Source of the DNA: Abditibacterium sp.
GTDB lineage: Bacteria; Armatimonadota; Abditibacteriia; Abditibacteriales; Abditibacteriaceae
Reading direction: 5' to 3'
Assembly (NCBI GenBank): GCA_965199495.1
Contig: CBDASK010000003.1
Coordinates: forward strand, 1,888,001-1,952,000
Length of the DNA: 64,000 nt
The position numbers were made by a program, and so were the translations under genes. The notes below the pieces were generated by a model. The model did not search any database, was not told where the DNA came from, and saw only the letters and a list, made by a program, of their open reading frames with translations. Below are positions 1 through 64,000 of this stretch, in pieces. How positions within the stretch are numbered: position 1 is the first letter of the stretch; each line of letters begins with the position of its first letter.

Positions 1-22
1 GGGATTGAGTAGTTCGTGCCAT
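1..22 (-). CDS. 5' end of a gene running off the window edge (MARTTQS...), possibly ftsA by position
   Basis: CAT at 20-22 with an open frame to the edge, downstream of the ftsQ-like gene; only 7 codons are visible, so identity is positional inference. Confidence 0.25.
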
Positions 23-79
23 CGCGCCTGTGTTGTTATTTTGAGGCACGGAACGCGTGTGCAATTGAACAGCATTGCC

Positions 80-227
80 TTGCCCCTTATCTTTGCTTTT
101 GCCTCCGTAGAGACACCGACTTGTCGTGTCTAAAACGCTGAAGTCGCCATGATATTGAGGCGAATCTTACGTTTTAGACACGACAAGTCGGTGTCTCTAC
201 GGAGGCAAAAGCAAAGATAAGGGGCAA
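80..227. repeat. Perfect 58-bp inverted repeat containing a GTAG-type REP (GTAGAGACACCGACTTGTCGTGTCT); REP doublet
   Basis: 80-137 is the exact reverse complement of 170-227; related to the repeat at 53222-53329. Confidence 0.9.
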
Positions 228-243
228 AACAAAGAATTACGAT

Positions 244-1617
244 TTAATCCCGCGTCGTCACAGCCAAATCTTGGCTGGTCGCTTCGCCATTCACAGTTTC
301 CGCGTCCGATTTCTCCCCTTCAACTTTGGGACTCCAGCGCGGGTGTTCGCTCGAAACCAAATCTAACTCGCTGGCCTGTCGTCCGGTGCGATCAAAATAG
401 GCGAGGGCCACGCGCGCCTGTTTGAGCTTGGCGGGCCAATCCTCTTCGCCCAGACGAATCAGCATTTCGGAGTGCGCTTTGAGGTTGCCGCTATCGCCGA
501 GGCGTAAAGCGGCGGCGCCATCTTTATCGAGATAAACGCGGCGCAAACTCCAATATTTATCACCATTTGCGCCGCCCTTTTCTTTGGCGGCCAGAGCGTT
601 ATCAGCGTCGAGCGCACTCGCCAATTCGCGGGCGCGCTTCCAAGTGTCGGCGGGCAACGGCTTGCCGGTTTGCGGTTTGAATTGGTCGGATGTCAGCCTG
701 TCCAGCGCACTATCGTTGCGATTGGCGCGACGAAACGCGACGCCCTGCGCGTCGGCGACCCACCAGGTCGTGCCGTAGCCGACCTGCAAAATCGGTTGGC
801 GCTCGACGATTGTGGCGCGCATATGCGGCGGCCATGTCCAGGCGCGCTCGATGTGCGCGCTTTTGATGGTCGGAATCGCGGCGATGGCGGCTTCGACCTG
901 CGCGCGCGGCGCGCGAAAGATGTTTTTGCCGATAAGTTTCTGCGCCAACGCCTCGACGGGCGCGCTCGGCGTCTCGCGTAGGCCGCTGACTTCGACTTTC
1001 GCGACCTCGAACTGCGGCGCCGTCAGCGCCGTCACGGCGCCCCAACCCGCTAAACCCAGCACGCCCACCAGCAAAACGCGTCCGACGAAACGGCGCATGC
1101 GCGCGCGTTTGCGCGCGAGGGCCGCGCGCGCCATCGAATTTTGCGCCGCTCTGTCCCAATCGTTTTGCGGCCCGGTTTCGCCGCCGGGCGCTGGATGAAT
1201 CGGTGTGTGGGCGACCGTATGCGGCTTTTTCTCGTGATGATGCGGCGCGTGCGGTTCCAGTTGGCGCCGCGCGCGCCGCGACTGCGCACCGCGATACTTA
1301 CGCGATGGTGGCGCCGACTGAGCGCTCGCGTCGCGCGGCAAAGGCTGAAACAGATCGGTTCGCTGCTCGCGCGGTGGCTCCAGTTCGGCGTCTTCGCCGC
1401 TCGCATCGGGAATTATATTGGGCAACGCATCGAACGACGATTGCGACGCATCCGAGTCCAAATCGCGCGCGACTTCTCCGGCTCGAAACCGCTCGGCAGG
1501 CGTTTTCAGCCGCCGCTCCGCAAGAGGAGCCACGTCGGACATATCGATTTCGGGCGGGTTGTTTTGGAACGGAGAGCGGGACGAAAACTGTGACATGGCG
1601 GCTATGGTTGAAAGCAA
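244..1617 (-). CDS. ftsQ: Cell division protein FtsQ/DivIB-like with a long low-complexity N-terminus
   Basis: Basic patch, single TM (VLLVGVLGLAGWGAV), POTRA-like FEVAKVEVSG...IPTIKSAHIERAWTWP...IVERQP, VADAQG and a C-terminal LDL motif; start uncertain. Confidence 0.75.
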   Translation of the reverse strand: MLSTIAAMSQFSSRSPFQNNPPEIDMSDVAPLAERRLKTPAERFRAGEVARDLDSDASQSSFDALPNIIPDASGEDAELEPPREQRTDLFQPLPRDASAQSAPPSRKYRGAQSRRARRQLEPHAPHHHEKKPHTVAHTPIHPAPGGETGPQNDWDRAAQNSMARAALARKRARMRRFVGRVLLVGVLGLAGWGAVTALTAPQFEVAKVEVSGLRETPSAPVEALAQKLIGKNIFRAPRAQVEAAIAAIPTIKSAHIERAWTWPPHMRATIVERQPILQVGYGTTWWVADAQGVAFRRANRNDSALDRLTSDQFKPQTGKPLPADTWKRARELASALDADNALAAKEKGGANGDKYWSLRRVYLDKDGAAALRLGDSGNLKAHSEMLIRLGEEDWPAKLKQARVALAYFDRTGRQASELDLVSSEHPRWSPKVEGEKSDAETVNGEATSQDLAVTTRD

Positions 1618-1750
1618 CGAGCGAAGGGGACGATGTGCAGACGTGCCTTCTTATTTTGCCAGAGAATCGAGCATCGTGCGCGAAAAATAGAAATTACAGC
1701 CGATTAAATTTTACAATTTGTTCAGGCCTCACTGCTCAAAGCAGAGGGTT

Positions 1751-4252
1751 TCACAAAATCGTCAGCGCGTCCACGTCAACTGTCAAACCTTCTTTCTCTT
1801 CGCGCGGCAAATCGTCGTAAATTTGGAGTCTGCGATGCAGACGGGGCCGCGAACGGTCGCGCAGCAACAGATGAAACCGAAACTTATTCTTGACGCGCGC
1901 CAGAGGGCAAGAAACCGGCCCCAACAAATCGGTGCCCGGCTCGCGAACAATCGCCGCCTGAAAGCGCGCCGCCAGCCGTTCGAGTTTGGTGCGCGCCGTG
2001 GCTTCGTCTTCGTGGCTGGAAATGACGTTGACGACGTGCGAAAACGGCGGATTGGGAATCATTTCGCGATTCTCGATTTCCTGCGCGACAAACGTCGCGA
2101 AATCGTGTTGCGCTGCCGTCGTAATCGCGATGTCGTCGGCGGCCAAAGTCTGCACCAAAACGCGCCCCGGCGTCGCGCCGCGCCCGGCGCGCCCGGCGAC
2201 TTGCGCCAACAATTGAAACGTGCGCTCACTCGCCCGAAAATCCGGCACGTTGAGCGCGGTATCGGCGGAAATGACGCCGACCAAAGTCACACGCGGGAAA
2301 TCCAAACCTTTGGTCACCATCTGCGTGCCGATCAAAACCTGCGCGCGGCCCGCGCGAAAATCGCCCAAAATTTGGCCGTGCGCGCCTTTGTTAGAAGTCG
2401 TATCGCGATCCAAACGCAATGATTTAATGCCGCGTAGTCCGCGCTCGGCGAACAGTTCGTCCACGGCTTTCTCGACTTTTTCCGTTCCCGAACCCGAAAA
2501 TGACAGCATCCAACCGTCGCAAACCGGGCAGTGCCCCGGCACGGGCGCGACGTGATCGCAGTGATGGCAACGCAACGTGCCCTCGGCTTTGTGGTGCGTG
2601 AGCGAAACGTCGCAATTGGGGCATTTTTCGGCGTGACCGCAGCCCAGACATTGCACGTAAGTCGCGAAGCCGCGCCGGTTGAGAAACAGAATCGCCTGTT
2701 CGCCGTTGCTCACCGTGGCGCACAACTCGTCTTTGAGCCGCTTCGACAAAACCGGCAAGGCGCCCTGCTGCGCTTCCGATGTCATATCCACGATTTCGAC
2801 GGCGGGCATCGCGCGATTTTCTACGCGCTTACGCATCATAACGTGACGATATTCGCCGCGCGTGGCGCGCGCGAACGATTCCAGACTCGGCGTGGCTGAT
2901 CCGAGCAGCAAGACCGCGCCTTCGAGGGCGCACCGGCGCAACGCGATTTCGCGCGCGTGATAGCGCGGCGCTTTGTCCTGTTTATAGGAGCCGTCGTGCT
3001 CCTCGTCAATAATAATCAGGCCGACGTTGCGAAGCGGCGCGAAAATCGCCGAGCGTGCGCCCACCACAATCGGCGCGTCGCCGCGTCCCGCACGGCGCCA
3101 TTCATCGAAGCGTTCGCCCGCCGACAACGCCGAATGCAAAATCGCGACTTTGCTGCCGAAGCGCTTCTGAAAAATCTCGACCGTCTGCGCCGTCAAAGCG
3201 ATTTCGGGTACCAGCAATAACGCGTTTTTGCCCAACTCCAGACATTTCTCGATGGCCGCCAGATAAACCTCGGTTTTGCCCGAAGCCGTCACGCCCTGCA
3301 GCAAAACGGTTTGCGGCGCGCCGTGATTGCATAGCGAATCGGCGATTTGCGCGACGGCGTTCGCCTGTTCATCGGTGAAAACCACGTTTTTCGCTTGCGG
3401 ATGCACCACGCCGTTGGGCAAACGCAGCGATTCGATCTGCTCGATGGCGACCAAACCACGCGCCGCCAGCGAACGAATCGCGCCCGAATCCACGCCCGCT
3501 TCGCGATGCAATTGCGGAATCGGCAGCCAATCGTGGGTGCGCGCGGCGATGGGAGCCAATTTACACAACGCTTCGGCTTGTTTGGGAGCGCGCTTGCTCA
3601 ATGCAGCCACGGCGTCCGGGTCGGCCAACAAATCCAATCCGGCGCGCGCGATTTTGACTGACGAAACCAACTTGGCGCGCACCGGAGGGCGCGGCGCTTC
3701 GCTCGAAATCGCCAAAACGCCCGTTTCGCACAAACGGCGCAGTTGGTCGGGTTCCGCCGTGCCGCCGATTGCTTTGCCGATTTCCTTGGCGTTCAACGGC
3801 TTTTTGGCTTCCCAAATCGCGTTGGCAATCGAGAACAATTTGGGCGTGCGACTCAAATCGCGCAATGCTCGCAGCGGTTCTGGGGCCACGATTTGATAGT
3901 GCATATCGAGCGCCGGAGTCGCGCCCGCCGGAATCCATCCGGCCAGAGCATCGGGCAAAGGACAATGATAATACGCGCTCATCCAACGCGCGATTTTAAG
4001 CGCCAATTCGTCGAATAACGGTTCGTCGCTCAGGCGCGCGTCAATTGTTTTGAGTTGCGAAACGTCGAAATCGAGTTGGTCGGTGAAACCAGTGATAAAC
4101 CCGACGGCGCGCCCACGGCGGAGCGGCACCACGACCGGTTGGCCGATTTGCCAATCGCCGATGCCGGGCGATAACGCGTAAGTCAATTCCGTGTCGAGAC
4201 CCGCGATGGTGCGTTCGAGCGAGATCAATCCGTAACGGGCGGGCGCGGGCAT
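1751..4252 (-). CDS. priA: Primosomal protein N' (PriA helicase)
   Basis: GVTASGKTEVY, LVPEIALT, IIIDEEHD, Cys clusters (CLGC, CPNC, CHHC, CPVC), QVAGRAGR. Confidence 0.95.
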   Translation of the reverse strand: MPAPARYGLISLERTIAGLDTELTYALSPGIGDWQIGQPVVVPLRRGRAVGFITGFTDQLDFDVSQLKTIDARLSDEPLFDELALKIARWMSAYYHCPLPDALAGWIPAGATPALDMHYQIVAPEPLRALRDLSRTPKLFSIANAIWEAKKPLNAKEIGKAIGGTAEPDQLRRLCETGVLAISSEAPRPPVRAKLVSSVKIARAGLDLLADPDAVAALSKRAPKQAEALCKLAPIAARTHDWLPIPQLHREAGVDSGAIRSLAARGLVAIEQIESLRLPNGVVHPQAKNVVFTDEQANAVAQIADSLCNHGAPQTVLLQGVTASGKTEVYLAAIEKCLELGKNALLLVPEIALTAQTVEIFQKRFGSKVAILHSALSAGERFDEWRRAGRGDAPIVVGARSAIFAPLRNVGLIIIDEEHDGSYKQDKAPRYHAREIALRRCALEGAVLLLGSATPSLESFARATRGEYRHVMMRKRVENRAMPAVEIVDMTSEAQQGALPVLSKRLKDELCATVSNGEQAILFLNRRGFATYVQCLGCGHAEKCPNCDVSLTHHKAEGTLRCHHCDHVAPVPGHCPVCDGWMLSFSGSGTEKVEKAVDELFAERGLRGIKSLRLDRDTTSNKGAHGQILGDFRAGRAQVLIGTQMVTKGLDFPRVTLVGVISADTALNVPDFRASERTFQLLAQVAGRAGRGATPGRVLVQTLAADDIAITTAAQHDFATFVAQEIENREMIPNPPFSHVVNVISSHEDEATARTKLERLAARFQAAIVREPGTDLLGPVSCPLARVKNKFRFHLLLRDRSRPRLHRRLQIYDDLPREEKEGLTVDVDALTIL

Positions 4253-4359
4253 GAGTGGGAGAGTTTATCGTTCTACCAAAACGCAGAACTAAACCTACAA
4301 TGGGACGCCGTAACGCCCGCACAAGCGCCGCCTTTTCTAATTTAGATTTGCTCGCAAAA

Positions 4360-4396
4360 CGCAAAAAGGACGAACCCGAAGGCTCGTCCTTTTGCG
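4360..4396. terminator. Intrinsic terminator-like hairpin downstream of the Met-rich protein gene
   Basis: cgcaaaaaggacga...tcgtccttttgcg stem with A/T tracts. Confidence 0.65.
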
Positions 4397-4411
4397 ATGG
4401 CTAAACGGAAT

Positions 4412-5422
4412 TTACATTCCGTTGTTCATCATCGTGCCGTTGCTATTCATCATGGTGCCGTTATCCATAGCGCCATTATTCATCGTACCGTTGTTCATCA
4501 TGGCGCCGTTGTCCATAGTGCCGCCCATGTTATTGGTCATGTTGTAGGGCATATAACCCATCGAGTTGGTTTCGGTGCTCAAGTCTTTGGGCGGCTTGCC
4601 ACCTAAAAAGTTGATGTTGAAACCAAGCAGTGGTTTGCGGTTCGACATAACCTTGCCAAAGCCCAAGGGGCCAAGCGTTTGGCCATTCACCGAAATGCTA
4701 TTGGCAGCCACGCGCTTATCGAAGGGGCTGACAACACCGTAAAGCGGGGACTCTTCGTAGCCGCGAACAACGATTTCAGAGTTAGCCAGCAACGGCGTAA
4801 TGCCGGTGGGCGAAGTCGAAGCCTGCACCAAACGGTTGGAATCCGGGACGCGCACCAAAGTTTTGTTATCCAGAACCAGACCCAAAACTTCGCCGTTCAT
4901 CGGGTCGGCCAGATAGCCGGTCAATTTGCCCGACAAAGTCATCTCTTTGGTACCGATTTGAATGTAGGGCGTGGCCTTCAAAACGTCAATCGGGCTGATG
5001 TTGGACGGCATCATCATCGTGGACGGAGTGGGCATATCGGGGCCAACGCCAGCCAAATCATAGTTGGTCATTTTGCCCATCATGCTCGAAGTTACGTAAA
5101 CGCTGGCGCTCGATCCAACCGGATAAAGCGCGGTCACGCGCTGCGCCATCGAAGGCGAAAAGCGCACCATTTTGACGCCATCGGCGGTTTGCACGTCCAT
5201 CGCGCTGACGTATCCGGCGCGATCCACGTAATAATTCTGCACGGTGCCCGAAACCATCATCGGCATCATCGTCGGCGTAGTCATGGTCGAGTTCATCATC
5301 GAACCATCGTTCATCATCGTGCCGTTGTCCATCATCGAGCCCTGCGCCTGAACGCCCGTAGCGCCAGCGAAAGCCATCGCGGTCATTGCAGTTCCAATTG
5401 TCAGTTTCTTGAGTAGTGTCAT
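4412..5422 (-). CDS. Secreted Met-rich protein with M(D/N)NG(T/A)M repeats at both ends
   Basis: Start MTLLKK at 5422 after a GGAG RBS; signal peptide ending VQAQ; repeats MMDNGTMMNDGSMM and MDNGAMMNNGTMNNGAMDNGTMM. Confidence 0.8.
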   Translation of the reverse strand: MTLLKKLTIGTAMTAMAFAGATGVQAQGSMMDNGTMMNDGSMMNSTMTTPTMMPMMVSGTVQNYYVDRAGYVSAMDVQTADGVKMVRFSPSMAQRVTALYPVGSSASVYVTSSMMGKMTNYDLAGVGPDMPTPSTMMMPSNISPIDVLKATPYIQIGTKEMTLSGKLTGYLADPMNGEVLGLVLDNKTLVRVPDSNRLVQASTSPTGITPLLANSEIVVRGYEESPLYGVVSPFDKRVAANSISVNGQTLGPLGFGKVMSNRKPLLGFNINFLGGKPPKDLSTETNSMGYMPYNMTNNMGGTMDNGAMMNNGTMNNGAMDNGTMMNSNGTMMNNGM

Positions 5423-5541
5423 TTTATTTTCTCCGTGAGGATTTTCTGCCGTCTCACACTTTAATTCTTTTAAAATAAAAGTGCAAGCGACAAGTCGGTT
5501 GAGGTGACTTGCAAATGGAAGACCAATTGCGGATGCCGAAA

Positions 5542-6258
5542 TTACACTCCGCGTTTGTTGCCCCACAGCAAAACGTGGAGTTGCGGCGTCAGCGTCACGT
5601 CGAACCACTTCTCCCGCGCGCACCGTTCCAGCAACCACTCCAATTTTTGCGTCAACGCGGCGTTGTCGGCGTTCTGGCCAGTCATCACCGAATCGTTGCC
5701 GATGGATAAATAAAATGGCACATCAGAATGCAACTCGTAAACGCGGCGCGCGAACCCGAAATCGGCTTCATCGAATACGACAATTTTAATCGAAATCTGC
5801 GTATTTTTCGTTCCGCCGCGCGCGATTTCCAGACAGCGCGCCAAATTTTCCGCCGAAAACTCCATTTTCGACGACGGCGGCTTGGGCGACAAAACCAGAT
5901 GATCCAATTCGCCCAACCAATCGGGCGCTTTGGACGCCTGCGTTTCGAGCGCGAACGTGTGTCCGCGCGCGTGTCCGATTTCCAACAGCTCGCGCAGTGG
6001 CTGCAACGCTGGGTTGCCGCCCGAAAGCGTGATTAGAATCGGTGCGCCGCCGCTCAACCGTTCGACTTCTTCGAGAATTGCGGGCGCACCCATTTTTGTC
6101 CAATCGCTTTTGTGTTCGGGCAAAACAGCGTAAAGCGTATCGCACCATTGGCAACGAAAATCGCAGCCACCGGTGCGCACAAAAACCGTCGGGCGCCCGA
6201 TGAGCGCGCCCTCGCCTTGAATCGTTGGGCCGAAAATTTCGGAAATTAAAATCGACAT
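5542..6258 (-). CDS. queE: 7-carboxy-7-deazaguanine synthase (radical SAM)
   Basis: EIFGPTIQGEG, CDFRCQWCDT (CxxxCxxC), SGGNP, LSPKPPSS, PQLHVLLWG. Confidence 0.93.
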   Translation of the reverse strand: MSILISEIFGPTIQGEGALIGRPTVFVRTGGCDFRCQWCDTLYAVLPEHKSDWTKMGAPAILEEVERLSGGAPILITLSGGNPALQPLRELLEIGHARGHTFALETQASKAPDWLGELDHLVLSPKPPSSKMEFSAENLARCLEIARGGTKNTQISIKIVVFDEADFGFARRVYELHSDVPFYLSIGNDSVMTGQNADNAALTQKLEWLLERCAREKWFDVTLTPQLHVLLWGNKRGV

Positions 6259-6280
6259 TGGCTGAACTTGATACTTTTAG

Positions 6281-6300
6281 TTTGACGAGAACACGTCAAA
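6281..6300. promoter_or_regulatory. Perfect palindrome TTTGACG-N6-CGTCAAA between queE and the divergent RAPP leader; putative operator or back-to-back -35 boxes
   Basis: tttgacgagaacacgtcaaa; TTGACG at 6282-6287 is followed 18 nt later by CATACT (6306-6311). Confidence 0.45.
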
Positions 6301-6317
6301 TAGAGCATACTCCCCCG

Positions 6318-6758
6318 GTGCATAATAATTGGGGCAGAATCTGGCTAAGCGCGGCGTTATTGCTGTTGTCCGGCCTGTCGTCGCCCCTGACGTGGCTGGC
6401 CTCGGCGGCTCCGTCACCATGCGCGATGCCGTGTTGTTGCCCGCAAGCAGCGATGGCAGCAGCCACGCCGTACGCACCGTGTTGCCAAATGCAGCCCGCG
6501 CCGTTGCCAATCGGCGTCGCGATTGTCGCTCCGGCGCGCGCGAGTTGGAGCAAAGCGTCGCTCGACGCGATTGCCGCTCCCGCGATTGCCGTTTCCACGC
6601 CGAAATTCACTTTTACTGCGTCTGCGCCGCTAATTTTCCCCGCCGAATCCGCAATTTCTCCATCTAATGCGGCGGAGCGGCGGATTTATTCTTGTCGCGC
6701 TCCACCTGCAAATGGCGGACATTTACTAACGCTTCAAGAAGGAGGAAAACTCACATGA
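6318..6758 (+). CDS. DUF2946/CruR-like leader: hydrophobic N-terminus, Cys clusters, RAPP motif
   Basis: WLSAALLLLSGLSSPLTWLA, CAMPCCC, PCCQM, Ala/Pro linker, SCRAPP (codons 6696-6707); in-frame GTG at 6318 chosen as start (uncertain). Confidence 0.6.
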   Translation: MHNNWGRIWLSAALLLLSGLSSPLTWLASAAPSPCAMPCCCPQAAMAAATPYAPCCQMQPAPLPIGVAIVAPARASWSKASLDAIAAPAIAVSTPKFTFTASAPLIFPAESAISPSNAAERRIYSCRAPPANGGHLLTLQEGGKLT

Positions 6759-6853
6759 TTATCGAACTCACCGTAATGGCGTCCGATTGCTGCGAAGGTT
6801 GCGGCGGAAGCTGCTCCGACGGCACCTGCACTTGCAACTGCTGCGGCAAATAG
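6755..6853 (+). CDS. Metallothionein-like peptide MIIELTVMASDCCEGCGGSCSDGTCTCNCCGK (32 aa, 8 Cys)
   Basis: Translated by hand; AAGGAGG SD at 6739-6745; ATG 6755 overlaps the upstream TGA (ATGA); TAG at 6851-6853; followed by a terminator. Confidence 0.8.
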   Translation: MIIELTVMASDCCEGCGGSCSDGTCTCNCCGK

Positions 6854-6865
6854 GCCCACACAACT

Positions 6866-6905
6866 CAACGCCTCGCAATCCAAAAGATGCGGGGCGTTGT
6901 TTTTT
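6866..6905 (+). terminator. Intrinsic terminator after the metallothionein-like ORF
   Basis: caacgcctcgca...tgcggggcgttg followed by a T-run. Confidence 0.7.
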
Positions 6906-7428
6906 AGTTCAGCAAATCGCGTTGCCGCAAAAATTCATGCAACGGATGAGCGGGCGCCGTATGGGCGGCGACGGCTTGAGCAAAGCCGCGCGGGTCTCGC
7001 AAAATAAGAGGAATTGAAATACGTTTGCCGTTTGCCATCGAAATGACAGCGTAGGGCAAAAAGAACCACTTGAGTTCGACACCAACGATTTGCGACCATA
7101 CAAATTCGCGCCACGCAAACCATCTGTCGAGAATAATAATTCCTTGGGCGCTTACCTCAACTGACAGCGCCCACATAAAGCACAAACACAATAAAAGTTC
7201 CGTCGCCGTCAGGAGAGCTATCGCAGTGACCATCGCCATATAAAAATCAGCCGTGCGGAACATAAACACCGGGCGAATCATAACTCCAATCACAATGGCC
7301 GAAGGCACCACGACTTGAAGAAATACGGCGAAGAAATACGGCAGAAATCGGCGTTGAAACTTCAGAACTCCACCCGCTTCGGGTTGGCTTTTCTGTGTTT
7401 CGTGCGGATCGGCGATGGGCGGTTTCAT
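6904..7428 (-). CDS. Membrane protein (2 TM + soluble C-terminal domain); paralog of 7432-7959
   Basis: Two hydrophobic segments; REFVWSQI; IPLILRD...HPLHEFL. Confidence 0.65.
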   Translation of the reverse strand: MKPPIADPHETQKSQPEAGGVLKFQRRFLPYFFAVFLQVVVPSAIVIGVMIRPVFMFRTADFYMAMVTAIALLTATELLLCLCFMWALSVEVSAQGIIILDRWFAWREFVWSQIVGVELKWFFLPYAVISMANGKRISIPLILRDPRGFAQAVAAHTAPAHPLHEFLRQRDLLN

Positions 7429-7431
7429 CGC

Positions 7432-7959
7432 TCAAGTTTCGTCATTCTCAAAGAACGCGCGCAACGCGCAAGTCGGCGGCGCCCACTGCTTCACCAAACT
7501 TTCAAATTCGCCTTGTTCGCGTAAAAATAGCGGAAGCCAGATGATATTACGACAGTTCGGCGTCGAGAGCCGGGCGAATCGCGTAAAAAATAGCCAGCGA
7601 ATTGGCGCGACTTTGACGATTTCGTCCCACGAAACCTCGCGTGCTTGTCCCCAGAAGTTACGCGCGCGCAGACCGTTTTGGTTGACGATAACCGGAAAAC
7701 AGCGCGAGACAATCGCTGCCACCAAAACACCGCCGACCGCGATTTTAAGCGCCAACAACAACGCGAAGACAAAGCGCAAATGGCTCGGCCCCTGCCACAA
7801 CAGTAGCAACAGCGGCCACGCGCCCGGCACGGTTTGCGACAACGCGAACGGTGTGAATTCCAGCCGAAACGCGCGCCCGGCAAAACCGCCGCGCGGCGCG
7901 AGCGCGCGATAAATCGCGGGGCCAATCGAATTTGCTCGCATGAAAATTGGGGCCGACAA
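7432..7959 (-). CDS. Membrane protein; paralog of 6904-7428
   Basis: Hydrophobic segments; REVSWDEI; LPLFLRE...CALRAFF; abuts queC. Confidence 0.6.
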   Translation of the reverse strand: MSAPIFMRANSIGPAIYRALAPRGGFAGRAFRLEFTPFALSQTVPGAWPLLLLLWQGPSHLRFVFALLLALKIAVGGVLVAAIVSRCFPVIVNQNGLRARNFWGQAREVSWDEIVKVAPIRWLFFTRFARLSTPNCRNIIWLPLFLREQGEFESLVKQWAPPTCALRAFFENDET

Positions 7960-7960
7960 T

Positions 7961-8629
7961 TTACGAGTAAATCGTCGGGTCGCTCACGCCCGCATCGCGA
8001 AACGCTTCGATGCGTTCGACGCACGTCCCGCATTTACCGCAGTGCAAAGAGCCGCCTTCGTAGCAGCTCCACGTTTTCTCGAACGGCACGCCCAGACGCG
8101 CGCCCTCGCGCACGATGCCAGTTTTATCGGTCTGGGTAAAGGGAGCGTAAAGTTCCAGATCGGGCGCGCCAAAACCTTGATTGGCCAATTTTTCCATCTG
8201 CTCGAACGATTCGATAAACGCCGGGCGGCAATCGGGATAAACGAAATGATCGCCGCCGTGAACGCCAATCGCCACACAATTCGCATTACACGCGACCGCC
8301 GCGCCGTAAGCCAGCGCCAGAAAAATCGCGTTGCGATTGGGCACAACCGTAATTGACATATTGGGCGCCGCGTAATGTCCGTGCGGTACCGCGATATTTT
8401 CATCCGTCAAAGCCGAGCCGCCGATGAGCCTGCCGAAATTACTCAAATCAACGATGTCGAAATCGGCACCTAAATCTTGCGCGCAAACACGGGCAAATTC
8501 GAGTTCTTTACGGTGTTTCTGTCCGTAATCGAAGGCGAGCAGATGCAAATCATAACGTTGCGAATGGAGCGAATAAGCGAGCGTGACCGAATCGAGGCCG
8601 CCCGAAACAATGGCGATGGCGCGTGGCAT
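7961..8629 (-). CDS. queC: 7-cyano-7-deazaguanine synthase
   Basis: SGGLDS, FDYGQKH, VPNRNAIF, YPDCRP, TWSCY, HCGKCGTC. Confidence 0.95.
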   Translation of the reverse strand: MPRAIAIVSGGLDSVTLAYSLHSQRYDLHLLAFDYGQKHRKELEFARVCAQDLGADFDIVDLSNFGRLIGGSALTDENIAVPHGHYAAPNMSITVVPNRNAIFLALAYGAAVACNANCVAIGVHGGDHFVYPDCRPAFIESFEQMEKLANQGFGAPDLELYAPFTQTDKTGIVREGARLGVPFEKTWSCYEGGSLHCGKCGTCVERIEAFRDAGVSDPTIYS

Positions 8630-8701
8630 AAAAGATAGTTTGAACGATTCGCGCGTGTTCGGGACTTTCGCAACTTTACTATCCTAAAGAACCACAAAAT
8701 T

Positions 8702-10183
8702 ATGCGTTGGCGCGACCTTTTACAACTCCAAACCGAATCTCCTTTGCCGTCCGATTTCTTCGCGACGCCACGCCGCGTGCATTTCATCGGCGCGGGCGGC
8801 ATCGGCATGAGCGCGCTCGCGTTGCTCCTCCAAGCACGCGGCCACGACGTTTCTGGTTCCGACGAACGCGATGGCGCGATGCAGAATAAATTGCGCGATG
8901 CGGGCGTCTCTGTTCATATCGGCCACGCCGCCGAAAATGTCGCGGGCGCCGAGGCGATTTTTTATTCGTCGGCGATTCCGGGCGATAATCCCGAATGGAT
9001 TGCGGGCCAAAACGCGGGCATTCCGTTTTATCATCGTTCGCAGTTGCTGGCGCACATTTCCAACGCGGCCAAAGTTTCGATTGCGGTTTCGGGCACGCAC
9101 GGCAAAAGCACAACGAGCGCGATGATCGCGCATATTTTGACCGAAACCGGCCACAATCCGACCGCGATTTTGGGCGCGGTTTACTCGCCGTTCGACAGCA
9201 ATTTGCGCATCGGCGACCCCGATTTAGTCGTCGTCGAAGCCGACGAATCGGACGGCTCGTTTACCCTTCTCAAGCCGACGGTTGCGGTCGTTTTGAACGT
9301 CGAACCGGAGCATTTGGAAAACTACGACGAAAGCGAAGACGAACTCTGGCGCGCATTTGAGATGTTTGGCAATGAAGCTGAAGTTTTAGTTCACAATGCC
9401 GACCAATCAGAATTGCGCGGTTTAAGCGAAAGGGATTTCGGATATGGTTTTGAAAACGGAAGTTTGCGAGCCGTTGATATTCAAACCAAAGCCGGAGAAA
9501 CGCAATTTGTCGTTCGTGCCATTCATTCGCCGAAACAAATCGTGGATTCGAACGCGACTTTGCGAGTTCCGGGCAAACACAATGTTTCCAATTCTTTAGC
9601 AGCAATTTTAGCAATTGACGTTGCTTCTTTCGAGCAAGGTTCGATGATTACTCCGCATCCTTTGCACAATGTTGGCAATCCCAAAATCGTGGCCTCCAAA
9701 CTCGAATCTTTCGCCGGAACGTTACGTCGCTTCGAGCGCAAAGGCGAGGCAAATGGCGTGTTGGTTTACGACGATTATGGCCATCATCCAACCGAAGTGC
9801 GCGCGACTTTGGGCGCGGCGAAGGAGTTTTTGAATCGTCCGATTTGCGTGATTTTTCAGCCGCATCGTTATTCGCGTACGCAGGCGCTTTATCGCGATTT
9901 CGGGACGGCGTTCGCCGATGCCGATACGATTATTATCACGCAACTTTATTCGGCGCACGAAGAGTCAATTGCGGGCGTTTCCGGGCGTTTGGTTTTCGAC
10001 GAAGTGCGCGCGCATAATCCCGGCAAACCGGTGTTTTACGCCGAGAACTTGGACGAGGCGTTGGCCGTGGCTGTAGCTAACGTCAAGACGGGCGACGCGT
10101 TGTTGACGATGGGCGCGGGCGACGTAACGACATTGGGATCGCGCGTATTGGAGGCGCTGGAAAAACGTCATACTTCCCTCTAA
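8702..10183 (+). CDS. murC: UDP-N-acetylmuramate--L-alanine ligase
   Basis: HFIGAGGIGMS, GTHGKSTT, EADESDGSF, DDYGHHPTE, FQPHRYSRT, MGAGD. Confidence 0.95.
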   Translation: MRWRDLLQLQTESPLPSDFFATPRRVHFIGAGGIGMSALALLLQARGHDVSGSDERDGAMQNKLRDAGVSVHIGHAAENVAGAEAIFYSSAIPGDNPEWIAGQNAGIPFYHRSQLLAHISNAAKVSIAVSGTHGKSTTSAMIAHILTETGHNPTAILGAVYSPFDSNLRIGDPDLVVVEADESDGSFTLLKPTVAVVLNVEPEHLENYDESEDELWRAFEMFGNEAEVLVHNADQSELRGLSERDFGYGFENGSLRAVDIQTKAGETQFVVRAIHSPKQIVDSNATLRVPGKHNVSNSLAAILAIDVASFEQGSMITPHPLHNVGNPKIVASKLESFAGTLRRFERKGEANGVLVYDDYGHHPTEVRATLGAAKEFLNRPICVIFQPHRYSRTQALYRDFGTAFADADTIIITQLYSAHEESIAGVSGRLVFDEVRAHNPGKPVFYAENLDEALAVAVANVKTGDALLTMGAGDVTTLGSRVLEALEKRHTSL

Positions 10184-10188
10184 CGCCC

Positions 10189-11112
10189 ATGTCCGCCTTC
10201 CAATCGCTGCTTGCCCTGCCCTTCGCGCGCGCCGACGAACTTTTGTCGCGCCACACCACGATTAAAGTTGGCGGCCCGGCGCGCGTCTGGGTCGAGCCAA
10301 ATTCGCCCGACGAATTGGCCTATTTTCTCGAACTCAACGCGCAGGTCGGCGCGCCGCTCTACGTTTTGGGCGCCGGTTCCAACGTCGTGCCCGCCGCCGA
10401 CGGTTACGAAGGCGTCATGCTGCATCTGGGCAAAAATTTCGCTTATAGTCGCGTCGAGCGTAACCGATTATTGGTCGCGGGCGGCGCGGCGATGTTGCCC
10501 AAGTTGACGAGCTTTGCCAACAAATGTAATCTGGGCAATTTCGAGTGGGCGTGCGGCATTCCCGGCAGCGTCGGCGGCAGTTTGTGGGGCAACGCCGGGG
10601 CGCGCGGCTTCAACGGCGAAGGCTTCGAGAGCCGCGACAGCGCCGCCGATTTCGCCGGTTGCGTCGCCTACGACCGCGCCGGAAAACGCGTAGAACTCCA
10701 CCGCGACGATGTCGAATTCGCCTATCGCAAATCGAGTCTGGGCGAACTCATCATCGTCGAAGCAACGTTTGCGCTCAAACCTTTGACAGACGAACAGACT
10801 TTGGAACATAAACAGGCGATTCGCGATTTGCTCGAAAAGCGGCGCAATACGCAACCGGTTTCGGCGGCTTCGGCGGGCTGCATCTGGAAAAATCCCGCCT
10901 CGCCCGACTACGCCGGAGCGGGCGCTTTAATCGAACAATTGGGCCTCAAAACCGAAACTGTCGGCGGCGCTTCGATCAGCGAGATTCACGGCAATTTTTT
11001 AATTAACAATGGCGGCACAGCCGCCGATGTGCGCGAGTTGGCCAGCAAAATTGAAGCGCAGGTCAAAGCGCAAACTGGCATCGAACTGGAACGCGAAGCG
11101 CGGTTTCTTTAA
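10189..11112 (+). CDS. murB: UDP-N-acetylenolpyruvoylglucosamine reductase
   Basis: HTTIKVGGPA, LGAGSN, GIPGSVGG...NAGA, SAGCIWKNP, HGNFLIN, LERE. Confidence 0.93.
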   Translation: MSAFQSLLALPFARADELLSRHTTIKVGGPARVWVEPNSPDELAYFLELNAQVGAPLYVLGAGSNVVPAADGYEGVMLHLGKNFAYSRVERNRLLVAGGAAMLPKLTSFANKCNLGNFEWACGIPGSVGGSLWGNAGARGFNGEGFESRDSAADFAGCVAYDRAGKRVELHRDDVEFAYRKSSLGELIIVEATFALKPLTDEQTLEHKQAIRDLLEKRRNTQPVSAASAGCIWKNPASPDYAGAGALIEQLGLKTETVGGASISEIHGNFLINNGGTAADVRELASKIEAQVKAQTGIELEREARFL

Positions 11113-11113
11113 A

Positions 11114-11202
11114 GTGACAGGGAGCAAGGGACAAGGATTCGCGCGAGTCGAGTTCCAGCGCTTTGAGTGATCCTGTTCCTTGTCCCTTGTTCCCTGCCCC
11201 TT
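11114..11202. repeat. Inverted pair of degenerate heptamer tandem arrays between murB and ddl
   Basis: gtgacag ggagcaa gggacaa ... cctgttc cttgtcc cttgttc cctgccc. Confidence 0.65.
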
Positions 11203-11210
11203 ACCAAACA

Positions 11211-12215
11211 ATGCAAAATCAACAACAAACTGTCGCCGTTTTAATGGGCGGCGATTCTTCCGAACGCCCCGTTTCGTTTTCGTCGGGCCGCGCCGTGGCT
11301 GATGCTCTGGCCGATGCCGGTTACACCATCACTTGTTTCGATGTGTCGGATCAAGGCTATCGCGGCGACATTTCGCGCGCCGATGCGATGGGTCGCCGTC
11401 CGCGCCACGCGATTTTCCCGCTCGCGTGGGATCATCTGGTCACCGCACTTTATACCAACGGTTTCAACGCGATTTTCCCGGTTTTACACGGCGGGCGCGG
11501 CGAAGATGGCACGCTGCAAACTCTGCTCGAAGTCGGCGGTTTGCCGTTCGTCGGTTCTGGGGCGCGCGCCTGCGCTATCGCGATTGATAAACCGCTCGCC
11601 AAAGCCTATTTGCGCGATTTTAACATCCAATCGCCGCGCGGCGTTTACGTTTCGGATGTGGACGAATTGACCGACGAAATCTCCATTCCCTGCGCGATTA
11701 AACCGGCGAGCGGCGGCAGTTCGGTCGGCACCACTATTTTGAAAAGCGGAACAACCGACGATTTGCGCGGCGCCGTCGCGCGCGCGCTGACTGATGGTTC
11801 GGGCGCTTTAGTTGAAAAATTGATCGAAGGCGTCGAAGTGACGTGCGCCGTAATGGGCGAGGGCGAAGCAGCCACGGCGCTGCCGGTGATTGAAATTGTG
11901 CCGCAAAAGGGCGGCGGATTTTACGATTTCGAGGCCAAATACAGCGCGGGCGGCTCCGATCATTTGATTCCACCGCGCTTATCGGATGAAGTTCAAGCAC
12001 AAATCCGCGCGCAATCCGAGAAAGTCCATCGCGCTTTGGGTTGTCGCGGCGTGACGCGTTGCGACTGGATCGTCAACGACGATGGTTTATGGTTTTTGGA
12101 AATCAATACCACGCCCGGCATGACCGAGACTTCGCTTGTGCCCGACGCCGCGCGCGCGCTGGGCATCGAATTTTCGCAGTTGGTCGGTGATTTAATCAAA
12201 AGTGCCGTCCGCTAA
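11211..12215 (+). CDS. ddl: D-alanine--D-alanine ligase
   Basis: MGGDSSER, LHGGRGEDG, KPASGGSSVG, FYDFEAKY, LEINTTPGMTETS; start set at ATG 11211. Confidence 0.93.
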   Translation: MQNQQQTVAVLMGGDSSERPVSFSSGRAVADALADAGYTITCFDVSDQGYRGDISRADAMGRRPRHAIFPLAWDHLVTALYTNGFNAIFPVLHGGRGEDGTLQTLLEVGGLPFVGSGARACAIAIDKPLAKAYLRDFNIQSPRGVYVSDVDELTDEISIPCAIKPASGGSSVGTTILKSGTTDDLRGAVARALTDGSGALVEKLIEGVEVTCAVMGEGEAATALPVIEIVPQKGGGFYDFEAKYSAGGSDHLIPPRLSDEVQAQIRAQSEKVHRALGCRGVTRCDWIVNDDGLWFLEINTTPGMTETSLVPDAARALGIEFSQLVGDLIKSAVR

Positions 12216-12236
12216 CGCATCAATTTTCCCAACTTC

Positions 12237-13403
12237 GTGAAGCCCCACATTTGTTATCTGCTGCCGCCCTTCGAGCATTATTCGCCGTCGTCGGGCGGCG
12301 CTTTAGCGACGATTGTGCTCAATCACCGCCGCGAACTGCTCAAACGCGGTTATCGCGTCAGCGTGCTGGCTCCCGAATTTGAAGGCGAAAAGTATCGCGA
12401 CGAGAACATCGAATTCTTGAAGATTAAACAGCGCGCCGATTTAAATATCGCTCAACGTTTTTTTTCTTCAAGAATTCGCGGGCAATTCAAACATTATGAT
12501 TTGCCTTATTACGAATATTATCTGAGATTAATCAAACCAGCCTTGCGAGAAATTAAAGCTGATATTATCATCGCGTTCAACGATTTTTCTTCTTCCTACG
12601 AAATCAAAAGTGTTTTGCCGAATGCGCAAGTTATTATTTATCTACAAAACGAGCATTCGCGCATTCGTCAATCGGAAACCTATTTAAACAGGAATCTCGA
12701 TGCGACCGATCAAATCTGGGGAGTTAGCGATTACATCAGCGACCGCACCAAAACCGATTTTCCGCGCGCAGCAAATAAAATTTCGACTTTATATAACGGC
12801 GTTGACAACCAAACATTTTTCCCACGCGAAAACAACTTGCAATCGTCCGATTTAAATGCTCCAATTCACGTGATTTACGTTGGTCGCACCGACGCGACTA
12901 AAGGCACCGATTTGGTGCCGCGCGCCGTTTCTCAACTGAAATCTGAAGGTGAAAATGTCGAATTAACTATCGCTGGCTCGACGTGGTTTTACGATCACGA
13001 GAAACAAAACGCGCGGCCTTATATTCGCGAACTGCGCGCAGCGATGGACGCGGCGGGCGCCAATTATCTGGGTCACGTCGCGCGCCCTGATTTGCCCGCG
13101 CTACTTCGTCAGGCCGACGTGGCTTGTGTTCCCTCACGGTTCAATGAACCTTTCGGTTTAACCGCGCTCGAAGGCATGGCTTCGGGTTGCGCGACCATCG
13201 TTTCCAATCGCGGCGGCTTGCCCGAATTTTGCGCGGGCGCGGCCTTAGTCATCGAACCCGACGCGCCCGACGAATTTACCGACGCTTTGCGCCGGTTAGT
13301 GCGCGACCGGGCTTTGCTCAATCGCTATAAAGAATTGGGCCGCGCTCGCGCGTTAGAATACGATTGGAGCGTCGCGGTTGACCGGTTGGAAACTTTAATT
13401 TAA
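12237..13403 (+). CDS. Glycosyltransferase family 4
   Basis: YNGVD, YVGR...KG, PSRFNEPFGLTALEGMASG. Confidence 0.88.
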   Translation: MKPHICYLLPPFEHYSPSSGGALATIVLNHRRELLKRGYRVSVLAPEFEGEKYRDENIEFLKIKQRADLNIAQRFFSSRIRGQFKHYDLPYYEYYLRLIKPALREIKADIIIAFNDFSSSYEIKSVLPNAQVIIYLQNEHSRIRQSETYLNRNLDATDQIWGVSDYISDRTKTDFPRAANKISTLYNGVDNQTFFPRENNLQSSDLNAPIHVIYVGRTDATKGTDLVPRAVSQLKSEGENVELTIAGSTWFYDHEKQNARPYIRELRAAMDAAGANYLGHVARPDLPALLRQADVACVPSRFNEPFGLTALEGMASGCATIVSNRGGLPEFCAGAALVIEPDAPDEFTDALRRLVRDRALLNRYKELGRARALEYDWSVAVDRLETLI

Positions 13404-13414
13404 TCCGACTAAAT

Positions 13415-14371
13415 TTATCGCTGCGGCAAATTTTCGACGTTGTTTAAAAACCAATCGTAAGTGCTTTGGACGCCCGAACGCAAATCAATATTCGCTTTCC
13501 AACCCAAATCATTAATTTGCGAAACGTCCATCAATTTGCGCGGCGTGCCATCGGGTTTGGAGGCGTCGAAGGCTAATTCGCCCTCGAAACCGACGATTTC
13601 GCGAATCAACAGTGCCAGATCGCGAATCGAAATATCTTCGCCATAACCGACGTTAAGCGGGCCGGGCGCGGAAAAATTTTCCATCAAAAACAGACAGGCT
13701 TGCGCCAAATCTTGCGAATGCAAAAATTCGCGCAATGGCGTGCCACTGCCCCAGATAGCCACGTCGGGCGACTGGTTGATTTTGGCCTCGTGCATTTTGC
13801 GCATCATCGCGGGCAAAACGTGCGAGTTTTTCAAATCGAAATTGTCAAATGGGCCATACAAATTGGTCGGCATCGCCGAAATAAAATCGTCGCCGTATTG
13901 AACGCGATACGAATCGCACAATTCAATCGCCGCGATCTTAGCCACGGCGTAGGCGCGATTGGTCGCTTCGAGCGGCCCGGTGAGTAGCGCCGATTCCCGC
14001 AAAGGCTGCGGCGCTAATTTCGGATAAATACAACTCGAACCCAGATTGAGAAGTTTGCGCACGCCAGTTTGGTGCGCCGCCTCGATGACGTTGGCGGCGA
14101 TCATCAAATTGTCGTAGATGAACTGCGCCGGATAAGTCGAGTTCGCCAAAATGCCACCCACGCGCGCGGCGGCGAGCAGAACGTAAACCGGTTTTTCTTC
14201 GGCAAAAAACGAGTTGACCGAGCTTTGATTTCGCAAATCAAGTTCGCCCGACGTGCGCGTGACGATGTTAGTAAAGCCCGCGTTTTGCAGTTGGCGCAGC
14301 AAAGCGCCGCCGACGAGGCCGCGATGGCCAGCCAGATAAATTTTCGCGTCGCGATCCAATTGTTGAGACAT
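13415..14371 (-). CDS. fcl: GDP-L-fucose synthase
   Basis: AGHRGLVG, AARVGGI, LGSSCIYP, YAVAK, MPTNLYGP, KPDGTPRK. Confidence 0.95.
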   Translation of the reverse strand: MSQQLDRDAKIYLAGHRGLVGGALLRQLQNAGFTNIVTRTSGELDLRNQSSVNSFFAEEKPVYVLLAAARVGGILANSTYPAQFIYDNLMIAANVIEAAHQTGVRKLLNLGSSCIYPKLAPQPLRESALLTGPLEATNRAYAVAKIAAIELCDSYRVQYGDDFISAMPTNLYGPFDNFDLKNSHVLPAMMRKMHEAKINQSPDVAIWGSGTPLREFLHSQDLAQACLFLMENFSAPGPLNVGYGEDISIRDLALLIREIVGFEGELAFDASKPDGTPRKLMDVSQINDLGWKANIDLRSGVQSTYDWFLNNVENLPQR

Positions 14372-14433
14372 GGGAAAAGGATGAAGGATAAAATGGGACT
14401 AAAAAAATTTCATCCTTCAGCCTTCATCTTCTC
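14372..14433. repeat. Inverted heptamer repeats (ggatgaa / ttcatcc) between gmd and fcl
   Basis: ggatgaa ggataaa ... tttcatc cttcagc cttcatc. Confidence 0.55.
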
Positions 14434-15495
14434 CTAAATATCGGCGGGCACCGGATAAATTTCGCTGACAGTCGGCACGGGCTGGCCATCCATATCGGCG
14501 ATGATTTTTTCGCGGCGTGCCACTTCCATATCGGCCTCGACCATTTCGCGCACCAGTTCATCAAAGCTGGTTTTGGGGCGCCAATCCAACTCGGAAAACG
14601 TGTCGGTCGGGTCGCCCAATAAATACTCGACTTCGGCGGGGCGGAAGAATCGCTCGTCCACTTCGACGTATTTTTCCCAATCCAAATCTACGAGTGCAAA
14701 CGCTTTTTCGGCGAACTCGCGCACCGAGTAAGCCTTGCCGGTGGCTACCACGTAGTCGCGCGCGGTGTGATGCTGCAACATCGCGTGCATGCCTTCGACG
14801 TAATCGCGCGCGTGGCCCCAGTCGCGTTTCGCGTCCAAGTTGCCCAGATACAACTTCTTCTGCAAACCGTGCCGGATGCGTCCCACAGCTAAAGTTATTT
14901 TTCGCGTTACAAAATTGTCACCCCGACGCGGGCTTTCGTGATTAAAAAGTACGCCGTTGACCGCGAACATGTCGTAGCTTTCGCGGTGATTGACGGTTTG
15001 CCAGAAGCCGTAAACTTTGGCGCACGCGTAAGGACTGCGCGGGTGAAACGGCGTGTGCAGCGATTGCGGCGGCGGCGCGCTACCGAACATTTCCGAACTC
15101 GACGCCTGATAAAACTTGATTTGTTTTCCAGTCAAATCCTGCGTTTCGCGAATTGCTTCGAGCAAGCGCAACACGCCCACGCCGGTCACGTCGGCGGTAT
15201 ATTCGGTCTGATCCCACGAAACTTTGACGTGCGATTGGGCAGCCAGATTATAAACCTCGTCTGGTTTAATTTGGCCCATCAAACGCGACAAACCAGCCGA
15301 ATCAGACAAGTCGCCCAGATGCAATTGCAAGTTGGGATGCTGATTTTCGTCGAGCAGATGGGCGATGCGTCCGGTCGTGACGGTCGAAGCGCGGCGGATG
15401 AGGCCGTGAACTTGATAACCCTTGTCGAGCAGCAGTTCGGCCAAATAAGACCCGTCCTGCCCGGTGATTCCAGTAATGAGTGCGGTGCGATTCAT
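14434..15495 (-). CDS. gmd: GDP-mannose 4,6-dehydratase
   Basis: ALITGITGQDGSYLAE, NLAAQSHV, QASSSEMFG, SPYACAK, FNHESPRRG, RDWGHA. Confidence 0.96.
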   Translation of the reverse strand: MNRTALITGITGQDGSYLAELLLDKGYQVHGLIRRASTVTTGRIAHLLDENQHPNLQLHLGDLSDSAGLSRLMGQIKPDEVYNLAAQSHVKVSWDQTEYTADVTGVGVLRLLEAIRETQDLTGKQIKFYQASSSEMFGSAPPPQSLHTPFHPRSPYACAKVYGFWQTVNHRESYDMFAVNGVLFNHESPRRGDNFVTRKITLAVGRIRHGLQKKLYLGNLDAKRDWGHARDYVEGMHAMLQHHTARDYVVATGKAYSVREFAEKAFALVDLDWEKYVEVDERFFRPAEVEYLLGDPTDTFSELDWRPKTSFDELVREMVEADMEVARREKIIADMDGQPVPTVSEIYPVPADI

Positions 15496-15601
15496 AGATA
15501 TAGCCCTCGAACGGGCACAGATTTAACCTTTGTTAAGCGTTGCAAGTTAGACGGTTTTACAATCGGGCGTCAAGGTTATTTTCGCATTAACTGCGTTCTT
15601 T

Positions 15602-16252
15602 CTATTGTGGCGAAGCGGAACTTGGCGGCGCGTTTCTCAATTCGCGCTTTTTAATGAAGCGCGCCGGGTTACCACCGACGACAACCCACGGCTCGACATC
15701 GCGGTAAACGCTGGAGCGCGCGCCGACGACGGCGCCCTCGCCAATCGTGACGCCCGGCCCGATGAAAACATCGGCGAAAATCCACGCGCCCGCCTTGATA
15801 ACGATGGGCGCCGAAGTCAGGGCGCCCGCCGGGTCGGTGATGTCGTGCGAGGCGCTGCACAAAAAGCAATACTGGCTGACCGTCGCACCCTTTTCCAGCG
15901 TGATGGGCGCCACGCAATAACAATCTACATCGTTGGCCAGAGTCGAGCGCGCCTCCATCGTCAGGTTCCACGGCGCCCAGAATTTGACGTTAGGATAGAT
16001 GTGCGCGCCGCGCCCGATGCGCGCGCCAAACAAACGCAACAACCACGCGCGCCAGCCGAACAACAATCGTGGCGAAGGCCGAAACAAAAACAGCCAGACC
16101 CAGCCCCACAACACGCGCAACACTTTGTTCTTGAGCGAGTGCGGATTGGCGAACTCTTGCAGCTGATCAAGCGAAGGCGCCGTCGAAGTTGCATCCTTTG
16201 GCGGCGCATCCGCCGTGGGCGAAACGGCGGCGGCAGAAGCGGTGGAATCCAT
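15602..16252 (-). CDS. WcaF-like polysaccharide acetyltransferase (left-handed beta-helix)
   Basis: LFRPSP...WRAWLLRLFGA, PWNL, SASHD, hexapeptide repeats, GNPA. Confidence 0.85.
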   Translation of the reverse strand: MDSTASAAAVSPTADAPPKDATSTAPSLDQLQEFANPHSLKNKVLRVLWGWVWLFLFRPSPRLLFGWRAWLLRLFGARIGRGAHIYPNVKFWAPWNLTMEARSTLANDVDCYCVAPITLEKGATVSQYCFLCSASHDITDPAGALTSAPIVIKAGAWIFADVFIGPGVTIGEGAVVGARSSVYRDVEPWVVVGGNPARFIKKRELRNAPPSSASPQ

Positions 16253-16385
16253 CAGTGTGAGTTTAAATCGTCGGAAAAAAGAAGCGCGGGAAATTCAACT
16301 CAAACCAGCGAATGAATTCGCTCGACAGGAGACAAAATATCGCCCAACATCTTTCTAATAACTTAGTTTGTCACAGTCGCGGCAC

Positions 16386-17621
16386 TCAAGCCACCGGGCC
16401 GGTGACCTCGTGAAAAATTTGCGACATGGTGGCGGCGTTGGCATCCCAAGTCAATTTCTCATTCGATAACGCTTTAGAGTTGGCGCCAAAGCGTTCGCGC
16501 AAGGCGTCGTCGGTGAGCAATTTCTCCAACATGCCCGCCGTGGCTGCACTGTCGTGGGGCGGCACTTTGAAACCTTGAACGCCATCTTCCAACACGTCGT
16601 TGATGCCGCTATCGTCGGGCCAGATTAGCGGTTTGCCCGCCGCCAGAGCTTCTAAAATTACCGTCGGAAACGGGTCGTCGCGCGAGATTAACGCGAAAAT
16701 ATCGGCCCAGACCATTTCCTGCATCAACGTTTCGTGCGACAACGCGCCCGCCATTTGCACGCGCTTTTCCAAATTCAATTGAGCAATCGCCGCCTCAATG
16801 TTGGGGCGGTCGCTGCCGTCGCCCACGATGCGCAGAATTGTGTTGGGAAAGCGCGCCTCGATTTTTGCCCACGCGTGAACAAGGGGCACGAAACCTTTGG
16901 ACGGATACAAAATGCTGGCACCTAAAATCACGCGTTTGCCGATGATTTCGGGTGGACGCGGCGCGCTGAGTTGCGCTGCAGTCGGAGTTTGGGCGCCGTT
17001 ATGAACCGTCGCGGTTTGGGCGCACGGAAAAATGCGTTTGGTGTCCTGCTCCATGCGAGTCGCCACGGCGACCATCTTCGCGCTGCCATTGATGACGCGC
17101 TCGAAGGTTTGAAAGCGCGCGGGCATAGTTTCGCAATCGATAATTTCGCTAAATAGATGATCGGTGACGACATAGGGCACGCCAAAACGCCGCTTGAGGT
17201 GCATCGCCAAATAGCCGTTGGCGCCGGTGTGATGCGCGAAAATCACGTCCGGCTTGTATTCGCGCATCACGCGCTCCAAAGCGCGCCGCGCGCTGATCCA
17301 GCCCAAACGCAAAAACGGTTCGGGATGGCGATAATTCAGGCCCAGATTAGTGTGCCCCATCGGATAGACCAGCCAGTGCGGATAATCCACGCGCAAGCCG
17401 TCCCAATCGTAGTTCGGCGGGCAATCCGAATAGGCGCGCGCGCCTTTTTTAATCGCGCCGACAAAACGCGGAATGTAGGCGTTGCACGAGACCACGCGCA
17501 CTTCCAAATCTTCGCGCCGCGCCAACGCTTTGGCCTGCTCCAACGCCCAAGTGCCAATTAAGGGATTGCCGGGTTTGGGGAAATAAGCGGCCAGAAACAG
17601 CACGCGCAGGGGACGTTTCAT
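16386..17621 (-). CDS. Glycosyltransferase family 4
   Basis: PDVIFAH, HNG, KG, DPFPTVILEALAAGKP. Confidence 0.85.
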   Translation of the reverse strand: MKRPLRVLFLAAYFPKPGNPLIGTWALEQAKALARREDLEVRVVSCNAYIPRFVGAIKKGARAYSDCPPNYDWDGLRVDYPHWLVYPMGHTNLGLNYRHPEPFLRLGWISARRALERVMREYKPDVIFAHHTGANGYLAMHLKRRFGVPYVVTDHLFSEIIDCETMPARFQTFERVINGSAKMVAVATRMEQDTKRIFPCAQTATVHNGAQTPTAAQLSAPRPPEIIGKRVILGASILYPSKGFVPLVHAWAKIEARFPNTILRIVGDGSDRPNIEAAIAQLNLEKRVQMAGALSHETLMQEMVWADIFALISRDDPFPTVILEALAAGKPLIWPDDSGINDVLEDGVQGFKVPPHDSAATAGMLEKLLTDDALRERFGANSKALSNEKLTWDANAATMSQIFHEVTGPVA

Positions 17622-17832
17622 GCGGGATGAGAATAAAAAGGCAGTGTTGCAATGTTTTGGTCGTTCGCACCAGAGCGCGCGGCTCCAAACGCGACAAGAA
17701 CCGGCGTTTCACGGCGAATATTGGGAGTTTTTGTGTCCCTCAGGCTTTTGAGTCAGACTTTCTAACCCTGTCAAGTTTTTGATTTACTTTCACGACCATG
17801 TTCTATTTTCCAGTTGCCGCGAGGCTTTTCCG

Positions 17833-18417
17833 ATGAACCGCGATGCCTTTATTAATCGGGCGCTGCGGTTGCCCGGTTCGATGCGGATGCGCGCGCGCAT
17901 TCGGATGTGGCGCGCGATGGGCGCGCGCATTGGCCCCGGTTGCTGGATTCGCGATGTGCAAGTGCCCGCCAATCCGTGGAATATCGAACTGGCCGAAGGC
18001 GTGATGCTGGAGCAAGATGTCGCGCTCATCACTCTCGAAACGCGCCGTGCGCGACCGGCTATTTCGTTGGGCCAAGCCGTTTTCATCAACCGGTTTACCG
18101 TTCTCGACGCTGCCGAACACATCGAAATCGGCGCTTATACCATGATTGGGCCGCTCTGTTTTTTGACCGATCACGATCATGGCACCGAACCGGGCACGTT
18201 GAGCCGCGATCAAGAGCCGGTTGTCGCGCCGCTCATCATCGGCTCGAACGTTTGGATCGGCGCGGGCGCGCTGATTCTCAAAGGCGTCACCATCGGCGAC
18301 AACGCGGTTATTGGCGCGGGCGCCGTCGTCACCCGCGATGTGGCGCCCGGCGCGCGCGTTGTCGGCGTGCCCGCGCGCGCTCTGGCGGCGCGCGATGTCG
18401 CCCCCGAAACTCGCTGA
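17833..18417 (+). CDS. Hexapeptide-repeat acyltransferase
   Basis: TDHDH, VWIGAGALILKGVTIGDNAVIGAGAVV, GVPAR; start set at ATG 17833. Confidence 0.85.
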   Translation: MNRDAFINRALRLPGSMRMRARIRMWRAMGARIGPGCWIRDVQVPANPWNIELAEGVMLEQDVALITLETRRARPAISLGQAVFINRFTVLDAAEHIEIGAYTMIGPLCFLTDHDHGTEPGTLSRDQEPVVAPLIIGSNVWIGAGALILKGVTIGDNAVIGAGAVVTRDVAPGARVVGVPARALAARDVAPETR

Positions 18418-18419
18418 AT

Positions 18420-19553
18420 TTAGGCCGCCGAACGCGCGCACCGCACCAAGCCTTCGCCGAATTTTGACGCGGGCCAGCGCGCGATAATCTCGCGTGAAGC
18501 CGCGCCCAATTGCGCGCGCTCATCGTCCGAAATTTCGTGCGCCAAATGATTCATGCGCGCGCTTAATTCGCTGGCGTTTGTGGGGTCGAAGCTCCAGCCG
18601 TTGCGTCCGTCTTCCAAAAGTTCGGGCGCGCAACCGCAGGTCTGCGACAGCAAAATCGGCAGACCGCACGCCATCGCCTCGTTGACGACCAAACCCCACT
18701 GCTCCTGCAAACTGGCGTGAACGAACGCGCCCGCATGGGCCATCCAGCGCGCGACTTCGTCTTCTTGCACGAAGCCGGTGAAATGAACGCCGTCCAACCC
18801 CAACTTCTCGACCTGCGCGCGCAAATTCGCTTCTTGCTCGCCCGCGCCGCACAAAACCAAATCCCACGGCGTCTGAGCCGCGAACTGTCGGGCGGCGTGG
18901 CTGCGGTAAGTCGCCCAAGCCTCGACGACGCGCGCCAAATTTTTGCGCTCGATAAATCGGTTGACCGTCAGAAAATAAGGCCGTTCGATTAATCGCGGTT
19001 CGCCGCGCCATTTTTGCGCGCGCGTGGCGAAACCTGCGTTGTCCACCACATCGTAGCCCTCGAAAATGCGCCCGGCGGGAATGCCCAACTGCACCAAGTA
19101 ACGTTTATGCGCCGCGCCGCCGACCAATCCGGCGTCGAAACGGCTGACGATGCGTTTTTTGATTGCTTCTTTCAACGCTTTGCGCGGCGCGTCGTCGCGT
19201 TTGCTTTCCGACATCAAAACCGCGATTTTGTCGTTGCGATTGGCCCAGCGAAGCGCCGCGCGCATTTCGGCGCGCTCGTATCCGCAAATCGCCACAACGT
19301 CGGGTTGCGCTTTACTTAAATACGCTTCCAATTTGCTTTTTATCTCTTTGGCCGGAATCTCTTCGAGCGTGCCATCGAGCAGCGTTTCGAGTTGCAAACC
19401 CAAATTTTCGCGATCCGTCTGCCACGGATAAAGCGCTTCCTGCGCCGCGATTTCCAAACCGACGCACGACGAAAACTCGCGTTGAGAGGCCGCGCCGCGC
19501 AGACGCGCCAGATGATAAGGGCCGAAATTGGGGAAGAGAATCAGAAGTTTCAT
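18420..19553 (-). CDS. Glycosyltransferase family 4
   Basis: FGPYH, YDVVD, RFIERKN, EQWGLVVNEAMACGLP. Confidence 0.88.
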   Translation of the reverse strand: MKLLILFPNFGPYHLARLRGAASQREFSSCVGLEIAAQEALYPWQTDRENLGLQLETLLDGTLEEIPAKEIKSKLEAYLSKAQPDVVAICGYERAEMRAALRWANRNDKIAVLMSESKRDDAPRKALKEAIKKRIVSRFDAGLVGGAAHKRYLVQLGIPAGRIFEGYDVVDNAGFATRAQKWRGEPRLIERPYFLTVNRFIERKNLARVVEAWATYRSHAARQFAAQTPWDLVLCGAGEQEANLRAQVEKLGLDGVHFTGFVQEDEVARWMAHAGAFVHASLQEQWGLVVNEAMACGLPILLSQTCGCAPELLEDGRNGWSFDPTNASELSARMNHLAHEISDDERAQLGAASREIIARWPASKFGEGLVRCARSAA

Positions 19554-19751
19554 GCGCGAAAGTCCTCATAGTATAAAGTCGCCTTTCGCGCGCGCGGATT
19601 GTGACGGAACGGAGCTTTGGGCAAAGCAGAATCTGTTTTGATAAAATTGTGGCATCCACTCGTAAATACCCAAAAAGTCTTGGACGCGAAAGCAACGTTA
19701 AGGCCAATTAATTGTCCTTAGCAAACAAAGCGAACACTATTCGCCTTTTTT

Positions 19752-20738
19752 ATGCGACATTATTGCACCTATTTTGATAAAAACTATTTACTGCGCGGTC
19801 TGACGCTTTTTCGCTCGCTGCAACAACACGAAAAGGAATTTGTGCTGTGGGTTTTGTGCTGCGACGAGGTTTCGTTCACCACATTACAAACGTTGAACGT
19901 GGAGAATCTGCGGCCCATTCGCCTGAGCGAAGTCGAGGAGTTTGAACCGCGCCTGGCGCCGCTCAAAACCCAGCGCAGTCGCGTCGAATATCTGTGGACG
20001 CTGTCGCCGATTTGGCCTTTATTTCTGTTCGAGCGCGACCCGCAAATCGAACTTTTAACCTATCTCGACGCCGACCTGTTTTTTTATGCGTCGCCGCAAC
20101 CGATCTTTGACGAGATGGGCGACAATTCCATCGCGATGTTTTCGCACCGCTTTCCCACGCACCACAAACAGCAGATGGAAGTCAACGGCATTTATAACGT
20201 CGGCTGGCTGTCGTTTCGGCGCGACGAAAACGCCTTCGCCTGTTTGCACGAGTGGCGCGAGCAATGCCTGGATTGGTGCTATGACCGCTGCGAAGACGGC
20301 AAATACGGCGACCAGACTTATCTTGACAATTGGCCGCGCGACCATCAAGGCGTTCGCGTTTTGGAACACGAAGGCGCGGGCATCGCACCGTGGAATTGGA
20401 CGCTTTACCAATTCAAGCGGCGCGGTCAACAACTTTTTTGCAACAACGAACCGTTAATTTTCTTTCACTTTCATGGTTTGCGATTTCTCAATTCGTGGCT
20501 CTACGACGCGTTTTTTTCCAGCTACTTGCATGGCGAAATGTCGCCGCAATTGCACGGTTGGATTTTTGGCCCCTATTTGCGCACGATGTCGCAGACCGCC
20601 AGTTGGGCGCGCGCCAAAGGTGGCCGCATCCAATGGGGACACATGGGCTTTAAAGGTTATATGCGCGCCTATGGCAAACGCATTTTGTTTTACAAACTCA
20701 GCAAACGTTCGTTCTCGCTTTGGCCGGGCATGAAGTAG
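19752..20738 (+). CDS. Putative GT-A-like protein of polysaccharide loci
   Basis: YCTYFDKNYL, YLDAD (DxD), YNVGW, GDQTYLD, FFHFHG; context within the cluster. Confidence 0.7.
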   Translation: MRHYCTYFDKNYLLRGLTLFRSLQQHEKEFVLWVLCCDEVSFTTLQTLNVENLRPIRLSEVEEFEPRLAPLKTQRSRVEYLWTLSPIWPLFLFERDPQIELLTYLDADLFFYASPQPIFDEMGDNSIAMFSHRFPTHHKQQMEVNGIYNVGWLSFRRDENAFACLHEWREQCLDWCYDRCEDGKYGDQTYLDNWPRDHQGVRVLEHEGAGIAPWNWTLYQFKRRGQQLFCNNEPLIFFHFHGLRFLNSWLYDAFFSSYLHGEMSPQLHGWIFGPYLRTMSQTASWARAKGGRIQWGHMGFKGYMRAYGKRILFYKLSKRSFSLWPGMK

Positions 20739-20893
20739 ATCGTCCACTCTTCGTCCAATGCGAAACCGCGCGGCGCGAAGGTTGATTTGGGTTATCTGCC
20801 GATTTCCAAATCCATGAAAAATTATGGCGTGCGCGCTTCGCTCAAAAAGCTGGCGCGCCGCCAAATGGCCATTCATTGCGGATTAAAGTGAAT

Positions 20894-22387
20894 TTACCGG
20901 CGCAAATTCGAGCGCCGAATCGGCAGCGGCCCGCGTTGCTGAATCGCGGGCCGCGCCAAAGGCGGGCGCGTGGCTGCTCTTGTCGCGGTTATTTGTGTGG
21001 GCTGCGTTTCAACTATCGCCGGTTCGTAACGCGTCGGCGCGTCGGGGTCGCGCGAAAGCCAGACGAACGCCATGAAGGGGACGAAGACCGTCGGCAACCA
21101 GAAAAAGACCGACCACGCTAACGGGTGAATCATCTCCATGCCGCCCAGACCTGCCGAAGCGACCAAGAGAATAACACCCGTGACATAGTGCAATTGGCGC
21201 TGCAAAAACTCCCATAACAGACGAAAGCAAAAGCCGCTGAATATTCCGCCCAAAACCAAACCGATCCAACCGCCGATGTAGAAATATTTGCCGACCATCG
21301 TCGGCGAGGGGCCGCCCAAAAATCCCTGCAAATTTTCTGCGTTGCTAATTTTAGAGACGCGATGAAATCTGTCCCATTCCTCGGCTTCGGGATAAATTTT
21401 GTTCGCCCAAAGCCCGCGCGGAATGCCGTGCGTGAACACTTCGAGCAGCATGTAACCGTAATCGTAATTAACGCGCTGCGGCACGTAATAAGCCACCGAA
21501 ATCGCCATGCCAAAGTCGCTCCACAAATCGGGGCCTTGCTCCGGTTTGTAGGCCGAGGGCGCTTGAGAACCGAAATCGGGATCGCTGAAAAAGCCGAATG
21601 ACCGGTCAACAACAACTGCGGGTTTATCTTTGAGATTGAAACTCATGTCGCGAAAATCGCCGCGATAGGTCGGGATAAAACCAAAAATAAAGAAGATCGT
21701 CGGCAGCAGAAGCGCGACTGTCCACGCGGGCGGGTTGCGGCGCAGGGCCGCGAAAATCGAACCGAACAGAATCACCAACATCATGATGGTGCCTTCGCGC
21801 GTGCCGGTATAAGCCTGCCACAACAAATTCGTCAGCGCCAGCGCGACAACGCAAAATTTGTAGATGTAGGCTTCGCGCTGCGAAAACGCGTGGCACAGCA
21901 ACACCATCAGTCCGAGAGTCGCGATGCGCGGCATGGTATAGACATAGGCCGATAACTCGAAGTTAGTGTTCTCGCGCGGCGCGGAAATATAGTAAGCGAA
22001 ACCGCCCGATGCGTCCATCACCAGATAATAGCCCAACAGGCCGATGCCCAAAAGTAATAATCCCGTCCAGAAGATTTTGGGTTGCGAAGGCGCGGGAAAA
22101 TCGGGAATAAAGCGACTGGCGCGAGCAGCCACCGGCAAACCATAGCCAACCGCGAAGGCGATGCCCACCACCACGAACATCAAAAGCGTTTGCAGATAAA
22201 CCGATTGGCCGTAAAAAGGAATCCACTTGTCGTCGGACAACATCGGTTGCGCCACGCCCGCATAAACGAAGGTCAGCCAAAACGCGTTGACCGGATTGAG
22301 AAAGTGCCAACTACCCGCCAATCGCCATTCGCGCGCGAGAGCTACCACGGGAATGGATGCGATGGCGAAAAGAAGGAGGGCTTCCAT
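20894..22387 (-). CDS. Wzy-like polysaccharide polymerase
   Basis: About 10 TM segments, a large periplasmic loop, IPR-LW--K motif; follows wzc; start set at ATG 22387. Confidence 0.7.
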   Translation of the reverse strand: MEALLLFAIASIPVVALAREWRLAGSWHFLNPVNAFWLTFVYAGVAQPMLSDDKWIPFYGQSVYLQTLLMFVVVGIAFAVGYGLPVAARASRFIPDFPAPSQPKIFWTGLLLLGIGLLGYYLVMDASGGFAYYISAPRENTNFELSAYVYTMPRIATLGLMVLLCHAFSQREAYIYKFCVVALALTNLLWQAYTGTREGTIMMLVILFGSIFAALRRNPPAWTVALLLPTIFFIFGFIPTYRGDFRDMSFNLKDKPAVVVDRSFGFFSDPDFGSQAPSAYKPEQGPDLWSDFGMAISVAYYVPQRVNYDYGYMLLEVFTHGIPRGLWANKIYPEAEEWDRFHRVSKISNAENLQGFLGGPSPTMVGKYFYIGGWIGLVLGGIFSGFCFRLLWEFLQRQLHYVTGVILLVASAGLGGMEMIHPLAWSVFFWLPTVFVPFMAFVWLSRDPDAPTRYEPAIVETQPTQITATRAATRPPLARPAIQQRGPLPIRRSNLRR

Positions 22388-22432
22388 TGTTTTTGGGTGA
22401 GCAGGGAACAACGCCCGCAATTTCCTATTGCT

Positions 22433-24838
22433 CTATCGCACGCCGCCGCGCTCGTCCAACGGTTGCTCTGGATCGAACGGGCGCGTAATTTCGTCGCCCA
22501 CTTTGACCGGAACATAACTCTGTTGAGGCACAATCGCGCGCTCGCCCGGCCCGCGCAAATTGGCGGTCGAATGATGTGAGCGATATTCGCTATACGATGC
22601 GTGCGCGCCCAACTTCGGCGCGACTTTGGTCAGCACGATGCCCAGCACGCGCGCGCCCGTCTGGTGCAGCATATTGGTCGCGCGCGCGATTTCGGGTTTG
22701 GTCGCCTCGCCGCACGCCACGACCAAAAGCGTCGCGTCGGTCATCGTCGCCAGTACGGTCGAATCGGCGATAATTAGCGTCGGCGGGCTGTCAACAATGG
22801 TCAAATCGGCGAGCGCCGACAATTCGTCAATCAACTGTTGCGCTTCGGTTGACTTCAAAAGTTCGAGCGGGCTTTCGTGCGGCGAACCCGCCGTCAAAAC
22901 GCTGAGGCCGGGAATGCGCGTGGCTTGCACGGCTTGCTCTAATGGGGCGTGTCCCAAAACCACATCACTAAATCCGATTTCGTTGCTCAAGCCGAAATAA
23001 TCGTGCAGCGATGGTTTGCGGCCATCGCAGTCAATCAGCACGACTTCTTCGCCCGCCCACGCCGCCGCCGCCGCCAGATTGACGCAGCTCAGCGATTTGC
23101 CTTCGCCGGGCAGGGCGCTCGTCACCAAAACCGAACGCAACGGCACTTCGCGCGCGGCCAGAGCCAGTTGCGCGGTCAGCATCTCGAAACTTTCGCGCAA
23201 AAACGGCGCGTTGCCGGTCAACACCGATTGGTCGGCGCGCCGGTTGATGCGCGGCACGTTAATCAAAATCGGCAACTGCGCCGCCGCGCGCGCCTGAGTG
23301 GCATTGTGGATTTTATCGTCGAAGCGATCCACCAACAGCGCGGCCAGATAAGCCAACAGCGAACCTAACGCCAGCGCCATCAAAAGTGTCGTGGTGCGCC
23401 CGCGTCCCGATGGCGCGCCCGGCGGCGTAGCTGGTGAGGTGATGCTACCGTTGGCGAGTTGCGAGGCCGCGCTCAATTGCAGCGTTTGCGCTTTTTGGCT
23501 CAGGGTATCGTAGGTCGCTTGCAGTCCCGCCAGCGTGTTGGTGAGCTGGGTAATGCGCGAAGTTTTGGCGGGCAACTGCGCTTGCGCGGTTTGGGCGCGT
23601 TGCAGATTCGTTTCTAAAATCGGGATGCGCGCGCGCAACGCTTGCAGATCGGAGCGCGCCGTCGCCAAGTTTTGCGCCGCCGTGATGTAAGCCGGGTTGG
23701 GCGAGCGCTGGGCGGGCGTGGTTTCGTTGGCGGGTTCGCGGTCGAGTTGCGCTTGCACGCGCCCGATCTGGCCGTCAATTTGGCGCACGATGGTGCTGTC
23801 TTCGGTATATTCGGCGCGCGCGGCGATGCGGTCGAGGCGCAGTTTGGTCAGTTCGGCGCGCAGCGAAACCACCGCCGGGCGCGTGACGGTCGTGTAGCTG
23901 ACGATTTCGCGCGGCGTGTTGGCTAACACGTCCTGCTGCACTTTCAAACTCGCGGCGGCGGCGGCTTGCGCGGCGCGCGCCTGGGTCAAATCGCTTTTGG
24001 TGGTTTCAAGCGTCGTCGCCACGTTTTGCGCTTGTTGCACGCCGTCGGTGATGCCGACTTTGGCTTGATAATTTTTCAGTTCGTCGCGCGCGTTACCCAG
24101 GTTTTCGCGCACGGTTTGCAGTTGCCCGCGCGCCGAATCGGCGGCGGCCTGAATCGCGCGGCGGTTGTTCTTCTGGCTCTGCTCGATATACGAATCGCAA
24201 ATCGCGTTCGCCAGCGCCGCGCTCGCGGGCGCCGAGGGCGAGCCGACGGTGACTGTCACCAAATCGGTGTTGCGAATCGAGCCGATATTCAAATTGTAAG
24301 ACCGCTCGATGGCGGCTTTATCGTCGGGATTGAGGCTGTTTTTGGCGGCCTCGACAACGCTATCGGTTTTGACGATTTCGAGTTGCGTTTCCAAACGGCG
24401 CGCCTCGTCCACGCCGGGCACATCGGTCGGCGGCGCGTCGGGCGAGGCGTTGGGGTCGTCGGGCCGTTTTTCGCCCGCGAGCGGCGAAGTGTTGACGAGT
24501 AATGTCGCCGTGGCTTGATAGGTGCGTTGCGAACGCAACGAATAAAGTAAACCCAGCAAGAGCGCGCCGAGCAGAATTGGCAACACCAAATAGCGGCGGC
24601 GCCACAGCAAATCGAAGAGGCGACGCAACGGATCGGAGCGCGTCGCGGCGCCTTCAGTTTCGCCATCGAGTCGGGCCGGTTCAGGCGCGCCATCATCGTG
24701 ATAAGGCGCGAGTGCCGTTTCCTTGGGGCGCGACAGAACGCGCGCGCCCTGCGTGGTGGCATCGGACGTGCCGCTCCCGTTTTCGGGAGCGGGCGAACGA
24801 TGCTCGATGTAAGAATCGAAGAATTTTTTCTCTCTCAA
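22433..24838 (-). CDS. Wzc-type polysaccharide co-polymerase / tyrosine autokinase
   Basis: Two TMs around a coiled coil; VTSALPGEGKS, LIDCDGRKP, IVDSPP. Confidence 0.88.
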   Translation of the reverse strand: MREKKFFDSYIEHRSPAPENGSGTSDATTQGARVLSRPKETALAPYHDDGAPEPARLDGETEGAATRSDPLRRLFDLLWRRRYLVLPILLGALLLGLLYSLRSQRTYQATATLLVNTSPLAGEKRPDDPNASPDAPPTDVPGVDEARRLETQLEIVKTDSVVEAAKNSLNPDDKAAIERSYNLNIGSIRNTDLVTVTVGSPSAPASAALANAICDSYIEQSQKNNRRAIQAAADSARGQLQTVRENLGNARDELKNYQAKVGITDGVQQAQNVATTLETTKSDLTQARAAQAAAAASLKVQQDVLANTPREIVSYTTVTRPAVVSLRAELTKLRLDRIAARAEYTEDSTIVRQIDGQIGRVQAQLDREPANETTPAQRSPNPAYITAAQNLATARSDLQALRARIPILETNLQRAQTAQAQLPAKTSRITQLTNTLAGLQATYDTLSQKAQTLQLSAASQLANGSITSPATPPGAPSGRGRTTTLLMALALGSLLAYLAALLVDRFDDKIHNATQARAAAQLPILINVPRINRRADQSVLTGNAPFLRESFEMLTAQLALAAREVPLRSVLVTSALPGEGKSLSCVNLAAAAAWAGEEVVLIDCDGRKPSLHDYFGLSNEIGFSDVVLGHAPLEQAVQATRIPGLSVLTAGSPHESPLELLKSTEAQQLIDELSALADLTIVDSPPTLIIADSTVLATMTDATLLVVACGEATKPEIARATNMLHQTGARVLGIVLTKVAPKLGAHASYSEYRSHHSTANLRGPGERAIVPQQSYVPVKVGDEITRPFDPEQPLDERGGVR

Positions 24839-24964
24839 CGTGAAGCTCCGTGGTTGCTTTTAACCTAAAAAATCCGCTTTAGTTTGAACGAAATCACTGT
24901 CAAGCGTCGCGCAGCGCGTCAAGAGTTGGTAAAAGAGCGAATTTCGAGCGACATTTCTGGCCGC

Positions 24965-25000
24965 AAAAGCGGCGTGGCTCTTGGAGCCACGCCGCCACTT
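24965..25000 (-). terminator. Terminator-like hairpin after the SDR gene
   Basis: gcggcgtggctc ttg gagccacgccgc with a flanking A-run. Confidence 0.6.
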
Positions 25001-25020
25001 TAAATTCTGCGTGTCCTAAA

Positions 25021-26103
25021 TCAACTTTCCGTTTCCGCCGTTTGCGCCAAGACTTCGCCGCCCAACTCGTTGTTTTGCGCTGCCGCTTTGTCCACTGCCG
25101 CCGTCAATTTGCTGGTCGCGACCTGCGCTTCCAAAGCCGCGCCCGCCAACGTTTTATTGCCCGCATCGCCCGGCGTCGGGCCGGGCAAAAAGCGCGTGAC
25201 AAACCCCAACAACTCGCCCGCGACGTTGGGAAACATCCGGTATAAAACGCTGCCCCACAATATAGGCAACGGAAAGGCCAATTGCGGATCGCCGTAACGC
25301 GCCGCGTCCACGATGAGGCGCGCCGCGCTAACCGCGTTGGTCGAACCGCCCGGCATCACGGCGGCGGTTTTGAACATCTTATATTCCTTGGCCTGTTGCC
25401 CCTTGAATTTGGCCGCGACGTGCGAGCCGGTGCGAATCGGGCCGGGACAAACCGTCGTCACTTTGATTTTATCTTTCGCCAACTCGTTACGCATCGCGTC
25501 CGATAACCCGACCATGCCGAACTTGGAGACCGCGTAGGGCGCCATGTGCGGCATCGCGATAAGTCCGCCGCTCGAAGCGATATTGACGATGCGGCCCTGC
25601 CCCGATTTTTTCAAGTGTGGCAACGCCGCGCGCGTCAGGCGGAGCGGCCCCCAAATATGCAAATCAATCGCGGCTTTAAAATCCGAATCTAGCATATGTT
25701 CGAGCGGCCCGACCTGAATAATGCCCGCGTTGTTAATCAAAACGTCAACACCGCCAAAGCGCTCGATGACGCGGTTGATAGCAGCCACGTCGTCGTGCGG
25801 GTCGGTGACATCGGCGATAACGGTGAGAACTTGCGCGCCCATCGCTTCGAGTTGGGTTTGCGCGGTTACAAGTTCGTCTTCGTCGCGCGCCAGCAAAGCT
25901 AACTTGGCGCCCAACTTGGCAAATTCGCGCGCGATACAAAGTCCCAACCCGCGCGAGCCGCCGCTAATCACGACGACGCGCCCGTTAAAGTCCACGGCTT
26001 TTCGGTTGCGTAATAAGCGTAAGCCGACCATCGCGCCGCCGAAGAGAAACGCCAATTTAGAAGTCAAAGAAATGCCGCGCCTGGCGGTTTGGAGTGCGTC
26101 CAT
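25021..26103 (-). CDS. Short-chain dehydrogenase/reductase
   Basis: SGGSRGLG, INNAG, YAVSK, VCPG. Confidence 0.92.
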   Translation of the reverse strand: MDALQTARRGISLTSKLAFLFGGAMVGLRLLRNRKAVDFNGRVVVISGGSRGLGLCIAREFAKLGAKLALLARDEDELVTAQTQLEAMGAQVLTVIADVTDPHDDVAAINRVIERFGGVDVLINNAGIIQVGPLEHMLDSDFKAAIDLHIWGPLRLTRAALPHLKKSGQGRIVNIASSGGLIAMPHMAPYAVSKFGMVGLSDAMRNELAKDKIKVTTVCPGPIRTGSHVAAKFKGQQAKEYKMFKTAAVMPGGSTNAVSAARLIVDAARYGDPQLAFPLPILWGSVLYRMFPNVAGELLGFVTRFLPGPTPGDAGNKTLAGAALEAQVATSKLTAAVDKAAAQNNELGGEVLAQTAETES

Positions 26104-26186
26104 AAGTGAACGCGCGATGTTGCCAATCGCGCGCCCAAGGCCGTAACAACGTAGATTTCGCGCCCGTTTGAGGTCATCTTACTGCT

Positions 26187-26723
26187 ATGAAATTATTTGG
26201 CGAAAACAGCCGGTTCGCGAGCTTGAGCTACAACGCGATGGCAGTCGTGGGCGTAGTTTTAACGCTCACTCAGTGGGCGTTGTGGATGCTGATTTTGCCG
26301 ATTATCGCGGCGGATTGGGGGCAGAGCTTGAACGTCGTCACGTTCCCACACGCCCCCGGAGAATTCGACGTGGCTCCGTTTATCTGCGTGATGTTATGCG
26401 CGATTGTCGGCCTGTTGATGGGCGCCGGAACGCACAATGTCCGCGAACTACTGCGCCGTGGCCACAGGCGCGAAGCCCGCACGCGCTGTTTTTCTGCGGG
26501 CTTGAGTTGGATCGTCAGTAGCGGATTTTTATTTCACGTCGCGACGCACAATTTACCCAGCGCCCGCAATTCTGGCGCTCTGCTCAATATCGAGTTGCAC
26601 TTCGGCGCCCTGTTGCTGACGCTATTGTCGCCCGCGTTGGCGTTGTTGCTCACCTCGCTCCTTTTGTCGCGACAAGATGCGCGCACGGCCCCGGTAATTG
26701 CGCCGCGCAAAGACCCTTTTTGA
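26187..26723 (+). CDS. Hypothetical membrane protein (about 4 TM)
   Basis: ATG-started ORF with four hydrophobic segments. Confidence 0.55.
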   Translation: MKLFGENSRFASLSYNAMAVVGVVLTLTQWALWMLILPIIAADWGQSLNVVTFPHAPGEFDVAPFICVMLCAIVGLLMGAGTHNVRELLRRGHRREARTRCFSAGLSWIVSSGFLFHVATHNLPSARNSGALLNIELHFGALLLTLLSPALALLLTSLLLSRQDARTAPVIAPRKDPF

Positions 26724-27075
26724 GGCGCAGATGGCACGACCGATGTGCTGTTGCCCTGCAAGCGATGGATCGAATCGAGCGAATAGATCGAATGGATACG
26801 GTTGCCCGACTGGCCTATCGAGCAACCGTTGACGGCTTGGGTCATTGGCGCGTCGAACCAATCGGCCACGAAAACCGCGTTGGCGGCATTGCGCAGATGA
26901 CGCGCACCAATCCAGAGTCGCCGACTTCGGGTATCGGCCCAAAATGTAGGTCGGAGTTTGCTTGCGCTGATTATCAGCGAGCAAAATTGTGCCGAGTAAA
27001 AGTGCGCCAACCGCGCCGAAAAATGCGAATCGTTTCAGAGCAGCCACGGGCAAGCGGAGCGTTAGTTTCGTGATG

Positions 27076-27378
27076 TCAGGATGAAGCCAAATCGCGGTAT
27101 TTCGCGGTCAGCTCGCCGTTTTCGTCCCAGACGCCCGCGCGTTGCATCGCGCTCTTACCGATTTCCATGTCGGCGCGAATTTGCTGGGAAACTAATTCTA
27201 TGTAATCGCAGAACACTTCATTTTCCCGTTGTTGTGCGTGCGCGCGCTTCCAATTATGGACGAGTTTGTATTTTTTATTGAGCTTTTTGTATCTCAGATA
27301 GATGAACGCTTTTTGGGCGCCAATAAATGCCGAAATTGCCAGCACGAGGAGCGCGAGCCAGAGCAGTTTTTTGTTCAT
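27076..27378 (-). CDS. Membrane-anchored paralog of the putative antitoxin at 28024-28224
   Basis: GAGGA RBS; hydrophobic LLWLALLVLAISAFIGA; C-terminus MQRAGVWDENGELTAKYRD. Confidence 0.7.
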   Translation of the reverse strand: MNKKLLWLALLVLAISAFIGAQKAFIYLRYKKLNKKYKLVHNWKRAHAQQRENEVFCDYIELVSQQIRADMEIGKSAMQRAGVWDENGELTAKYRDLASS

Positions 27379-27428
27379 GTTTCCTCAGTGAAAGCAAAAA
27401 GCGCGCGGGGCTAAATTGGCGCTCGAAA

Positions 27429-28043
27429 TCAGAGTGGGCGAAAGTAGCCCAAGACGCAATCGAGGTTGCGCACGCAGATTTGCGTGTGATCGGCAGATTG
27501 AAAACCGGCGTTTGGATAAAGCGGGCCGCCTTCCCAAAACGCGGCGCGCACGCTGTCGTAGGGCGTTTGGCCGCTCTCTTCGATGAGCAAGTGCATCAGG
27601 TTGAAAGTGGCGCAATCGAGTCGGCGCGCCCGCAGCGTTTGGCCATTGGTGGGAAGCGAGATATTTCTATCTTGGGTGTATCTGACGAGCGATTGATACG
27701 CATCTGCAAGTCGTGTGAGCGCACCCATTTCGGTGGTGATGAAACAATGTCCGAGGTTGATAACTGCGCCGACGATGAACGGTTCGTAAATCGTGCCGCG
27801 AGAATTACGCCCGCCCTGCGCGCGTTCACGGGCGAAATCGAGCGCGCGGGCGGGACTGGATTCCCAAAAATAGACGCCTTGGCCCAGCCAATCGTAATCG
27901 TTGCGCGAAAACTCGAGATGTGGAATTTCGCCGCTCAATACGGCTTCGCCAACAGAGCGGTCGCAACCGTGAAAGCCCAAAACGAATGAGGGATAAATCT
28001 CGTAACGTTCCCATGTTCGCGGGTTAGGATTGCTCTGGATCAC
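27429..28043 (-). CDS. Putative ADP-ribosyltransferase-fold toxin (CmdT-like motifs)
   Basis: GFHGC, DWLGQGVYFWE, LDC, YDSVRAAF, HTQICVRN; GTG at 28043 overlapping the upstream ORF chosen as start. Confidence 0.7.
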   Translation of the reverse strand: MIQSNPNPRTWERYEIYPSFVLGFHGCDRSVGEAVLSGEIPHLEFSRNDYDWLGQGVYFWESSPARALDFARERAQGGRNSRGTIYEPFIVGAVINLGHCFITTEMGALTRLADAYQSLVRYTQDRNISLPTNGQTLRARRLDCATFNLMHLLIEESGQTPYDSVRAAFWEGGPLYPNAGFQSADHTQICVRNLDCVLGYFRPL

Positions 28044-28224
28044 GATATTTCTTCGCCAATTCGCCACTTTCGTCGATGATGCCAGCGCGTTGCATCACTC
28101 GCCGCAGAATTTCAGGATCGGTTTCGCTTTGCTTCAACAGGTTTTGCACGTAATCGTGAAACTCTTTGGCTTCCTGCTCCGCCGTCGGGGTGCGATTCCA
28201 TTTGGTGCCGGGTTGATATTTCAT
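28024..28224 (-). CDS. Small putative antitoxin (66 aa)
   Basis: GGAGG RBS; overlaps the ART-like gene start; MQRAGIIDESGELAKKYRD. Confidence 0.7.
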   Translation of the reverse strand: MKYQPGTKWNRTPTAEQEAKEFHDYVQNLLKQSETDPEILRRVMQRAGIIDESGELAKKYRDPEQS

Positions 28225-28298
28225 GTTGAGGTTTTCCTCCGTCGCAATTAAAGAAGCGAAGCGCGTGATGATCGCTCCGCTTTTGTAGGTTGAGCTTG

Positions 28299-29051
28299 CT
28301 AATCCCTGACTACTTTCAAAAGGTGACAGACCGCCCTGCCATCTGGCTCCAGTGTTATGTCTGCCGATACAACTTGTCCAACGGCGATATCGGAGAATTG
28401 AATTCGAGTTGAACGCGTAAAAGTCATGGTTTCCGGCTTCAAGACGGTTAGCATAACTCCATCGCCCGGTTCGCCAAATTTGAAAGCGCCTGTTTTGGGA
28501 AGGTAATCGGGTTTGGTAACAGTGATGATTCCCAGGGTTACTCCACCATTTTGAGGAGCGTCTGGGCCATTTCCATAAGTGGTTTTAGACATTCTATCGC
28601 CAAATTCAAACTGCGTGATCCCGGCGCGAACTGAGGAAGAGAAACCGGGCGTCCAGAAGAAAATTTGATCTGGGTCTGTGGCGGCTTTACGCTCCAGCAC
28701 AAAGGGCGCCAGCGAGGTCAGTGGCAAAGAACCTTCGTTCATCAAGAAGTCGAAATCATCGTTGCGAATTTCGGACAACGTATCGCCAATTTTGAGATCG
28801 GCCAGCGAAAGTCCTCGCTCTTCTCTAACGAACTTCGCGGAAGCGATCCATAGACTTAAAGTGCCGTTCGGTGTTGCAACTCGCAGACTATCGGTCGCGG
28901 GAGAAATCTCTACAATTGTGGTTTCGGGCGTGCGGAGAGTGTCTTTCGATTGTTGGCTTAGAGCAGGAAACGCGGTGCTTAAGAGCAAGGCGCCGGAAAA
29001 TAGCGAAACACCGAAAATACGGCTTACTTTTGGAGAGAAATGGCTTTTCAT
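28299..29051 (-). CDS. Secreted hypothetical protein
   Basis: Signal peptide ending PALS; LADLKIGD and FSDIAVGQ repeats reminiscent of DUF5666. Confidence 0.65.
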   Translation of the reverse strand: MKSHFSPKVSRIFGVSLFSGALLLSTAFPALSQQSKDTLRTPETTIVEISPATDSLRVATPNGTLSLWIASAKFVREERGLSLADLKIGDTLSEIRNDDFDFLMNEGSLPLTSLAPFVLERKAATDPDQIFFWTPGFSSSVRAGITQFEFGDRMSKTTYGNGPDAPQNGGVTLGIITVTKPDYLPKTGAFKFGEPGDGVMLTVLKPETMTFTRSTRIQFSDIAVGQVVSADITLEPDGRAVCHLLKVVRD

Positions 29052-29079
29052 TGGAGCATTAAGAAAATTTTCACCATTG

Positions 29080-29113
29080 AAAAAGGGCGCGAACCAAAGT
29101 TTCGCGCCCTTTT
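29080..29113. terminator. Terminator after the thiC 3' fragment
   Basis: aaaaagggcgcgaa...ttcgcgccctttt. Confidence 0.7.
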
Positions 29114-29116
29114 ATT

Positions 29117-29521
<405 letters not shown>

Positions 29522-29524
29522 TTA

Positions 29525-30652
29525 TCACAATGAGTTTTCGTATTCCACTATTGGAGTGAGTAGCATCTTGCCAAAAGCTGGCGGCACAGCGTTGCCTATT
29601 ACTTTATATTTCCTATCGAGACTACCGCTTGGAATTGTTGTTTCGGGCAAGCCTTGGATTGCAGCGCATTCCCTCCAAGATAAACGCCGATTGAACTCTC
29701 CTTGTAACGCCCATTCATCTACGCCAACCGACACCATAGGACTCCCTCCTGGATGTAATGGAACATGGTGCGCATGGGCCACAATCGTAAAACTCGGTTC
29801 TTTCCAAGAGCGTTTTCTATTTCTGGTCAAATAATGACCGTGAAATGAAGTGTCACAGTAATCATCATCACTCCACGTTTTGCCCATTATAGCTTTCTCC
29901 AAAGTTTGCGGTTCTGAGCCGATCACGCCCTGTTCCAACTCTTCTTCAAAAGAACGCAACGCCAACCCTGTCCATTTGCAGCTACCTTTGTAAACGCGCT
30001 TGCGACATGCAGATGCTTTTTTTCCTTCAACCTGAAGTTCCAAAGTCCGCGCAATATTTCTTGCCCTCTCACGCAGATAGAAGTCCGCATGAGTAGGCTT
30101 GACAAATTGATACTTGAACTTAATATCTCGGCGCACACCAACGATAAAAACTCGTTCTCGATTTTGAGCAACGCCGTAACGCGAGGCATCCATCTGAGCG
30201 AAAGTAATTTTATAGCCGAGTTCTTTAAAACTGCGAATCTGGTCTTGAAAGAACCAACCATCATCAGCAGATAGCATCCCTCTTACATTCTCTACGAACA
30301 AGTAGCGCGGTTGTACTTGTTTTAACACTCGTAAGAATTCTTTGTAAAGAAAATTCCCCTTGACTTCTTGTAAATCTCGCGGCTCTATGGCGCCAGATGA
30401 GCGACGGCGCGATCCGAGGCTGAATCCGGTGCAAGGATAGCAACCAATGAGCACATCAGCGTTGGGGAATTTCTGAAGGCGAATAATATCAGATTCGTGA
30501 AAGTCGACGTTAGGGAAAGTGTTTTGGTAAGCGTGAGCGGCACTGGTATCTATATCGTTAGCCCAGATTATTTTTGCTCCGGCCTGTTGAGCGCCCCAAT
30601 CGAAGCCTCCACATCCCGAAAATAGCGAAATTGCTGTTAATTCTTTGCGCAC
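29525..30652 (-). CDS. DNA (cytosine-5)-methyltransferase
   Basis: SLFSGCGG (I), GCYPC (IV), ENV (VI), QNRERVFIVG (VIII), RRLS...IQGLP (IX), IGNAVPP (X); GTG start at 30652 after AAGGAG. Confidence 0.93.
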   Translation of the reverse strand: MRKELTAISLFSGCGGFDWGAQQAGAKIIWANDIDTSAAHAYQNTFPNVDFHESDIIRLQKFPNADVLIGCYPCTGFSLGSRRRSSGAIEPRDLQEVKGNFLYKEFLRVLKQVQPRYLFVENVRGMLSADDGWFFQDQIRSFKELGYKITFAQMDASRYGVAQNRERVFIVGVRRDIKFKYQFVKPTHADFYLRERARNIARTLELQVEGKKASACRKRVYKGSCKWTGLALRSFEEELEQGVIGSEPQTLEKAIMGKTWSDDDYCDTSFHGHYLTRNRKRSWKEPSFTIVAHAHHVPLHPGGSPMVSVGVDEWALQGEFNRRLSWRECAAIQGLPETTIPSGSLDRKYKVIGNAVPPAFGKMLLTPIVEYENSL

Positions 30653-30720
30653 AGAAATACACTCCTTTTTCTCATCATCTCTCTTTTTATCATATATGGG
30701 CACGCATGGCCAGTCGCACA

Positions 30721-31743
30721 TTAATAATTTTCTCTTCTTTCTTCAAGAGCGCGTTGCACTAATGCGCGGGCTGGCTCCGCCTCAAATGTAGCCAAACTGT
30801 TGGCCAGTAGCTTCATCAATCTCTCTCGATCAACCAATATACTGCGCACCATATCCTTCAGTTGCCATCCTCCGCTGGTCTGTCGAAAGCAGTAGGGAAT
30901 GAATACCATATTGCAAGCAGGAGTTACATAGCTAATTCTTTGTTGCCACAGTTCATATCCAGAACTGCTTTGTTTTTTCTCCCATTGAGGTGTGCAACCG
31001 CATTGTGCGAATACCACTAAAAGGCCACTATTTTCGTCTTGCATCGGAAGCCAAGCCACCAAATCTAATCCGCCATCTCCAGTGTTAGTCGAAGGATATT
31101 CATCCTCAAGCAGAAGTTTTCCACGAGTATCCTCAGCCAAAGCTCGAACTTTTTGAAAGAAAGTTCCTTTATAACGCCCATTCTCGGACGTTCCAAAAAT
31201 ATGCACTTCGGGATTTCCAGGTAGATAGTTTCGTAGAGCCTGCGCACATAACCGTTCAAACGCAAAGCCAAAGGATTGTATGTTCCCTTTCCCTACTACA
31301 TACCCTTGACAAGAGCAGAGAAGAAACAAAACATATAACTCGCTTTTCACATCGAGATTTTCTTTTCTAATTAATGTTTCCTTGTCTGCAGAAAGCGTAA
31401 AAGGATAGGCTTGAGAGAACGCATTAACACGATAGTCCAAGTAGCGAAACCAATCGTTTACCTTCTCAATATGTTTTTGGTTGTATTGAGCTTGGTCTCC
31501 AGCAGAAGTCGAGTCAAAACCACTTTCCAAAACCTCATTTTCTTCCAATTCGCTTTCTGGCAACCAAATGTCCAACACATCAGATTGTGAAAGCCGTCCA
31601 TCTGGACTTGTCAGGCAGAGTAATTCTATACCGTCAATCCAATGATGAGACAAATAGTCCGCAGCGGGAGGAGTTCTCTCTACACCGGCCAAAACAGGAC
31701 CTTGAACTTTGTTCTTGACAACTTTTTGCTTGCTCTTGCTCAT
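30721..31743 (-). CDS. Putative restriction-endonuclease-fold protein
   Basis: FERLC...GDGGLDLVAW...FAQCGC resembles a PD-(D/E)xK/Mrr-type D...QxK variant; operonic with the MTase. Confidence 0.55.
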   Translation of the reverse strand: MSKSKQKVVKNKVQGPVLAGVERTPPAADYLSHHWIDGIELLCLTSPDGRLSQSDVLDIWLPESELEENEVLESGFDSTSAGDQAQYNQKHIEKVNDWFRYLDYRVNAFSQAYPFTLSADKETLIRKENLDVKSELYVLFLLCSCQGYVVGKGNIQSFGFAFERLCAQALRNYLPGNPEVHIFGTSENGRYKGTFFQKVRALAEDTRGKLLLEDEYPSTNTGDGGLDLVAWLPMQDENSGLLVVFAQCGCTPQWEKKQSSSGYELWQQRISYVTPACNMVFIPYCFRQTSGGWQLKDMVRSILVDRERLMKLLANSLATFEAEPARALVQRALEERRENY

Positions 31744-32846
31744 TATTCATCGTCCTCATCTTCTGACAAGCGTAATCTCACCGCATCACGCACGGTTTTT
31801 GTCAACATGAACAACGTCTGCAAATCATTCAAGTCTGTCGAAGATAATTCCAGTTTATGACTCAGGTTATCTTGAGCATCTTTCACTCTTGCAATGGCAT
31901 CAGAAATCGCCTGCTTGAAATTTTCAGTAGGTGCTCCAGTCAAGAGCAATGCTTCCACTAATGGGCGTCCACTGCGAAAAGCATCCACCGCTTGAGGCGT
32001 GCCAATGACCTTAGCCAGATCAGATAAACGCCTTGATTCTCCCACACGCGTCTTTCCTTCGGAGTTTCGCTCAAAAATCCAGCGCGTCAATTCTTCGAGC
32101 CTATTCACGATAAGGCCTGACGTATCCATAGAACGCCCACTCTCCATTCCTAAAAAAGTCGAGATGTTTTTGTAACCCATCGCCGTCGTGAGAAGAGAAA
32201 AGTCCAAAGTCTGCTCGTCAATACCGTTGATGTTGAAGTAGTCACGAGCCTCAATCGCCTCATAAACCTGTAAGCCCGTCATCAATCCTGCTACGTAATC
32301 AGGGCGACTTCCAATGCTTTTTGCCATGATACGCGCCTGATCTTTTTCTGGCAAATTGCTTGGGAAAGAAGCACGAAGCTGTTTTAAGTAACGAGCCTTA
32401 GCAAGAGTCGGCCAAGGTTTGATACCCGTGACGTGACGAAATCCTAAGTTATCGAGAATCTTGGCCCTATTCTCGAATATCATCGCTGGCAACTCTTTAG
32501 GCCGCTCTTTGGCGCCTTCGCTTGCTTGAGCAATTTCGTTTTTCCTAAGCGTTGCCAAATGAGGATTGAGCAAGAGCTTGGCTGCAGCCAAACGTCTGTT
32601 GCCCTCAATGACAAAGTAACCGCCTTCGGGACGCTTAACGACCATGAGTGGCTCGCCTGGAAAATAACCGTTGGCTGCAATAGAACCTATCAACTCAGTT
32701 ACCGTTGCCTTGTCTATCATCCATGTCAAAACTTCTTGCTCATTTTGATTATGAATTGCAGTTGGTAACCGCGGGTTCAACGGGTCGAAGTGCAAATCAT
32801 CGACTGCGATTAATGATACGACGTTCTCGTTTTTATTTTTGGTCAT
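31743..32846 (-). CDS. ParB/Srx N-terminal domain protein
   Basis: LHFDPLNPRL, SIAANGY..EPL, VIEGNRRLAA, RHVTGIKPW; start set at ATG 32846. Confidence 0.82.
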   Translation of the reverse strand: MTKNKNENVVSLIAVDDLHFDPLNPRLPTAIHNQNEQEVLTWMIDKATVTELIGSIAANGYFPGEPLMVVKRPEGGYFVIEGNRRLAAAKLLLNPHLATLRKNEIAQASEGAKERPKELPAMIFENRAKILDNLGFRHVTGIKPWPTLAKARYLKQLRASFPSNLPEKDQARIMAKSIGSRPDYVAGLMTGLQVYEAIEARDYFNINGIDEQTLDFSLLTTAMGYKNISTFLGMESGRSMDTSGLIVNRLEELTRWIFERNSEGKTRVGESRRLSDLAKVIGTPQAVDAFRSGRPLVEALLLTGAPTENFKQAISDAIARVKDAQDNLSHKLELSSTDLNDLQTLFMLTKTVRDAVRLRLSEDEDDE

Positions 32847-32978
32847 TGTATCCACAAAGCACATTTTATCACCACCAAGAAGTTTGATTAAACCTCACAC
32901 AAATTCTGAGCGGCAACTCTCCCAAAACACAAATTAGGCCATCAGATTTACTGGTGTAAAACTTTCAAATTTACAGAG

Positions 32979-33010
32979 AATCCGCGCGAGAAGTTTCTCG
33001 CGCGGATTTT
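32979..33010. terminator. Terminator hairpin after intact thiC
   Basis: aatccgcgcgagaa...ttctcgcgcggatt. Confidence 0.7.
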
Positions 33011-33022
33011 ACTCGGAGCCAA

Positions 33023-34435
<1,413 letters not shown>

Positions 34436-34499
34436 TCAGTATAAGACGCCTTGACTGGTAAAATAGAATCAAAGGATTTGAAACGCGAACGGATCGGCC

Positions 34500-34910
34500 T
34501 TATCGCTGCGAATCGCGAAAAGGATGTTGGCGCAAAATCTGTTGATGGCGCTCGGATTCGCGCGCGGCCCAATTGGAATCGAGCATCGCCAACAACTCGA
34601 TTTGTTTTGCAAAAGCAATGCGCCGACCATCTTGCGACTCGATGCGATGCTCTAATTCGTAGGAAAACGCCATGCTAAACGTCACGTCGGCGAAAATCCA
34701 TTCGAGCAGTTGATCGAGAAACGGCGCCCATTTGCGATCCAATTCCTGCCCGCGTTCGACGACCACGTAGAAGTAGAATCGGGAATCTACTCCGATGTGC
34801 GGGCGCGCGAAATCTTCGCTGGTGCCATAAGTCGGCAGCAGGTTTTCGGGCGAATTGATTTTGGCAGCCAAATGGTCAACTTCGACTTTAATTTCGGGCA
34901 AAGTGAGCAT
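34500..34910 (-). CDS. Imm63-like immunity protein (orphan)
   Basis: PTYGTSEDFARPHI, VVVERGQE, ELEHRIESQDGRRIAFAKQ, recognised as the Imm63 pattern. Confidence 0.7.
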   Translation of the reverse strand: MLTLPEIKVEVDHLAAKINSPENLLPTYGTSEDFARPHIGVDSRFYFYVVVERGQELDRKWAPFLDQLLEWIFADVTFSMAFSYELEHRIESQDGRRIAFAKQIELLAMLDSNWAARESERHQQILRQHPFRDSQR

Positions 34911-34913
34911 GAT

Positions 34914-35876
34914 TTACGGTTTCCAAACCAACGATTTCGCTTCGTCGGGCGTAATCAGCGCGACGTGTCCATCGGCGAAACCAATCGCGGCTTTGCCATC
35001 GTAGCGGAAAACCGGCGTTTCGTTCTGGCCTTCGTAGAATAAAATGGTTTGCGCGGGCTTTTTAATTTCATCCGTTTTGAGGCCGCTGAGATTGCCGTTA
35101 AAGCTATAGATTTCGTTAGTGTTGGGCACCAGAAACAATTCGGGCGCCACAAACACCGTAGAGTTCCTCATGTAAGGGGCGAGAGCTTCCCTGTAATAAG
35201 GCGCGCCAAAAACGTAAGCATCGTCGTAATCCTGTGCGAACGCTGCCGCGCACAAACCTAATTTACGGAGATTCTCCATCGAACGCTCGGCGGGAGTGGC
35301 TTTGATTTTTGGCATCTGCGTTTGCGCGAAACCATAAGCGATGTTGGCCAGCAACACATCGTGTTTGGCGATGAACTCGGAACTGGTCATTTCAGCTGGC
35401 GCGGTTGGCGGCGGCACGATTCTCCAGACGGCGTGGCTTCCCCCAGAAGGGTTAGCTCCGAATTTGAGATCGACAGTTTCTTGATGCACACCGCTCCAAA
35501 ACTTGCGTTGTTCGTCATCGTCAATTTTCGGGGGAATAATTTTATATTCGACAACGGCGCGCGCGTCCGTTTGGCTGCTGCCCTGAACGCGAACGGATTC
35601 GATTTGAATCGCGCTCTCTTGCAAAAGTCGATTTAATTGTTTTGCCCAGTCGAAGGCTCCGAAATAGCCATAACGCGCGCCATAAATGTAGGGATAAACG
35701 GAGAAATAGCCGTCTTCCTGAGTCGCGGCCCGCGTCAACGCGCTCAAATCTTGCTTGATTTGTCCGGCGACATCCGCCGGACGCGCTGCCATTGATTGCG
35801 GCGTGACATCGGTTTGTGCCAGCGCGGGCGCCACGCGTAATGTCGCGGCCAGTGCGGAATAGAGGAAAATTTTCAT
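34914..35876 (-). CDS. Secreted DUF1559-like protein with an FADGHV (H-X9-DG-type) C-terminus; paralog of 39235-40224
   Basis: Signal peptide MKIFLYSALAATL...ALAQ; SMENLRKLGL...QDYDD; YSFN; FADGHV. Confidence 0.78.
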   Translation of the reverse strand: MKIFLYSALAATLRVAPALAQTDVTPQSMAARPADVAGQIKQDLSALTRAATQEDGYFSVYPYIYGARYGYFGAFDWAKQLNRLLQESAIQIESVRVQGSSQTDARAVVEYKIIPPKIDDDEQRKFWSGVHQETVDLKFGANPSGGSHAVWRIVPPPTAPAEMTSSEFIAKHDVLLANIAYGFAQTQMPKIKATPAERSMENLRKLGLCAAAFAQDYDDAYVFGAPYYREALAPYMRNSTVFVAPELFLVPNTNEIYSFNGNLSGLKTDEIKKPAQTILFYEGQNETPVFRYDGKAAIGFADGHVALITPDEAKSLVWKP

Positions 35877-35945
35877 TATCCAAATTATAATCGCCAATAA
35901 CAAAAAACGAGAGGCAATCGCCTCACGTTTTCACCAATTCGACGT

Positions 35946-36110
35946 TTAATCGTCGGCTTTTCTGTCAATTCGCGCGTGTCGTAATAACCGCGAAAGAACT
36001 CGATTTTGCCGTCGCCGTTGTGCAACCACGTCGAACCGTGAGGATGAACTTGGTCGTAGAGCGCGCGGCAAATGCAGCCACGGCGGCGTTGGTTCGAGCG
36101 CGTGCATCAC
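35946..36110 (-). pseudogene. Decayed, internally deleted copy of the SnoaL-like gene
   Basis: aattcgcgcgtgtcgtaataaccgcgaaagaactcgattttgccgtcg is identical to the 3' part of 40297-40701; further patches match its 5' part. Confidence 0.8.
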
Positions 36111-36122
36111 GCGGCTTTCGCG

Positions 36123-36160
36123 AAAAACCCGCAGTCGAAATTGTTCGACTGCGGGTTTTT
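36123..36160. terminator. Bidirectional terminator after the M16 peptidase gene
   Basis: aaaaacccgcagtcgaa attg ttcgactgcgggttttt. Confidence 0.8.
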
Positions 36161-36172
36161 CGTTCCCTTTCG

Positions 36173-39088
36173 TTAGCTTTTCTTCTCGGCCTGCGTGCCC
36201 GAAATCACTAATGTGCCCAGCGAAGGATCGAGATATTTCTTGGCCGCTTCGTTGACCTGCGCGGGCGTGACGGCGCGATAATAACCGTTGCGTTTCTGGA
36301 TGTAATCGTTGCCCAAACCGTAAATTTCGCCGACCAACAGTTGACCCGCGACGTTGGAATTTGTGGCCAGCGTCACGGCGTAGGAACCCGTGATATAATC
36401 GACGGCTTTGCTGACTTCATCGGGCGTGAAACCCTGCGTTTGGGCCAGCGTGATCTGGTGACGCGTTTCGGCGATGGCTTTGTCCACGTTCGCCGGATTG
36501 CTACCGAAACCAACTGTGAACGGCCCGGCGCCCATCGAAGCCGCCGTGCCCGCGTAAATGCCGTAAACCAAACCCATTTTGTCGCGGACATTCACCGCCA
36601 GTCGCGACGACAAGCCGCCGCCGCCACCCAAAATCGTGTTCATCACGATAACGCGATAAAAATCGGGATCAGAGCGCTTGAGGTGCGACGGATAACCGTA
36701 AATCACATCGGTCTGCGCCTTGTCGGGCACGTTGATAATTAACGGTTTGGCCAGCGTCGCCGAGGCCGCTTTGCCCGCTTTCATATCTACGTCGGCGATG
36801 TTAATGGCGGGCAAGTTGCCTTTTTTGGGCCAATCGCCGAACGCCTTGGTGATAGCAGCCACGGCGGCTGCGGTGTCAACGTCGCCCACGACCGTCAGCA
36901 CCATTTTGTCGGGCGCGTAGTGATCGGCGTGAAACTTCACCAAATCTTCGCGCTTGAGGTTTTTGATGATGTCGGTCTGCTCGTCCAGCGTCGGCATATG
37001 ATACGGATGACCGACCGGATAAAGCGCGTTCATAAAGGCGATGCGCCCCAGAGTTCCCGTATCCTGACGCTCTTCTGCGAGCGCGGCCAGCGTTTGCTGG
37101 CGCGCCTTTTCCAGTTCGTCGGCGGGAAAGCTGGGGTTGCGCATTTCGTCGGACAAAACGCTCAGCATGGTGCCGAAATCGCGCGACAGCGAGCGCCCGT
37201 TAATCGAAGCGTATTCGTCGCCGCCGCTCACGCCAACACTCGCGCCGACGCCTTCGAGCGTGCGCGCGATGTCCAAAAGCGAGCGCGTCGTGGTGCCGCG
37301 CGACAGTTGCGACGCGGTAAAATCAGCCAGCCCGGATTTGCCAGCCGGGTCGAAAACGCCGCCCGCCGACAGCAACGCGCCGCTCAGGGCGACGGTGGGA
37401 TTGGCGTGATTTTCCTCGACGATGACGGTCAAGCCGTTGGGCAAAACCACGCGCGTCGGCGCGGTTTTCGCTTTTGTTGCTGCGTTTGGCGTCGGCGCTG
37501 TCGGCGCTTTCATCTGCGCGTTGGCGCGCACGAGCGGCTTCAACTGCGCGAGTTGTTTAATCCCAACTGCCGAAGCCGAGGGATTGCGTCCCCAACTCGC
37601 CAGAGACTTCGGCGGCGCGGGCTTCACTGCCGCCGGTGCCATCGGCCCCGCCGCCGTGGCTGCTTGCGCGGCGCCAGCGCCAGTCGTTATCGGATCGAAG
37701 TAGCCGACGGTGCGATTATTGGGCGTCAGATACTTTTTGGCGACGCGCTGCACATCGGCGGGCGTGACTTTACGCAAATTGTCGAGATAGGTTTCGCCAT
37801 ATTTCCAGTTGCCGCGCACGGCGTATTCGCCCAACTGCGCGCCCTGCGACTGCACCGAATCGCGCCCATAAATGTAAGCGGCTTCGGACTGATTCACCAC
37901 GCGCTTCAATTCGTCGGCGGCAATCGGTGTGGTCTGCAACTTCTCGACTTGATCGAGCAGCGCCTTTTCGAGCTTCTCGTTGGAAACGCCAGGTTGCGCC
38001 GTCGCATCGAGCGTCAGCAAATCGGGATCGCGCAAGCCGTAATCGTAGGCGTCCGCCGACGAAGCGAGGCCGGTTTGCACCAGAGCGCCGAAAAAGCGCG
38101 CGGTGCGCCCGCCCGATAGCGTGCCCTCCAAAACATCGAGCGCGTAGCGGTCGGGCGTGTCAAAGGCCGGGATGTGATAGGCGATTTGCACCTGCCCCAC
38201 GGTTCCGGCGCGGCGCACGATGACGCGGCGCTCTCCCTCCTGCGCGGGTTCGGGCGTGATGAAGTGCGGCGCAATCGGCTTGCGCGGCGTCGCGCCGAAA
38301 TACTGCTTTACCATCTTCAGCGCCGCGTTGGTATCGAAGTCGCCGACCATCACGACGACAGCGTTGTTGGGCACGTAATACTTCTGGTAATACGCATACA
38401 TTTCGTCGCGGTTAATGTTCTCGATGTCGGAGCGAAAACCGATGGTCATCCAGCGATAGGGATGCACCTGATAGGCCGCCAATCGCACGGCTTTGGTAAG
38501 CGCGGTGCTGGGATTGTTTTCGCCGCTTTCGTATTCCGAGCGCACGACGGTCATCTCTTTTTGATGTTCGCCCTCGTTAAAGAGCGAGTTCGACATCCGA
38601 TCCGATTCGAGTTTCATCGCCATTTCCAAACGGTCGGAAGCCAGCGTCTCGAAATAGCAGGTGCGGTCGAACGAAGTCGTGGCGTTGAAATCGGCGCCGT
38701 TTTGCTGCAACAGCGCGCTGATTTCGCCCGGTTTGCGCGTCGTCGTGCCCTTGAACATCATGTGTTCGAGCAGGTGGCTCATGCCCGACTGGCCCAACTG
38801 TTCATCCACGGAACCGGCCTTATACCAGACCGAAAAGTAAGCCACGGGCGCGCTATGCACCTCTTTGGTCAAAATCGTCAGGCCGTTGGGGAGCTTGTGC
38901 TCCTCGATTCCGTTGAGCGAACCAACCGACAGGATGCCCGCCATCGGATTCGCCATTGCCTTCGGCAACGGTGCGACTTGCGCGACCGGAACTCCGGGCG
39001 CAGTCGCATTTTGAGCGTAAGTCGGAGCGCCAGCGATGGCCAGAGCAAGCAGCAGAGAAATCGGCGAAAAACGCCCGAAATGTTTCAT
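36173..39088 (-). CDS. Secreted M16 family (pitrilysin-like) zinc peptidase, fused two-half form
   Basis: Signal peptide; HLLEH inverted zinc motif; FNATTS; second half with LPNGL and SSRL...R..GLVY. Confidence 0.93.
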   Translation of the reverse strand: MKHFGRFSPISLLLALAIAGAPTYAQNATAPGVPVAQVAPLPKAMANPMAGILSVGSLNGIEEHKLPNGLTILTKEVHSAPVAYFSVWYKAGSVDEQLGQSGMSHLLEHMMFKGTTTRKPGEISALLQQNGADFNATTSFDRTCYFETLASDRLEMAMKLESDRMSNSLFNEGEHQKEMTVVRSEYESGENNPSTALTKAVRLAAYQVHPYRWMTIGFRSDIENINRDEMYAYYQKYYVPNNAVVVMVGDFDTNAALKMVKQYFGATPRKPIAPHFITPEPAQEGERRVIVRRAGTVGQVQIAYHIPAFDTPDRYALDVLEGTLSGGRTARFFGALVQTGLASSADAYDYGLRDPDLLTLDATAQPGVSNEKLEKALLDQVEKLQTTPIAADELKRVVNQSEAAYIYGRDSVQSQGAQLGEYAVRGNWKYGETYLDNLRKVTPADVQRVAKKYLTPNNRTVGYFDPITTGAGAAQAATAAGPMAPAAVKPAPPKSLASWGRNPSASAVGIKQLAQLKPLVRANAQMKAPTAPTPNAATKAKTAPTRVVLPNGLTVIVEENHANPTVALSGALLSAGGVFDPAGKSGLADFTASQLSRGTTTRSLLDIARTLEGVGASVGVSGGDEYASINGRSLSRDFGTMLSVLSDEMRNPSFPADELEKARQQTLAALAEERQDTGTLGRIAFMNALYPVGHPYHMPTLDEQTDIIKNLKREDLVKFHADHYAPDKMVLTVVGDVDTAAAVAAITKAFGDWPKKGNLPAINIADVDMKAGKAASATLAKPLIINVPDKAQTDVIYGYPSHLKRSDPDFYRVIVMNTILGGGGGLSSRLAVNVRDKMGLVYGIYAGTAASMGAGPFTVGFGSNPANVDKAIAETRHQITLAQTQGFTPDEVSKAVDYITGSYAVTLATNSNVAGQLLVGEIYGLGNDYIQKRNGYYRAVTPAQVNEAAKKYLDPSLGTLVISGTQAEKKS

Positions 39089-39234
39089 AATTAAGACGAG
39101 AAAGCGCGTCGCAAAAACAGCCGCGCTGGCTCGTGTTGGAGCCTTTAATCCGACGTATTAAAGACTAAACTAACCCCAAAGAATTGTGCCCGCCAACTGG
39201 GTTTCTTCTCAGACGAACGCGGTTTATACTAAAT

Positions 39235-40224
39235 TCACGGTTTCCAAATTAAATTTTTCGCTTCATCAGGCGTAACCAGCGCGACGTGCCCATCGGCGAA
39301 ACAAATCGCGGCTTTGCCATCGTAGCGGAAAATCGGCGTTTCGTTCTGGCCTTCGTATAACATTACGGTTTGTGTCACTTTGTTCGTGTAATCGGCTTTA
39401 GTCGCGCTGAGATTACCGTTGAAGGTGTAAATTTCGTTGGTATCAGGCACTTGAAAAACGAGGGGATCGGAGATGTAAGGTGAGAGGGCTTGCGTAAAAT
39501 AGCGCGGCTCGAACGCGTAAATCTCGTTGTAATCCTGCACCGATTGTAAAACGCACAGTCCCAGCAATCTGAGATTATCTATGGAACGCGCGGCGGGCGT
39601 CCGGGTAGTTTCGAGCGTTTGCTTCTGCGCGAGATGATAAGCCACGTTAGCAAACAGATTATCTTTCGTCTCGGCGTCCGGGAGATTGAAGGCGGGCGGC
39701 GGCGTTTCGGGTGGCACAATTTGCCAGACCTTGCGTATAGGAGCAGAGAGCGTGGAGCCAAGCTTGAAATCTAAAATTTCTTGGCGCGCTCCCTTCCAAA
39801 ATTCGGTTTGTTCTTGGCCGTCGCGCGCTGGTTTGAAAGAGTAGGCGACCGCCGCTTTAACTGCGTCGCCGTCGCGCGCGAGAATCTTTATATCATCAAT
39901 TTGCACGTTATTGGCGTAGAGCAACATTGCCAAATCGCGCTTCCACTCGCTGGAGCCAAAAAAGCCAATGCGAGCGCCAAAGATATAGCTCTCGCCCGCG
40001 AAAACTTCGCTCTGCTTGAGGCGATTCGCCAGTGGTTGACCCCGCCTGAGAGAATCTGCCAGAGCTTGCATATCTTCTTTGATTTGTAGATTCACTTCTG
40101 CCGGACGTAGCTGTTGGCCATTGGCGAGTTGAACCGAAAACATCCGTGCGCCTTCCTGCGGTTGCGCCATCGCAGGCGCAACGCATAATGTCGCGGCCAG
40201 TGCAGAGTAGATGAAAATTTTCAT
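39235..40224 (-). CDS. Secreted DUF1559-like protein with an FADGHV C-terminus; paralog of 34914-35876
   Basis: MKIFIYSALAATL...AMAQ; SIDNLRLLGL...QDYNE; YEGQNETPIFRYDGKAAICFADGHV. Confidence 0.78.
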   Translation of the reverse strand: MKIFIYSALAATLCVAPAMAQPQEGARMFSVQLANGQQLRPAEVNLQIKEDMQALADSLRRGQPLANRLKQSEVFAGESYIFGARIGFFGSSEWKRDLAMLLYANNVQIDDIKILARDGDAVKAAVAYSFKPARDGQEQTEFWKGARQEILDFKLGSTLSAPIRKVWQIVPPETPPPAFNLPDAETKDNLFANVAYHLAQKQTLETTRTPAARSIDNLRLLGLCVLQSVQDYNEIYAFEPRYFTQALSPYISDPLVFQVPDTNEIYTFNGNLSATKADYTNKVTQTVMLYEGQNETPIFRYDGKAAICFADGHVALVTPDEAKNLIWKP

Positions 40225-40296
40225 TAGAGAAATTATACTGCCAATCGCAACAAAAAACGCGCGACCAATTGACCGCGCGTTTTTGAAATTCGATAT

Positions 40297-40701
40297 TTAA
40301 TCTTCGCCTTTTACCGTTAATTCGCGCGTGTCGTAATAACCGCGAAAGAACTCGATTTTGCCGTCGGCGCCGAATTGCAACAACGTCGCGCCGTGATAAT
40401 GCACTTCGTCGCCCGCCGGGTTTGTGCCTTCGGTCGTCCAGAATAAGCCCGCCGCGTTGTCGCTGGTCGTGACGTGATGAAACTTGGAAAAAACTTCGCC
40501 CAGCGTTTCTTTGTATTCCGTCCAGAATTTAGTGATTTGGTCGGTGCCTTTCATCTCGGCGTTTTTGCTGTCGAGGGCTGAATTGCTCAGCGTGGCGTCG
40601 TCGGCGTAGAGCGCGACAAGTGCAGCCACGTCGGAGGCGTCGCCCTGTTCGAGCGCGTGTAGCGCGTCAATGAATGTTTGTGCTTGTGTTTTGATGTCCA
40701 T
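40297..40701 (-). CDS. SnoaL/NTF2-like protein
   Basis: LVALYADDA, G..QI..FW, GKI..FRGYYD; start set at ATG 40701. Confidence 0.82.
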   Translation of the reverse strand: MDIKTQAQTFIDALHALEQGDASDVAALVALYADDATLSNSALDSKNAEMKGTDQITKFWTEYKETLGEVFSKFHHVTTSDNAAGLFWTTEGTNPAGDEVHYHGATLLQFGADGKIEFFRGYYDTRELTVKGED

Positions 40702-40876
40702 GATTTTGGTTTTGGCTTGGTTTGCGAAATCAATGCCGCGATGTAGAACAAAGAGGGAAATTGGCACTAGAAATCCCCTTTTTATTGCCGCGATACGGAC
40801 TGATAAAAATGACGGGAAAAAGGTAAGTGTCAATTTGTTGCAACTGAAAAATCGTTCTGGAGGAACACGAAAAACT

Positions 40877-41560
40877 ATGGATACATTACGCAACGACAAT
40901 TTGGACAACACGCGGGCCAACACGATTCCCGCCGAGAATGTGGCGGGACTTCACGATAGCGAGGGCGACATGGGCGAAGTCGCCGGAACTGGCGCGGGCG
41001 CGATTTCGGGTGGCGTCGTCGGCGCCGCCGTCGGCGGGCCAATTGGCGCGGTTATCGGCGCGGTCGCGGGCGGCGTTTTGGGCGCCAAGGGCGGCGAAGT
41101 CGCGCACAAAGTCGGCGACGATCACGACGACGTGAACCTTTCGACGGGCAGCGAAGGCGAAGTCGGTCGCGACGTAGGCGCCGGAGCGGGCGCGGTTTCG
41201 GGCGCCGTTATCGGCACGGCGGGCGGCCCGGTCGGCTCGGTTGTGGGCGCCGTGGCTGGTGGAATGCTCGGCGCGGCGGCGGGCGATGCCGCCAAGCATT
41301 TGGGCGAAAACGACATTAACCGCGCAAGTTCGGGCGTTGTCGCCAATCCCGTGGCCACATCGGTTGTTGAACCGGTCGTGGTGCCGACGCATGGTCACAC
41401 TTCGGTTTTGGCCGACGATACGCTCGGCAACGGCGTGCCCGGCGTGCAGACCGGCGGCCACGCCATTGACGGCACGCCCGACACGCGAGGCATCATGGAA
41501 AAAACGGCGGACGCCGTGACCGGCGATCATCTGGATGATAAAACCGGCAAAGTCGTTTAA
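40877..41560 (+). CDS. Glycine-zipper domain protein with two tandem zipper modules
   Basis: GGAGG RBS; GTGAGAISGGVVGAAVGGPIGAVIGAVAGG and a second similar block. Confidence 0.8.
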   Translation: MDTLRNDNLDNTRANTIPAENVAGLHDSEGDMGEVAGTGAGAISGGVVGAAVGGPIGAVIGAVAGGVLGAKGGEVAHKVGDDHDDVNLSTGSEGEVGRDVGAGAGAVSGAVIGTAGGPVGSVVGAVAGGMLGAAAGDAAKHLGENDINRASSGVVANPVATSVVEPVVVPTHGHTSVLADDTLGNGVPGVQTGGHAIDGTPDTRGIMEKTADAVTGDHLDDKTGKVV

Positions 41561-41576
41561 TGTCGCGATGGCAAAA

Positions 41577-41615
41577 AACAAAGCCCAATTCTCGCTTGAG
41601 AATTGGGCTTTGTTT
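41577..41615. terminator. Terminator hairpin after the glycine-zipper gene
   Basis: aaacaaagcccaattctc gctt gagaattgggctttgttt. Confidence 0.75.
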
Positions 41616-41800
41616 AGTAGGAGTTATGCAGTTGCTTCAAACTGTCATTCTGAGCGCAGTGAGGCACGAACGAAGTCGAAGAATCCATCGGTTGCGCGTT
41701 GACTTCGCTTTTACTTCATCGAGAGTTGTGGATTCTTCGACTTCGTTCGTGCCTCACTGCGCTCAGAATGACAGTTTGAAGCAACTGCATAACTCCTACT
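41616..41800. repeat. Perfect 72-bp inverted repeat of the TGTCATTCTGAGCG...GAAGAATC type
   Basis: 41616-41687 is the exact reverse complement of 41729-41800. Confidence 0.9.
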
Positions 41801-41819
41801 TATTTTTGCGCTAACCCCA

Positions 41820-42170
41820 TTAAACCGTCATCGGATGCGTTTGCGCATTCAATTCGGCGGCGGCTTCTGCTGCCGCTTGCGCGTCTTTTTCTTCGATTTG
41901 CAAGGCGCGCCGAAACGCACGACGCAGTTTGTCCGGCGTGACCGGCATTTGCACGCGGTTGGCGCCGTTGAACGTCACGACCGGAATGTGATCGTTGAGC
42001 TTTTCGCGGATGGCCAAATCGCTGTCAATGTCCACTTTCTCGATGTAGAAATCGAAATCTTCGTGCATGGTCTCCAGCAGACGCCCGGCCTCGTTGCACT
42101 TCTCGCAACCGTGGCGGCCATACAGGCGCACATGAAGCGCCGGGGGAGAATCGAAATTAAAATCGCTCAT
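41820..42170 (-). CDS. Glutaredoxin-like protein (DUF836-type)
   Basis: LYGRHGCEKC, VDID, IPVV. Confidence 0.78.
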   Translation of the reverse strand: MSDFNFDSPPALHVRLYGRHGCEKCNEAGRLLETMHEDFDFYIEKVDIDSDLAIREKLNDHIPVVTFNGANRVQMPVTPDKLRRAFRRALQIEEKDAQAAAEAAAELNAQTHPMTV

Positions 42171-42204
42171 AAGGCTCCAGCAAAGTGAGAAACGTTGGGC
42201 CAAC

Positions 42205-43056
42205 TTATTTCTTGGGTTGCGCGCTGGGTATTTCTACGGGCGTTTCGACTTTGACGCTGCGAAGTATATCGCCCTGTGTCAATTTCATGGCCGCAGCGGC
42301 GCCGCCGACGACTTTGCCAAACACGGTGTAGCCGTCGCCCGTATCGAGGCGCGGCACCGCGCCTTGCGTGATATAAAACTGGCTGCCCGCCGAATTGGGG
42401 TCTTGCGTGCGCGCGGCGGCGATGATCAATTTTTGGTGCGTCAGCTTGTTATGTTCGCGCGGAATTTCGTAGCCGGGGCCGCCCATGCCCGCGAAGTTCA
42501 TGGTCGAAGCATTTTTGGTGAGCGGATCGCCGCCCTGAATAATGTAGCTTTTGCCGTCGCCTTCCAAATCGGCGTGACGCGGAAAAGTGGTATCGTCGAA
42601 GAAGCCCTTTTTGGCCAGATAAACAAAGCTCTTGACGTGGAGCGGCGCGGCTTTGGCATCGAGTTCGAGCGTAATCGGGCCTTTGCTGGTGTTCATTAAA
42701 ACTTTGACTTTGTCGGGCACTTTCATGTTGAGCGGTGGGCGCATTTGGTGCGCTTTGGCCATACCAGCTTTGTAGCTCGCGATCATTTCGGGCGTGGCTT
42801 TGGGGCCAAAGCCTTTTTCGTCCGCGACCGTTGCGCGATAACGCTCGTCTTCACCGGTCTTGGAAACGGCGGGCTTGGGCGTCGCGGCGGGCGGATCCGT
42901 CGGAACAGGGGCGCTGTTGCCCGCGAGCGAATTGGTGGAGGTCGGGGTTCCGACGGAATTGGTGGCGGCGGGCGAAAAGCAACCGGCGAGCGACGTAGCA
43001 GCCACCGGCAACGCGGCTATGAGCGCGAGCAGGGAAAATCGGGAAACATTTTTCAT
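42205..43056 (-). CDS. Cyclophilin-type peptidyl-prolyl isomerase, lipoprotein
   Basis: Lipobox LAGC; TSKGPITLEL...AP..V..F, IQGGDP, SAGSQFYI, YTVFGKV. Confidence 0.9.
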   Translation of the reverse strand: MKNVSRFSLLALIAALPVAATSLAGCFSPAATNSVGTPTSTNSLAGNSAPVPTDPPAATPKPAVSKTGEDERYRATVADEKGFGPKATPEMIASYKAGMAKAHQMRPPLNMKVPDKVKVLMNTSKGPITLELDAKAAPLHVKSFVYLAKKGFFDDTTFPRHADLEGDGKSYIIQGGDPLTKNASTMNFAGMGGPGYEIPREHNKLTHQKLIIAAARTQDPNSAGSQFYITQGAVPRLDTGDGYTVFGKVVGGAAAAMKLTQGDILRSVKVETPVEIPSAQPKK

Positions 43057-43161
43057 GGAATTTGAGTGGGGAAAAACCAGCCTTGAGACGAAAAAATGGC
43101 TCGCAAGTCGCGTTTCTGTGGAAAACGAAAGTTGCGAGCCGTCAAGAAAATGGAAGGGAAG

Positions 43162-43404
43162 TTAAGCGCGCTTCTCTTCGGCGGCCAAAGCGGCCATCGA
43201 GTTGGCGCCGATTGGCATACCAATGCCGCGCTGGTAACGCTGCAAACCATAACAATCGCGACAGGTAATCGAGTCAATGACAAACGGAAGATGGCGGATT
43301 TGTTTGCCGCACTGCGTGCATTTGGGCGTGGCGACAATGGGGGAACGGACGGCAATTGTTTCAGCGGGGGAATGCTTGTGAGCGGGTTTTGTGGGGGAGG
43401 CCAT
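43162..43404 (-). CDS. Small Zn-ribbon-like hypothetical protein
   Basis: AAGGA RBS; CTQC...CRDC. Confidence 0.55.
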   Translation of the reverse strand: MASPTKPAHKHSPAETIAVRSPIVATPKCTQCGKQIRHLPFVIDSITCRDCYGLQRYQRGIGMPIGANSMAALAAEEKRA

Positions 43405-43615
43405 AAAAATGTTTTCCTTCTTCAAACCAAACAATTTCAGTATAACATAAATTCTTTTCACTTCGCGGGGAACCTTGTATGACATTAGCTTTTGCAGCCA
43501 AAATTTGTCGTGCGCGGAACCGAGACGAACGCCGGGACGCTAAACTTGCTCGTCGTCAAGGCCGTGCTTTGAGCGCGACATCCAAGACGTTAATTTCAAG
43601 GAGAAACCCACAAAA

Positions 43616-43939
43616 ATGCTTCCTAATATTCCCGGCCTGCAAAAGCAGGTTCAGAAAATGCAAGACGACATGGCGCGTCTGCAAACCGAACTCGACAACG
43701 CCCGCATCGAAGCCGCTTCGGGCGGCGGCATGGTCAAAGCCGTCGTCAACGGCAAAGGCGAAATGCTCGATTTGGTCATCGCGCCCGAAGTCGTTGACCC
43801 GCAAGATATCGGTATGTTGCAAGATTTGGTCATCGCCGCCGTGCGCGACGCCATGACCAAAGCCGAAGACGAGAAAACCGAAAAAATGAACGCCGCCATG
43901 CCGCCCGGTTTAATGGGCAACCTGAAAGGAATGTTTTAA
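43616..43939 (+). CDS. ybaB: YbaB/EbfC nucleoid-associated protein
   Basis: SGGGMV, LQDLVIAAV; AGGAG RBS; upstream of recR. Confidence 0.9.
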   Translation: MLPNIPGLQKQVQKMQDDMARLQTELDNARIEAASGGGMVKAVVNGKGEMLDLVIAPEVVDPQDIGMLQDLVIAAVRDAMTKAEDEKTEKMNAAMPPGLMGNLKGMF

Positions 43940-43944
43940 TTTCG

Positions 43945-44040
43945 GTGATAAGTAACAAGTCGCAAGTGACAAGTGAAAATAGCGAGGACTTGAAGTGACG
44001 CGCTTTTTTACTTGTCACTTGCCACCTGTTACTTGTCACT
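43945..44040. repeat. Inverted pair of GTGACAA-type heptamer tandem arrays between ybaB and recR
   Basis: gtgataa gtaacaa gtcgcaa gtgacaa gtgaaaa ... cttgtca cttgcca cctgtta cttgtca. Confidence 0.8.
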
Positions 44041-44049
44041 GCGCAAGCA

Positions 44050-44652
44050 ATGCTCTATCCCCGCCCGCTTCAACGTCTGCTCGCCGAACTCGAACGCTTG
44101 CCCGGCATCGGGCCGAAATCGGCGCAGCGTTTGGCGTTTCATCTGTTGCGCTCGGCCCGCGACGACAACGCGGCTTTGGCCGACGCGATTAAAAGCGTGC
44201 GCGAACAGATTCATCCGTGCCAGAATTGCGGCAATTTCACCGACGAAGATTTGTGCGATATTTGCCGCGCGCCGCGCCGCGAAAACGGCCAGATGTGCAT
44301 CGTTTCCGAGGCGCGCGATGTGTTGTCCATCGAAAACTCCAACGAGTTTTATGGACGTTATCACGTTCTGGGCGGCGTGATTAATCCGCTCGATGGCATC
44401 GGGCCAGCCGATCTGCGCCTCGATAACCTGCTCGACCGCATCCGCGACGAAAACATCGAAGAAGTCATCGTGGCTTTGTCGCCGACAGTCGAAGGCGAAA
44501 CGACCGGCTCGTTTTTAGCGTCGCTTTTGCACGAACACGCGGACAAAGTGAAAGTCACACAGCTTGCGCGTGGCTTGCCTTTCGGCGGCGATTTGGATTA
44601 CGCCGATCAAGTCACCATTGCGGGCGCGCTGCGCGGACGGCGTGAGTTGTAG
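44050..44652 (+). CDS. recR: Recombination mediator RecR
   Basis: LPGIGPKSAQR, C4 zinc finger, YHVLGG, TVEGE, LDYAD. Confidence 0.96.
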   Translation: MLYPRPLQRLLAELERLPGIGPKSAQRLAFHLLRSARDDNAALADAIKSVREQIHPCQNCGNFTDEDLCDICRAPRRENGQMCIVSEARDVLSIENSNEFYGRYHVLGGVINPLDGIGPADLRLDNLLDRIRDENIEEVIVALSPTVEGETTGSFLASLLHEHADKVKVTQLARGLPFGGDLDYADQVTIAGALRGRREL

Positions 44653-44678
44653 GTTTGGAAAGTCGCCGAATTTTCCGC

Positions 44679-44784
44679 GCGCCAACGTAGGGGCGGGGTC
44701 TCCCCGCCCACAACGTGAGGCGACGATAACGGAAGATGATGCCGTAACGTTGTGAGCGGGGAGACCCCGCCCCTACGTTGGCGC
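44679..44784. repeat. GTAGGGGCGGGG-type REP doublet (38-bp arms, 1 mismatch)
   Basis: 44679-44716 versus 44747-44784; same family as 52350-52462. Confidence 0.88.
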
Positions 44785-44830
44785 AATCATTTTCACTATC
44801 CCAACTGAAATCAAGTAAAATAACTTTATC

Positions 44831-47023
44831 GTGACCGTCGCACCTTCCACCGAAACCGTTAGTGAATCGCCCGAATTGCTCGCCGAATTGGAGCGCGTTT
44901 TCGGTTACACCGCGTTTCGCCCGCATCAGGAAGACGCGGTGCGCGCGGCGCTGGCGGGGCGCGATTGTCTGGTCGTGATGCCGACGGGCGCGGGCAAATC
45001 TTTAACGTTTCAGTTGCCCGCCGCGATCACGCCGGGCGTCACCATCGTGATTTCGCCGCTCATCGCTTTGATGCGCGACCAAATTATCGCGTTGCACGAG
45101 CGCACATCGTTTGTCGAAGAAGGCGCGTATTATCTCAATTCGTCGCAGTCGCAGGACGAACAACGCGACGTTTTAAGTTTGGTGCGCGCGGGCCGCGTGA
45201 AACTGCTTTACATCACGCCCGAACGATTGCGTTCGGGCGCGTTTTTGGATTTGCTGCAAAGCGTTAAAATCGCCAGATTAGTTGTGGACGAGGCGCATTG
45301 TATTTCGGAATGGGGCCACGATTTTCGGCCCGATTATCTGGCGATTAAAGATGTCGTCGCGACGTTGGGCGATGTGCCGCGTTTCGCAGTGACGGCAACA
45401 GCCACGCGGCGCGTGCAAGGCTCGATTGCCGAAAATCTGGGCATGCGCGAGCCGGAAATTATCGTCGGTGGATTTGACCGGCCCAACTTGCATTGGTCGG
45501 TCGTGCGCTGTAAAAACGACGCGGAGCGCGATAACAAATTATTCAAAGCTCTGCCGAAATTGATGTCGCGCGGCGGGAGCGGTTTGATTTATGTTTCGAC
45601 GCGCAAAGTCTGCGAAAAAATCGGCGAGTTGGCGCTCAACGCTTTGGCGCCGCTCGGCATTCGCGCGGGCTGTTACCACGCGGGCATGGAGAACGAATCG
45701 CGCTCGAAAATGCAGGAGGCGTGGTTGCGCGGCGACATTCCGGTTTTGGTGGCGACGAACGCGTTTGGCATGGGCATTGACAAGCCCGACGTGCGATTTG
45801 TCGTGCATTACGGCTATCCCGAATCGCCCGAATCGTATTATCAGGAAGCGGGCCGCGCCGGGCGCGACGGCAAAAAGGCGCGCGTTTTCGTGTTGAGCGT
45901 GCCCGCCGCCGACCGCAAACTGCGCGAATGGTTCATCACCAACGAAGCCATCGAAGCCGACGATTTTCAGAAAGTCGTGCAGAAATTGGGACGATTGGCG
46001 GGCGGCGAAGCGGTGCGCGTGCCGAGTTATTGGTGGGATCAGGAATTGGCGTGGCGCGAACCCAAACCGCGCGTGGTTTTGTCGCGCCTCGAACGCGCCG
46101 GTTTGCTCGAACGCTTGAGCGAAACGCCCGAAGGCATCGAACTGCGGCCAACCGTGAAATCCATTCCCGCCAATCAGATGGGCGAACTGCGGCGCGGATT
46201 GGAGCGCGATCTCAACGAACGATTCGAGCGCCTCAACGAAATGGCGGGTTACGTCAAAACCATCGAATGTCGGCGCGCGGCGCTGATCAATTATTTCGGC
46301 GACGCCGACGAATTTATCGGCGGCGGCGAAGGTTGCTGCGACAACTGCGACGCGCGCGCCAAAGGCATTGACCTGAGCGCGCGAAGTCCCAAAATGGCCC
46401 AGGGCCGAGTCGAGGCGCCCTCGCAAATCGGCGATATTTACGAACTGTTGCAGGCGCTCGATGCTTTATGGCCGAGCGTGGGCAAAACGCGACTGGCAAA
46501 AATTCTGCGCGGCTCCAACGCCGCCGATATGCAGCGCTATCTGGACGCGCCGGTTTATGGCGCTTTGCGCGGTGTTTCGGTCGCCAAAACCAACACGTTT
46601 TTGGAAGAATTACTCGACCGCGCGCTCTTGCATCAGGGCGACGAAGACGAATATTATGTCGTCAACGTGACGCGCGCCGGACGCGAGGCGTGGGAAGCGC
46701 GCGCCGGTGTGGACGATTTGGAATTGCCCGGACAAACCCGGCGTGGCTCCAGTTCGGCGCGGCGCGCCAGTTCGTTCGCGAATGATGACGACGACACCCT
46801 CGATGGCGTGGGCGGCGCGCTCTTCGAGAAGCTGCGCAACTGGCGCAGCGCGCGCGCGCGCGAAGAAAGCGTGCCGCCTTATATCGTGTTCGGCGACAAA
46901 GTTCTGCGCGAAATCGCGCGCCAACGCCCGTCGGATTTAGACGAATTGGGCGAAATTAGCGGTATCGGCCCGGCGAAATTAGATAAATACGGCGAGTTAG
47001 TTTTGGAATTATTGAGTGAATAA
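44831..47023 (+). CDS. recQ: RecQ-family helicase with RQC-like and HRDC domains
   Basis: MPTGAGKS, DEAHCISEWGHDFRP, AFGMGIDK, QEAGRAGRDG, CRR...YFG...CCDNC, PPYIVF. Confidence 0.92.
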   Translation: MTVAPSTETVSESPELLAELERVFGYTAFRPHQEDAVRAALAGRDCLVVMPTGAGKSLTFQLPAAITPGVTIVISPLIALMRDQIIALHERTSFVEEGAYYLNSSQSQDEQRDVLSLVRAGRVKLLYITPERLRSGAFLDLLQSVKIARLVVDEAHCISEWGHDFRPDYLAIKDVVATLGDVPRFAVTATATRRVQGSIAENLGMREPEIIVGGFDRPNLHWSVVRCKNDAERDNKLFKALPKLMSRGGSGLIYVSTRKVCEKIGELALNALAPLGIRAGCYHAGMENESRSKMQEAWLRGDIPVLVATNAFGMGIDKPDVRFVVHYGYPESPESYYQEAGRAGRDGKKARVFVLSVPAADRKLREWFITNEAIEADDFQKVVQKLGRLAGGEAVRVPSYWWDQELAWREPKPRVVLSRLERAGLLERLSETPEGIELRPTVKSIPANQMGELRRGLERDLNERFERLNEMAGYVKTIECRRAALINYFGDADEFIGGGEGCCDNCDARAKGIDLSARSPKMAQGRVEAPSQIGDIYELLQALDALWPSVGKTRLAKILRGSNAADMQRYLDAPVYGALRGVSVAKTNTFLEELLDRALLHQGDEDEYYVVNVTRAGREAWEARAGVDDLELPGQTRRGSSSARRASSFANDDDDTLDGVGGALFEKLRNWRSARAREESVPPYIVFGDKVLREIARQRPSDLDELGEISGIGPAKLDKYGELVLELLSE

Positions 47024-47065
47024 ACTGGACGCTTGGAACACGGTTAAGAGCCTTGTATGTTAATA

Positions 47066-47246
47066 GTAGGGGCAAGAGTGACGCCGATAAGAGCCTGAGC
47101 TGCTTGCAAGCTGTTGGATAGAATTGCGCCTCTTGTCCCTGTTCTTTTTTGTCTTTTCAAGCCGGACAGTATCTTGAGCCGTTGCGAGTTGTGACTTGCA
47201 ACAGAGTTCGCATTGACAAGGCTGGCTGCAAGATAAAAACAAGAAC
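47066..47246 (+). ncRNA. IS110 bridge RNA (target-binding and donor-binding loops); ends approximate
   Basis: TAAGAGCCT 47088-47096, TTGGATAG 47114-47121, ACAGTATCTTG 47166-47176 and ACAAG 47216-47220 match the target and donor; closing stems ggggcaagag/ctcttgtccc and agccgg/ctggct. Confidence 0.85.
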
Positions 47247-47278
47247 CCCTCGGTTTCCCTTTGTTTGAGGAGAATCTC

Positions 47279-48283
47279 ATGTTTTTAGGAATAGACGTTT
47301 CCAAAGCGACTCTCGATGCCGCGTTTCTGTCCACCCCAGACGCCGCCAAAACGCGCCACAAAGTCTTCGCCAACACAGAGCAAGGCCATCAACTTCTGCT
47401 CGACTGGTTGCAAGAGCTGCCTTCTACCAGTGCAGAAGCGCCCACATCCGCGCCCACGCTTCACGCGTGTTTAGAAGCCACCGGCATCTACGGCGATGCC
47501 CTTGCGCGCGCGCTCCACCAAGCCGGGCATCTTGTCTCGGTTGTGAACCCCGCTGCCGTGCGTGCCTTTGCCAAAAGCCAGCTCAAGCGCACCAAAACCG
47601 ACAAAGCCGATGCGCAACTCATCGCCCGCTTTTGCGCTTTGCACCGGCCCGCGCCCTGGAAGGCGCCCGCGCCGGAGATCGAGCATCTGCAAGCTCTGGT
47701 GCGCCGCATCGAGACGCTCCAGGAGATGAAGCAGATGGAAGCCAACCGCCTGGAAGTGACCTCCTGTGAGGTCGTTCAACACTCGTTGCGCTCTCACATC
47801 GACTATCTCGAACGGGAGATCGGGGCGACCAAAGACCAGATCAAAGAGCACATCCAGGCGCATCCTGAGTTGAACGAATCCGTGCGTTTGCTCTGCTCGA
47901 TTCCTGGCATCGCTGCGGCCACAGCCGCATTGATCCTGGCCGAGTTGGGCGAGATCGCGCAGTTCGAGAACGCGCGCCAGGTCGCGGCGTTTGCCGGATT
48001 AGCGCCGTGTTTGCGCGAATCGGGTTCGAGCGTGCGCGGCAAGCCGCGCCTGTCTAAGGTCGGTTCGCCGCGTCTGCGCAAAGCGCTCTTTTATCCGGCG
48101 ATGACGGCACTGCGCTGCAATCCCGTGATTAGCGAGTTGAAGCAACGTTTGACCCAGGCTGGCAAGTGTAAAATGCTGATCTTGGGTGCTGCGATGCGCA
48201 AGTTGCTGGTGTTGGCCTATGGCGTGCTCAAGTCCGGTCAGCCCTTCGATGCCGAGTTTTGTGCGCAGGGGCTGAAAAATTAA
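47279..48283 (+). CDS. IS110 family recombinase/transposase
   Basis: GIDVSK, CLEATG, KTDKADA, SIPGI, SGSSV...SKVG...LRKALF; GAGGAG RBS before ATG 47279. Confidence 0.96.
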   Translation: MFLGIDVSKATLDAAFLSTPDAAKTRHKVFANTEQGHQLLLDWLQELPSTSAEAPTSAPTLHACLEATGIYGDALARALHQAGHLVSVVNPAAVRAFAKSQLKRTKTDKADAQLIARFCALHRPAPWKAPAPEIEHLQALVRRIETLQEMKQMEANRLEVTSCEVVQHSLRSHIDYLEREIGATKDQIKEHIQAHPELNESVRLLCSIPGIAAATAALILAELGEIAQFENARQVAAFAGLAPCLRESGSSVRGKPRLSKVGSPRLRKALFYPAMTALRCNPVISELKQRLTQAGKCKMLILGAAMRKLLVLAYGVLKSGQPFDAEFCAQGLKN

Positions 48284-48294
48284 CGCCAAAACTC

Positions 48295-48315
48295 TTGACG
48301 GCCAACACAGTATCT
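48295..48315 (+). promoter_or_regulatory. -35 box of the IS110 circle-junction promoter
   Basis: After circularisation via the CT core, TTGACG (48295-48300) lies 17 nt from TATGTT (47056-47061). Confidence 0.75.
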
Positions 48316-48465
48316 ATCCAAATAGGAAAACCAGAATGCGACTGAGCGATGGGAGCGGGGCTGGCGCACCCTTCCAATCTGGCGTAAGTCCGAGGAAAGT
48401 CCGCCGATTGGAAGAGTGCGTCAGCCCCGCATCTTCAATACTTCGCGTCCTATTCGGATAGGTTC
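48316..48465. mobile_element. Body of a ~156-bp MITE whose left TIR is split by IS110 (its first bases are 47048-47053)
   Basis: Rejoined left TIR GAGCCTATCCAAATAGGA versus right TIR 48448-48465 (revcomp GAACCTATCCGAATAGGA), 16/18; TAA at 47045-47047 and 48466-48468; long internal hairpin. Confidence 0.75.
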
Positions 48466-48505
48466 TAAATCGCGCGCTGTCAGACGTTGGTAAAGGAGAA
48501 TCCAA

Positions 48506-49381
48506 ATGCGACATTTTTTCACTTGTTGTGCCGTTACGCTGCTGACCACTCTGGCGGCTCATGCAGCCACGCCGACGGCGGCGTTACAATTAATGCCCGC
48601 CAAAGCCATTAGTTTGCGCTGGCAGAAACTGCCAACCGACACTGATAACGCGGTTTGGCTACATATCTATTGCGTGCCCAAAAGCCGCGACCCCGAATTG
48701 AAAAACATGGGCGTGGACGAAACTGGCCCGATTACACGCGCAAATATTACAAATGGCCCGTCGTTGGCGTCGTCGCCGTTCTGGCTCGATGTTTTCGCCG
48801 ATGCCAACGCCAAGCGGCGCTTGAATTCGGTCAAATTCGAGGAAGGTCACGATGTGCAAGACATCACATTGCGCTGGCTCGAACCCAAATCGCGGCGCGG
48901 CCCCGTCGTGCTGATGAAGTTTGGTTACACGCATTGGTATGAATGGCAAACCTTTACTTTCGCGCAGGGCTGGACGAAACCAGCGCACGCGCAAACCTTT
49001 TTCTATGGCGGCGAAGGCGAAATTTATAACGATCTCCGTTTCGACCGCACCGACGCGCAGGGCCATTTAATCGTCGTCGAAGATGAAGGTCTGGAAAACA
49101 ACAAAGAGCGCACCAATATCTATCGCTGGAATGGGCGCGAGTGGGACGATAAAACATTGAAATATTTCGTGGTCGGCGCTTCGGTCAAAACCAAAAGCGC
49201 CGCCGACGAGATATTGCGCAAGCGTGGTTACGGCGAAGTTTTGCGCTCGAACGATTATCCTAAATTAAGTCCGGGCTATTGGATTTGGATTACAGGACGG
49301 TTTCGCACCAAAGCCGAAGCCGACGAGATCGTCGCGCATCTGGATAAAAATACGCCCGCCGTCGTGCGGCTGGCGCGCTGA
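48506..49381 (+). CDS. Secreted hypothetical protein with a SPOR-like C-terminus
   Basis: AAGGAG RBS; signal peptide ending AHA; L.S.DY..L.PGYW...G.F....EA. Confidence 0.75.
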   Translation: MRHFFTCCAVTLLTTLAAHAATPTAALQLMPAKAISLRWQKLPTDTDNAVWLHIYCVPKSRDPELKNMGVDETGPITRANITNGPSLASSPFWLDVFADANAKRRLNSVKFEEGHDVQDITLRWLEPKSRRGPVVLMKFGYTHWYEWQTFTFAQGWTKPAHAQTFFYGGEGEIYNDLRFDRTDAQGHLIVVEDEGLENNKERTNIYRWNGREWDDKTLKYFVVGASVKTKSAADEILRKRGYGEVLRSNDYPKLSPGYWIWITGRFRTKAEADEIVAHLDKNTPAVVRLAR

Positions 49382-49404
49382 ATCGGCGCATCCTCTTTAT
49401 TTTT

Positions 49405-49944
49405 ATGCCCGAATTTCCCATTGTTTATCGCCACGATTGCCAAATTACGCCCGCGCAAGACGAAGCGCTGCGCGCGCTTTTTCGTGTTTGTTTCAAACGT
49501 GAACTGGCTTATTTGGAACATCAACGGTTTTTTCGCGAACTGCCGCCGCATCGCTGGATGATTTTCGACGAAAACGAAAACGTCGTGGCGCATATCGCGG
49601 GTTACGACAAAATTTTGGGCACCGACGACGGATTATTACCCGTCATCGGCATCGCCGAAGTTTGCGTCGCGCCCAATTATCGCGGGCGTGGATTTGTGCG
49701 GGCGCTACTCGCGCAGATTCACGATTGGGCGCGCGCACAAAGATTTTCGCACTCGTTACTTTTCGGTTCACACGGCATTTACGGCAGTAGCGGCTACGAG
49801 AAAATTGATAATCCGATTCGCGCGCTCGATTATCGAACCAGCGAATGGGAAACGCAACCGCTCGAATACGCCCTCGTGCGCGCGCTAAACGACGACGCAG
49901 TTTGGCCGAGCGGAACGATTGATTTGCGCGGGCCACATTTTTGA
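49405..49944 (+). CDS. GNAT acetyltransferase
   Basis: IAEVCVAPNYRGRGF; YGSSGY. Confidence 0.85.
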   Translation: MPEFPIVYRHDCQITPAQDEALRALFRVCFKRELAYLEHQRFFRELPPHRWMIFDENENVVAHIAGYDKILGTDDGLLPVIGIAEVCVAPNYRGRGFVRALLAQIHDWARAQRFSHSLLFGSHGIYGSSGYEKIDNPIRALDYRTSEWETQPLEYALVRALNDDAVWPSGTIDLRGPHF

Positions 49945-49952
49945 AAACGATA

Positions 49953-50723
49953 ATGTCTCAACAAAAACCAACGCTAATTTTGCCGCCGCGTTACACCGAC
50001 GATTCCAACGCGTTGTGGCGCGCGGCGGTGCGGCTCAATTGGGAAATCGAGCGTCTGCAAAGCTGGCGCGTGCCCGACGAATTCAAGCCGTCGCTTCCGC
50101 TCGCGATTTACGGCGAATCGCTGTGGGCGAACTTCGTCGCTCATCAATTGGCTGGCGAACTCTACGAGCCGCCGCTCGATTGGCTCGCGAAATTGCCGCC
50201 ACAATTTTTGGGGCGTCGCGTCGAGTTTTGCACGCTGTTGGAGGCGCGCGAAAAGTCGTTTCCTCTCTTTGTCAAACCAGCGGGCGAAAAAGAATTCGAG
50301 GCGCGCGTTTACCAATCCGCCGCCGATTTGCCGCCCGACGAAGATCGCCAAGAATCGCAGTGGGTTTTGGTGTCCGCGATTGTCGAATGGGAGGTCGAAT
50401 ATCGCTGTTTTCTGCTCGAAGGCCGCGTTTTGGCCGCGTCATCTTACTGGCGCGGCGAAGTCTCGACGCGGAATGAAACCGGCGCTTATCCGTCGCCGCC
50501 CGATGAGTTGCAGGCAGCCATCGCACTCGCCGAAAAAGTCGCGCGCTGCAAACCCAATTTTGGCGCTCACGGAGTTGTCGTTGATGTCGGCATAATTCAC
50601 GATTTCGGTTGGGCCGTTGTCGAGGCGAATCCGGCGTTTGGTTCGGGCATTTACGGATGCGACGCCGAAAAAGTTTTGGAAGTCGTTTCGCATTGCTTTT
50701 ACCAATCTCATTGCTTTTACTAA
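49953..50723 (+). CDS. ATP-grasp domain protein (DUF4343-like)
   Basis: FVKP...K.F...VY, EYRCF, VVDVG....GWAVVEANP...SGIYGC. Confidence 0.8.
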   Translation: MSQQKPTLILPPRYTDDSNALWRAAVRLNWEIERLQSWRVPDEFKPSLPLAIYGESLWANFVAHQLAGELYEPPLDWLAKLPPQFLGRRVEFCTLLEAREKSFPLFVKPAGEKEFEARVYQSAADLPPDEDRQESQWVLVSAIVEWEVEYRCFLLEGRVLAASSYWRGEVSTRNETGAYPSPPDELQAAIALAEKVARCKPNFGAHGVVVDVGIIHDFGWAVVEANPAFGSGIYGCDAEKVLEVVSHCFYQSHCFY

Positions 50724-50754
50724 CATTAAGAAAGTTGAAGTGAGCGAAAAAACT

Positions 50755-51468
50755 TCAGTCGCTCCAACCAGCCACGTCGCCGCGCGTGACGATGCCGATG
50801 AGTTCGCCACGGTCGTTGCCGCCGCTCGAAATCAATACGGTTTCCAAAAATGTGTCTTCGTGAAACCAATAGGCGATTTGAGTCACCGATAAATTGGGCG
50901 CGGCGAAGCGATAGTTTTTGCGTTTGGTTTCGCGCTCCAACACGTTTTTTACTGGCACATTCGCGTCGAAATTTTTGCCGTTCGATGTGAGTTCGGCGAG
51001 ATAACGCGCGATGCCGCGTTCGGTCAAAAGTCCGATGCAACGAGCGTCTTGGTAAATCGGAAAACGCCGGAATCCGCGCTTGACCATCGCGTTTAACGCG
51101 TCGCGCAAAGCGTCATCGGGCGCGAGGGTTAGAACTTCGCGCGTGAACTCGTCGCCCAATAATTTCGGCTGGATTAAACGGTTGCGAATTGCCTCGATTT
51201 CGCGGACGGCGCCTTCGCCGGGCACGGCGGGATAATCGAACGGACGAACTTTTTCGTGAATCAGAAAATTGCGCAACGACGCAAAAACGCGCAGCGTTTC
51301 GGCGTCGTGCCAATACGGATGGCGTTTGGCGAACAGATCAACCGCCGAACGAAAACTCTGCTCGGTGTTCAGTTGGCGCTGAATCCAATCGTCAATGGTA
51401 TTGTAGGCGGCGATGAAACGCTCGATGCGTTGAAGTTCGTCGGGCGAAGTCAAATCGGTTTCGGGCAT
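50755..51468 (-). CDS. CBS-pair protein with an N-terminal RxxxxH helical domain
   Basis: LRNFLIH; CBS motifs FPIY...IGLLT and LIGIVTRGD. Confidence 0.8.
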   Translation of the reverse strand: MPETDLTSPDELQRIERFIAAYNTIDDWIQRQLNTEQSFRSAVDLFAKRHPYWHDAETLRVFASLRNFLIHEKVRPFDYPAVPGEGAVREIEAIRNRLIQPKLLGDEFTREVLTLAPDDALRDALNAMVKRGFRRFPIYQDARCIGLLTERGIARYLAELTSNGKNFDANVPVKNVLERETKRKNYRFAAPNLSVTQIAYWFHEDTFLETVLISSGGNDRGELIGIVTRGDVAGWSD

Positions 51469-51489
51469 TAGTTTTAGTTTCGCCGATTG

Positions 51490-52314
51490 TTAGATCACGG
51501 CGCGCCAACCGCACAACCGATAAATTATCGCGCGTTGCGGGCGGCGCGCGTCGAACAAAACGGTGACGATTTGTTCGGGTTGCAAATTCCAGACTTGGCC
51601 GCCGACGGTTTGCGAGGCTTCGATTGTCCGTGTTTCGCCGCGCGCGTTATGAACGCGAAACCAGAATATCACGCGCCCGTTTTTGACTTCGACGACGAGG
51701 CCCGCCGTGGCTGCTCCGCGCTGCACCAACCGTTTGCCCGCGCGCGATTGCGGCAAAAAACCGGTCAACGCCAGCCCGCCGACGACCAGTAAAATCAAAC
51801 CGATTGGCCCCATAAACAAAATATGCAGCCACGGCGAGATGCCGTCTTCGAGAATTGGACGCAAACCGGGCGCAAAGGGAAAATAGCGCACTTTCGTTTC
51901 GCTTCCGTCGCGCAAACGCGTAAATGTCGCGCCGTTGACGGGCCATTCGCCGCTATATTTGGCCGCGCCGCCGACGGGCACGAACTCGAATTGCAACATA
52001 TACGATTGCGAATCACCATAGCGCGGGCTGCGACTGTTGGTAAGTTCGTGGTGCGTAATGGTGCCCGGCGTCGTGTTACCAAACGGCAAAATGAGCACGG
52101 CCAACCCGGCCCATAAACTCAGGAAAAATCCCAGCAGGAACATTCCCAGCAACGCGCAACCCAAAAATGGCGCGCCGATGCGCGCGCCACAACCCATTTT
52201 AGGCGCGCGCGAAACCGCGCGACGCGGCGGCGCTGAACGCAACTCGGCTTCGAGTTGCCAACGCGCCTCGACGGCGGCCCAATCGGTTTCTTCGGCGTTA
52301 AAGTCGGAGTTCAT
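51490..52314 (-). CDS. Membrane protein with two DUF3592-like modules
   Basis: TM + GTIT...VRY and TM + GLVV...VLFDARRP. Confidence 0.65.
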   Translation of the reverse strand: MNSDFNAEETDWAAVEARWQLEAELRSAPPRRAVSRAPKMGCGARIGAPFLGCALLGMFLLGFFLSLWAGLAVLILPFGNTTPGTITHHELTNSRSPRYGDSQSYMLQFEFVPVGGAAKYSGEWPVNGATFTRLRDGSETKVRYFPFAPGLRPILEDGISPWLHILFMGPIGLILLVVGGLALTGFLPQSRAGKRLVQRGAATAGLVVEVKNGRVIFWFRVHNARGETRTIEASQTVGGQVWNLQPEQIVTVLFDARRPQRAIIYRLCGWRAVI

Positions 52315-52349
52315 GGAAGTCAAAAATTCTCTTTGCTGCGAACCGCGAG

Positions 52350-52462
52350 GAGGCTACACGTAGGGGCGGGGTTCTCCCGCCCAGAATATAACGCGTCTTC
52401 GCATGAATCGGGTTGGTGCATCCACAAAAGGGTGGGAGAACCCCGCCCCTACGTGTAGCCTC
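52350..52462. repeat. GTAGGGGCGGGG-type REP doublet (33-bp arms, 1 mismatch)
   Basis: gaggctacacgtaggggcggggttctcccgccc ... gggtgggagaaccccgcccctacgtgtagcctc. Confidence 0.88.
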
Positions 52463-52523
52463 TACGCTATGACGCGCCATAACGTGTTGTAATTGTGGCG
52501 CGCCGTTTGCCAAATGCGCGATT

Positions 52524-53231
52524 ATGTCGCTTTTCGAGGTGCCGACCGATGTCGAAACCAAATTACTGGAAGTTCACGCGCGATTGTGCGAAGTTTACGG
52601 TTGCCCGATTCCGCACTTTCACAATCTCGATCCGCTCGACGAATTGGTTTCGGCGCTATTGTCGCATCGCACCAAAAACGCCGATTCGGGCCGCGCGTTC
52701 AAACAGTTGCGCGAGCGGTTCGCGACGTGGCAAGACGTTTTAGACGCCGACGTGGCTGGTGTCGAAGCCGCGATTGCGCCCTGCACCTGGCCCGAGCAAA
52801 AAGCGCCGCGCCTTCAGGCGGTCTTGGCGCAGATCAAACGCGAGCGCGGCGAATTATCGTTGGACTTCATCGAGTCTCTCGATGTAGCCACGGCGCGGGC
52901 GTGGATGGAACAATTGCCCGGCGTCGGCCCCAAAACCAGCGCGGCGGTCTTGTGTTTTTCGCGGTTGCACCGGCGCGCCCTGCCGGTTGATTCGCACCAT
53001 CATCGCGTGGCGATTCGGTTGGGGATTATTCCGGCAAAGCTGGCCGTTGGCCCGTCGCACGCGGTTTTGGAAGCGATGCTGCCCGCCGAATGGGACGCGC
53101 AGCAGGTTTATGATAATCACGAAATTTTGATGTTGCACGGCCAAAAGATTTGCCATCATTTCAATCCACAGTGCGGCAAATGCGTGCTGCTGGATTTGTG
53201 TCCGACGGGACAAGCGGGACAACAACCGTAG
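52524..53231 (+). CDS. Endonuclease III-like HhH-GPD DNA glycosylase
   Basis: LPGVGPKT, PVDSH, C-X6-C-X2-C-X5-C Fe-S motif. Confidence 0.88.
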   Translation: MSLFEVPTDVETKLLEVHARLCEVYGCPIPHFHNLDPLDELVSALLSHRTKNADSGRAFKQLRERFATWQDVLDADVAGVEAAIAPCTWPEQKAPRLQAVLAQIKRERGELSLDFIESLDVATARAWMEQLPGVGPKTSAAVLCFSRLHRRALPVDSHHHRVAIRLGIIPAKLAVGPSHAVLEAMLPAEWDAQQVYDNHEILMLHGQKICHHFNPQCGKCVLLDLCPTGQAGQQP

Positions 53232-53329
53232 AGACGCCGATTTATCGCGTCTAAAAAGTCAAAATTCCCGCGCTACTTCGTCAGTTCATTCACGTTTTAG
53301 ACGCGATAAATCGGCGTCTCTACGGTTGT
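53222..53329. repeat. GTAGAGAC-type REP doublet (perfect 35-bp arms) overlapping both convergent stop codons
   Basis: 53222-53256 is the reverse complement of 53295-53329. Confidence 0.9.
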
Positions 53330-54189
53330 CTTTCCCCAAACGCTCGCATCGCTTCGGCGCGCATAACTTGCGCTGAAATTTCGCGCCCAGCGCACACGCG
53401 GGCGGCATAGACGTTGGTGTAAATCAGCATTCCCAAACCGTCCACGCCGCGCGCGCCGATGGCACGGGTTTCGCGCAAAAGTCGGGTTTCGAGCGGGTTG
53501 TAAACGATGTCGTAAACCGCGCAATCGGGGCGTAGCAGGTTTTGGCCCAGCGGCGTCGAATCTACGTTGGGCATCATGCCCAACGATGTCGTGTTAATCA
53601 ATAAATCGGCGCGCTCGCTGAATATTTTAATTTCATCGCGTTCGAGCGAACCAGCGCACGTTTTTACGCCGTGTTTTTCGACTTCGGCGGCGATAATTTG
53701 CGCGCGTTCGAGCGTGCGATTAAGAATCGTGATGCCGCTCACGCCCGCGTCCGCCAGAGTTAAGGCCAGCGAACGCGCCGCGCCGCCGCCGCCCAGAATC
53801 AACACGTTTCTACCGGCGACCTCGACGTTTTCTTCGCGCAAACTTTCCAGCATCGCCCAACCGTCGCTCGAATGGCCGACGATTGCGCCATCGTCGCGAA
53901 ATTCGAGCAAGTTCGCCGCGCCCATCAGTTGCGCCGACGAATGCAGTTCGTCGCACAACGACAAAACCGCTTCTTTATGCGGAATTGTCACCATCAAGCC
54001 CAAAAAACCCAACGCGCGCGCGCCGAAAACGGCGGTCGCGAGTTGCGAGGGCACAACCCGAAACGCGACGTTGACGAAATTGGAATCTTCGCCGAGGGCG
54101 CGCCAAGCCGCGTTTTGAATGCGCGGCGTCAGCGAATGCTCAATCGGATCGCCCAGAATAGCTAACGTGCGGGTGTGCGCAGAAATCAT
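53320..54189 (-). CDS. aroE: Shikimate dehydrogenase
   Basis: GDPIEHSLTP, VTIPHK, GAAN, LGGGGAAR, INTTSLGM, DIVYNP, GLGML. Confidence 0.9.
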   Translation of the reverse strand: MISAHTRTLAILGDPIEHSLTPRIQNAAWRALGEDSNFVNVAFRVVPSQLATAVFGARALGFLGLMVTIPHKEAVLSLCDELHSSAQLMGAANLLEFRDDGAIVGHSSDGWAMLESLREENVEVAGRNVLILGGGGAARSLALTLADAGVSGITILNRTLERAQIIAAEVEKHGVKTCAGSLERDEIKIFSERADLLINTTSLGMMPNVDSTPLGQNLLRPDCAVYDIVYNPLETRLLRETRAIGARGVDGLGMLIYTNVYAARVCAGREISAQVMRAEAMRAFGERQP

Positions 54190-54226
54190 CGCGCCTTAGT
54201 TTAATATCGGATGTCAGAATTCGATA

Positions 54227-55393
54227 TTAAAACTTTCCATTCAACTGTTCGCGCCAGAACAAACGTTGATAATTGGCCAGCCAATTACCCGCGATTTGGT
54301 CGGCGCTCAATTTAAACAATTTCGCATCGGCGCCCGAAACCGTCGCCAACGTTTGGCCGCGCGCGACTAAAGCGCCGTTTTTGGCGCTCATTTCCCACGC
54401 TTTCAAACCGTCGCGTAGCAGCGCGTTAGTGCGCGTGGCTGCTTGATCGGCGCGGGCTTTGGCGTCGGGCGCGTTCGCCAATTCGAGCAGCGTCACTTCG
54501 CCCAGCGTCACGTTCCATTGGCCATCTTTCTGAGCAGCCACGGCCTGCAAAGCGCCCGCGACTTCGCGGGGCGCGAAATCAATGCCTTCGGCTTTCATTT
54601 CGGCGAGCGCGGCCTGAGCGCGCTCTTCCGAGGGCGGGTGCGTCTGAAAAATGCCCAGCATGACTTGGGGCGCACGCTGTTCTTGCAATTCTAAACGCTC
54701 CATGAAAGTCACCATCGCCGACGGGTTATATCCGGCTTTTTCCATCATCGGAATCGCGGCTTTGTCGGCCTCTTTCTCGAAACCGACGCCGTAACCGTTC
54801 ATAATTCCGACCAACAAATACTGCGAAAACTGCGCGATATTGGCGCCGTTGCTGGCCTCGCCCGTATTGCGATTGCTGCCGCCGCCCACCATCATTCCGG
54901 CCAACGCCAATAAATTCACCCAACCGAATTTTTTGTTGAGTTTGGCGCCGCGCAACGCGTGCATACGCACGTTATGCCCGATTTCGTGGGCCAAAACTCC
55001 GGCGATTTCGTCGTCGGATGAAGTCATGTCGAGCAGACCGCGATACACGTAAATTCTGCCGCCGGGCAAAGTGAACGCGTTAACATCTTTGTCTTCGATG
55101 ACTTTGACCGTGTAGGGAACATCGGGCCGGGGCGAAACGGCGCCCAATTTCTTCGCCATTCCATTGAGTTTGTCGAGCGTAATTTTCGCGGCGAGCGACG
55201 ATTTGGCGTCGAGCAACTTAACTTTCGGGTTCTTTTCCAGGTCGGCGGCGGCTTCGTCGCCCTGCTTGATTTCGGTCGGCGTAGCTCCGCGCGGCGGATT
55301 GTCGGCGTCAATTTCATCGGCGCGCGCCGCAGAAGCCGCGATTGTCAGAGAAAGCGCGAGGGCGAGCAGAGCGCGAGAAAGAGGGCGTTTCAT
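54227..55393 (-). CDS. Secreted M48 family metallopeptidase
   Basis: Signal peptide; NAFTLPGG, AHEIGH, EKEAD, THP. Confidence 0.9.
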   Translation of the reverse strand: MKRPLSRALLALALSLTIAASAARADEIDADNPPRGATPTEIKQGDEAAADLEKNPKVKLLDAKSSLAAKITLDKLNGMAKKLGAVSPRPDVPYTVKVIEDKDVNAFTLPGGRIYVYRGLLDMTSSDDEIAGVLAHEIGHNVRMHALRGAKLNKKFGWVNLLALAGMMVGGGSNRNTGEASNGANIAQFSQYLLVGIMNGYGVGFEKEADKAAIPMMEKAGYNPSAMVTFMERLELQEQRAPQVMLGIFQTHPPSEERAQAALAEMKAEGIDFAPREVAGALQAVAAQKDGQWNVTLGEVTLLELANAPDAKARADQAATRTNALLRDGLKAWEMSAKNGALVARGQTLATVSGADAKLFKLSADQIAGNWLANYQRLFWREQLNGKF

Positions 55394-55480
55394 GGGCGAG
55401 AGTAAGGATTGGACGCTTTTGCCCGCGATTCGATGCCCTTTGTGTCGCGAATGAACGCGAATTTGCGTCGGAGCGCCCAA

Positions 55481-55708
55481 TTAACGCTCGGATTTCCATG
55501 CAGCCACGGCCACTCGATTGTGGTTTAAATCTTGGACAATTATAGGTGCCGGTGTTTCAATCAACGTCTGCGAAACGGTAGTAGGATAGCGTTGCGTGAC
55601 CCGGTGCGCCGAGATTGTCACCGCCGCCGACGTGAAGGCGACCAACGCCAGACTGAGGCCCAGCATCGGCCAAACCGGCAGAGGAAGTGGAGAAACGGAA
55701 GTGTTCAT
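55481..55708 (-). CDS. Small hypothetical protein with one hydrophobic segment
   Basis: ATG-started ORF filling the glgA-M48 gap. Confidence 0.4.
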   Translation of the reverse strand: MNTSVSPLPLPVWPMLGLSLALVAFTSAAVTISAHRVTQRYPTTVSQTLIETPAPIIVQDLNHNRVAVAAWKSER

Positions 55709-55867
55709 AACGACAGCTTCAAACTTGGCTTTGAAGCTACCGCGCAGTATTTAACACAAATTTTGCCGAATTGTTACCGCTCTTTTGTGCGCAAGTTAAA
55801 TTTCGCGCGCCATTGTTTGTTGAAGTAATGAGCGCAAATCTTTTTTATCGGCGCACGGATTCGCCGC

Positions 55868-57337
55868 TCAAACCGCGCCGCTCCGCCGGTTGCGAATCGC
55901 GTGCTGATAGACGTTTTCATATTCGCGCGCCGAATCGCTCCACAAAAACTCCTGCGCCATCGCGTTGCGGCGCATTTGCGTGATATGCGCGGGCCGGTCA
56001 TACCACGTCGAAACCGCCCAGCCCATGCAATAATAGAGCGCCGCCGCGCTCGAATCCCAGAATTTAAAGCCCGTGCCCGCCCCGGTGGCTTCATCGTAGT
56101 TGTGAACCGTATCGTCCAAACCGCCCGTCGCGCGCACGATGGGGAGCGTGCCGTAACGCATTGAATAGGATTGGTTCAATCCACACGGTTCATACAAAGA
56201 AGGCATCAAGAAAAAGTCGCTGCCCGCCTCGATTAAATGGGATTCTTCAACCGAAAAACCGATATAGCTGCCGACGCGGCCCGGATAACGCCGCGTCAAA
56301 TCGTGAAATAAATCTTCGATTTCGCTTTCGCCCGTGCCCAGAACGACGAGTTGCATCGCCATGTTTTCGATGGCACCGGGCAACGCATCGCGCAGCAAAT
56401 CGAAGCCTTTTTGCGCCGCGAAACGGCTGACGATGCCAAACAACGGCACGCGCGGCGCGAAATCTAAACCGAATTTTTCCTGTAACGCTGCCTTGCAAAT
56501 CGCCTTACCGCCCATGTCGTCGGCGCTGTAATTGGCCGGAATGAAACGGTCGGTTTCGGGGTTCCAATCGTCGTAATCCACGCCGTTGAGAATGCCCGAC
56601 AGATCGCCGCGCCGATTGTTCAAATAAGGCGCCAGACCCATGCCGCCACTTGGATCCAAAAGTTCGCGCGCGTGCGTCGGACTCACCGTTGTAATCCCGT
56701 CGGCGAAGTGAATGCCGCCTTTGAGCATATTGATTTGGCCGTGCGCCTCGAAAATATCGGGCTGATACAGTTCGCCGCTCAAGCCCCAATACTTCATGGC
56801 ATCGGCGCCGAAAACGCCGGGATAACCGATGTTGTGAATTGTCAAAACCGACGCCGTTTGCGAGAGGGGCGAAAAAGTCCGATCCCACGTTTTCAAGAAA
56901 GCCGCGCCCAACGCGCTCGACCAATCGTGCAGGTGCATCACGTCGGGAATCCAATTCTCGTCTTTGCAAATTTGCATCGCCGCCTTGGGCAACAGCGCGA
57001 AACGATAAGCGTTGTCGGCGAATTCTTTCGGGTCGCCGTAAATGCCGCCGCGCCCGTAAAATCGGTCGAATTCGATGAAAATCACCGGCACATCTTCGTT
57101 CAACTGACCGCGCCAGATGCCGACCCAATTTTCTTCGCCGTCGCCCATGTGAACACACGCTTGCCCGACCGGCGTAATATCGAATTTGGCGCGGTTAATC
57201 GAGCTATAAAGCGGCAAAAAGACGCGCACGTCATGGCCCATCTGGGCCAGAGCTTTGGGCAGGGCGCCCACAACATCGCCCAATCCGCCAGTTTTGGCGA
57301 ACGGCGCGCACTCGGCGGAAACAAACGCAATTTTCAT
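55868..57337 (-). CDS. glgA: Glycogen synthase
   Basis: KTGGLGDV, HLHDW, TIHN, SRFAAQKG, PSLYEPCGLNQ, TGGL. Confidence 0.96.
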   Translation of the reverse strand: MKIAFVSAECAPFAKTGGLGDVVGALPKALAQMGHDVRVFLPLYSSINRAKFDITPVGQACVHMGDGEENWVGIWRGQLNEDVPVIFIEFDRFYGRGGIYGDPKEFADNAYRFALLPKAAMQICKDENWIPDVMHLHDWSSALGAAFLKTWDRTFSPLSQTASVLTIHNIGYPGVFGADAMKYWGLSGELYQPDIFEAHGQINMLKGGIHFADGITTVSPTHARELLDPSGGMGLAPYLNNRRGDLSGILNGVDYDDWNPETDRFIPANYSADDMGGKAICKAALQEKFGLDFAPRVPLFGIVSRFAAQKGFDLLRDALPGAIENMAMQLVVLGTGESEIEDLFHDLTRRYPGRVGSYIGFSVEESHLIEAGSDFFLMPSLYEPCGLNQSYSMRYGTLPIVRATGGLDDTVHNYDEATGAGTGFKFWDSSAAALYYCMGWAVSTWYDRPAHITQMRRNAMAQEFLWSDSAREYENVYQHAIRNRRSGAV

Positions 57338-57814
57338 GTGTAGAGAAATTTATCACATCAGCCAATTTTGCACGCACTGTAAGAGAATCCTCTTTGTTGG
57401 CCAAATTCTTCTTCGTGCCGAGTGCCCCAAAATTTATCGTGTTCAACATACCGCAATTTATCAGGTATTTAGAAGCCGTTGAAATTTATCGCAGGCGACG
57501 TTCCGACCTGAAAAAGAGCGACCGACTTGACTTACAGGTTACTCCACCAACGCGACATGGCACCAAATCCCGCGATTCCGTGCATCAGCGAACACTGAGG
57601 CGCGCCCTGGCGATACTGATGCAAGACGCCATTGGTGCCGCTTGGATGTTAGAACTGTTGAACCTTGACCGCTTCCGCATATCGTCATATTTTCAGCACA
57701 CGTTGCGCCCGCAAATCCTCGCCAGAATGACTCCATTCCCCATCCGTCACTGCTGCTTTGATGAATTGAGTTTCACGAAATTTATTCCGCCTGACTGCTT
57801 ATTTTTTTAGCTTT

Positions 57815-59503
57815 ATGACTTCAAATCTCGCCTCTTCTACACCTTCGCCGGTTCGATTTTCGTCGCGTGATGGGGCGGTGTTTGGGCTGTTGCTGCTGGT
57901 CGTTCTGGCGTTGGCCTGGAACTTTCTGGGCGCAAAGAGACTGCCTTTTGAAGATGCGGCGATGCTGATGCGCTACGCCGAAAACTTGGCGCAGGGGCAT
58001 GGCATTGTGTGGAACGTCGGGGAAAAACCGGTGGACGGCGCGACCGACTTTTTGTTTTTGTTGGCGCTGGCGGGTGTTCGCAAAATTGGTTTTTCATTGG
58101 AAAGCGCGGTGATTTTTATCGGTGTGGCGTCGCATTTAATAACGACATTTTTGGTTTATTGCGGCGCGCGCTTCACCGGCAAAACCAATCGCGTTGTGGC
58201 GTGTGTTGCGGCTTTGAGTTTCGCCTTCGGATCGGGTTTATTCTTGGTCAAAATGTTTTTTGGCACGCCGTTTTTCGCGCTATTTTGCTCGTTGTCGTGG
58301 GCGATTGCGTTGGTTTTATATGGGCGGCGCGACGATAGTAAGCGCGATGGCGCGTGGAACTTCGCGTTCGCGACATCTTGTTTATTAATGGCGCTGACGC
58401 GACCCGAAGGCGTGCTCATGGCGGTTTTTATGTTGGCGTCGTTGCTGATATTGCGCCCGCGAAAACAGAACTGGGCGCTGATTGGCGTTTTTACCGCGTT
58501 GTTTGTGGTGGCGGGTGGCGCCTACTTCGCATGGCACTGGCAGGTTTTTGAACATCCGCTCCCCAACCCTTATTACAAAAAAGGCGGCGGGCGGTTTTAT
58601 CCCTTTTCTTTGCTCGCCAGTTGGCAAAATAGTTTCGCGTTCGGGCAGATTTTCGCGCCGATTTTCGTGCTGGGGTTACTCGTGCCTTCGGCGCGTCGTT
58701 TCACGGTGTTTTGCTGTGTTCCGCTGATTTTTTTCGCGTCCGTATGGGTTTTGCTCTCGAACGAAATGAACAGTTTGGCCCGCTTTCAATACGCGCAATT
58801 TCCGATCTTCTGTTTGTCTTGGCCGCTCATTTTGCAAAAAATCGCGGTGTTTCCGGCCATCGAGAAAATCGCGCGGCGCAAGCGATTGATGTGGCCCTTG
58901 GGTTTGATGAGCTTGTGTCTTTTGGGCGTGAGTGCGTGGCAGCGAATTCTCATTTTTGAGTCCCGAACGGATGGGATGCTGTCTCAATATCCAAATTACG
59001 AAGCGGCACGCATTCTGGCTCCTTTCGCGGGGCGCGGCTACACATTGGCGACAACCGAAGCGGGTATTATTCCGCTTTACAGTGGCTGGCGTAGCGTGGA
59101 TTTATGGGGCCTCAATGACGCGTGGATCGCGCACAACGGCGGCGTGACGGAGTCCTATTTGGCGCAAGTCCATCCGCAAGTCATCCTCATACACGCGCCC
59201 TACGACGCGCGCCAGGCGCCCCATGCGCCGCCCAAATTAACGTGGAATCCAGCGCGCTATCCATTGGGATATGGCTGGTTTGCAATGTGCCGCACGACGA
59301 CTGAATTCGCACAGAAAAACGGATTTCGTTTGGCCGCTCTCTACAACAGCGCCGGAGATGATTATGGATTTTATTTGTGGGTCGCACCGAATTTTCGGGA
59401 TAGCCTCGCCATCGAAAGGGAATTGCATCAATACCTCAATAATTCGATGAATCGCAACGTACTGGCAAAAACAACCCGCGTTTCGGCAACTTCGGGAAAA
59501 TAG
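57815..59503 (+). CDS. Polytopic membrane protein, GT-C-like glycosyltransferase
   Basis: EDA...RYA.NL..G.G..WN.GE.PVDG.T, TRPEG, LPNPYY.K, AG..P, D.WGL.D. Confidence 0.72.
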   Translation: MTSNLASSTPSPVRFSSRDGAVFGLLLLVVLALAWNFLGAKRLPFEDAAMLMRYAENLAQGHGIVWNVGEKPVDGATDFLFLLALAGVRKIGFSLESAVIFIGVASHLITTFLVYCGARFTGKTNRVVACVAALSFAFGSGLFLVKMFFGTPFFALFCSLSWAIALVLYGRRDDSKRDGAWNFAFATSCLLMALTRPEGVLMAVFMLASLLILRPRKQNWALIGVFTALFVVAGGAYFAWHWQVFEHPLPNPYYKKGGGRFYPFSLLASWQNSFAFGQIFAPIFVLGLLVPSARRFTVFCCVPLIFFASVWVLLSNEMNSLARFQYAQFPIFCLSWPLILQKIAVFPAIEKIARRKRLMWPLGLMSLCLLGVSAWQRILIFESRTDGMLSQYPNYEAARILAPFAGRGYTLATTEAGIIPLYSGWRSVDLWGLNDAWIAHNGGVTESYLAQVHPQVILIHAPYDARQAPHAPPKLTWNPARYPLGYGWFAMCRTTTEFAQKNGFRLAALYNSAGDDYGFYLWVAPNFRDSLAIERELHQYLNNSMNRNVLAKTTRVSATSGK

Positions 59504-59774
59504 ATGCGAGCGCGTGGTGTCACGCCGCTCCAATAGATTTCTGGCATAAATCATCTCGCATAATTTTGCTGTGCGCCAACAAAAATGAGGCCATCGTGCG
59601 CTATATTTTAGGAACAAATTTTAGCCTCGCGCTACGCGCTGCAACTGCCCACCGAATCCGAATCCGAGGCGGCTTGGAGCGAAAAGTTGCGCCGCGAAAA
59701 CGCGTTGTGGGCGCTCGACGAAAAATAAAACGCCCGTTGCAAAAGCAACGAGCGTTTTAATCGAAATCCGAAAC

Positions 59775-60482
59775 CTAATTGCGTCCACCTAAAATGCGCA
59801 GCAACGACAAAAAGATATTATAGAACGAGATGAACAATCCGAGCGCCGCTCCGGCGGGGCGGTCGAGCGGGTAACGCTGCATGATGTTCGAGGTGTCGTA
59901 AAGCACGAAACCCGCCGAAAACATCAAAACGCCCCACGAAATCCAATACGAGAAATCGGAGTTCTTGAACAAAAACAGATTCAGCAAACCGGCGCCGATC
60001 AGTGAAACGAAACCGACGACCAAAATGCCGCCCATGAAGCTGAAATCTTTGCGCGTCAGAAAAACATAAGCCGTCAGCACGCTAAAAATTAGCACCGTGA
60101 GCGCGGCGGCTTGCTGCACGATGGCGGGCGCGTAGGCAGCCACGACGGGCGCGATGATAATGCCCATGATTATTGTGAAGCCAAAAAGTGCGGCGTAGCT
60201 GACCGATTTGTTGGGGCTGTGCGACAAAACGCCCGCGCCAATCGAGAGCGGCAAAAGCGCCAGCATTGACCACGGGAAAAGTCCGACGACGACATTTTGA
60301 ATCGGCGAATTGAGGCATAGAATGCCGCCGAAAATCGAGGTGACGATACCCGCTAAAAACAGCACGTAAGTCAATCGCACGAAATCCAAACGCGCTTCGG
60401 TCGAGGCTTCGGACGCCATTTTGATGTGCGTCGAAGACTGAAAGGCGCCGGGGTTTTGATTGTTACCGTAAGGTGAATTCAT
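59775..60482 (-). CDS. Bax inhibitor-1/YccA family membrane protein
   Basis: About 7 TM; RKDFSFMG, LYDT, NIFLSLLRI; start set at ATG 60482. Confidence 0.88.
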   Translation of the reverse strand: MNSPYGNNQNPGAFQSSTHIKMASEASTEARLDFVRLTYVLFLAGIVTSIFGGILCLNSPIQNVVVGLFPWSMLALLPLSIGAGVLSHSPNKSVSYAALFGFTIIMGIIIAPVVAAYAPAIVQQAAALTVLIFSVLTAYVFLTRKDFSFMGGILVVGFVSLIGAGLLNLFLFKNSDFSYWISWGVLMFSAGFVLYDTSNIMQRYPLDRPAGAALGLFISFYNIFLSLLRILGGRN

Positions 60483-60624
60483 TTTGTTCCTTTGTTTTAT
60501 ATCCGAAGGCACCTCCAAAGGGGCGCCCTTCGATAATTCTACTTAATTTCAAACGAATGTTAGCCGCCCACGCGCCACAAAAAGCGTGAGCGCGGCGGCG
60601 TGGCTGGAGTTGGCGGCGACTTAC

Positions 60625-61692
60625 TCAACTCCAGATTTGCGATTGTGATTGCACCGTTTGTCCGCTTTCGACGGCTTGATTCATCAACAGCGAAAGATAG
60701 TGATCTTGCGACGCTTCGGCGAGCGAATAAAAATCCGGCCCGCCTTCGACGTATTCGCTCATTTTCTGCAAACAAGTCGCGACCGCGATTTCGTCGTCGC
60801 TCAGGCGGCCCGGCGCGAAGGGATTGCGATAAATCCATTCGTTGCCCAGAGTGATGCCTTCGTGGTGCAACGCGCGCAGATCGTCGTTGTGTCCGGCGTC
60901 GCGCCGCACCAACTCCATTTCGACGGGCGTGCGAAAATCCAGCAAAGTGCGCACTTTATCATCGGTAATTTCGCCACGTTCGCCGCGAACGAGCGTGCGC
61001 GACGCGCGAATCGAAGCGAAATACTGCGAACCGGTAAAATCGAAAATGCCCAGCCGGTCGCTCCAATCGAACTGCGCCAATGTCTGCGTCGAAGTGACGA
61101 TTTTTTCTTCGTCGGGCCAACCGTCGCGCCCCGCGCCCTGCACGATGGGCGACTCGAAATTGCGCGCGTTGATGGTGACGTTTTCAAAGTCAATGTCTAA
61201 ATAACGGCGCAGTAAATTGATGCCGTGGTAGCCGTGCGCGACCGAAACCTGCGCCTGCGAAACGCGGCCCAGCCGCCCGCTACGCGCGATGGCGATGCGC
61301 GCGGCGTGCAACGGGCGAAATTGAAGTTGTTCGGCGACCTGAATGCGCGTGCCTTTAGTCTGTTCAAAAAGCGCGCTCAATCCGGCCAAATCGGGCGCAG
61401 GCGGCGTTTCGGCCAAAACGGGCATTTTGCGCTCGCTCAGTTCGCGCAACAGCGGGGGCGAAGCCTTCCACGGCACCGACACCACGACGAACTGCGGGCG
61501 CTCCGTCAAAAGTTCGTCCAAATCGCAACAGGCGGGCAAATCCCACTGGCGCCGCAAGTTTTCGGCGGTGGAAGCGTCGCGCGACATCAATCCGGTCACG
61601 CGGAAAAATTCGGGCAACTCGCGCGCGATGCGCAAGAAAAATTCGGCGCGCCAGCCACTGGCGCCGACAATTGCAAATGTAATGGGTTTCAT
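60625..61692 (-). CDS. Gfo/Idh/MocA family oxidoreductase
   Basis: AIVGASGWRA, LAETPP, VAEQ, HGYH. Confidence 0.85.
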   Translation of the reverse strand: MKPITFAIVGASGWRAEFFLRIARELPEFFRVTGLMSRDASTAENLRRQWDLPACCDLDELLTERPQFVVVSVPWKASPPLLRELSERKMPVLAETPPAPDLAGLSALFEQTKGTRIQVAEQLQFRPLHAARIAIARSGRLGRVSQAQVSVAHGYHGINLLRRYLDIDFENVTINARNFESPIVQGAGRDGWPDEEKIVTSTQTLAQFDWSDRLGIFDFTGSQYFASIRASRTLVRGERGEITDDKVRTLLDFRTPVEMELVRRDAGHNDDLRALHHEGITLGNEWIYRNPFAPGRLSDDEIAVATCLQKMSEYVEGGPDFYSLAEASQDHYLSLLMNQAVESGQTVQSQSQIWS

Positions 61693-61824
61693 CGCGCGTG
61701 CAGTTTACGCTTGCGACGCTCGCCGGTTGGTGGCGCAACGATTTCGGCGATTGGCTTCGCGCATTTTGCTATTTTTGAGGCCACCCATGACGCGACAAGG
61801 CGGTTTGCGCCAAACTTGCGATTA

Positions 61825-64000
61825 ATGGCTTCCCGTTTTCCGCTCCGCCGCGACGCGCGCACGCGCTACACGTTTGACGCACCGACCTTTTCCGAATTTG
61901 CCCACGCCCGCGAACTCTCCGCGAAAGTCAACGCGACGCGCGATTTGGAATCGCAACCGCACCGCGCCGTAAGGTCGGGCCGTCTGGCCGCCGCCGCGCT
62001 TTTAGACGAAATTTTCGCGCATGCCATCGCGCTCTATTGCGAAGAAATCGAGGGCGACGCGCTCGAAGAGGCGCCTTCGTTTCTCGAAGAAAACATCGGC
62101 GCGCGCGAAATCGCCGAATTATTGAGCGAATTGCACGCGCAATTCGATTTTTCCAAAGCGCGGCCCGACGCCATCGAATCGGGCGTGCGCTTGCGTTTGG
62201 CCAACCTCAATCCGGCGCTTTCGACGTTTGGCGAATTGTTCGACGACGCCGAATTGCCCGCGCCGTGGCTGTCCGCATGGACGGCCCTCGATTCTTATTT
62301 CGCCGCCCTGCCCGGCTTTGGGCCGGATGATTTGCCGCTATTGCAATTTTTGCTGGCACCGATTCTGGCGCATCCCGATTCGATTGATGAACAATTGAAG
62401 TTCATGTTAAAGCGTTGGGGCCGCATTGTCGAACCGTTCGCGGCGCGTTTGCTGACGCATTTGGACGTGATTCGCGAAGAAGAAAAGCCGACGTTTTTCG
62501 GCCCCGGCCCGGCGCATGTCGCCGATTATTCGCGCGGCGGCGGCAGCAATGTCGTTGGCATGGACGAACACGAAGCGTTTTCGCCCGATAGAGAATGGAT
62601 GCCGCGCGTGGTTTTGTTGGCGAAAAGCACTTACGTCTGGCTCGATCAACTCTCGAAAAAATACGAGCGCCACATTTACCGATTGGATCAAGTGCCCGAC
62701 GAAGAATTGGATGACTTGGCGAGTTATGGCATTACCGGTTTGTGGCTGATTGGTTTGTGGCAACGCTCCAAAGCCAGCCAAAACATCAAGCAAATCACCG
62801 GCAATCCCGACGCTTTGGCTTCAGCGTATTCGCTGTTTTCTTACGATGTCGCGTGGGAAATCGGCGGGCAAGAGGCGCTCGATAACCTCAGCGCGCGCGC
62901 CGGACAACGCGGCATTCGCATGGCTTCGGACATGGTGCCCAACCACATGGCGATTGATTCGCGCTGGGTCATCGAGCATCCCGATTGGTTTTTGAGTTTG
63001 CCGCACCAACCGTTTCCCAACGGCGATTTCGCCACGCCCGATTTGTGCGATGACGAGCGCGTCAGCGTTTATCTCGAAGCCGGATATTATTCTAAAACTG
63101 ATGCTTCGGTAGTTTTTAAACGCGTTGACAATTGGTCGGGCGATACACGTTTCATCTATCACGGCAACGACGGAACAGCTATTCCGTGGAACGATACGGC
63201 GCAACTCAATTATTTGATGCCCGAAGTGCGTGAAGCGGCGATTCAAACGATTATGCACGTCGCTCGGCAGTTCCCGATCATCCGTTTCGACGCGGCGATG
63301 ACGCTGGCGAAACGACATTTTCATCGGTTGTGGTTTCCCGCGCCCGGCGAGGGCGGCGATATTCCCTCGCGCGCCGGACGCGGTTTGAGCGGCGCGCAGT
63401 TCGACGCCGCGATGCCGGTCGAGTTTTGGCGCGAAGTCGTGGATTTGGTCGCGCGCGAATTGCCCGACACGCTGCTTTTGGCCGAAGCGTTTTGGATGAT
63501 GGAATCGTATTTCGTGCGCACGCTGGGCATGCACCGCGTTTATAATTCGGCGTTTATGCACATGCTGCGCGACGAAGATAATCAAGAGTATCGCCTGACT
63601 TTAAAGAATACTTTGGAGTTCGATCCCGATATTCTGGGGCGCTTCGTTAATTTCATGAACAACCCCGACGAAGAAACCGCCGTCGAGCAGTTCGGCAAAA
63701 GCGACAAATATTTCGGCGTCTGCACGTTGCTCGCGACTTTGCCGGGCTTGCCGATGTTTGGGCACGGCCAACTCGAAGGTTACGCCGAGAAATATGGCAT
63801 GGAATATCCGCGCGCTTATTGGGACGAAAAAGTGGACAAACCGTTTTTGGCGCATCACAAAACGGCGATTTTCCCCCTACTCAAAAGGCGCGCGTTGTTC
63901 GCGGGCAGCGCCAATTTCACGTTGTATGATTTTTGGGTGGACAATCACGTCAACGAGAACGTGTTCGCCTATTCCAACCGCGTCGGCGACGACCGGGCGC
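61825..64000 (+). CDS. Alpha-amylase family (GH13) protein, truncated at the window end and absent from the ORF track
   Basis: Partly translated by hand from ATG 61825: FSPDREWMPRVVL, SDMVPNHM, IRFDAAM, LAEAFW, FMNNPDEE. Confidence 0.85.
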   Translation, partial: MASRFPLRRDARTRYTFDAPTFSEFAHARELSAKVNATRDLESQPHRAVRSGRLAAAALLDEIFAHAIALYCEEIEGDALEEAPSFLEENIGAREIAELLSELHAQFDFSKARPDAIESGVRLRLANLNPALSTFGELFDDAELPAPWLSAWTALDSYFAALPGFGPDDLPLLQFLLAPILAHPDSIDEQLKFMLKRWGRIVEPFAARLLTHLDVIREEEKPTFFGPGPAHVADYSRGGGSNVVGMDEHEAFSPDREWMPRVVLLAKSTYVWLDQLSKKYERHIYRLDQVPDEELDDLASYGITGLWLIGLWQRSKASQNIKQITGNPDALASAYSLFSYDVAWEIGGQEALDNLSARAGQRGIRMASDMVPNHMAIDSRWVIEHPDWFLSLPHQPFPNGDFATPDLCDDERVSVYLEAGYYSKTDASVVFKRVDNWSGDTRFIYHGNDGTAIPWNDTAQLNYLMPEVREAAIQTIMHVARQFPIIRFDAAMTLAKRHFHRLWFPAPGEGGDIPSRAGRGLSGAQFDAAMPVEFWREVVDLVARELPDTLLLAEAFWMMESYFVRTLGMHRVYNSAFMHMLRDEDNQEYRLTLKNTLEFDPDILGRFVNFMNNPDEETAVEQFGKSDKYFGVCTLLATLPGLPMFGHGQLEGYAEKYGMEYPRAYWDEKVDKPFLAHHKTAIFPLLKRRALFAGSANFTLYDFWVDNHVNENVFAYSNRVGDDRA

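Follow-up and report, generated by a model that had tools for sequence, protein, structure and literature searches.

A CutF/CruR-like leader linked to a small metallothionein-like ORF in Abditibacterium: a candidate nascent-chain metal switch

Introduction

Does a self-contained locus of less than 600 nt in Abditibacterium sp. hold a metal switch worked by a stalling ribosome and, if so, in which direction would it turn? The locus lies at positions 6318 to 6905 of the 64,000-nucleotide stretch analysed here (the window). The initial annotation read it as a RAPP arrest-type leader coupled to a small Cys-rich peptide, release of the stall carrying ribosomes to the overlapped start of the peptide ORF, and noted that this would invert the CruR logic. 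An inverted logic had already been published for CutF of Rhodobacter capsulatus, in which copper prolongs the stall, opens a stem that covers cutO's Shine-Dalgarno sequence (SD) and turns on this detoxifying gene (PMC9973294; bioRxiv 10.1101/2025.02.05.636593). In CruR, copper relieves the stall (PMC9426467), and why it should release one stall but prolong the other is stated as an open question in the CutF papers. Among 5,334 catalogued CutF-like proteins, some overlap the gene downstream, which in most of these cases encodes nitrous-oxide reductase or its regulator (PMC9973294). PMC12992588 analysed RAPP and RGPP as a pair of motifs; its toeprint of CruR located the ribosomal P and A sites at the two Pro codons.

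On the side of the target, few bacterial metallothionein families are known, among them the SmtA type and MymT (PMC7558416). The word metallothionein is absent from the main texts of PMC9973294, PMC9426467 and PMC12992588 and from the available parts of the supplements of PMC9973294 and PMC12992588. No publication joining metallothionein with DUF2946 was found, and searches for RAPP and ribosome stalling together with metallothionein returned general reviews alone, in a mostly non-subscription literature in which a listing in neighbour tables is possible. The sensor type and the metal-ON logic are already known. Undescribed in the literature searched are the class of target, its occurrence in secreted and cytoplasmic form and this lineage's overlap; nor did we find there a publication on the pairing, as the initial annotation had supposed.

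Results and Discussion

Anatomy of the leader ORF

All features listed by the initial annotation (leader, Cys clusters, RAPP, 16 trailing codons, ATGA, 8-Cys ORF, SD and terminator) were found where it had placed them. The leader ORF, a CutF/CruR-like putative arrest peptide (6318..6758, + strand), starts with GTG, encodes 146 aa and ends with TGA at 6756-6758. Residues from about 9 to 29 are hydrophobic, with a peak 13-residue hydropathy of 2.15, and a hydrophobic N-terminal region is kept in the three close leaders compared. With regard to the cleavable Sec signal in the rules for CutF-like proteins, a hydrophobic stretch and an Ala-x-Ala end mark a putative Sec signal peptide over residues 1-30 (6318..6407, +), which ends in Ala-Ser-Ala and would presumably be cleaved. 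Cysteines stand at residues 35, 39-41, 55-56 and 126. The cluster C35-x3-C39-C40-C41 with C55-C56 (6420..6485, +), 70-86 residues ahead of RAPP, is a putative metal or redox sensor, and its P38-C39-C40 columns are invariant in an alignment of six leaders that is gappy in this region.

The S-C-R-A-P-P codons (6690..6707, +) form the putative arrest motif, with RAPP at 6696-6707 (residues 127-130 of 146) and 16 codons between it and the stop. SCRAPP is invariant in the 6/6 aligned leaders; two further leaders, from genomes G014 and G007, have RAPP and RGPP, respectively. The Ser codon is TCT in 7/8 leaders of the module defined below, TCT being a 6% codon in this genome, and the first Pro codon of RAPP is CCA or CCT in 12 of 13 leaders (eight modules and five paralogues) against a genome usage of 18%. 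CCA or CCT is nevertheless not required at this position because relatives in three of four sequencing runs have CCG: their contigs carry 6704 A>G and 6707 T>C, both synonymous. As a check on chance, the 732 six-frame occurrences of R[AG]PP in the genome were filtered for a hydrophobic stretch, Cys/His and a short tail; seven passed, six of which look like real leaders. The leader is under coding-type selection, with pN/pS of 0.49-0.63 in 5/5 pairs (uncorrected, the protein-based alignment biasing the ratio down).

The initial annotation had likened the leader to DUF2946 proteins, of which it is not a member: neither it nor six homologues match the profile (PF11162), and the highest score genome-wide, 10.4 bits where the cut-off is 23.7, belongs to a paralogue. 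The leader has no Pfam, NCBIfam or PDB-sequence match either, and its ESM Atlas score of 0.95 against unnamed clusters of 112-134 aa is a lead only. By analogy it would be CutF/CruR-like in its working, yet it falls outside the DUF2946 profile, lacks CXXC and narrowly misses the PP-position rule. Under the CutF-like rules set out in PMC9973294, it is shorter than 150 aa (146), contains CxxxC (C35-x3-C39), has no annotated domain and is followed by a same-strand gene within 1000 nt (here overlapping); its PP, at 129-130 of 146 as in genome G004, lies just outside the last 15 residues, within which PP falls in 5/8 modules. The C-proximal RAPP expected of DUF2946 leaders is present at residues 127-130, and R[AG]PP is found in 8/8 modules.

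Like CutF-cutO, the locus combines a small leader, putatively exported, that carries CxxxC and a proline motif at its C-terminus and stands directly before a gene that could plausibly serve against excess metal, with a predicted stem between stall site and ribosome-binding region (PMC9973294). It differs in having RAPP instead of PPP, 70-86 instead of the 45 residues discussed for CutF between Cys and motif, and a 32-aa Cys-rich peptide instead of a multicopper oxidase as target (PMC9973294); moreover the leader does not match the DUF2946 profile, the stem barely touches the SD and the leader stop overlaps the target start. CruR (Bp2923), encoded ahead of bfrG in Bordetella pertussis, resembles the window leader in its length of about 145 aa, in an export signal (putative in the latter), in having a Cys motif and a RAPP close to the C-terminus, and in being encoded by the first gene of the transcript (PMC9426467; arrest in PMC12992588), whereas the window leader is without CXXC and has its RAPP 16 residues from the end rather than three (PMC9426467). 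CXXC, replaced in the window leader by C35-x3-C39, CCC and CC, is present in the leaders of G001, G005, G006 and G009. The locus also lacks the 162-nt intergenic region of cruR-bfrG, and its target is no TonB-dependent importer (PMC9426467). In SecM, ApdA/ApdP and other RAPP/RGPP arrest peptides, too, a small secreted protein carries R[AG]PP close to its C-terminus and is encoded ahead of a gene on the same strand; the window target is neither a Sec/YidC component nor a TonB receptor, YcnI, PCu(A)C, PepSY, DsbA or thioredoxin (PMC12992588).

The small Cys-rich ORF

The leader TGA overlaps the ATG at 6755 (ATGA) of a Cys-rich ORF of 32 aa without signal peptide (6755..6853, +). With 8 Cys in its last 21 residues (25% Cys overall) and no Phe, Tyr, Trp or His, the peptide fits the description of metallothioneins as small, Cys-rich (CC, CxC, CxxC) and aromatic-free. 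It looks like a metallothionein and would presumably bind metal, yet it matches no family: Pfam, NCBIfam and PDB searches gave no match, and the SmtA/BmtA profile PF02069 found nothing in the peptide, in four homologues or anywhere in the genome. The best ESM Atlas score (0.78) and an AlphaFold2 model (pLDDT 59, pTM 0.23) were uninformative. The peptide is 83% identical in G004, a genome of the same genus, and 78% in P0004, a third signal-less peptide known as a protein alone; all eight Cys are kept in 3/3 signal-less peptides. Its pN/pS is 0-0.49 in 5/5 pairs and 0.39 against G004 (uncorrected, with the same downward bias of a protein-based alignment). A genome census of SD-led ORFs of 20-75 aa with at least 6 Cys in the last 32 residues returned three distinct Cys-rich ORFs, the two besides the 32-aa ORF being of CxxC type by eye.

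An AAGGAGG SD (6739..6745, +) precedes the peptide ORF, and SDs of this type stand ahead of the peptide in 8/8 modules. Downstream lies an intrinsic terminator (6866..6905, +) made of a hairpin (6866-6899) and a run of 6 U. Its hairpin has a folding energy of -21.5 kcal/mol (z -5.0), and none of 200 shuffles was as stable; a simple terminator scan did not list it. Strong hairpins occur 3' of the peptide in all six modules folded.

SmtA/BmtA (PF02069) and mycobacterial MymT resemble the window peptide in being very small, 25% Cys in its case, and easily missed by annotation (PMC7558416). The window peptide differs from them in having no profile or PDB match, no His, no aromatic residue and a shorter chain, and in that most of its relatives bear predicted Sec-type signals and that it stands under a translational leader. 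Expression of SmtA and MymT is governed by transcriptional repressors. Csp1/Csp3 set a precedent for a Cys-rich metal store that exists both as an exported and as a cytosolic protein, although Csps are four-helix bundles with Tat signals and the present family has Cys-rich domains of 20-35 residues with Sec-like signals or none (PMC7558416). If the peptides do bind metal, a family with both secreted and cytoplasmic forms would widen the bacterial metallothionein set.

A family of leader-peptide modules

We defined a module as a leader with R[AG]PP followed 58-85 nt later (Arg codon to ATG) by a small Cys-rich ORF, the genome of the window being G000. A class-wide pattern requiring nothing beyond CRAPP codons followed by an SD and an ATG matched 6/31 class genomes, and a reversed-pattern control none. 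In each of the six matches, a leader with signal and Cys ending in SCRAPP precedes a small ORF that encodes 7-11 Cys, and a hairpin resembling a terminator comes next. Profiles added two modules, that of G007 (RGPP) and that of G014, which belongs to another genus and whose module follows two P-type ATPases, one with an HMA domain. The module is hence present in 8/31 class genomes, 7/13 of the genus and 6/17 of the well-completed genomes, and was not found in the other 6/13 of the genus. The small Cys-rich ORF is linked to a CruR/CutF-type leader in 8/8 modules, the spacing from Arg codon to ATG staying within 58-85 nt, so the linkage proposed by the initial annotation holds across the family. 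In G004 both orthologues lie side by side, with a leader 54% identical to that of the window, and contigs from 4/4 sequencing runs of four studies bear parts of both ORFs on one record. The peptide ORFs are short enough for annotation-based surveys of RAPP or CutF-like leaders to miss.

A signal peptide predicted in most relatives of the 32-aa peptide had escaped the initial annotation. Peptides of 6/8 modules have a signal-like N-terminus (peak hydropathy 2.25-2.57 against 1.76 in G000 and 1.45 in G004), as do three more peptides from the protein database. Whether the signal-less peptides descend from the secreted ones is unsure on present comparisons: hhalign of the two groups gives a probability of 59% over 18 columns, and profiles of the nine secreted peptides did not report the 32-aa peptide in the window's genome. 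Similarly, a leader profile built without G000, G004 and G014 found no match in the window's genome at default filters; with G014 included and filters off, the window leader ranks second (E 0.044). The direction of signal loss is not fixed by the leader tree because the tree is mostly unresolved, with good support only for the signal-less group and for G005+G006.

Searches of 401 genomes of the phylum gave weak matches alone outside the class (E 7e-4 or worse), the leader search scoring nine candidates per genome. A screen of 12 weak loci (L096-L098, L115-L119 and L128-L131) found no qualifying leader; five loci inside long ORFs (L094, L095 and L099-L101) lay outside this screen. Metagenome scans by protein (178 pattern matches, none confirmed) and by DNA pattern (53 loci, no credible peptide gene) were likewise negative, and a pattern scan of a genome collection returned the G004 locus as its single match. 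One further candidate, P0003, was rejected as a chance match in a repetitive 1479-aa protein.

Other RAPP leaders and the nature of the signal

The same genome encodes five more leaders with signal, Cys/His and RAPP and with tails of 1-3 codons, near 463676(-), 495164(+), 4052864(+), 4312377(-) and 4606019(+) (L132-L136). They precede OEP-HlyD efflux operons (two), a redoxin/AhpC-TSA gene (one) and cupredoxin-domain genes (two); for one of the two efflux operons an ACR_tran gene was scanned. Both OEP and AhpC_TSA appear among the neighbour classes that PMC9973294 and PMC9426467 name. The leader at 495164 groups with that of G014 (support 83/89), which heads a Cys-rich peptide instead; since the two leaders group and their targets differ, leaders and targets may have been swapped over time. 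The interval from the leader at 495164 to the cupredoxin gene holds, at about 495470-495780 (L132), an ORF of some 103 aa whose start is signal-like and which has four Cys.

The signal read by the leader might be the periplasmic thiol redox state or Sec/Dsb capacity rather than a metal, leader disulfides supplying the pull and the product being a disulfide-bonded mini-protein or redox buffer. Periplasmic cysteines are normally oxidised, and the signal-like N-termini of 6/8 peptides would place them there. RAPP/RGPP leaders precede DsbA and thioredoxin genes as well (PMC12992588), one paralogue here precedes a redoxin gene, and the CutF preprint discusses disulfides as a release force (bioRxiv 10.1101/2025.02.05.636593). 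However, the window peptide has no signal and keeps all eight Cys, which fits metal-thiolate binding in a reducing compartment, the Cys counts of the peptides vary from 6 to 11 and are odd in 3/8 modules, and the G014 module adjoins heavy-metal-type ATPases. We consider a redox signal improbable.

A predicted stem ahead of the start codon

A stem is predicted at 6689..6740 (+), with a 5' arm over the S-C-R codons (6689-6699), an inner hairpin and a 3' arm (6730-6740) that extends into the SD by two bases. All 8/8 modules have a predicted duplex that joins the codons before and at the Arg to a region ending 15-29 nt before the ATG, but G000 and G004 are the only ones in which it reaches the SD; its end lies 21-29 nt from the ATG, and so outside the SD, in the six others. 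Relative to the SD-shielding stem of the CutF-like rules, which the stalled ribosome opens, the duplex is predicted in 8/8 modules, its SD contact is limited to 2/8 and its computed effect is small. Changes on both sides of the duplex occur at several positions, e.g., C-G to T-A at R+2 in G007 and G014, an apparent covariation that is inflated since the partners were picked for each genome; nor are the related genomes independent. Individually the stem is weak, with z -0.51 in the window, shuffle p of 0.125 in the window and below 0.05 in 3/8 modules, and synonymous-recoding p of 0.165 in the window and 0.05 or less in 3/6. Masking the footprint of a stalled ribosome raises the mean unpaired probability at -35..-1 in 7/8 modules; at -20..-1 it raises accessibility clearly only in G000 (0.41 to 0.63) and lowers it in G004, G005 and G006. 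The computed gain in SD opening on stalling is 0.6-1.6 kcal/mol in the window, 0-1.4 in G004 and inconsistent or absent in the others. Rfam gave only three sub-threshold matches.

The initial annotation had instead pointed to a complementarity of TCCACCT, within the RAPP codons, to AGGAGGA at the SD. The 6/7 complementarity between 6701-6707 and 6740-6746 is literally there, but it is not the dominant predicted structure: this pairing is part of the lowest-energy fold in one of five window lengths (the shortest) and in none of five for the G004 orthologue. It was therefore rejected as the main structure, and in three runs relatives have changes by which it is weakened. A 4-bp CTCC:GGAG pairing is still possible in 4/8 modules, weaker than the SD pairing predicted for the two efflux paralogues, in whose best fold the Pro codons pair with the following SD (-7.8 and -9.2 kcal/mol).

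We tentatively propose, with a confidence somewhat short of even, that the locus is a stall-ON switch of the CutF kind and that the metallothionein-like peptide under its control, itself undescribed, is cytoplasmic in this lineage. The transcript, of two genes and probably leaderless, would work like the CutF-cutO switch. The leader would be exported co-translationally, its Cys cluster, 70-86 residues back, already lying outside the membrane once the ribosome reaches RAPP. Without metal, export or folding would pull the chain through and little peptide would be made, a basal amount in this lineage perhaps coming via the ATGA overlap. A thiophilic metal on the Cys cluster, most likely copper and possibly zinc or cadmium, would lengthen the stall; the stalled ribosome would cover the 5' arm of the stem and free the region before and at the SD, and the strong SD could then initiate many times per stall. 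The resulting peptide, small and Cys-rich, would bind metal and would be secreted by most relatives but stay in the cytoplasm here. What the sequences show is anatomy, conservation, selection of a coding type and linkage; translation, export, stalling, signal, direction of control and metal binding are inferred. The linkage recovered by the CRAPP pattern, the duplex in 8/8 modules, the opening at -35..-1 in 7/8, the short tails in 5/8, the interchange of RAPP and RGPP, the P-type ATPases ahead of the G014 module and the paralogues ahead of known neighbour classes argue for this stall-ON model. The weakness of the stem, its SD contact in 2/8 modules, the small computed opening, a Cys-RAPP spacing above the 45 residues of CutF and the weak homology to the secreted peptides argue against it. 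In addition, the ATGA overlap would also deliver ribosomes on release, which would blunt such a switch.

As in CruR, a stall under metal shortage might protect or open the downstream ORF, and metal would release it and shut expression off by Rho termination or mRNA decay, the peptide being a scavenger or chaperone. The motif is a true RAPP as in CruR, where it arrests in vitro (copper is unmentioned in the part of PMC12992588 available), C exceeds G in the 100 nt before RAPP in 5/6 modules, and secretion of most relatives would suit scavenging. Yet the spacer, 47-73 nt from the end of RAPP to the ATG, is short against the 162-nt intergenic region of cruR-bfrG (PMC9426467), the downstream ORF is tiny with its own terminator, the C-richness follows from the Pro/Ala codons and no uptake genes were seen beside the modules inspected. 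Control of this CruR type seems to us rather unlikely.

Leader tails and the stop-start overlap

The tails after the motif measure 16, 16, 3, 3, 5, 33, 2 and 2 codons in the eight modules. An overlap conserved as in translationally coupled pairs is not seen: ATGA occurs in 2/8 modules, confined to the signal-less pair G000 and G004, and 5/8 leaders stop 2-5 codons past the motif, 37-64 nt before the ATG. A third arrangement is found in G009 (L106, 1165-1617), whose leader continues for 33 codons after RAPP and so shares 37 nt with the beginning of the peptide ORF. The short tails in 5/8 modules fit a stall that opens a stem and not reinitiation; with the overlap in only 2/8, they do not support coupling on release of the stall, as put forward in the initial annotation, as the family mechanism.

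For the sub-lineage of the window alone, such coupling deserves separate consideration: the leader would stall by default, metal would release it, and ribosomes would run through 16 codons, opening the stem on the way, to reinitiate at the ATG that the leader stop overlaps. G000 and G004 agree both in the overlap and in the tail length of 16 codons although their tails are read in different frames, one base fewer early in the tail being offset by one more after the SD. The third close leader, P0005, also known as a protein alone, has a 6-codon tail after RAPP, and an alignment with G004 places an out-of-frame TAA of the window (6727..6729, +, closing an ORF at 6667-6729) in the register of the P0005 stop, the seventh codon after RAPP; G004 has CAA there. 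This TAA is a probable relic of an older, shorter leader end, and the simplest history suggests that a 6-codon tail was escaped twice, each time ending at ATGA, which by our estimate would happen in about 1 in 9 cases if only frame matters. A double origin of ATGA is weak support for coupling in this sub-lineage, and purging of other read-through outcomes (fusion or overlap with the peptide frame) explains the repeated ATGA as well, without selection for coupling. Release-dependent reinitiation would agree with a stem that reaches the SD only in these two genomes and with the copper-relieved stall of CruR (PMC9426467). Against it stand the six of eight modules that have no overlap, the 6-codon tail of so close a homologue as P0005, one X3 contig with deletions in the tail and the presence of a strong separate SD, which pure coupling does not need. 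An assembly error behind the 16-codon tail was ruled out, as the tail is spanned gap-free by contigs from runs X2, X3 and X6. Overall we regard release-dependent reinitiation in this sub-lineage as unlikely.

A -1 frameshift fusing leader and peptide was also rejected: the frame is open across RAPP in both genomes, but chance expects this, and no shared slippery site was seen by eye.

A broader version of the same idea, which we hold to be a long shot, is a rewired unit of an undescribed metallothionein-like family under a nascent-chain metal sensor, in which the export signal was lost, the SD moved into the stem and the leader tail twice extended to overlap the start. Sensing outside the membrane would then pre-emptively make a cytoplasmic chelator by release-coupled reinitiation, a logic shown for neither CruR nor CutF. 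Being self-contained, under 600 nt and naturally available with short, overlapping and overrunning tails, the module offers a compact test bed for the evolution of stall direction and output wiring.

Promoter and genomic surroundings

A sigma-70-like promoter (6282..6311, +) precedes the leader, with a -35 box TTGACG, an 18-nt spacer and a -10 box CATACT (6306-6311); the promoter scan found two sites against 0.8 +/- 0.9 in shuffles. The -10 box ends 6 nt before the leader GTG, and a -10-like hexamer has the same spacing in 3/6 modules printed (G000, G004 and G001), for which reason the mRNA is probably leaderless. A perfect inverted repeat (6281-6300, 7-bp arms and 6-nt spacer) lies over the -35 box, within the 59-nt gap that separates the divergently oriented starts of queE and the leader. 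It might serve as an operator or represent two -35 boxes placed back to back, and is not kept in G004.

The switch may, finally, have degenerated in this lineage, both ORFs still being translated but the peptide made constitutive by the read-through tail, or control having moved to transcription. Loss of the peptide signal, the frame changes in the tail and the patchy presence of the module (not found in 6/13 genus genomes) are consistent with decay, and the inverted repeat could supply the operator. Against decay stands an invariant SCRAPP, in whose codons solely synonymous changes are listed among relatives, and the repeat is not kept in G004; we judge a degenerate switch unlikely.

The neighbourhoods of the module differ in other genomes. 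In the window it lies antisense inside a minus-strand run (5542-8629) of queC, two bacterial-PH-like genes and a queE-like radical SAM gene, the PH and radical SAM matches falling below cut-off, and read-through from this run would cross the module. A long ORF (4412-5638, -) that follows queE directly, at a distance of some 700 nt from the module, has a signal-like segment and Met/Asn-rich repeats near both ends, with no Pfam match above noise. Met-rich tracts can bind Cu(I).

Follow-up and report, generated by a model that had tools for sequence, protein, structure and literature searches.

An IS621-type IS110 element of Abditibacterium whose predicted bridge RNA is probably aimed at the ends of IS5-family elements and MITEs

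The window analyzed here, a 64,000-nt stretch of the genome of an Abditibacterium species, contains what is probably an intact and recently mobile IS110 element of the IS621 type, with a bridge RNA directed against the termini of IS5-family elements and of their MITEs. The element occupies the gap that follows a RecQ helicase gene (44831-47023). On the sequence evidence, its target is the 3-bp duplication together with the terminal inverted repeat of a 156-bp IS5-type MITE, which the insertion interrupts (Table 1).

Table 1. Features of the element, its predicted bridge RNA and the interrupted MITE, in window positions.
Feature	Position	Strand	Remarks
Left target TAAGAGC	47045-47051	+	TAA target-site duplication of the MITE (47045-47047) and the first 4 bp of its terminal inverted repeat
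IS110 element, IS621 type, CT core to CT core	47052-48315	+	1264 bp including both cores; second copy 100% identical
CT core, left junction	47052-47053	+	
Right donor TGTAT	47054-47058	+	As in IS621; TGTATGTT is 47054-47061
-10 hexamer TATGTT of the putative circle-junction promoter	47056-47061	+	
Predicted bridge RNA	47068-47246	+	Ends inferred from folding and the consensus of left ends
Target-binding loop with enclosing stem	47068-47140	+	
Left target guide TAAGAGCCT	47088-47096	+	Pairs 9/9 at both occupied sites
Right target guide TGGATAG, natively 7 nt	47115-47121	+	7/7 at the window site, 5/7 identities at the second site
Target-loop handshake guide AA	47122-47123	+	AU in IS621
Donor-binding loop with enclosing stem	47141-47246	+	
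Left donor guide ACAGTATC, 8 nt	47166-47173	+	
Right donor guide, split	47212-47220	+	AT (47212-47213), two looped-out bases, ACAAG (47216-47220)
Donor-loop handshake guide GC	47221-47222	+	GU in IS621; complements target positions 7 and 6
Recombinase gene, 334 aa	47279-48283	+	GAGGAG at 47267-47272
-35 hexamer TTGACG of the putative circle-junction promoter	48295-48300	+	
CT core, right junction, read with left donor ACAGTAT	48307-48315	+	ACAGTAT 48307-48313, CT 48314-48315
Remainder of the interrupted MITE	48316-48465	+	
Rest of the left inverted repeat of the MITE, ATCCAAATAGG	48316-48326	+	Includes right target ATCCA (ATCCAA 48316-48321)
Inner hairpin repeat of the MITE	48357-48428	+	
Right inverted repeat of the MITE	48449-48465	+	
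TAA, target-site duplication of the MITE	48466-48468	+	Direct repeat of 47045-47047

By every sequence test of membership, the element belongs to the IS110 family and to the IS621 type; the family had already been named in an earlier sequence-only reading of this DNA. The recombinase scores 241 bits against NF033542 (IS110 family, cut-off 140), and PF01548 and PF02371 are both found in it, corresponding to a RuvC-like DEDD domain and a Tnp domain with the serine in a single protein. Alignment places D6, E66, D108, D111 and S248 at the positions of the IS621 catalytic residues D11, E60, D102, D105 and S241. The only solved structures found as relatives are IS621 and ISCro4 (E of 9e-71 for ISCro4), and identity to the IS621 protein of an E. 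coli record is 46% (148/324). Assignment to the IS1111 group was rejected: the RNA of that group lies downstream of the gene, and here the guides are within the 225 bp of non-coding end upstream (47054-47278), the right end being 32 bp (48284-48315).

Laying the IS621 scaffold from the Durrant supplement on the window, together with alignment to IS621, provided the guide map of the predicted bridge RNA. The sequence-only reading had drawn two loops in the left end, one of them as stem-enclosed, and folding and covariation bear this out. The region 47060-47250 folds into two stem-enclosed loops (z = -3.2), none of 200 shuffles being equally stable. In a consensus of 12 left ends, whose rows are related and which counts as support and not as a statistic, both stems are kept, 15 of 31 pairs show two-sided changes and the guides are unpaired. 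A search of Rfam with 46800-48700 returned 0 matches at E up to 1, which is uninformative.

A string check of the window found every string quoted in the sequence-only reading where it had been placed, and the donor that was given there as that of IS621 is identical to ACAGTATCTTGTAT in Supplementary Table 2 of Durrant 2024. That reading also had all four guides matching the element's own target and donor. The matches hold; the lengths required revision, the left donor guide being 8 nt, not 11, and the right target guide 7 nt. The last three letters of the 11-nt left donor guide ACAGTATCTTG (47166-47176) fall on a linker of the IS621 scaffold, and the base after ACAGTATC varies freely (T 15, C 9, A 5 and G 4 in 33 parsed elements; C where run X2 has a near-identical element). 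In the 8-nt version of the right target guide, TTGGATAG (47114-47121), the initial letter likewise falls on a linker position. The split in the right donor guide and both handshake pairs had been missed. When the ends are circularized they read ACAGTAT-CT-TGTAT and place TTGACG and TATGTT 17 nt apart, as had been noted earlier; 0 sigma-70-like sites were found in the linear region 46800-48600. The joined ends contain a putative promoter assembled at the circle junction.

The target loop of the window element fits its own flanks at 12/12 non-core positions and the flanks of 27 other elements at no more than 8/12. Among 20,000 random genomic CT sites, 0 reach 12 and 2 reach 11. Related loci were taken at an identity of at least 38% with near-full coverage, giving 57; both ends could be parsed in 34, enough right flank was available for 33, and these comprised 28 distinct target loops. 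The 28 loops fit their own flank at a mean of 10.0/12 and foreign flanks at 6.9/12 (permutation of flanks; the kin are not independent), and in 14 of the 28 the own flank is better than all 27 others. Target guides that track insertion flanks across orthologs in this way agree with the natural retargeting proposed earlier. It is extremely improbable that the guide matches arise from chance or from an assembly artefact, a reading for which no supporting point was found. Chance is opposed by the null sites, none of which attains the window score, and by the advantage of own flanks over the 28 loops. An artefact is opposed by run X1, in which the contig with the element covers 47044-48317, the exact stretch common to both copies in the source genome, and breaks where the copies diverge.

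The second of these copies lies in the source genome (G000) at C3:732300-733563 on the - strand and is identical to the window element (100%) along all 1264 bp. With the element taken out, its site reads TAAGAGC-CT-ATTTAC, with the same 11-nt target as the window site and unrelated outer flanks; the flanks of other copies had been named as a check in the sequence-only reading. The second site differs from the window target at positions 12-14, with 11/14 target positions matching; two of the differing positions could pair with the guide as G-T. The core dinucleotide CT is present at both ends of both copies, and there is no further duplication. The exact 11-mer target is empty at three places in G000, and no empty exact 14-mer was found in that genome. 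At G000:C3:3233484-3233529 a 46-bp palindrome holds two empty perfect 11-nt targets back to back. G000 also carries a C-terminal remnant of another IS110 recombinase (C3:3106505-3106741; 51% identity over 78 aa). In the window, the MITE is directly followed by an ORF of 291 aa (48506-49381, + strand) that begins like a signal peptide and gave no match in Pfam.

We considered whether the letters could be intact and bridge recombination nonetheless lost, the element spreading passively, for example as a passenger of the MITE when an IS5 transposase moves it. The TAA-GAGCCT that is kept at the left junction after insertion is in line with this. Neither the joined circle form nor the empty form was seen in four contig sets, although contigs drop rare forms and cannot show absence. 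In run X2, from a separate study with a near-identical element, one contig matches from 47045 after 47 unlike letters and another matches up to its end at 48326; the two contigs need not represent one copy. The element is followed by the same MITE end but preceded by a different flank, a pattern that could equally come from a composite move. However, the sequence outside the 11-mer differs to the left and to the right between the two G000 copies, themselves 100% identical, and transport inside a MITE cannot produce this; nor is there damage to the catalytic residues, the promoter halves or the guides. We therefore regard passive spread as very unlikely and favor an element moved by its own recombinase. 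The earlier description of the element as intact holds for the recombinase ORF, catalytic residues, promoter halves and guides as sequence, and at that level only.

Without the element, the window site consists of TAA, GAGCCTATCCAAATAGG, the inner hairpin, CCTATTCGGATAGGTTC and TAA, with 156 bp between the direct TAA repeats. The features of a MITE are present: it is short and non-coding, with terminal inverted repeats, dispersed copies, a 3-bp duplication and an end in common with autonomous IS5 elements (in genomes G001 and G012). A 3-bp TWA repeat is a mark of the IS1031 group. A probe for the MITE end found five facing pairs in G000, 53-162 bp apart and including that of the window. Three of the five have an exact 3-bp direct repeat, and one is an intact sibling of 162 bp, the length of the window site with its repeats once the element is removed; an empty sibling lies at G000:C3:1876885. 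A degenerate end pattern is present in 7 of 13 genomes of the genus (reversed control, 0). One of the same genus, G001, holds an autonomous IS5 of 892 bp (C523:1-892), both frames of which exceed the NF033580 cut-off. Its ends, GAGCCTATCCCAGTAGG with TTA repeats, are identical to the MITE end at 15/17 positions and match the guide-read target at 12-13/14; it is a single copy on a contig edge. Exact 3-bp direct repeats flank the G001 and G012 elements as well.

An autonomous IS5 with the end of the MITE was not found in G000 among seven DDE_Tnp_1 and two DUF4096 matches. The two IS5 copies of this genome carry GAGTCTGTGCTCG ends, which match the guides at 8-9/14. The DDE insertion sequences at G000:C3:685616, 1159088, 929992, 2527593, 3261955, 3853136 and 4412874 are the two IS5 copies, with GAGTCTGT ends, and a two-copy and a three-copy element with inverted repeats of their own. 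At the second occupied site a clear partner repeat was not found. The extended end there is without a sibling in G000 and gives background-level matches only in the 13 genus genomes.

An ortholog in G012 (L020), 59% identical and broken by a stop and a frameshift, appears to be an independent case of IS5-MITE targeting with a right guide changed to fit. It lies at TTA-GAGC^CTGTCTTC, the end of a MITE with TTA repeats (site TTA-GAGC^CT-GTCTTC), and its right guide, AAGACAG, is complementary to that end. Two 930-bp elements and one MITE of 208 bp in G012 terminate in this end as well. The 930-bp element tested is an IS5 by best family match, each frame scoring below the whole-protein cut-off. 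A search of 401 genomes of the phylum for the junction pattern of this targeting matched 14, of which 12 did not show IS110 ends; left ends of IS110 elements with the pattern occur only in G000 and G012, and a wider clade identified in this way was rejected. Elsewhere in G012 (C1:6183403-6183594; L122, L164) a left end with a drifted bridge RNA, without a recombinase gene behind it, stands at TGA-GAGT^CT, resembling an IS5 end.

REP is the target of IS621. With element and mechanism unchanged, the window target could likewise belong to a family of REP/REPIN-type palindromes and resemble an IS5 end only secondarily. The inner hairpin of the MITE belongs to a family of 73-92 bp found at 48357-48428 of the window and at 57 other places in G000:C3 (58 paired copies), standing alone or nested within several different inverted-repeat shells. 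Both occupied sites lie 20-40 bp from such a hairpin, one empty perfect 11-mer is the 46-bp palindrome described above, relatives in G004 use GTAG...CTAC doublets, and G000 lacks an autonomous IS5 bearing the end of the MITE; all of this is in line with a REP-type target. However, the guides match the outer end and not the hairpin, the majority of hairpins lack that end, and the 3-bp flanks are direct repeats. The same ends are carried by autonomous IS5 elements in G001 and G012, and no such hairpin was seen in the G012 MITE. We consider a REP-type target unlikely and retain the IS5-type end as the target. A mobilizer of the hairpin family was not found in G000. No RAYT source for the inner hairpin emerged from the four RAYT-sized Y1 matches inspected, which are flanked by other repeats or by none.

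By analogy with IS621, the element would leave as a circle, and its joined ends would build a sigma-70 promoter driving the bridge RNA. A recombinase tetramer with RuvC-Tnp composite sites would then hold target and donor in the two loops. Cleavage beside CT through serine intermediates, a Holliday junction and integration without loss of bases would follow, as described for IS621 in the accessible text of PMC11208160, PMC11208158 and PMC13626964. The left guide would read the IS5 duplication TAA together with the 6 bp that open the inverted repeat, from where the right guide would continue inward; the site form expected under IS5-end targeting is TWA-GAGCCTAT. With both duplication and inverted repeat read in this way, the element would land in a dispersed, intergenic and self-renewing site, and since the duplication of the prey is included, integrated IS5 and MITE ends would be the substrate. 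Insertion would split the inverted repeat of the MITE after 6 bp and probably stop the MITE from moving.

Under the handshake rules in the accessible parts of PMC11208158 and PMC13626964, the handshake bases of the window element form 0 Watson-Crick pairs before exchange and 3 after it (1 and 3 in IS621). Insertion should therefore be favored over excision, and the setting is predicted to be biased accordingly. Co-adaptation of the donor-loop handshake was rejected: GC occurs in 9 of 33 rows, 6 of them with other target bases. Excision itself might proceed by copy-out, in which recognition by the donor loop only ('half-match') yields a single-stranded circle and the donor site stays filled. 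Such a route is reported for IS621 in the accessible text of bioRxiv 10.64898/2026.08.31.748434; the donor loop alone supports excision in vitro, according to the parts available of PMC13626964, and the two filled sites here, with the empty form absent from contigs, are in line with it. The same parts of PMC13626964, however, record detection of both the circle and the post-excision junction for IS621. We regard copy-out as possible but somewhat doubtful; it concerns the excision step only and is compatible with the IS5-end reading.

Among the relatives, the donor, the TTGAC spacing and the split right donor guide are conserved and the targets change. Of the 34 elements parsed, 30 have TTGAC with a spacing of 16-18 nt. 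Five G004 copies (two rows) form the sister group of the window protein in a tree of 29 rows, and the G012 element falls within the same 5-row clade (support 97/97). These G004 copies (L014, L043-L046), the nearest relatives at 69-72% identity, each lie at the end of a GTAG...CTAC doublet, which we take to be REP from the GTAG mark. Targeting of IS5 ends is therefore not a trait of the whole clade, and the tree placement suggests that it was either ancestral in a small clade and then lost, or gained twice. In the G004 elements, target and donor have the same base at position 7; in IS621, such a handshake would be expected to impede the reaction.

The flanks of nine further rows of the family earned them the label attC-like, which follows the attC consensus; empty sites were reconstructed for seven of the nine. 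Loci L015, L016, L018, L019, L027, L047 and L051 (G011, G013, G014, G022 and G025) are IS621-type, 55-62% identical, carry the same donor and are inserted in attC-like sites (AAC...GTT hairpins). Near the opposite end of the same attC-like sites lies a second IS110 type with another donor and other guides (L023, L026, L048, L049). In L017 (G020:C1 near 2349000) the bridge RNA is interrupted by another insertion with an IS5-like end.

The window element resembles IS621 of E. coli, as described in the accessible parts of PMC11208160 and PMC11208158 and in PDB 8WT6, in its left-end bridge RNA with two loops, its CT cores, an identical 14-nt donor, the split right donor guide, DEDD plus serine, the junction promoter and a repeated, intergenic target. 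It differs in protein sequence (46% identity), in its target, TAAGAGCCTAT(CCA) against ATCAGGCCTAC, and in the nature of that target, an IS5-type MITE end and not REP. Its right target guide is natively 7 nt, the first base of ACAAG is A where IS621 has G, and the handshakes are AA/GC against AU/GU. The 5' segment of IS621 is unaligned, and a longer target-loop stem replaces it in the window element. ISCro4/IS622 (PDB 9T56), given as 88% identical to IS621 in the accessible text of Perry 2025 (bioRxiv 10.1101/2025.05.14.653916), shares clade and architecture, but neither it nor IS621 is close to the window protein.

It is the published rule for this clade that targets change naturally while the donor is conserved, and mobile-element targets (Tn21 ends, IS3 genes, attC) are already known. 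The Tn21-end IS, reportedly described by Partridge and Hall in 2003, is RNA-guided like the window element and enters the terminal repeat of another mobile element; it is of the IS1111 group, with a downstream RNA, sub-terminal repeats and Tn3-family prey, whereas the window element is IS621-type, its probable prey is of the IS5 family and its guide spans the target-site duplication of the prey. ISEc21 (IS3-family transposase genes), ISKpn4/ISPst6 (attC), and ISPa11 and ISPpu9 (REP) are IS110-family elements aimed at mobile or repeated DNA, in target classes other than IS5 ends. The accessible parts of Siddiquee et al. (PMC11187229) describe natural retargeting, an IS110 whose targets are IS3-family genes, and members of the IS1111 group that insert at attC, REP and Tn21 ends; in the literature as available to us, attC targeting is reported only for IS1111-group elements. 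Durrant et al. (PMC11208160), in the text available, pair targets with guides in thousands of cases and note that the right target guide is longer in some orthologs.

In the literature searched, which excluded ISfinder, most subscription papers and bioRxiv supplements, no report of an IS110 at IS5 or MITE ends was found. The window target is absent from the searchable Durrant supplements (the 72 orthologs of Perry lay outside this search), and five TWAGAGCCTGTTTAAA matches in the Durrant target list come from other elements and do not fall at the core. The recombinase is a singleton in an unnamed 90% cluster. Matches among 8,000 scored candidates comprise at least 7,133 similar proteins, the best of them 67-70% identical and unnamed or called 'transposase'. 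As far as these searches reach, the ortholog is probably uncharacterized, as had been supposed. What is added to the earlier account is the identity of the target as an IS5-type MITE end, which a specialist might not expect.

As a tool, the element is a further ortholog for bridge-recombinase screens, 46% identical to IS621 and far from ISCro4, with the same donor. The accessible parts of PMC11208160, PMC11208158 and PMC13626964 report three engineered changes that raise insertion by IS621: a right target guide of 7 nt, a right donor guide of canonical form and a donor-loop handshake that fits the target. The window element has all three natively, which is a reason to test it and not a sign of superiority, because its donor-side traits recur across the clade (ACAAG in 24/33, GC in 9/33) and similar proteins number at least 7,133.

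For the biology of the family, we tentatively suggest, as a possibility that we hold to be rather less than even, that a small IS621-type lineage preys on IS5 transposons. Its left guide would take only integrated IS5 and MITE ends, the prey would be immobilized or ridden, and the right guide would be retuned in each host; together with the REP-doublet and attC-like sisters found within the same bacterial family, this would amount to guide switches among three kinds of repeat with one donor. The finding would add IS5-family ends to the kinds of DNA at which IS110 guides are aimed, and may offer a system in which the targeting of one mobile element by another can be followed through a readable RNA guide.
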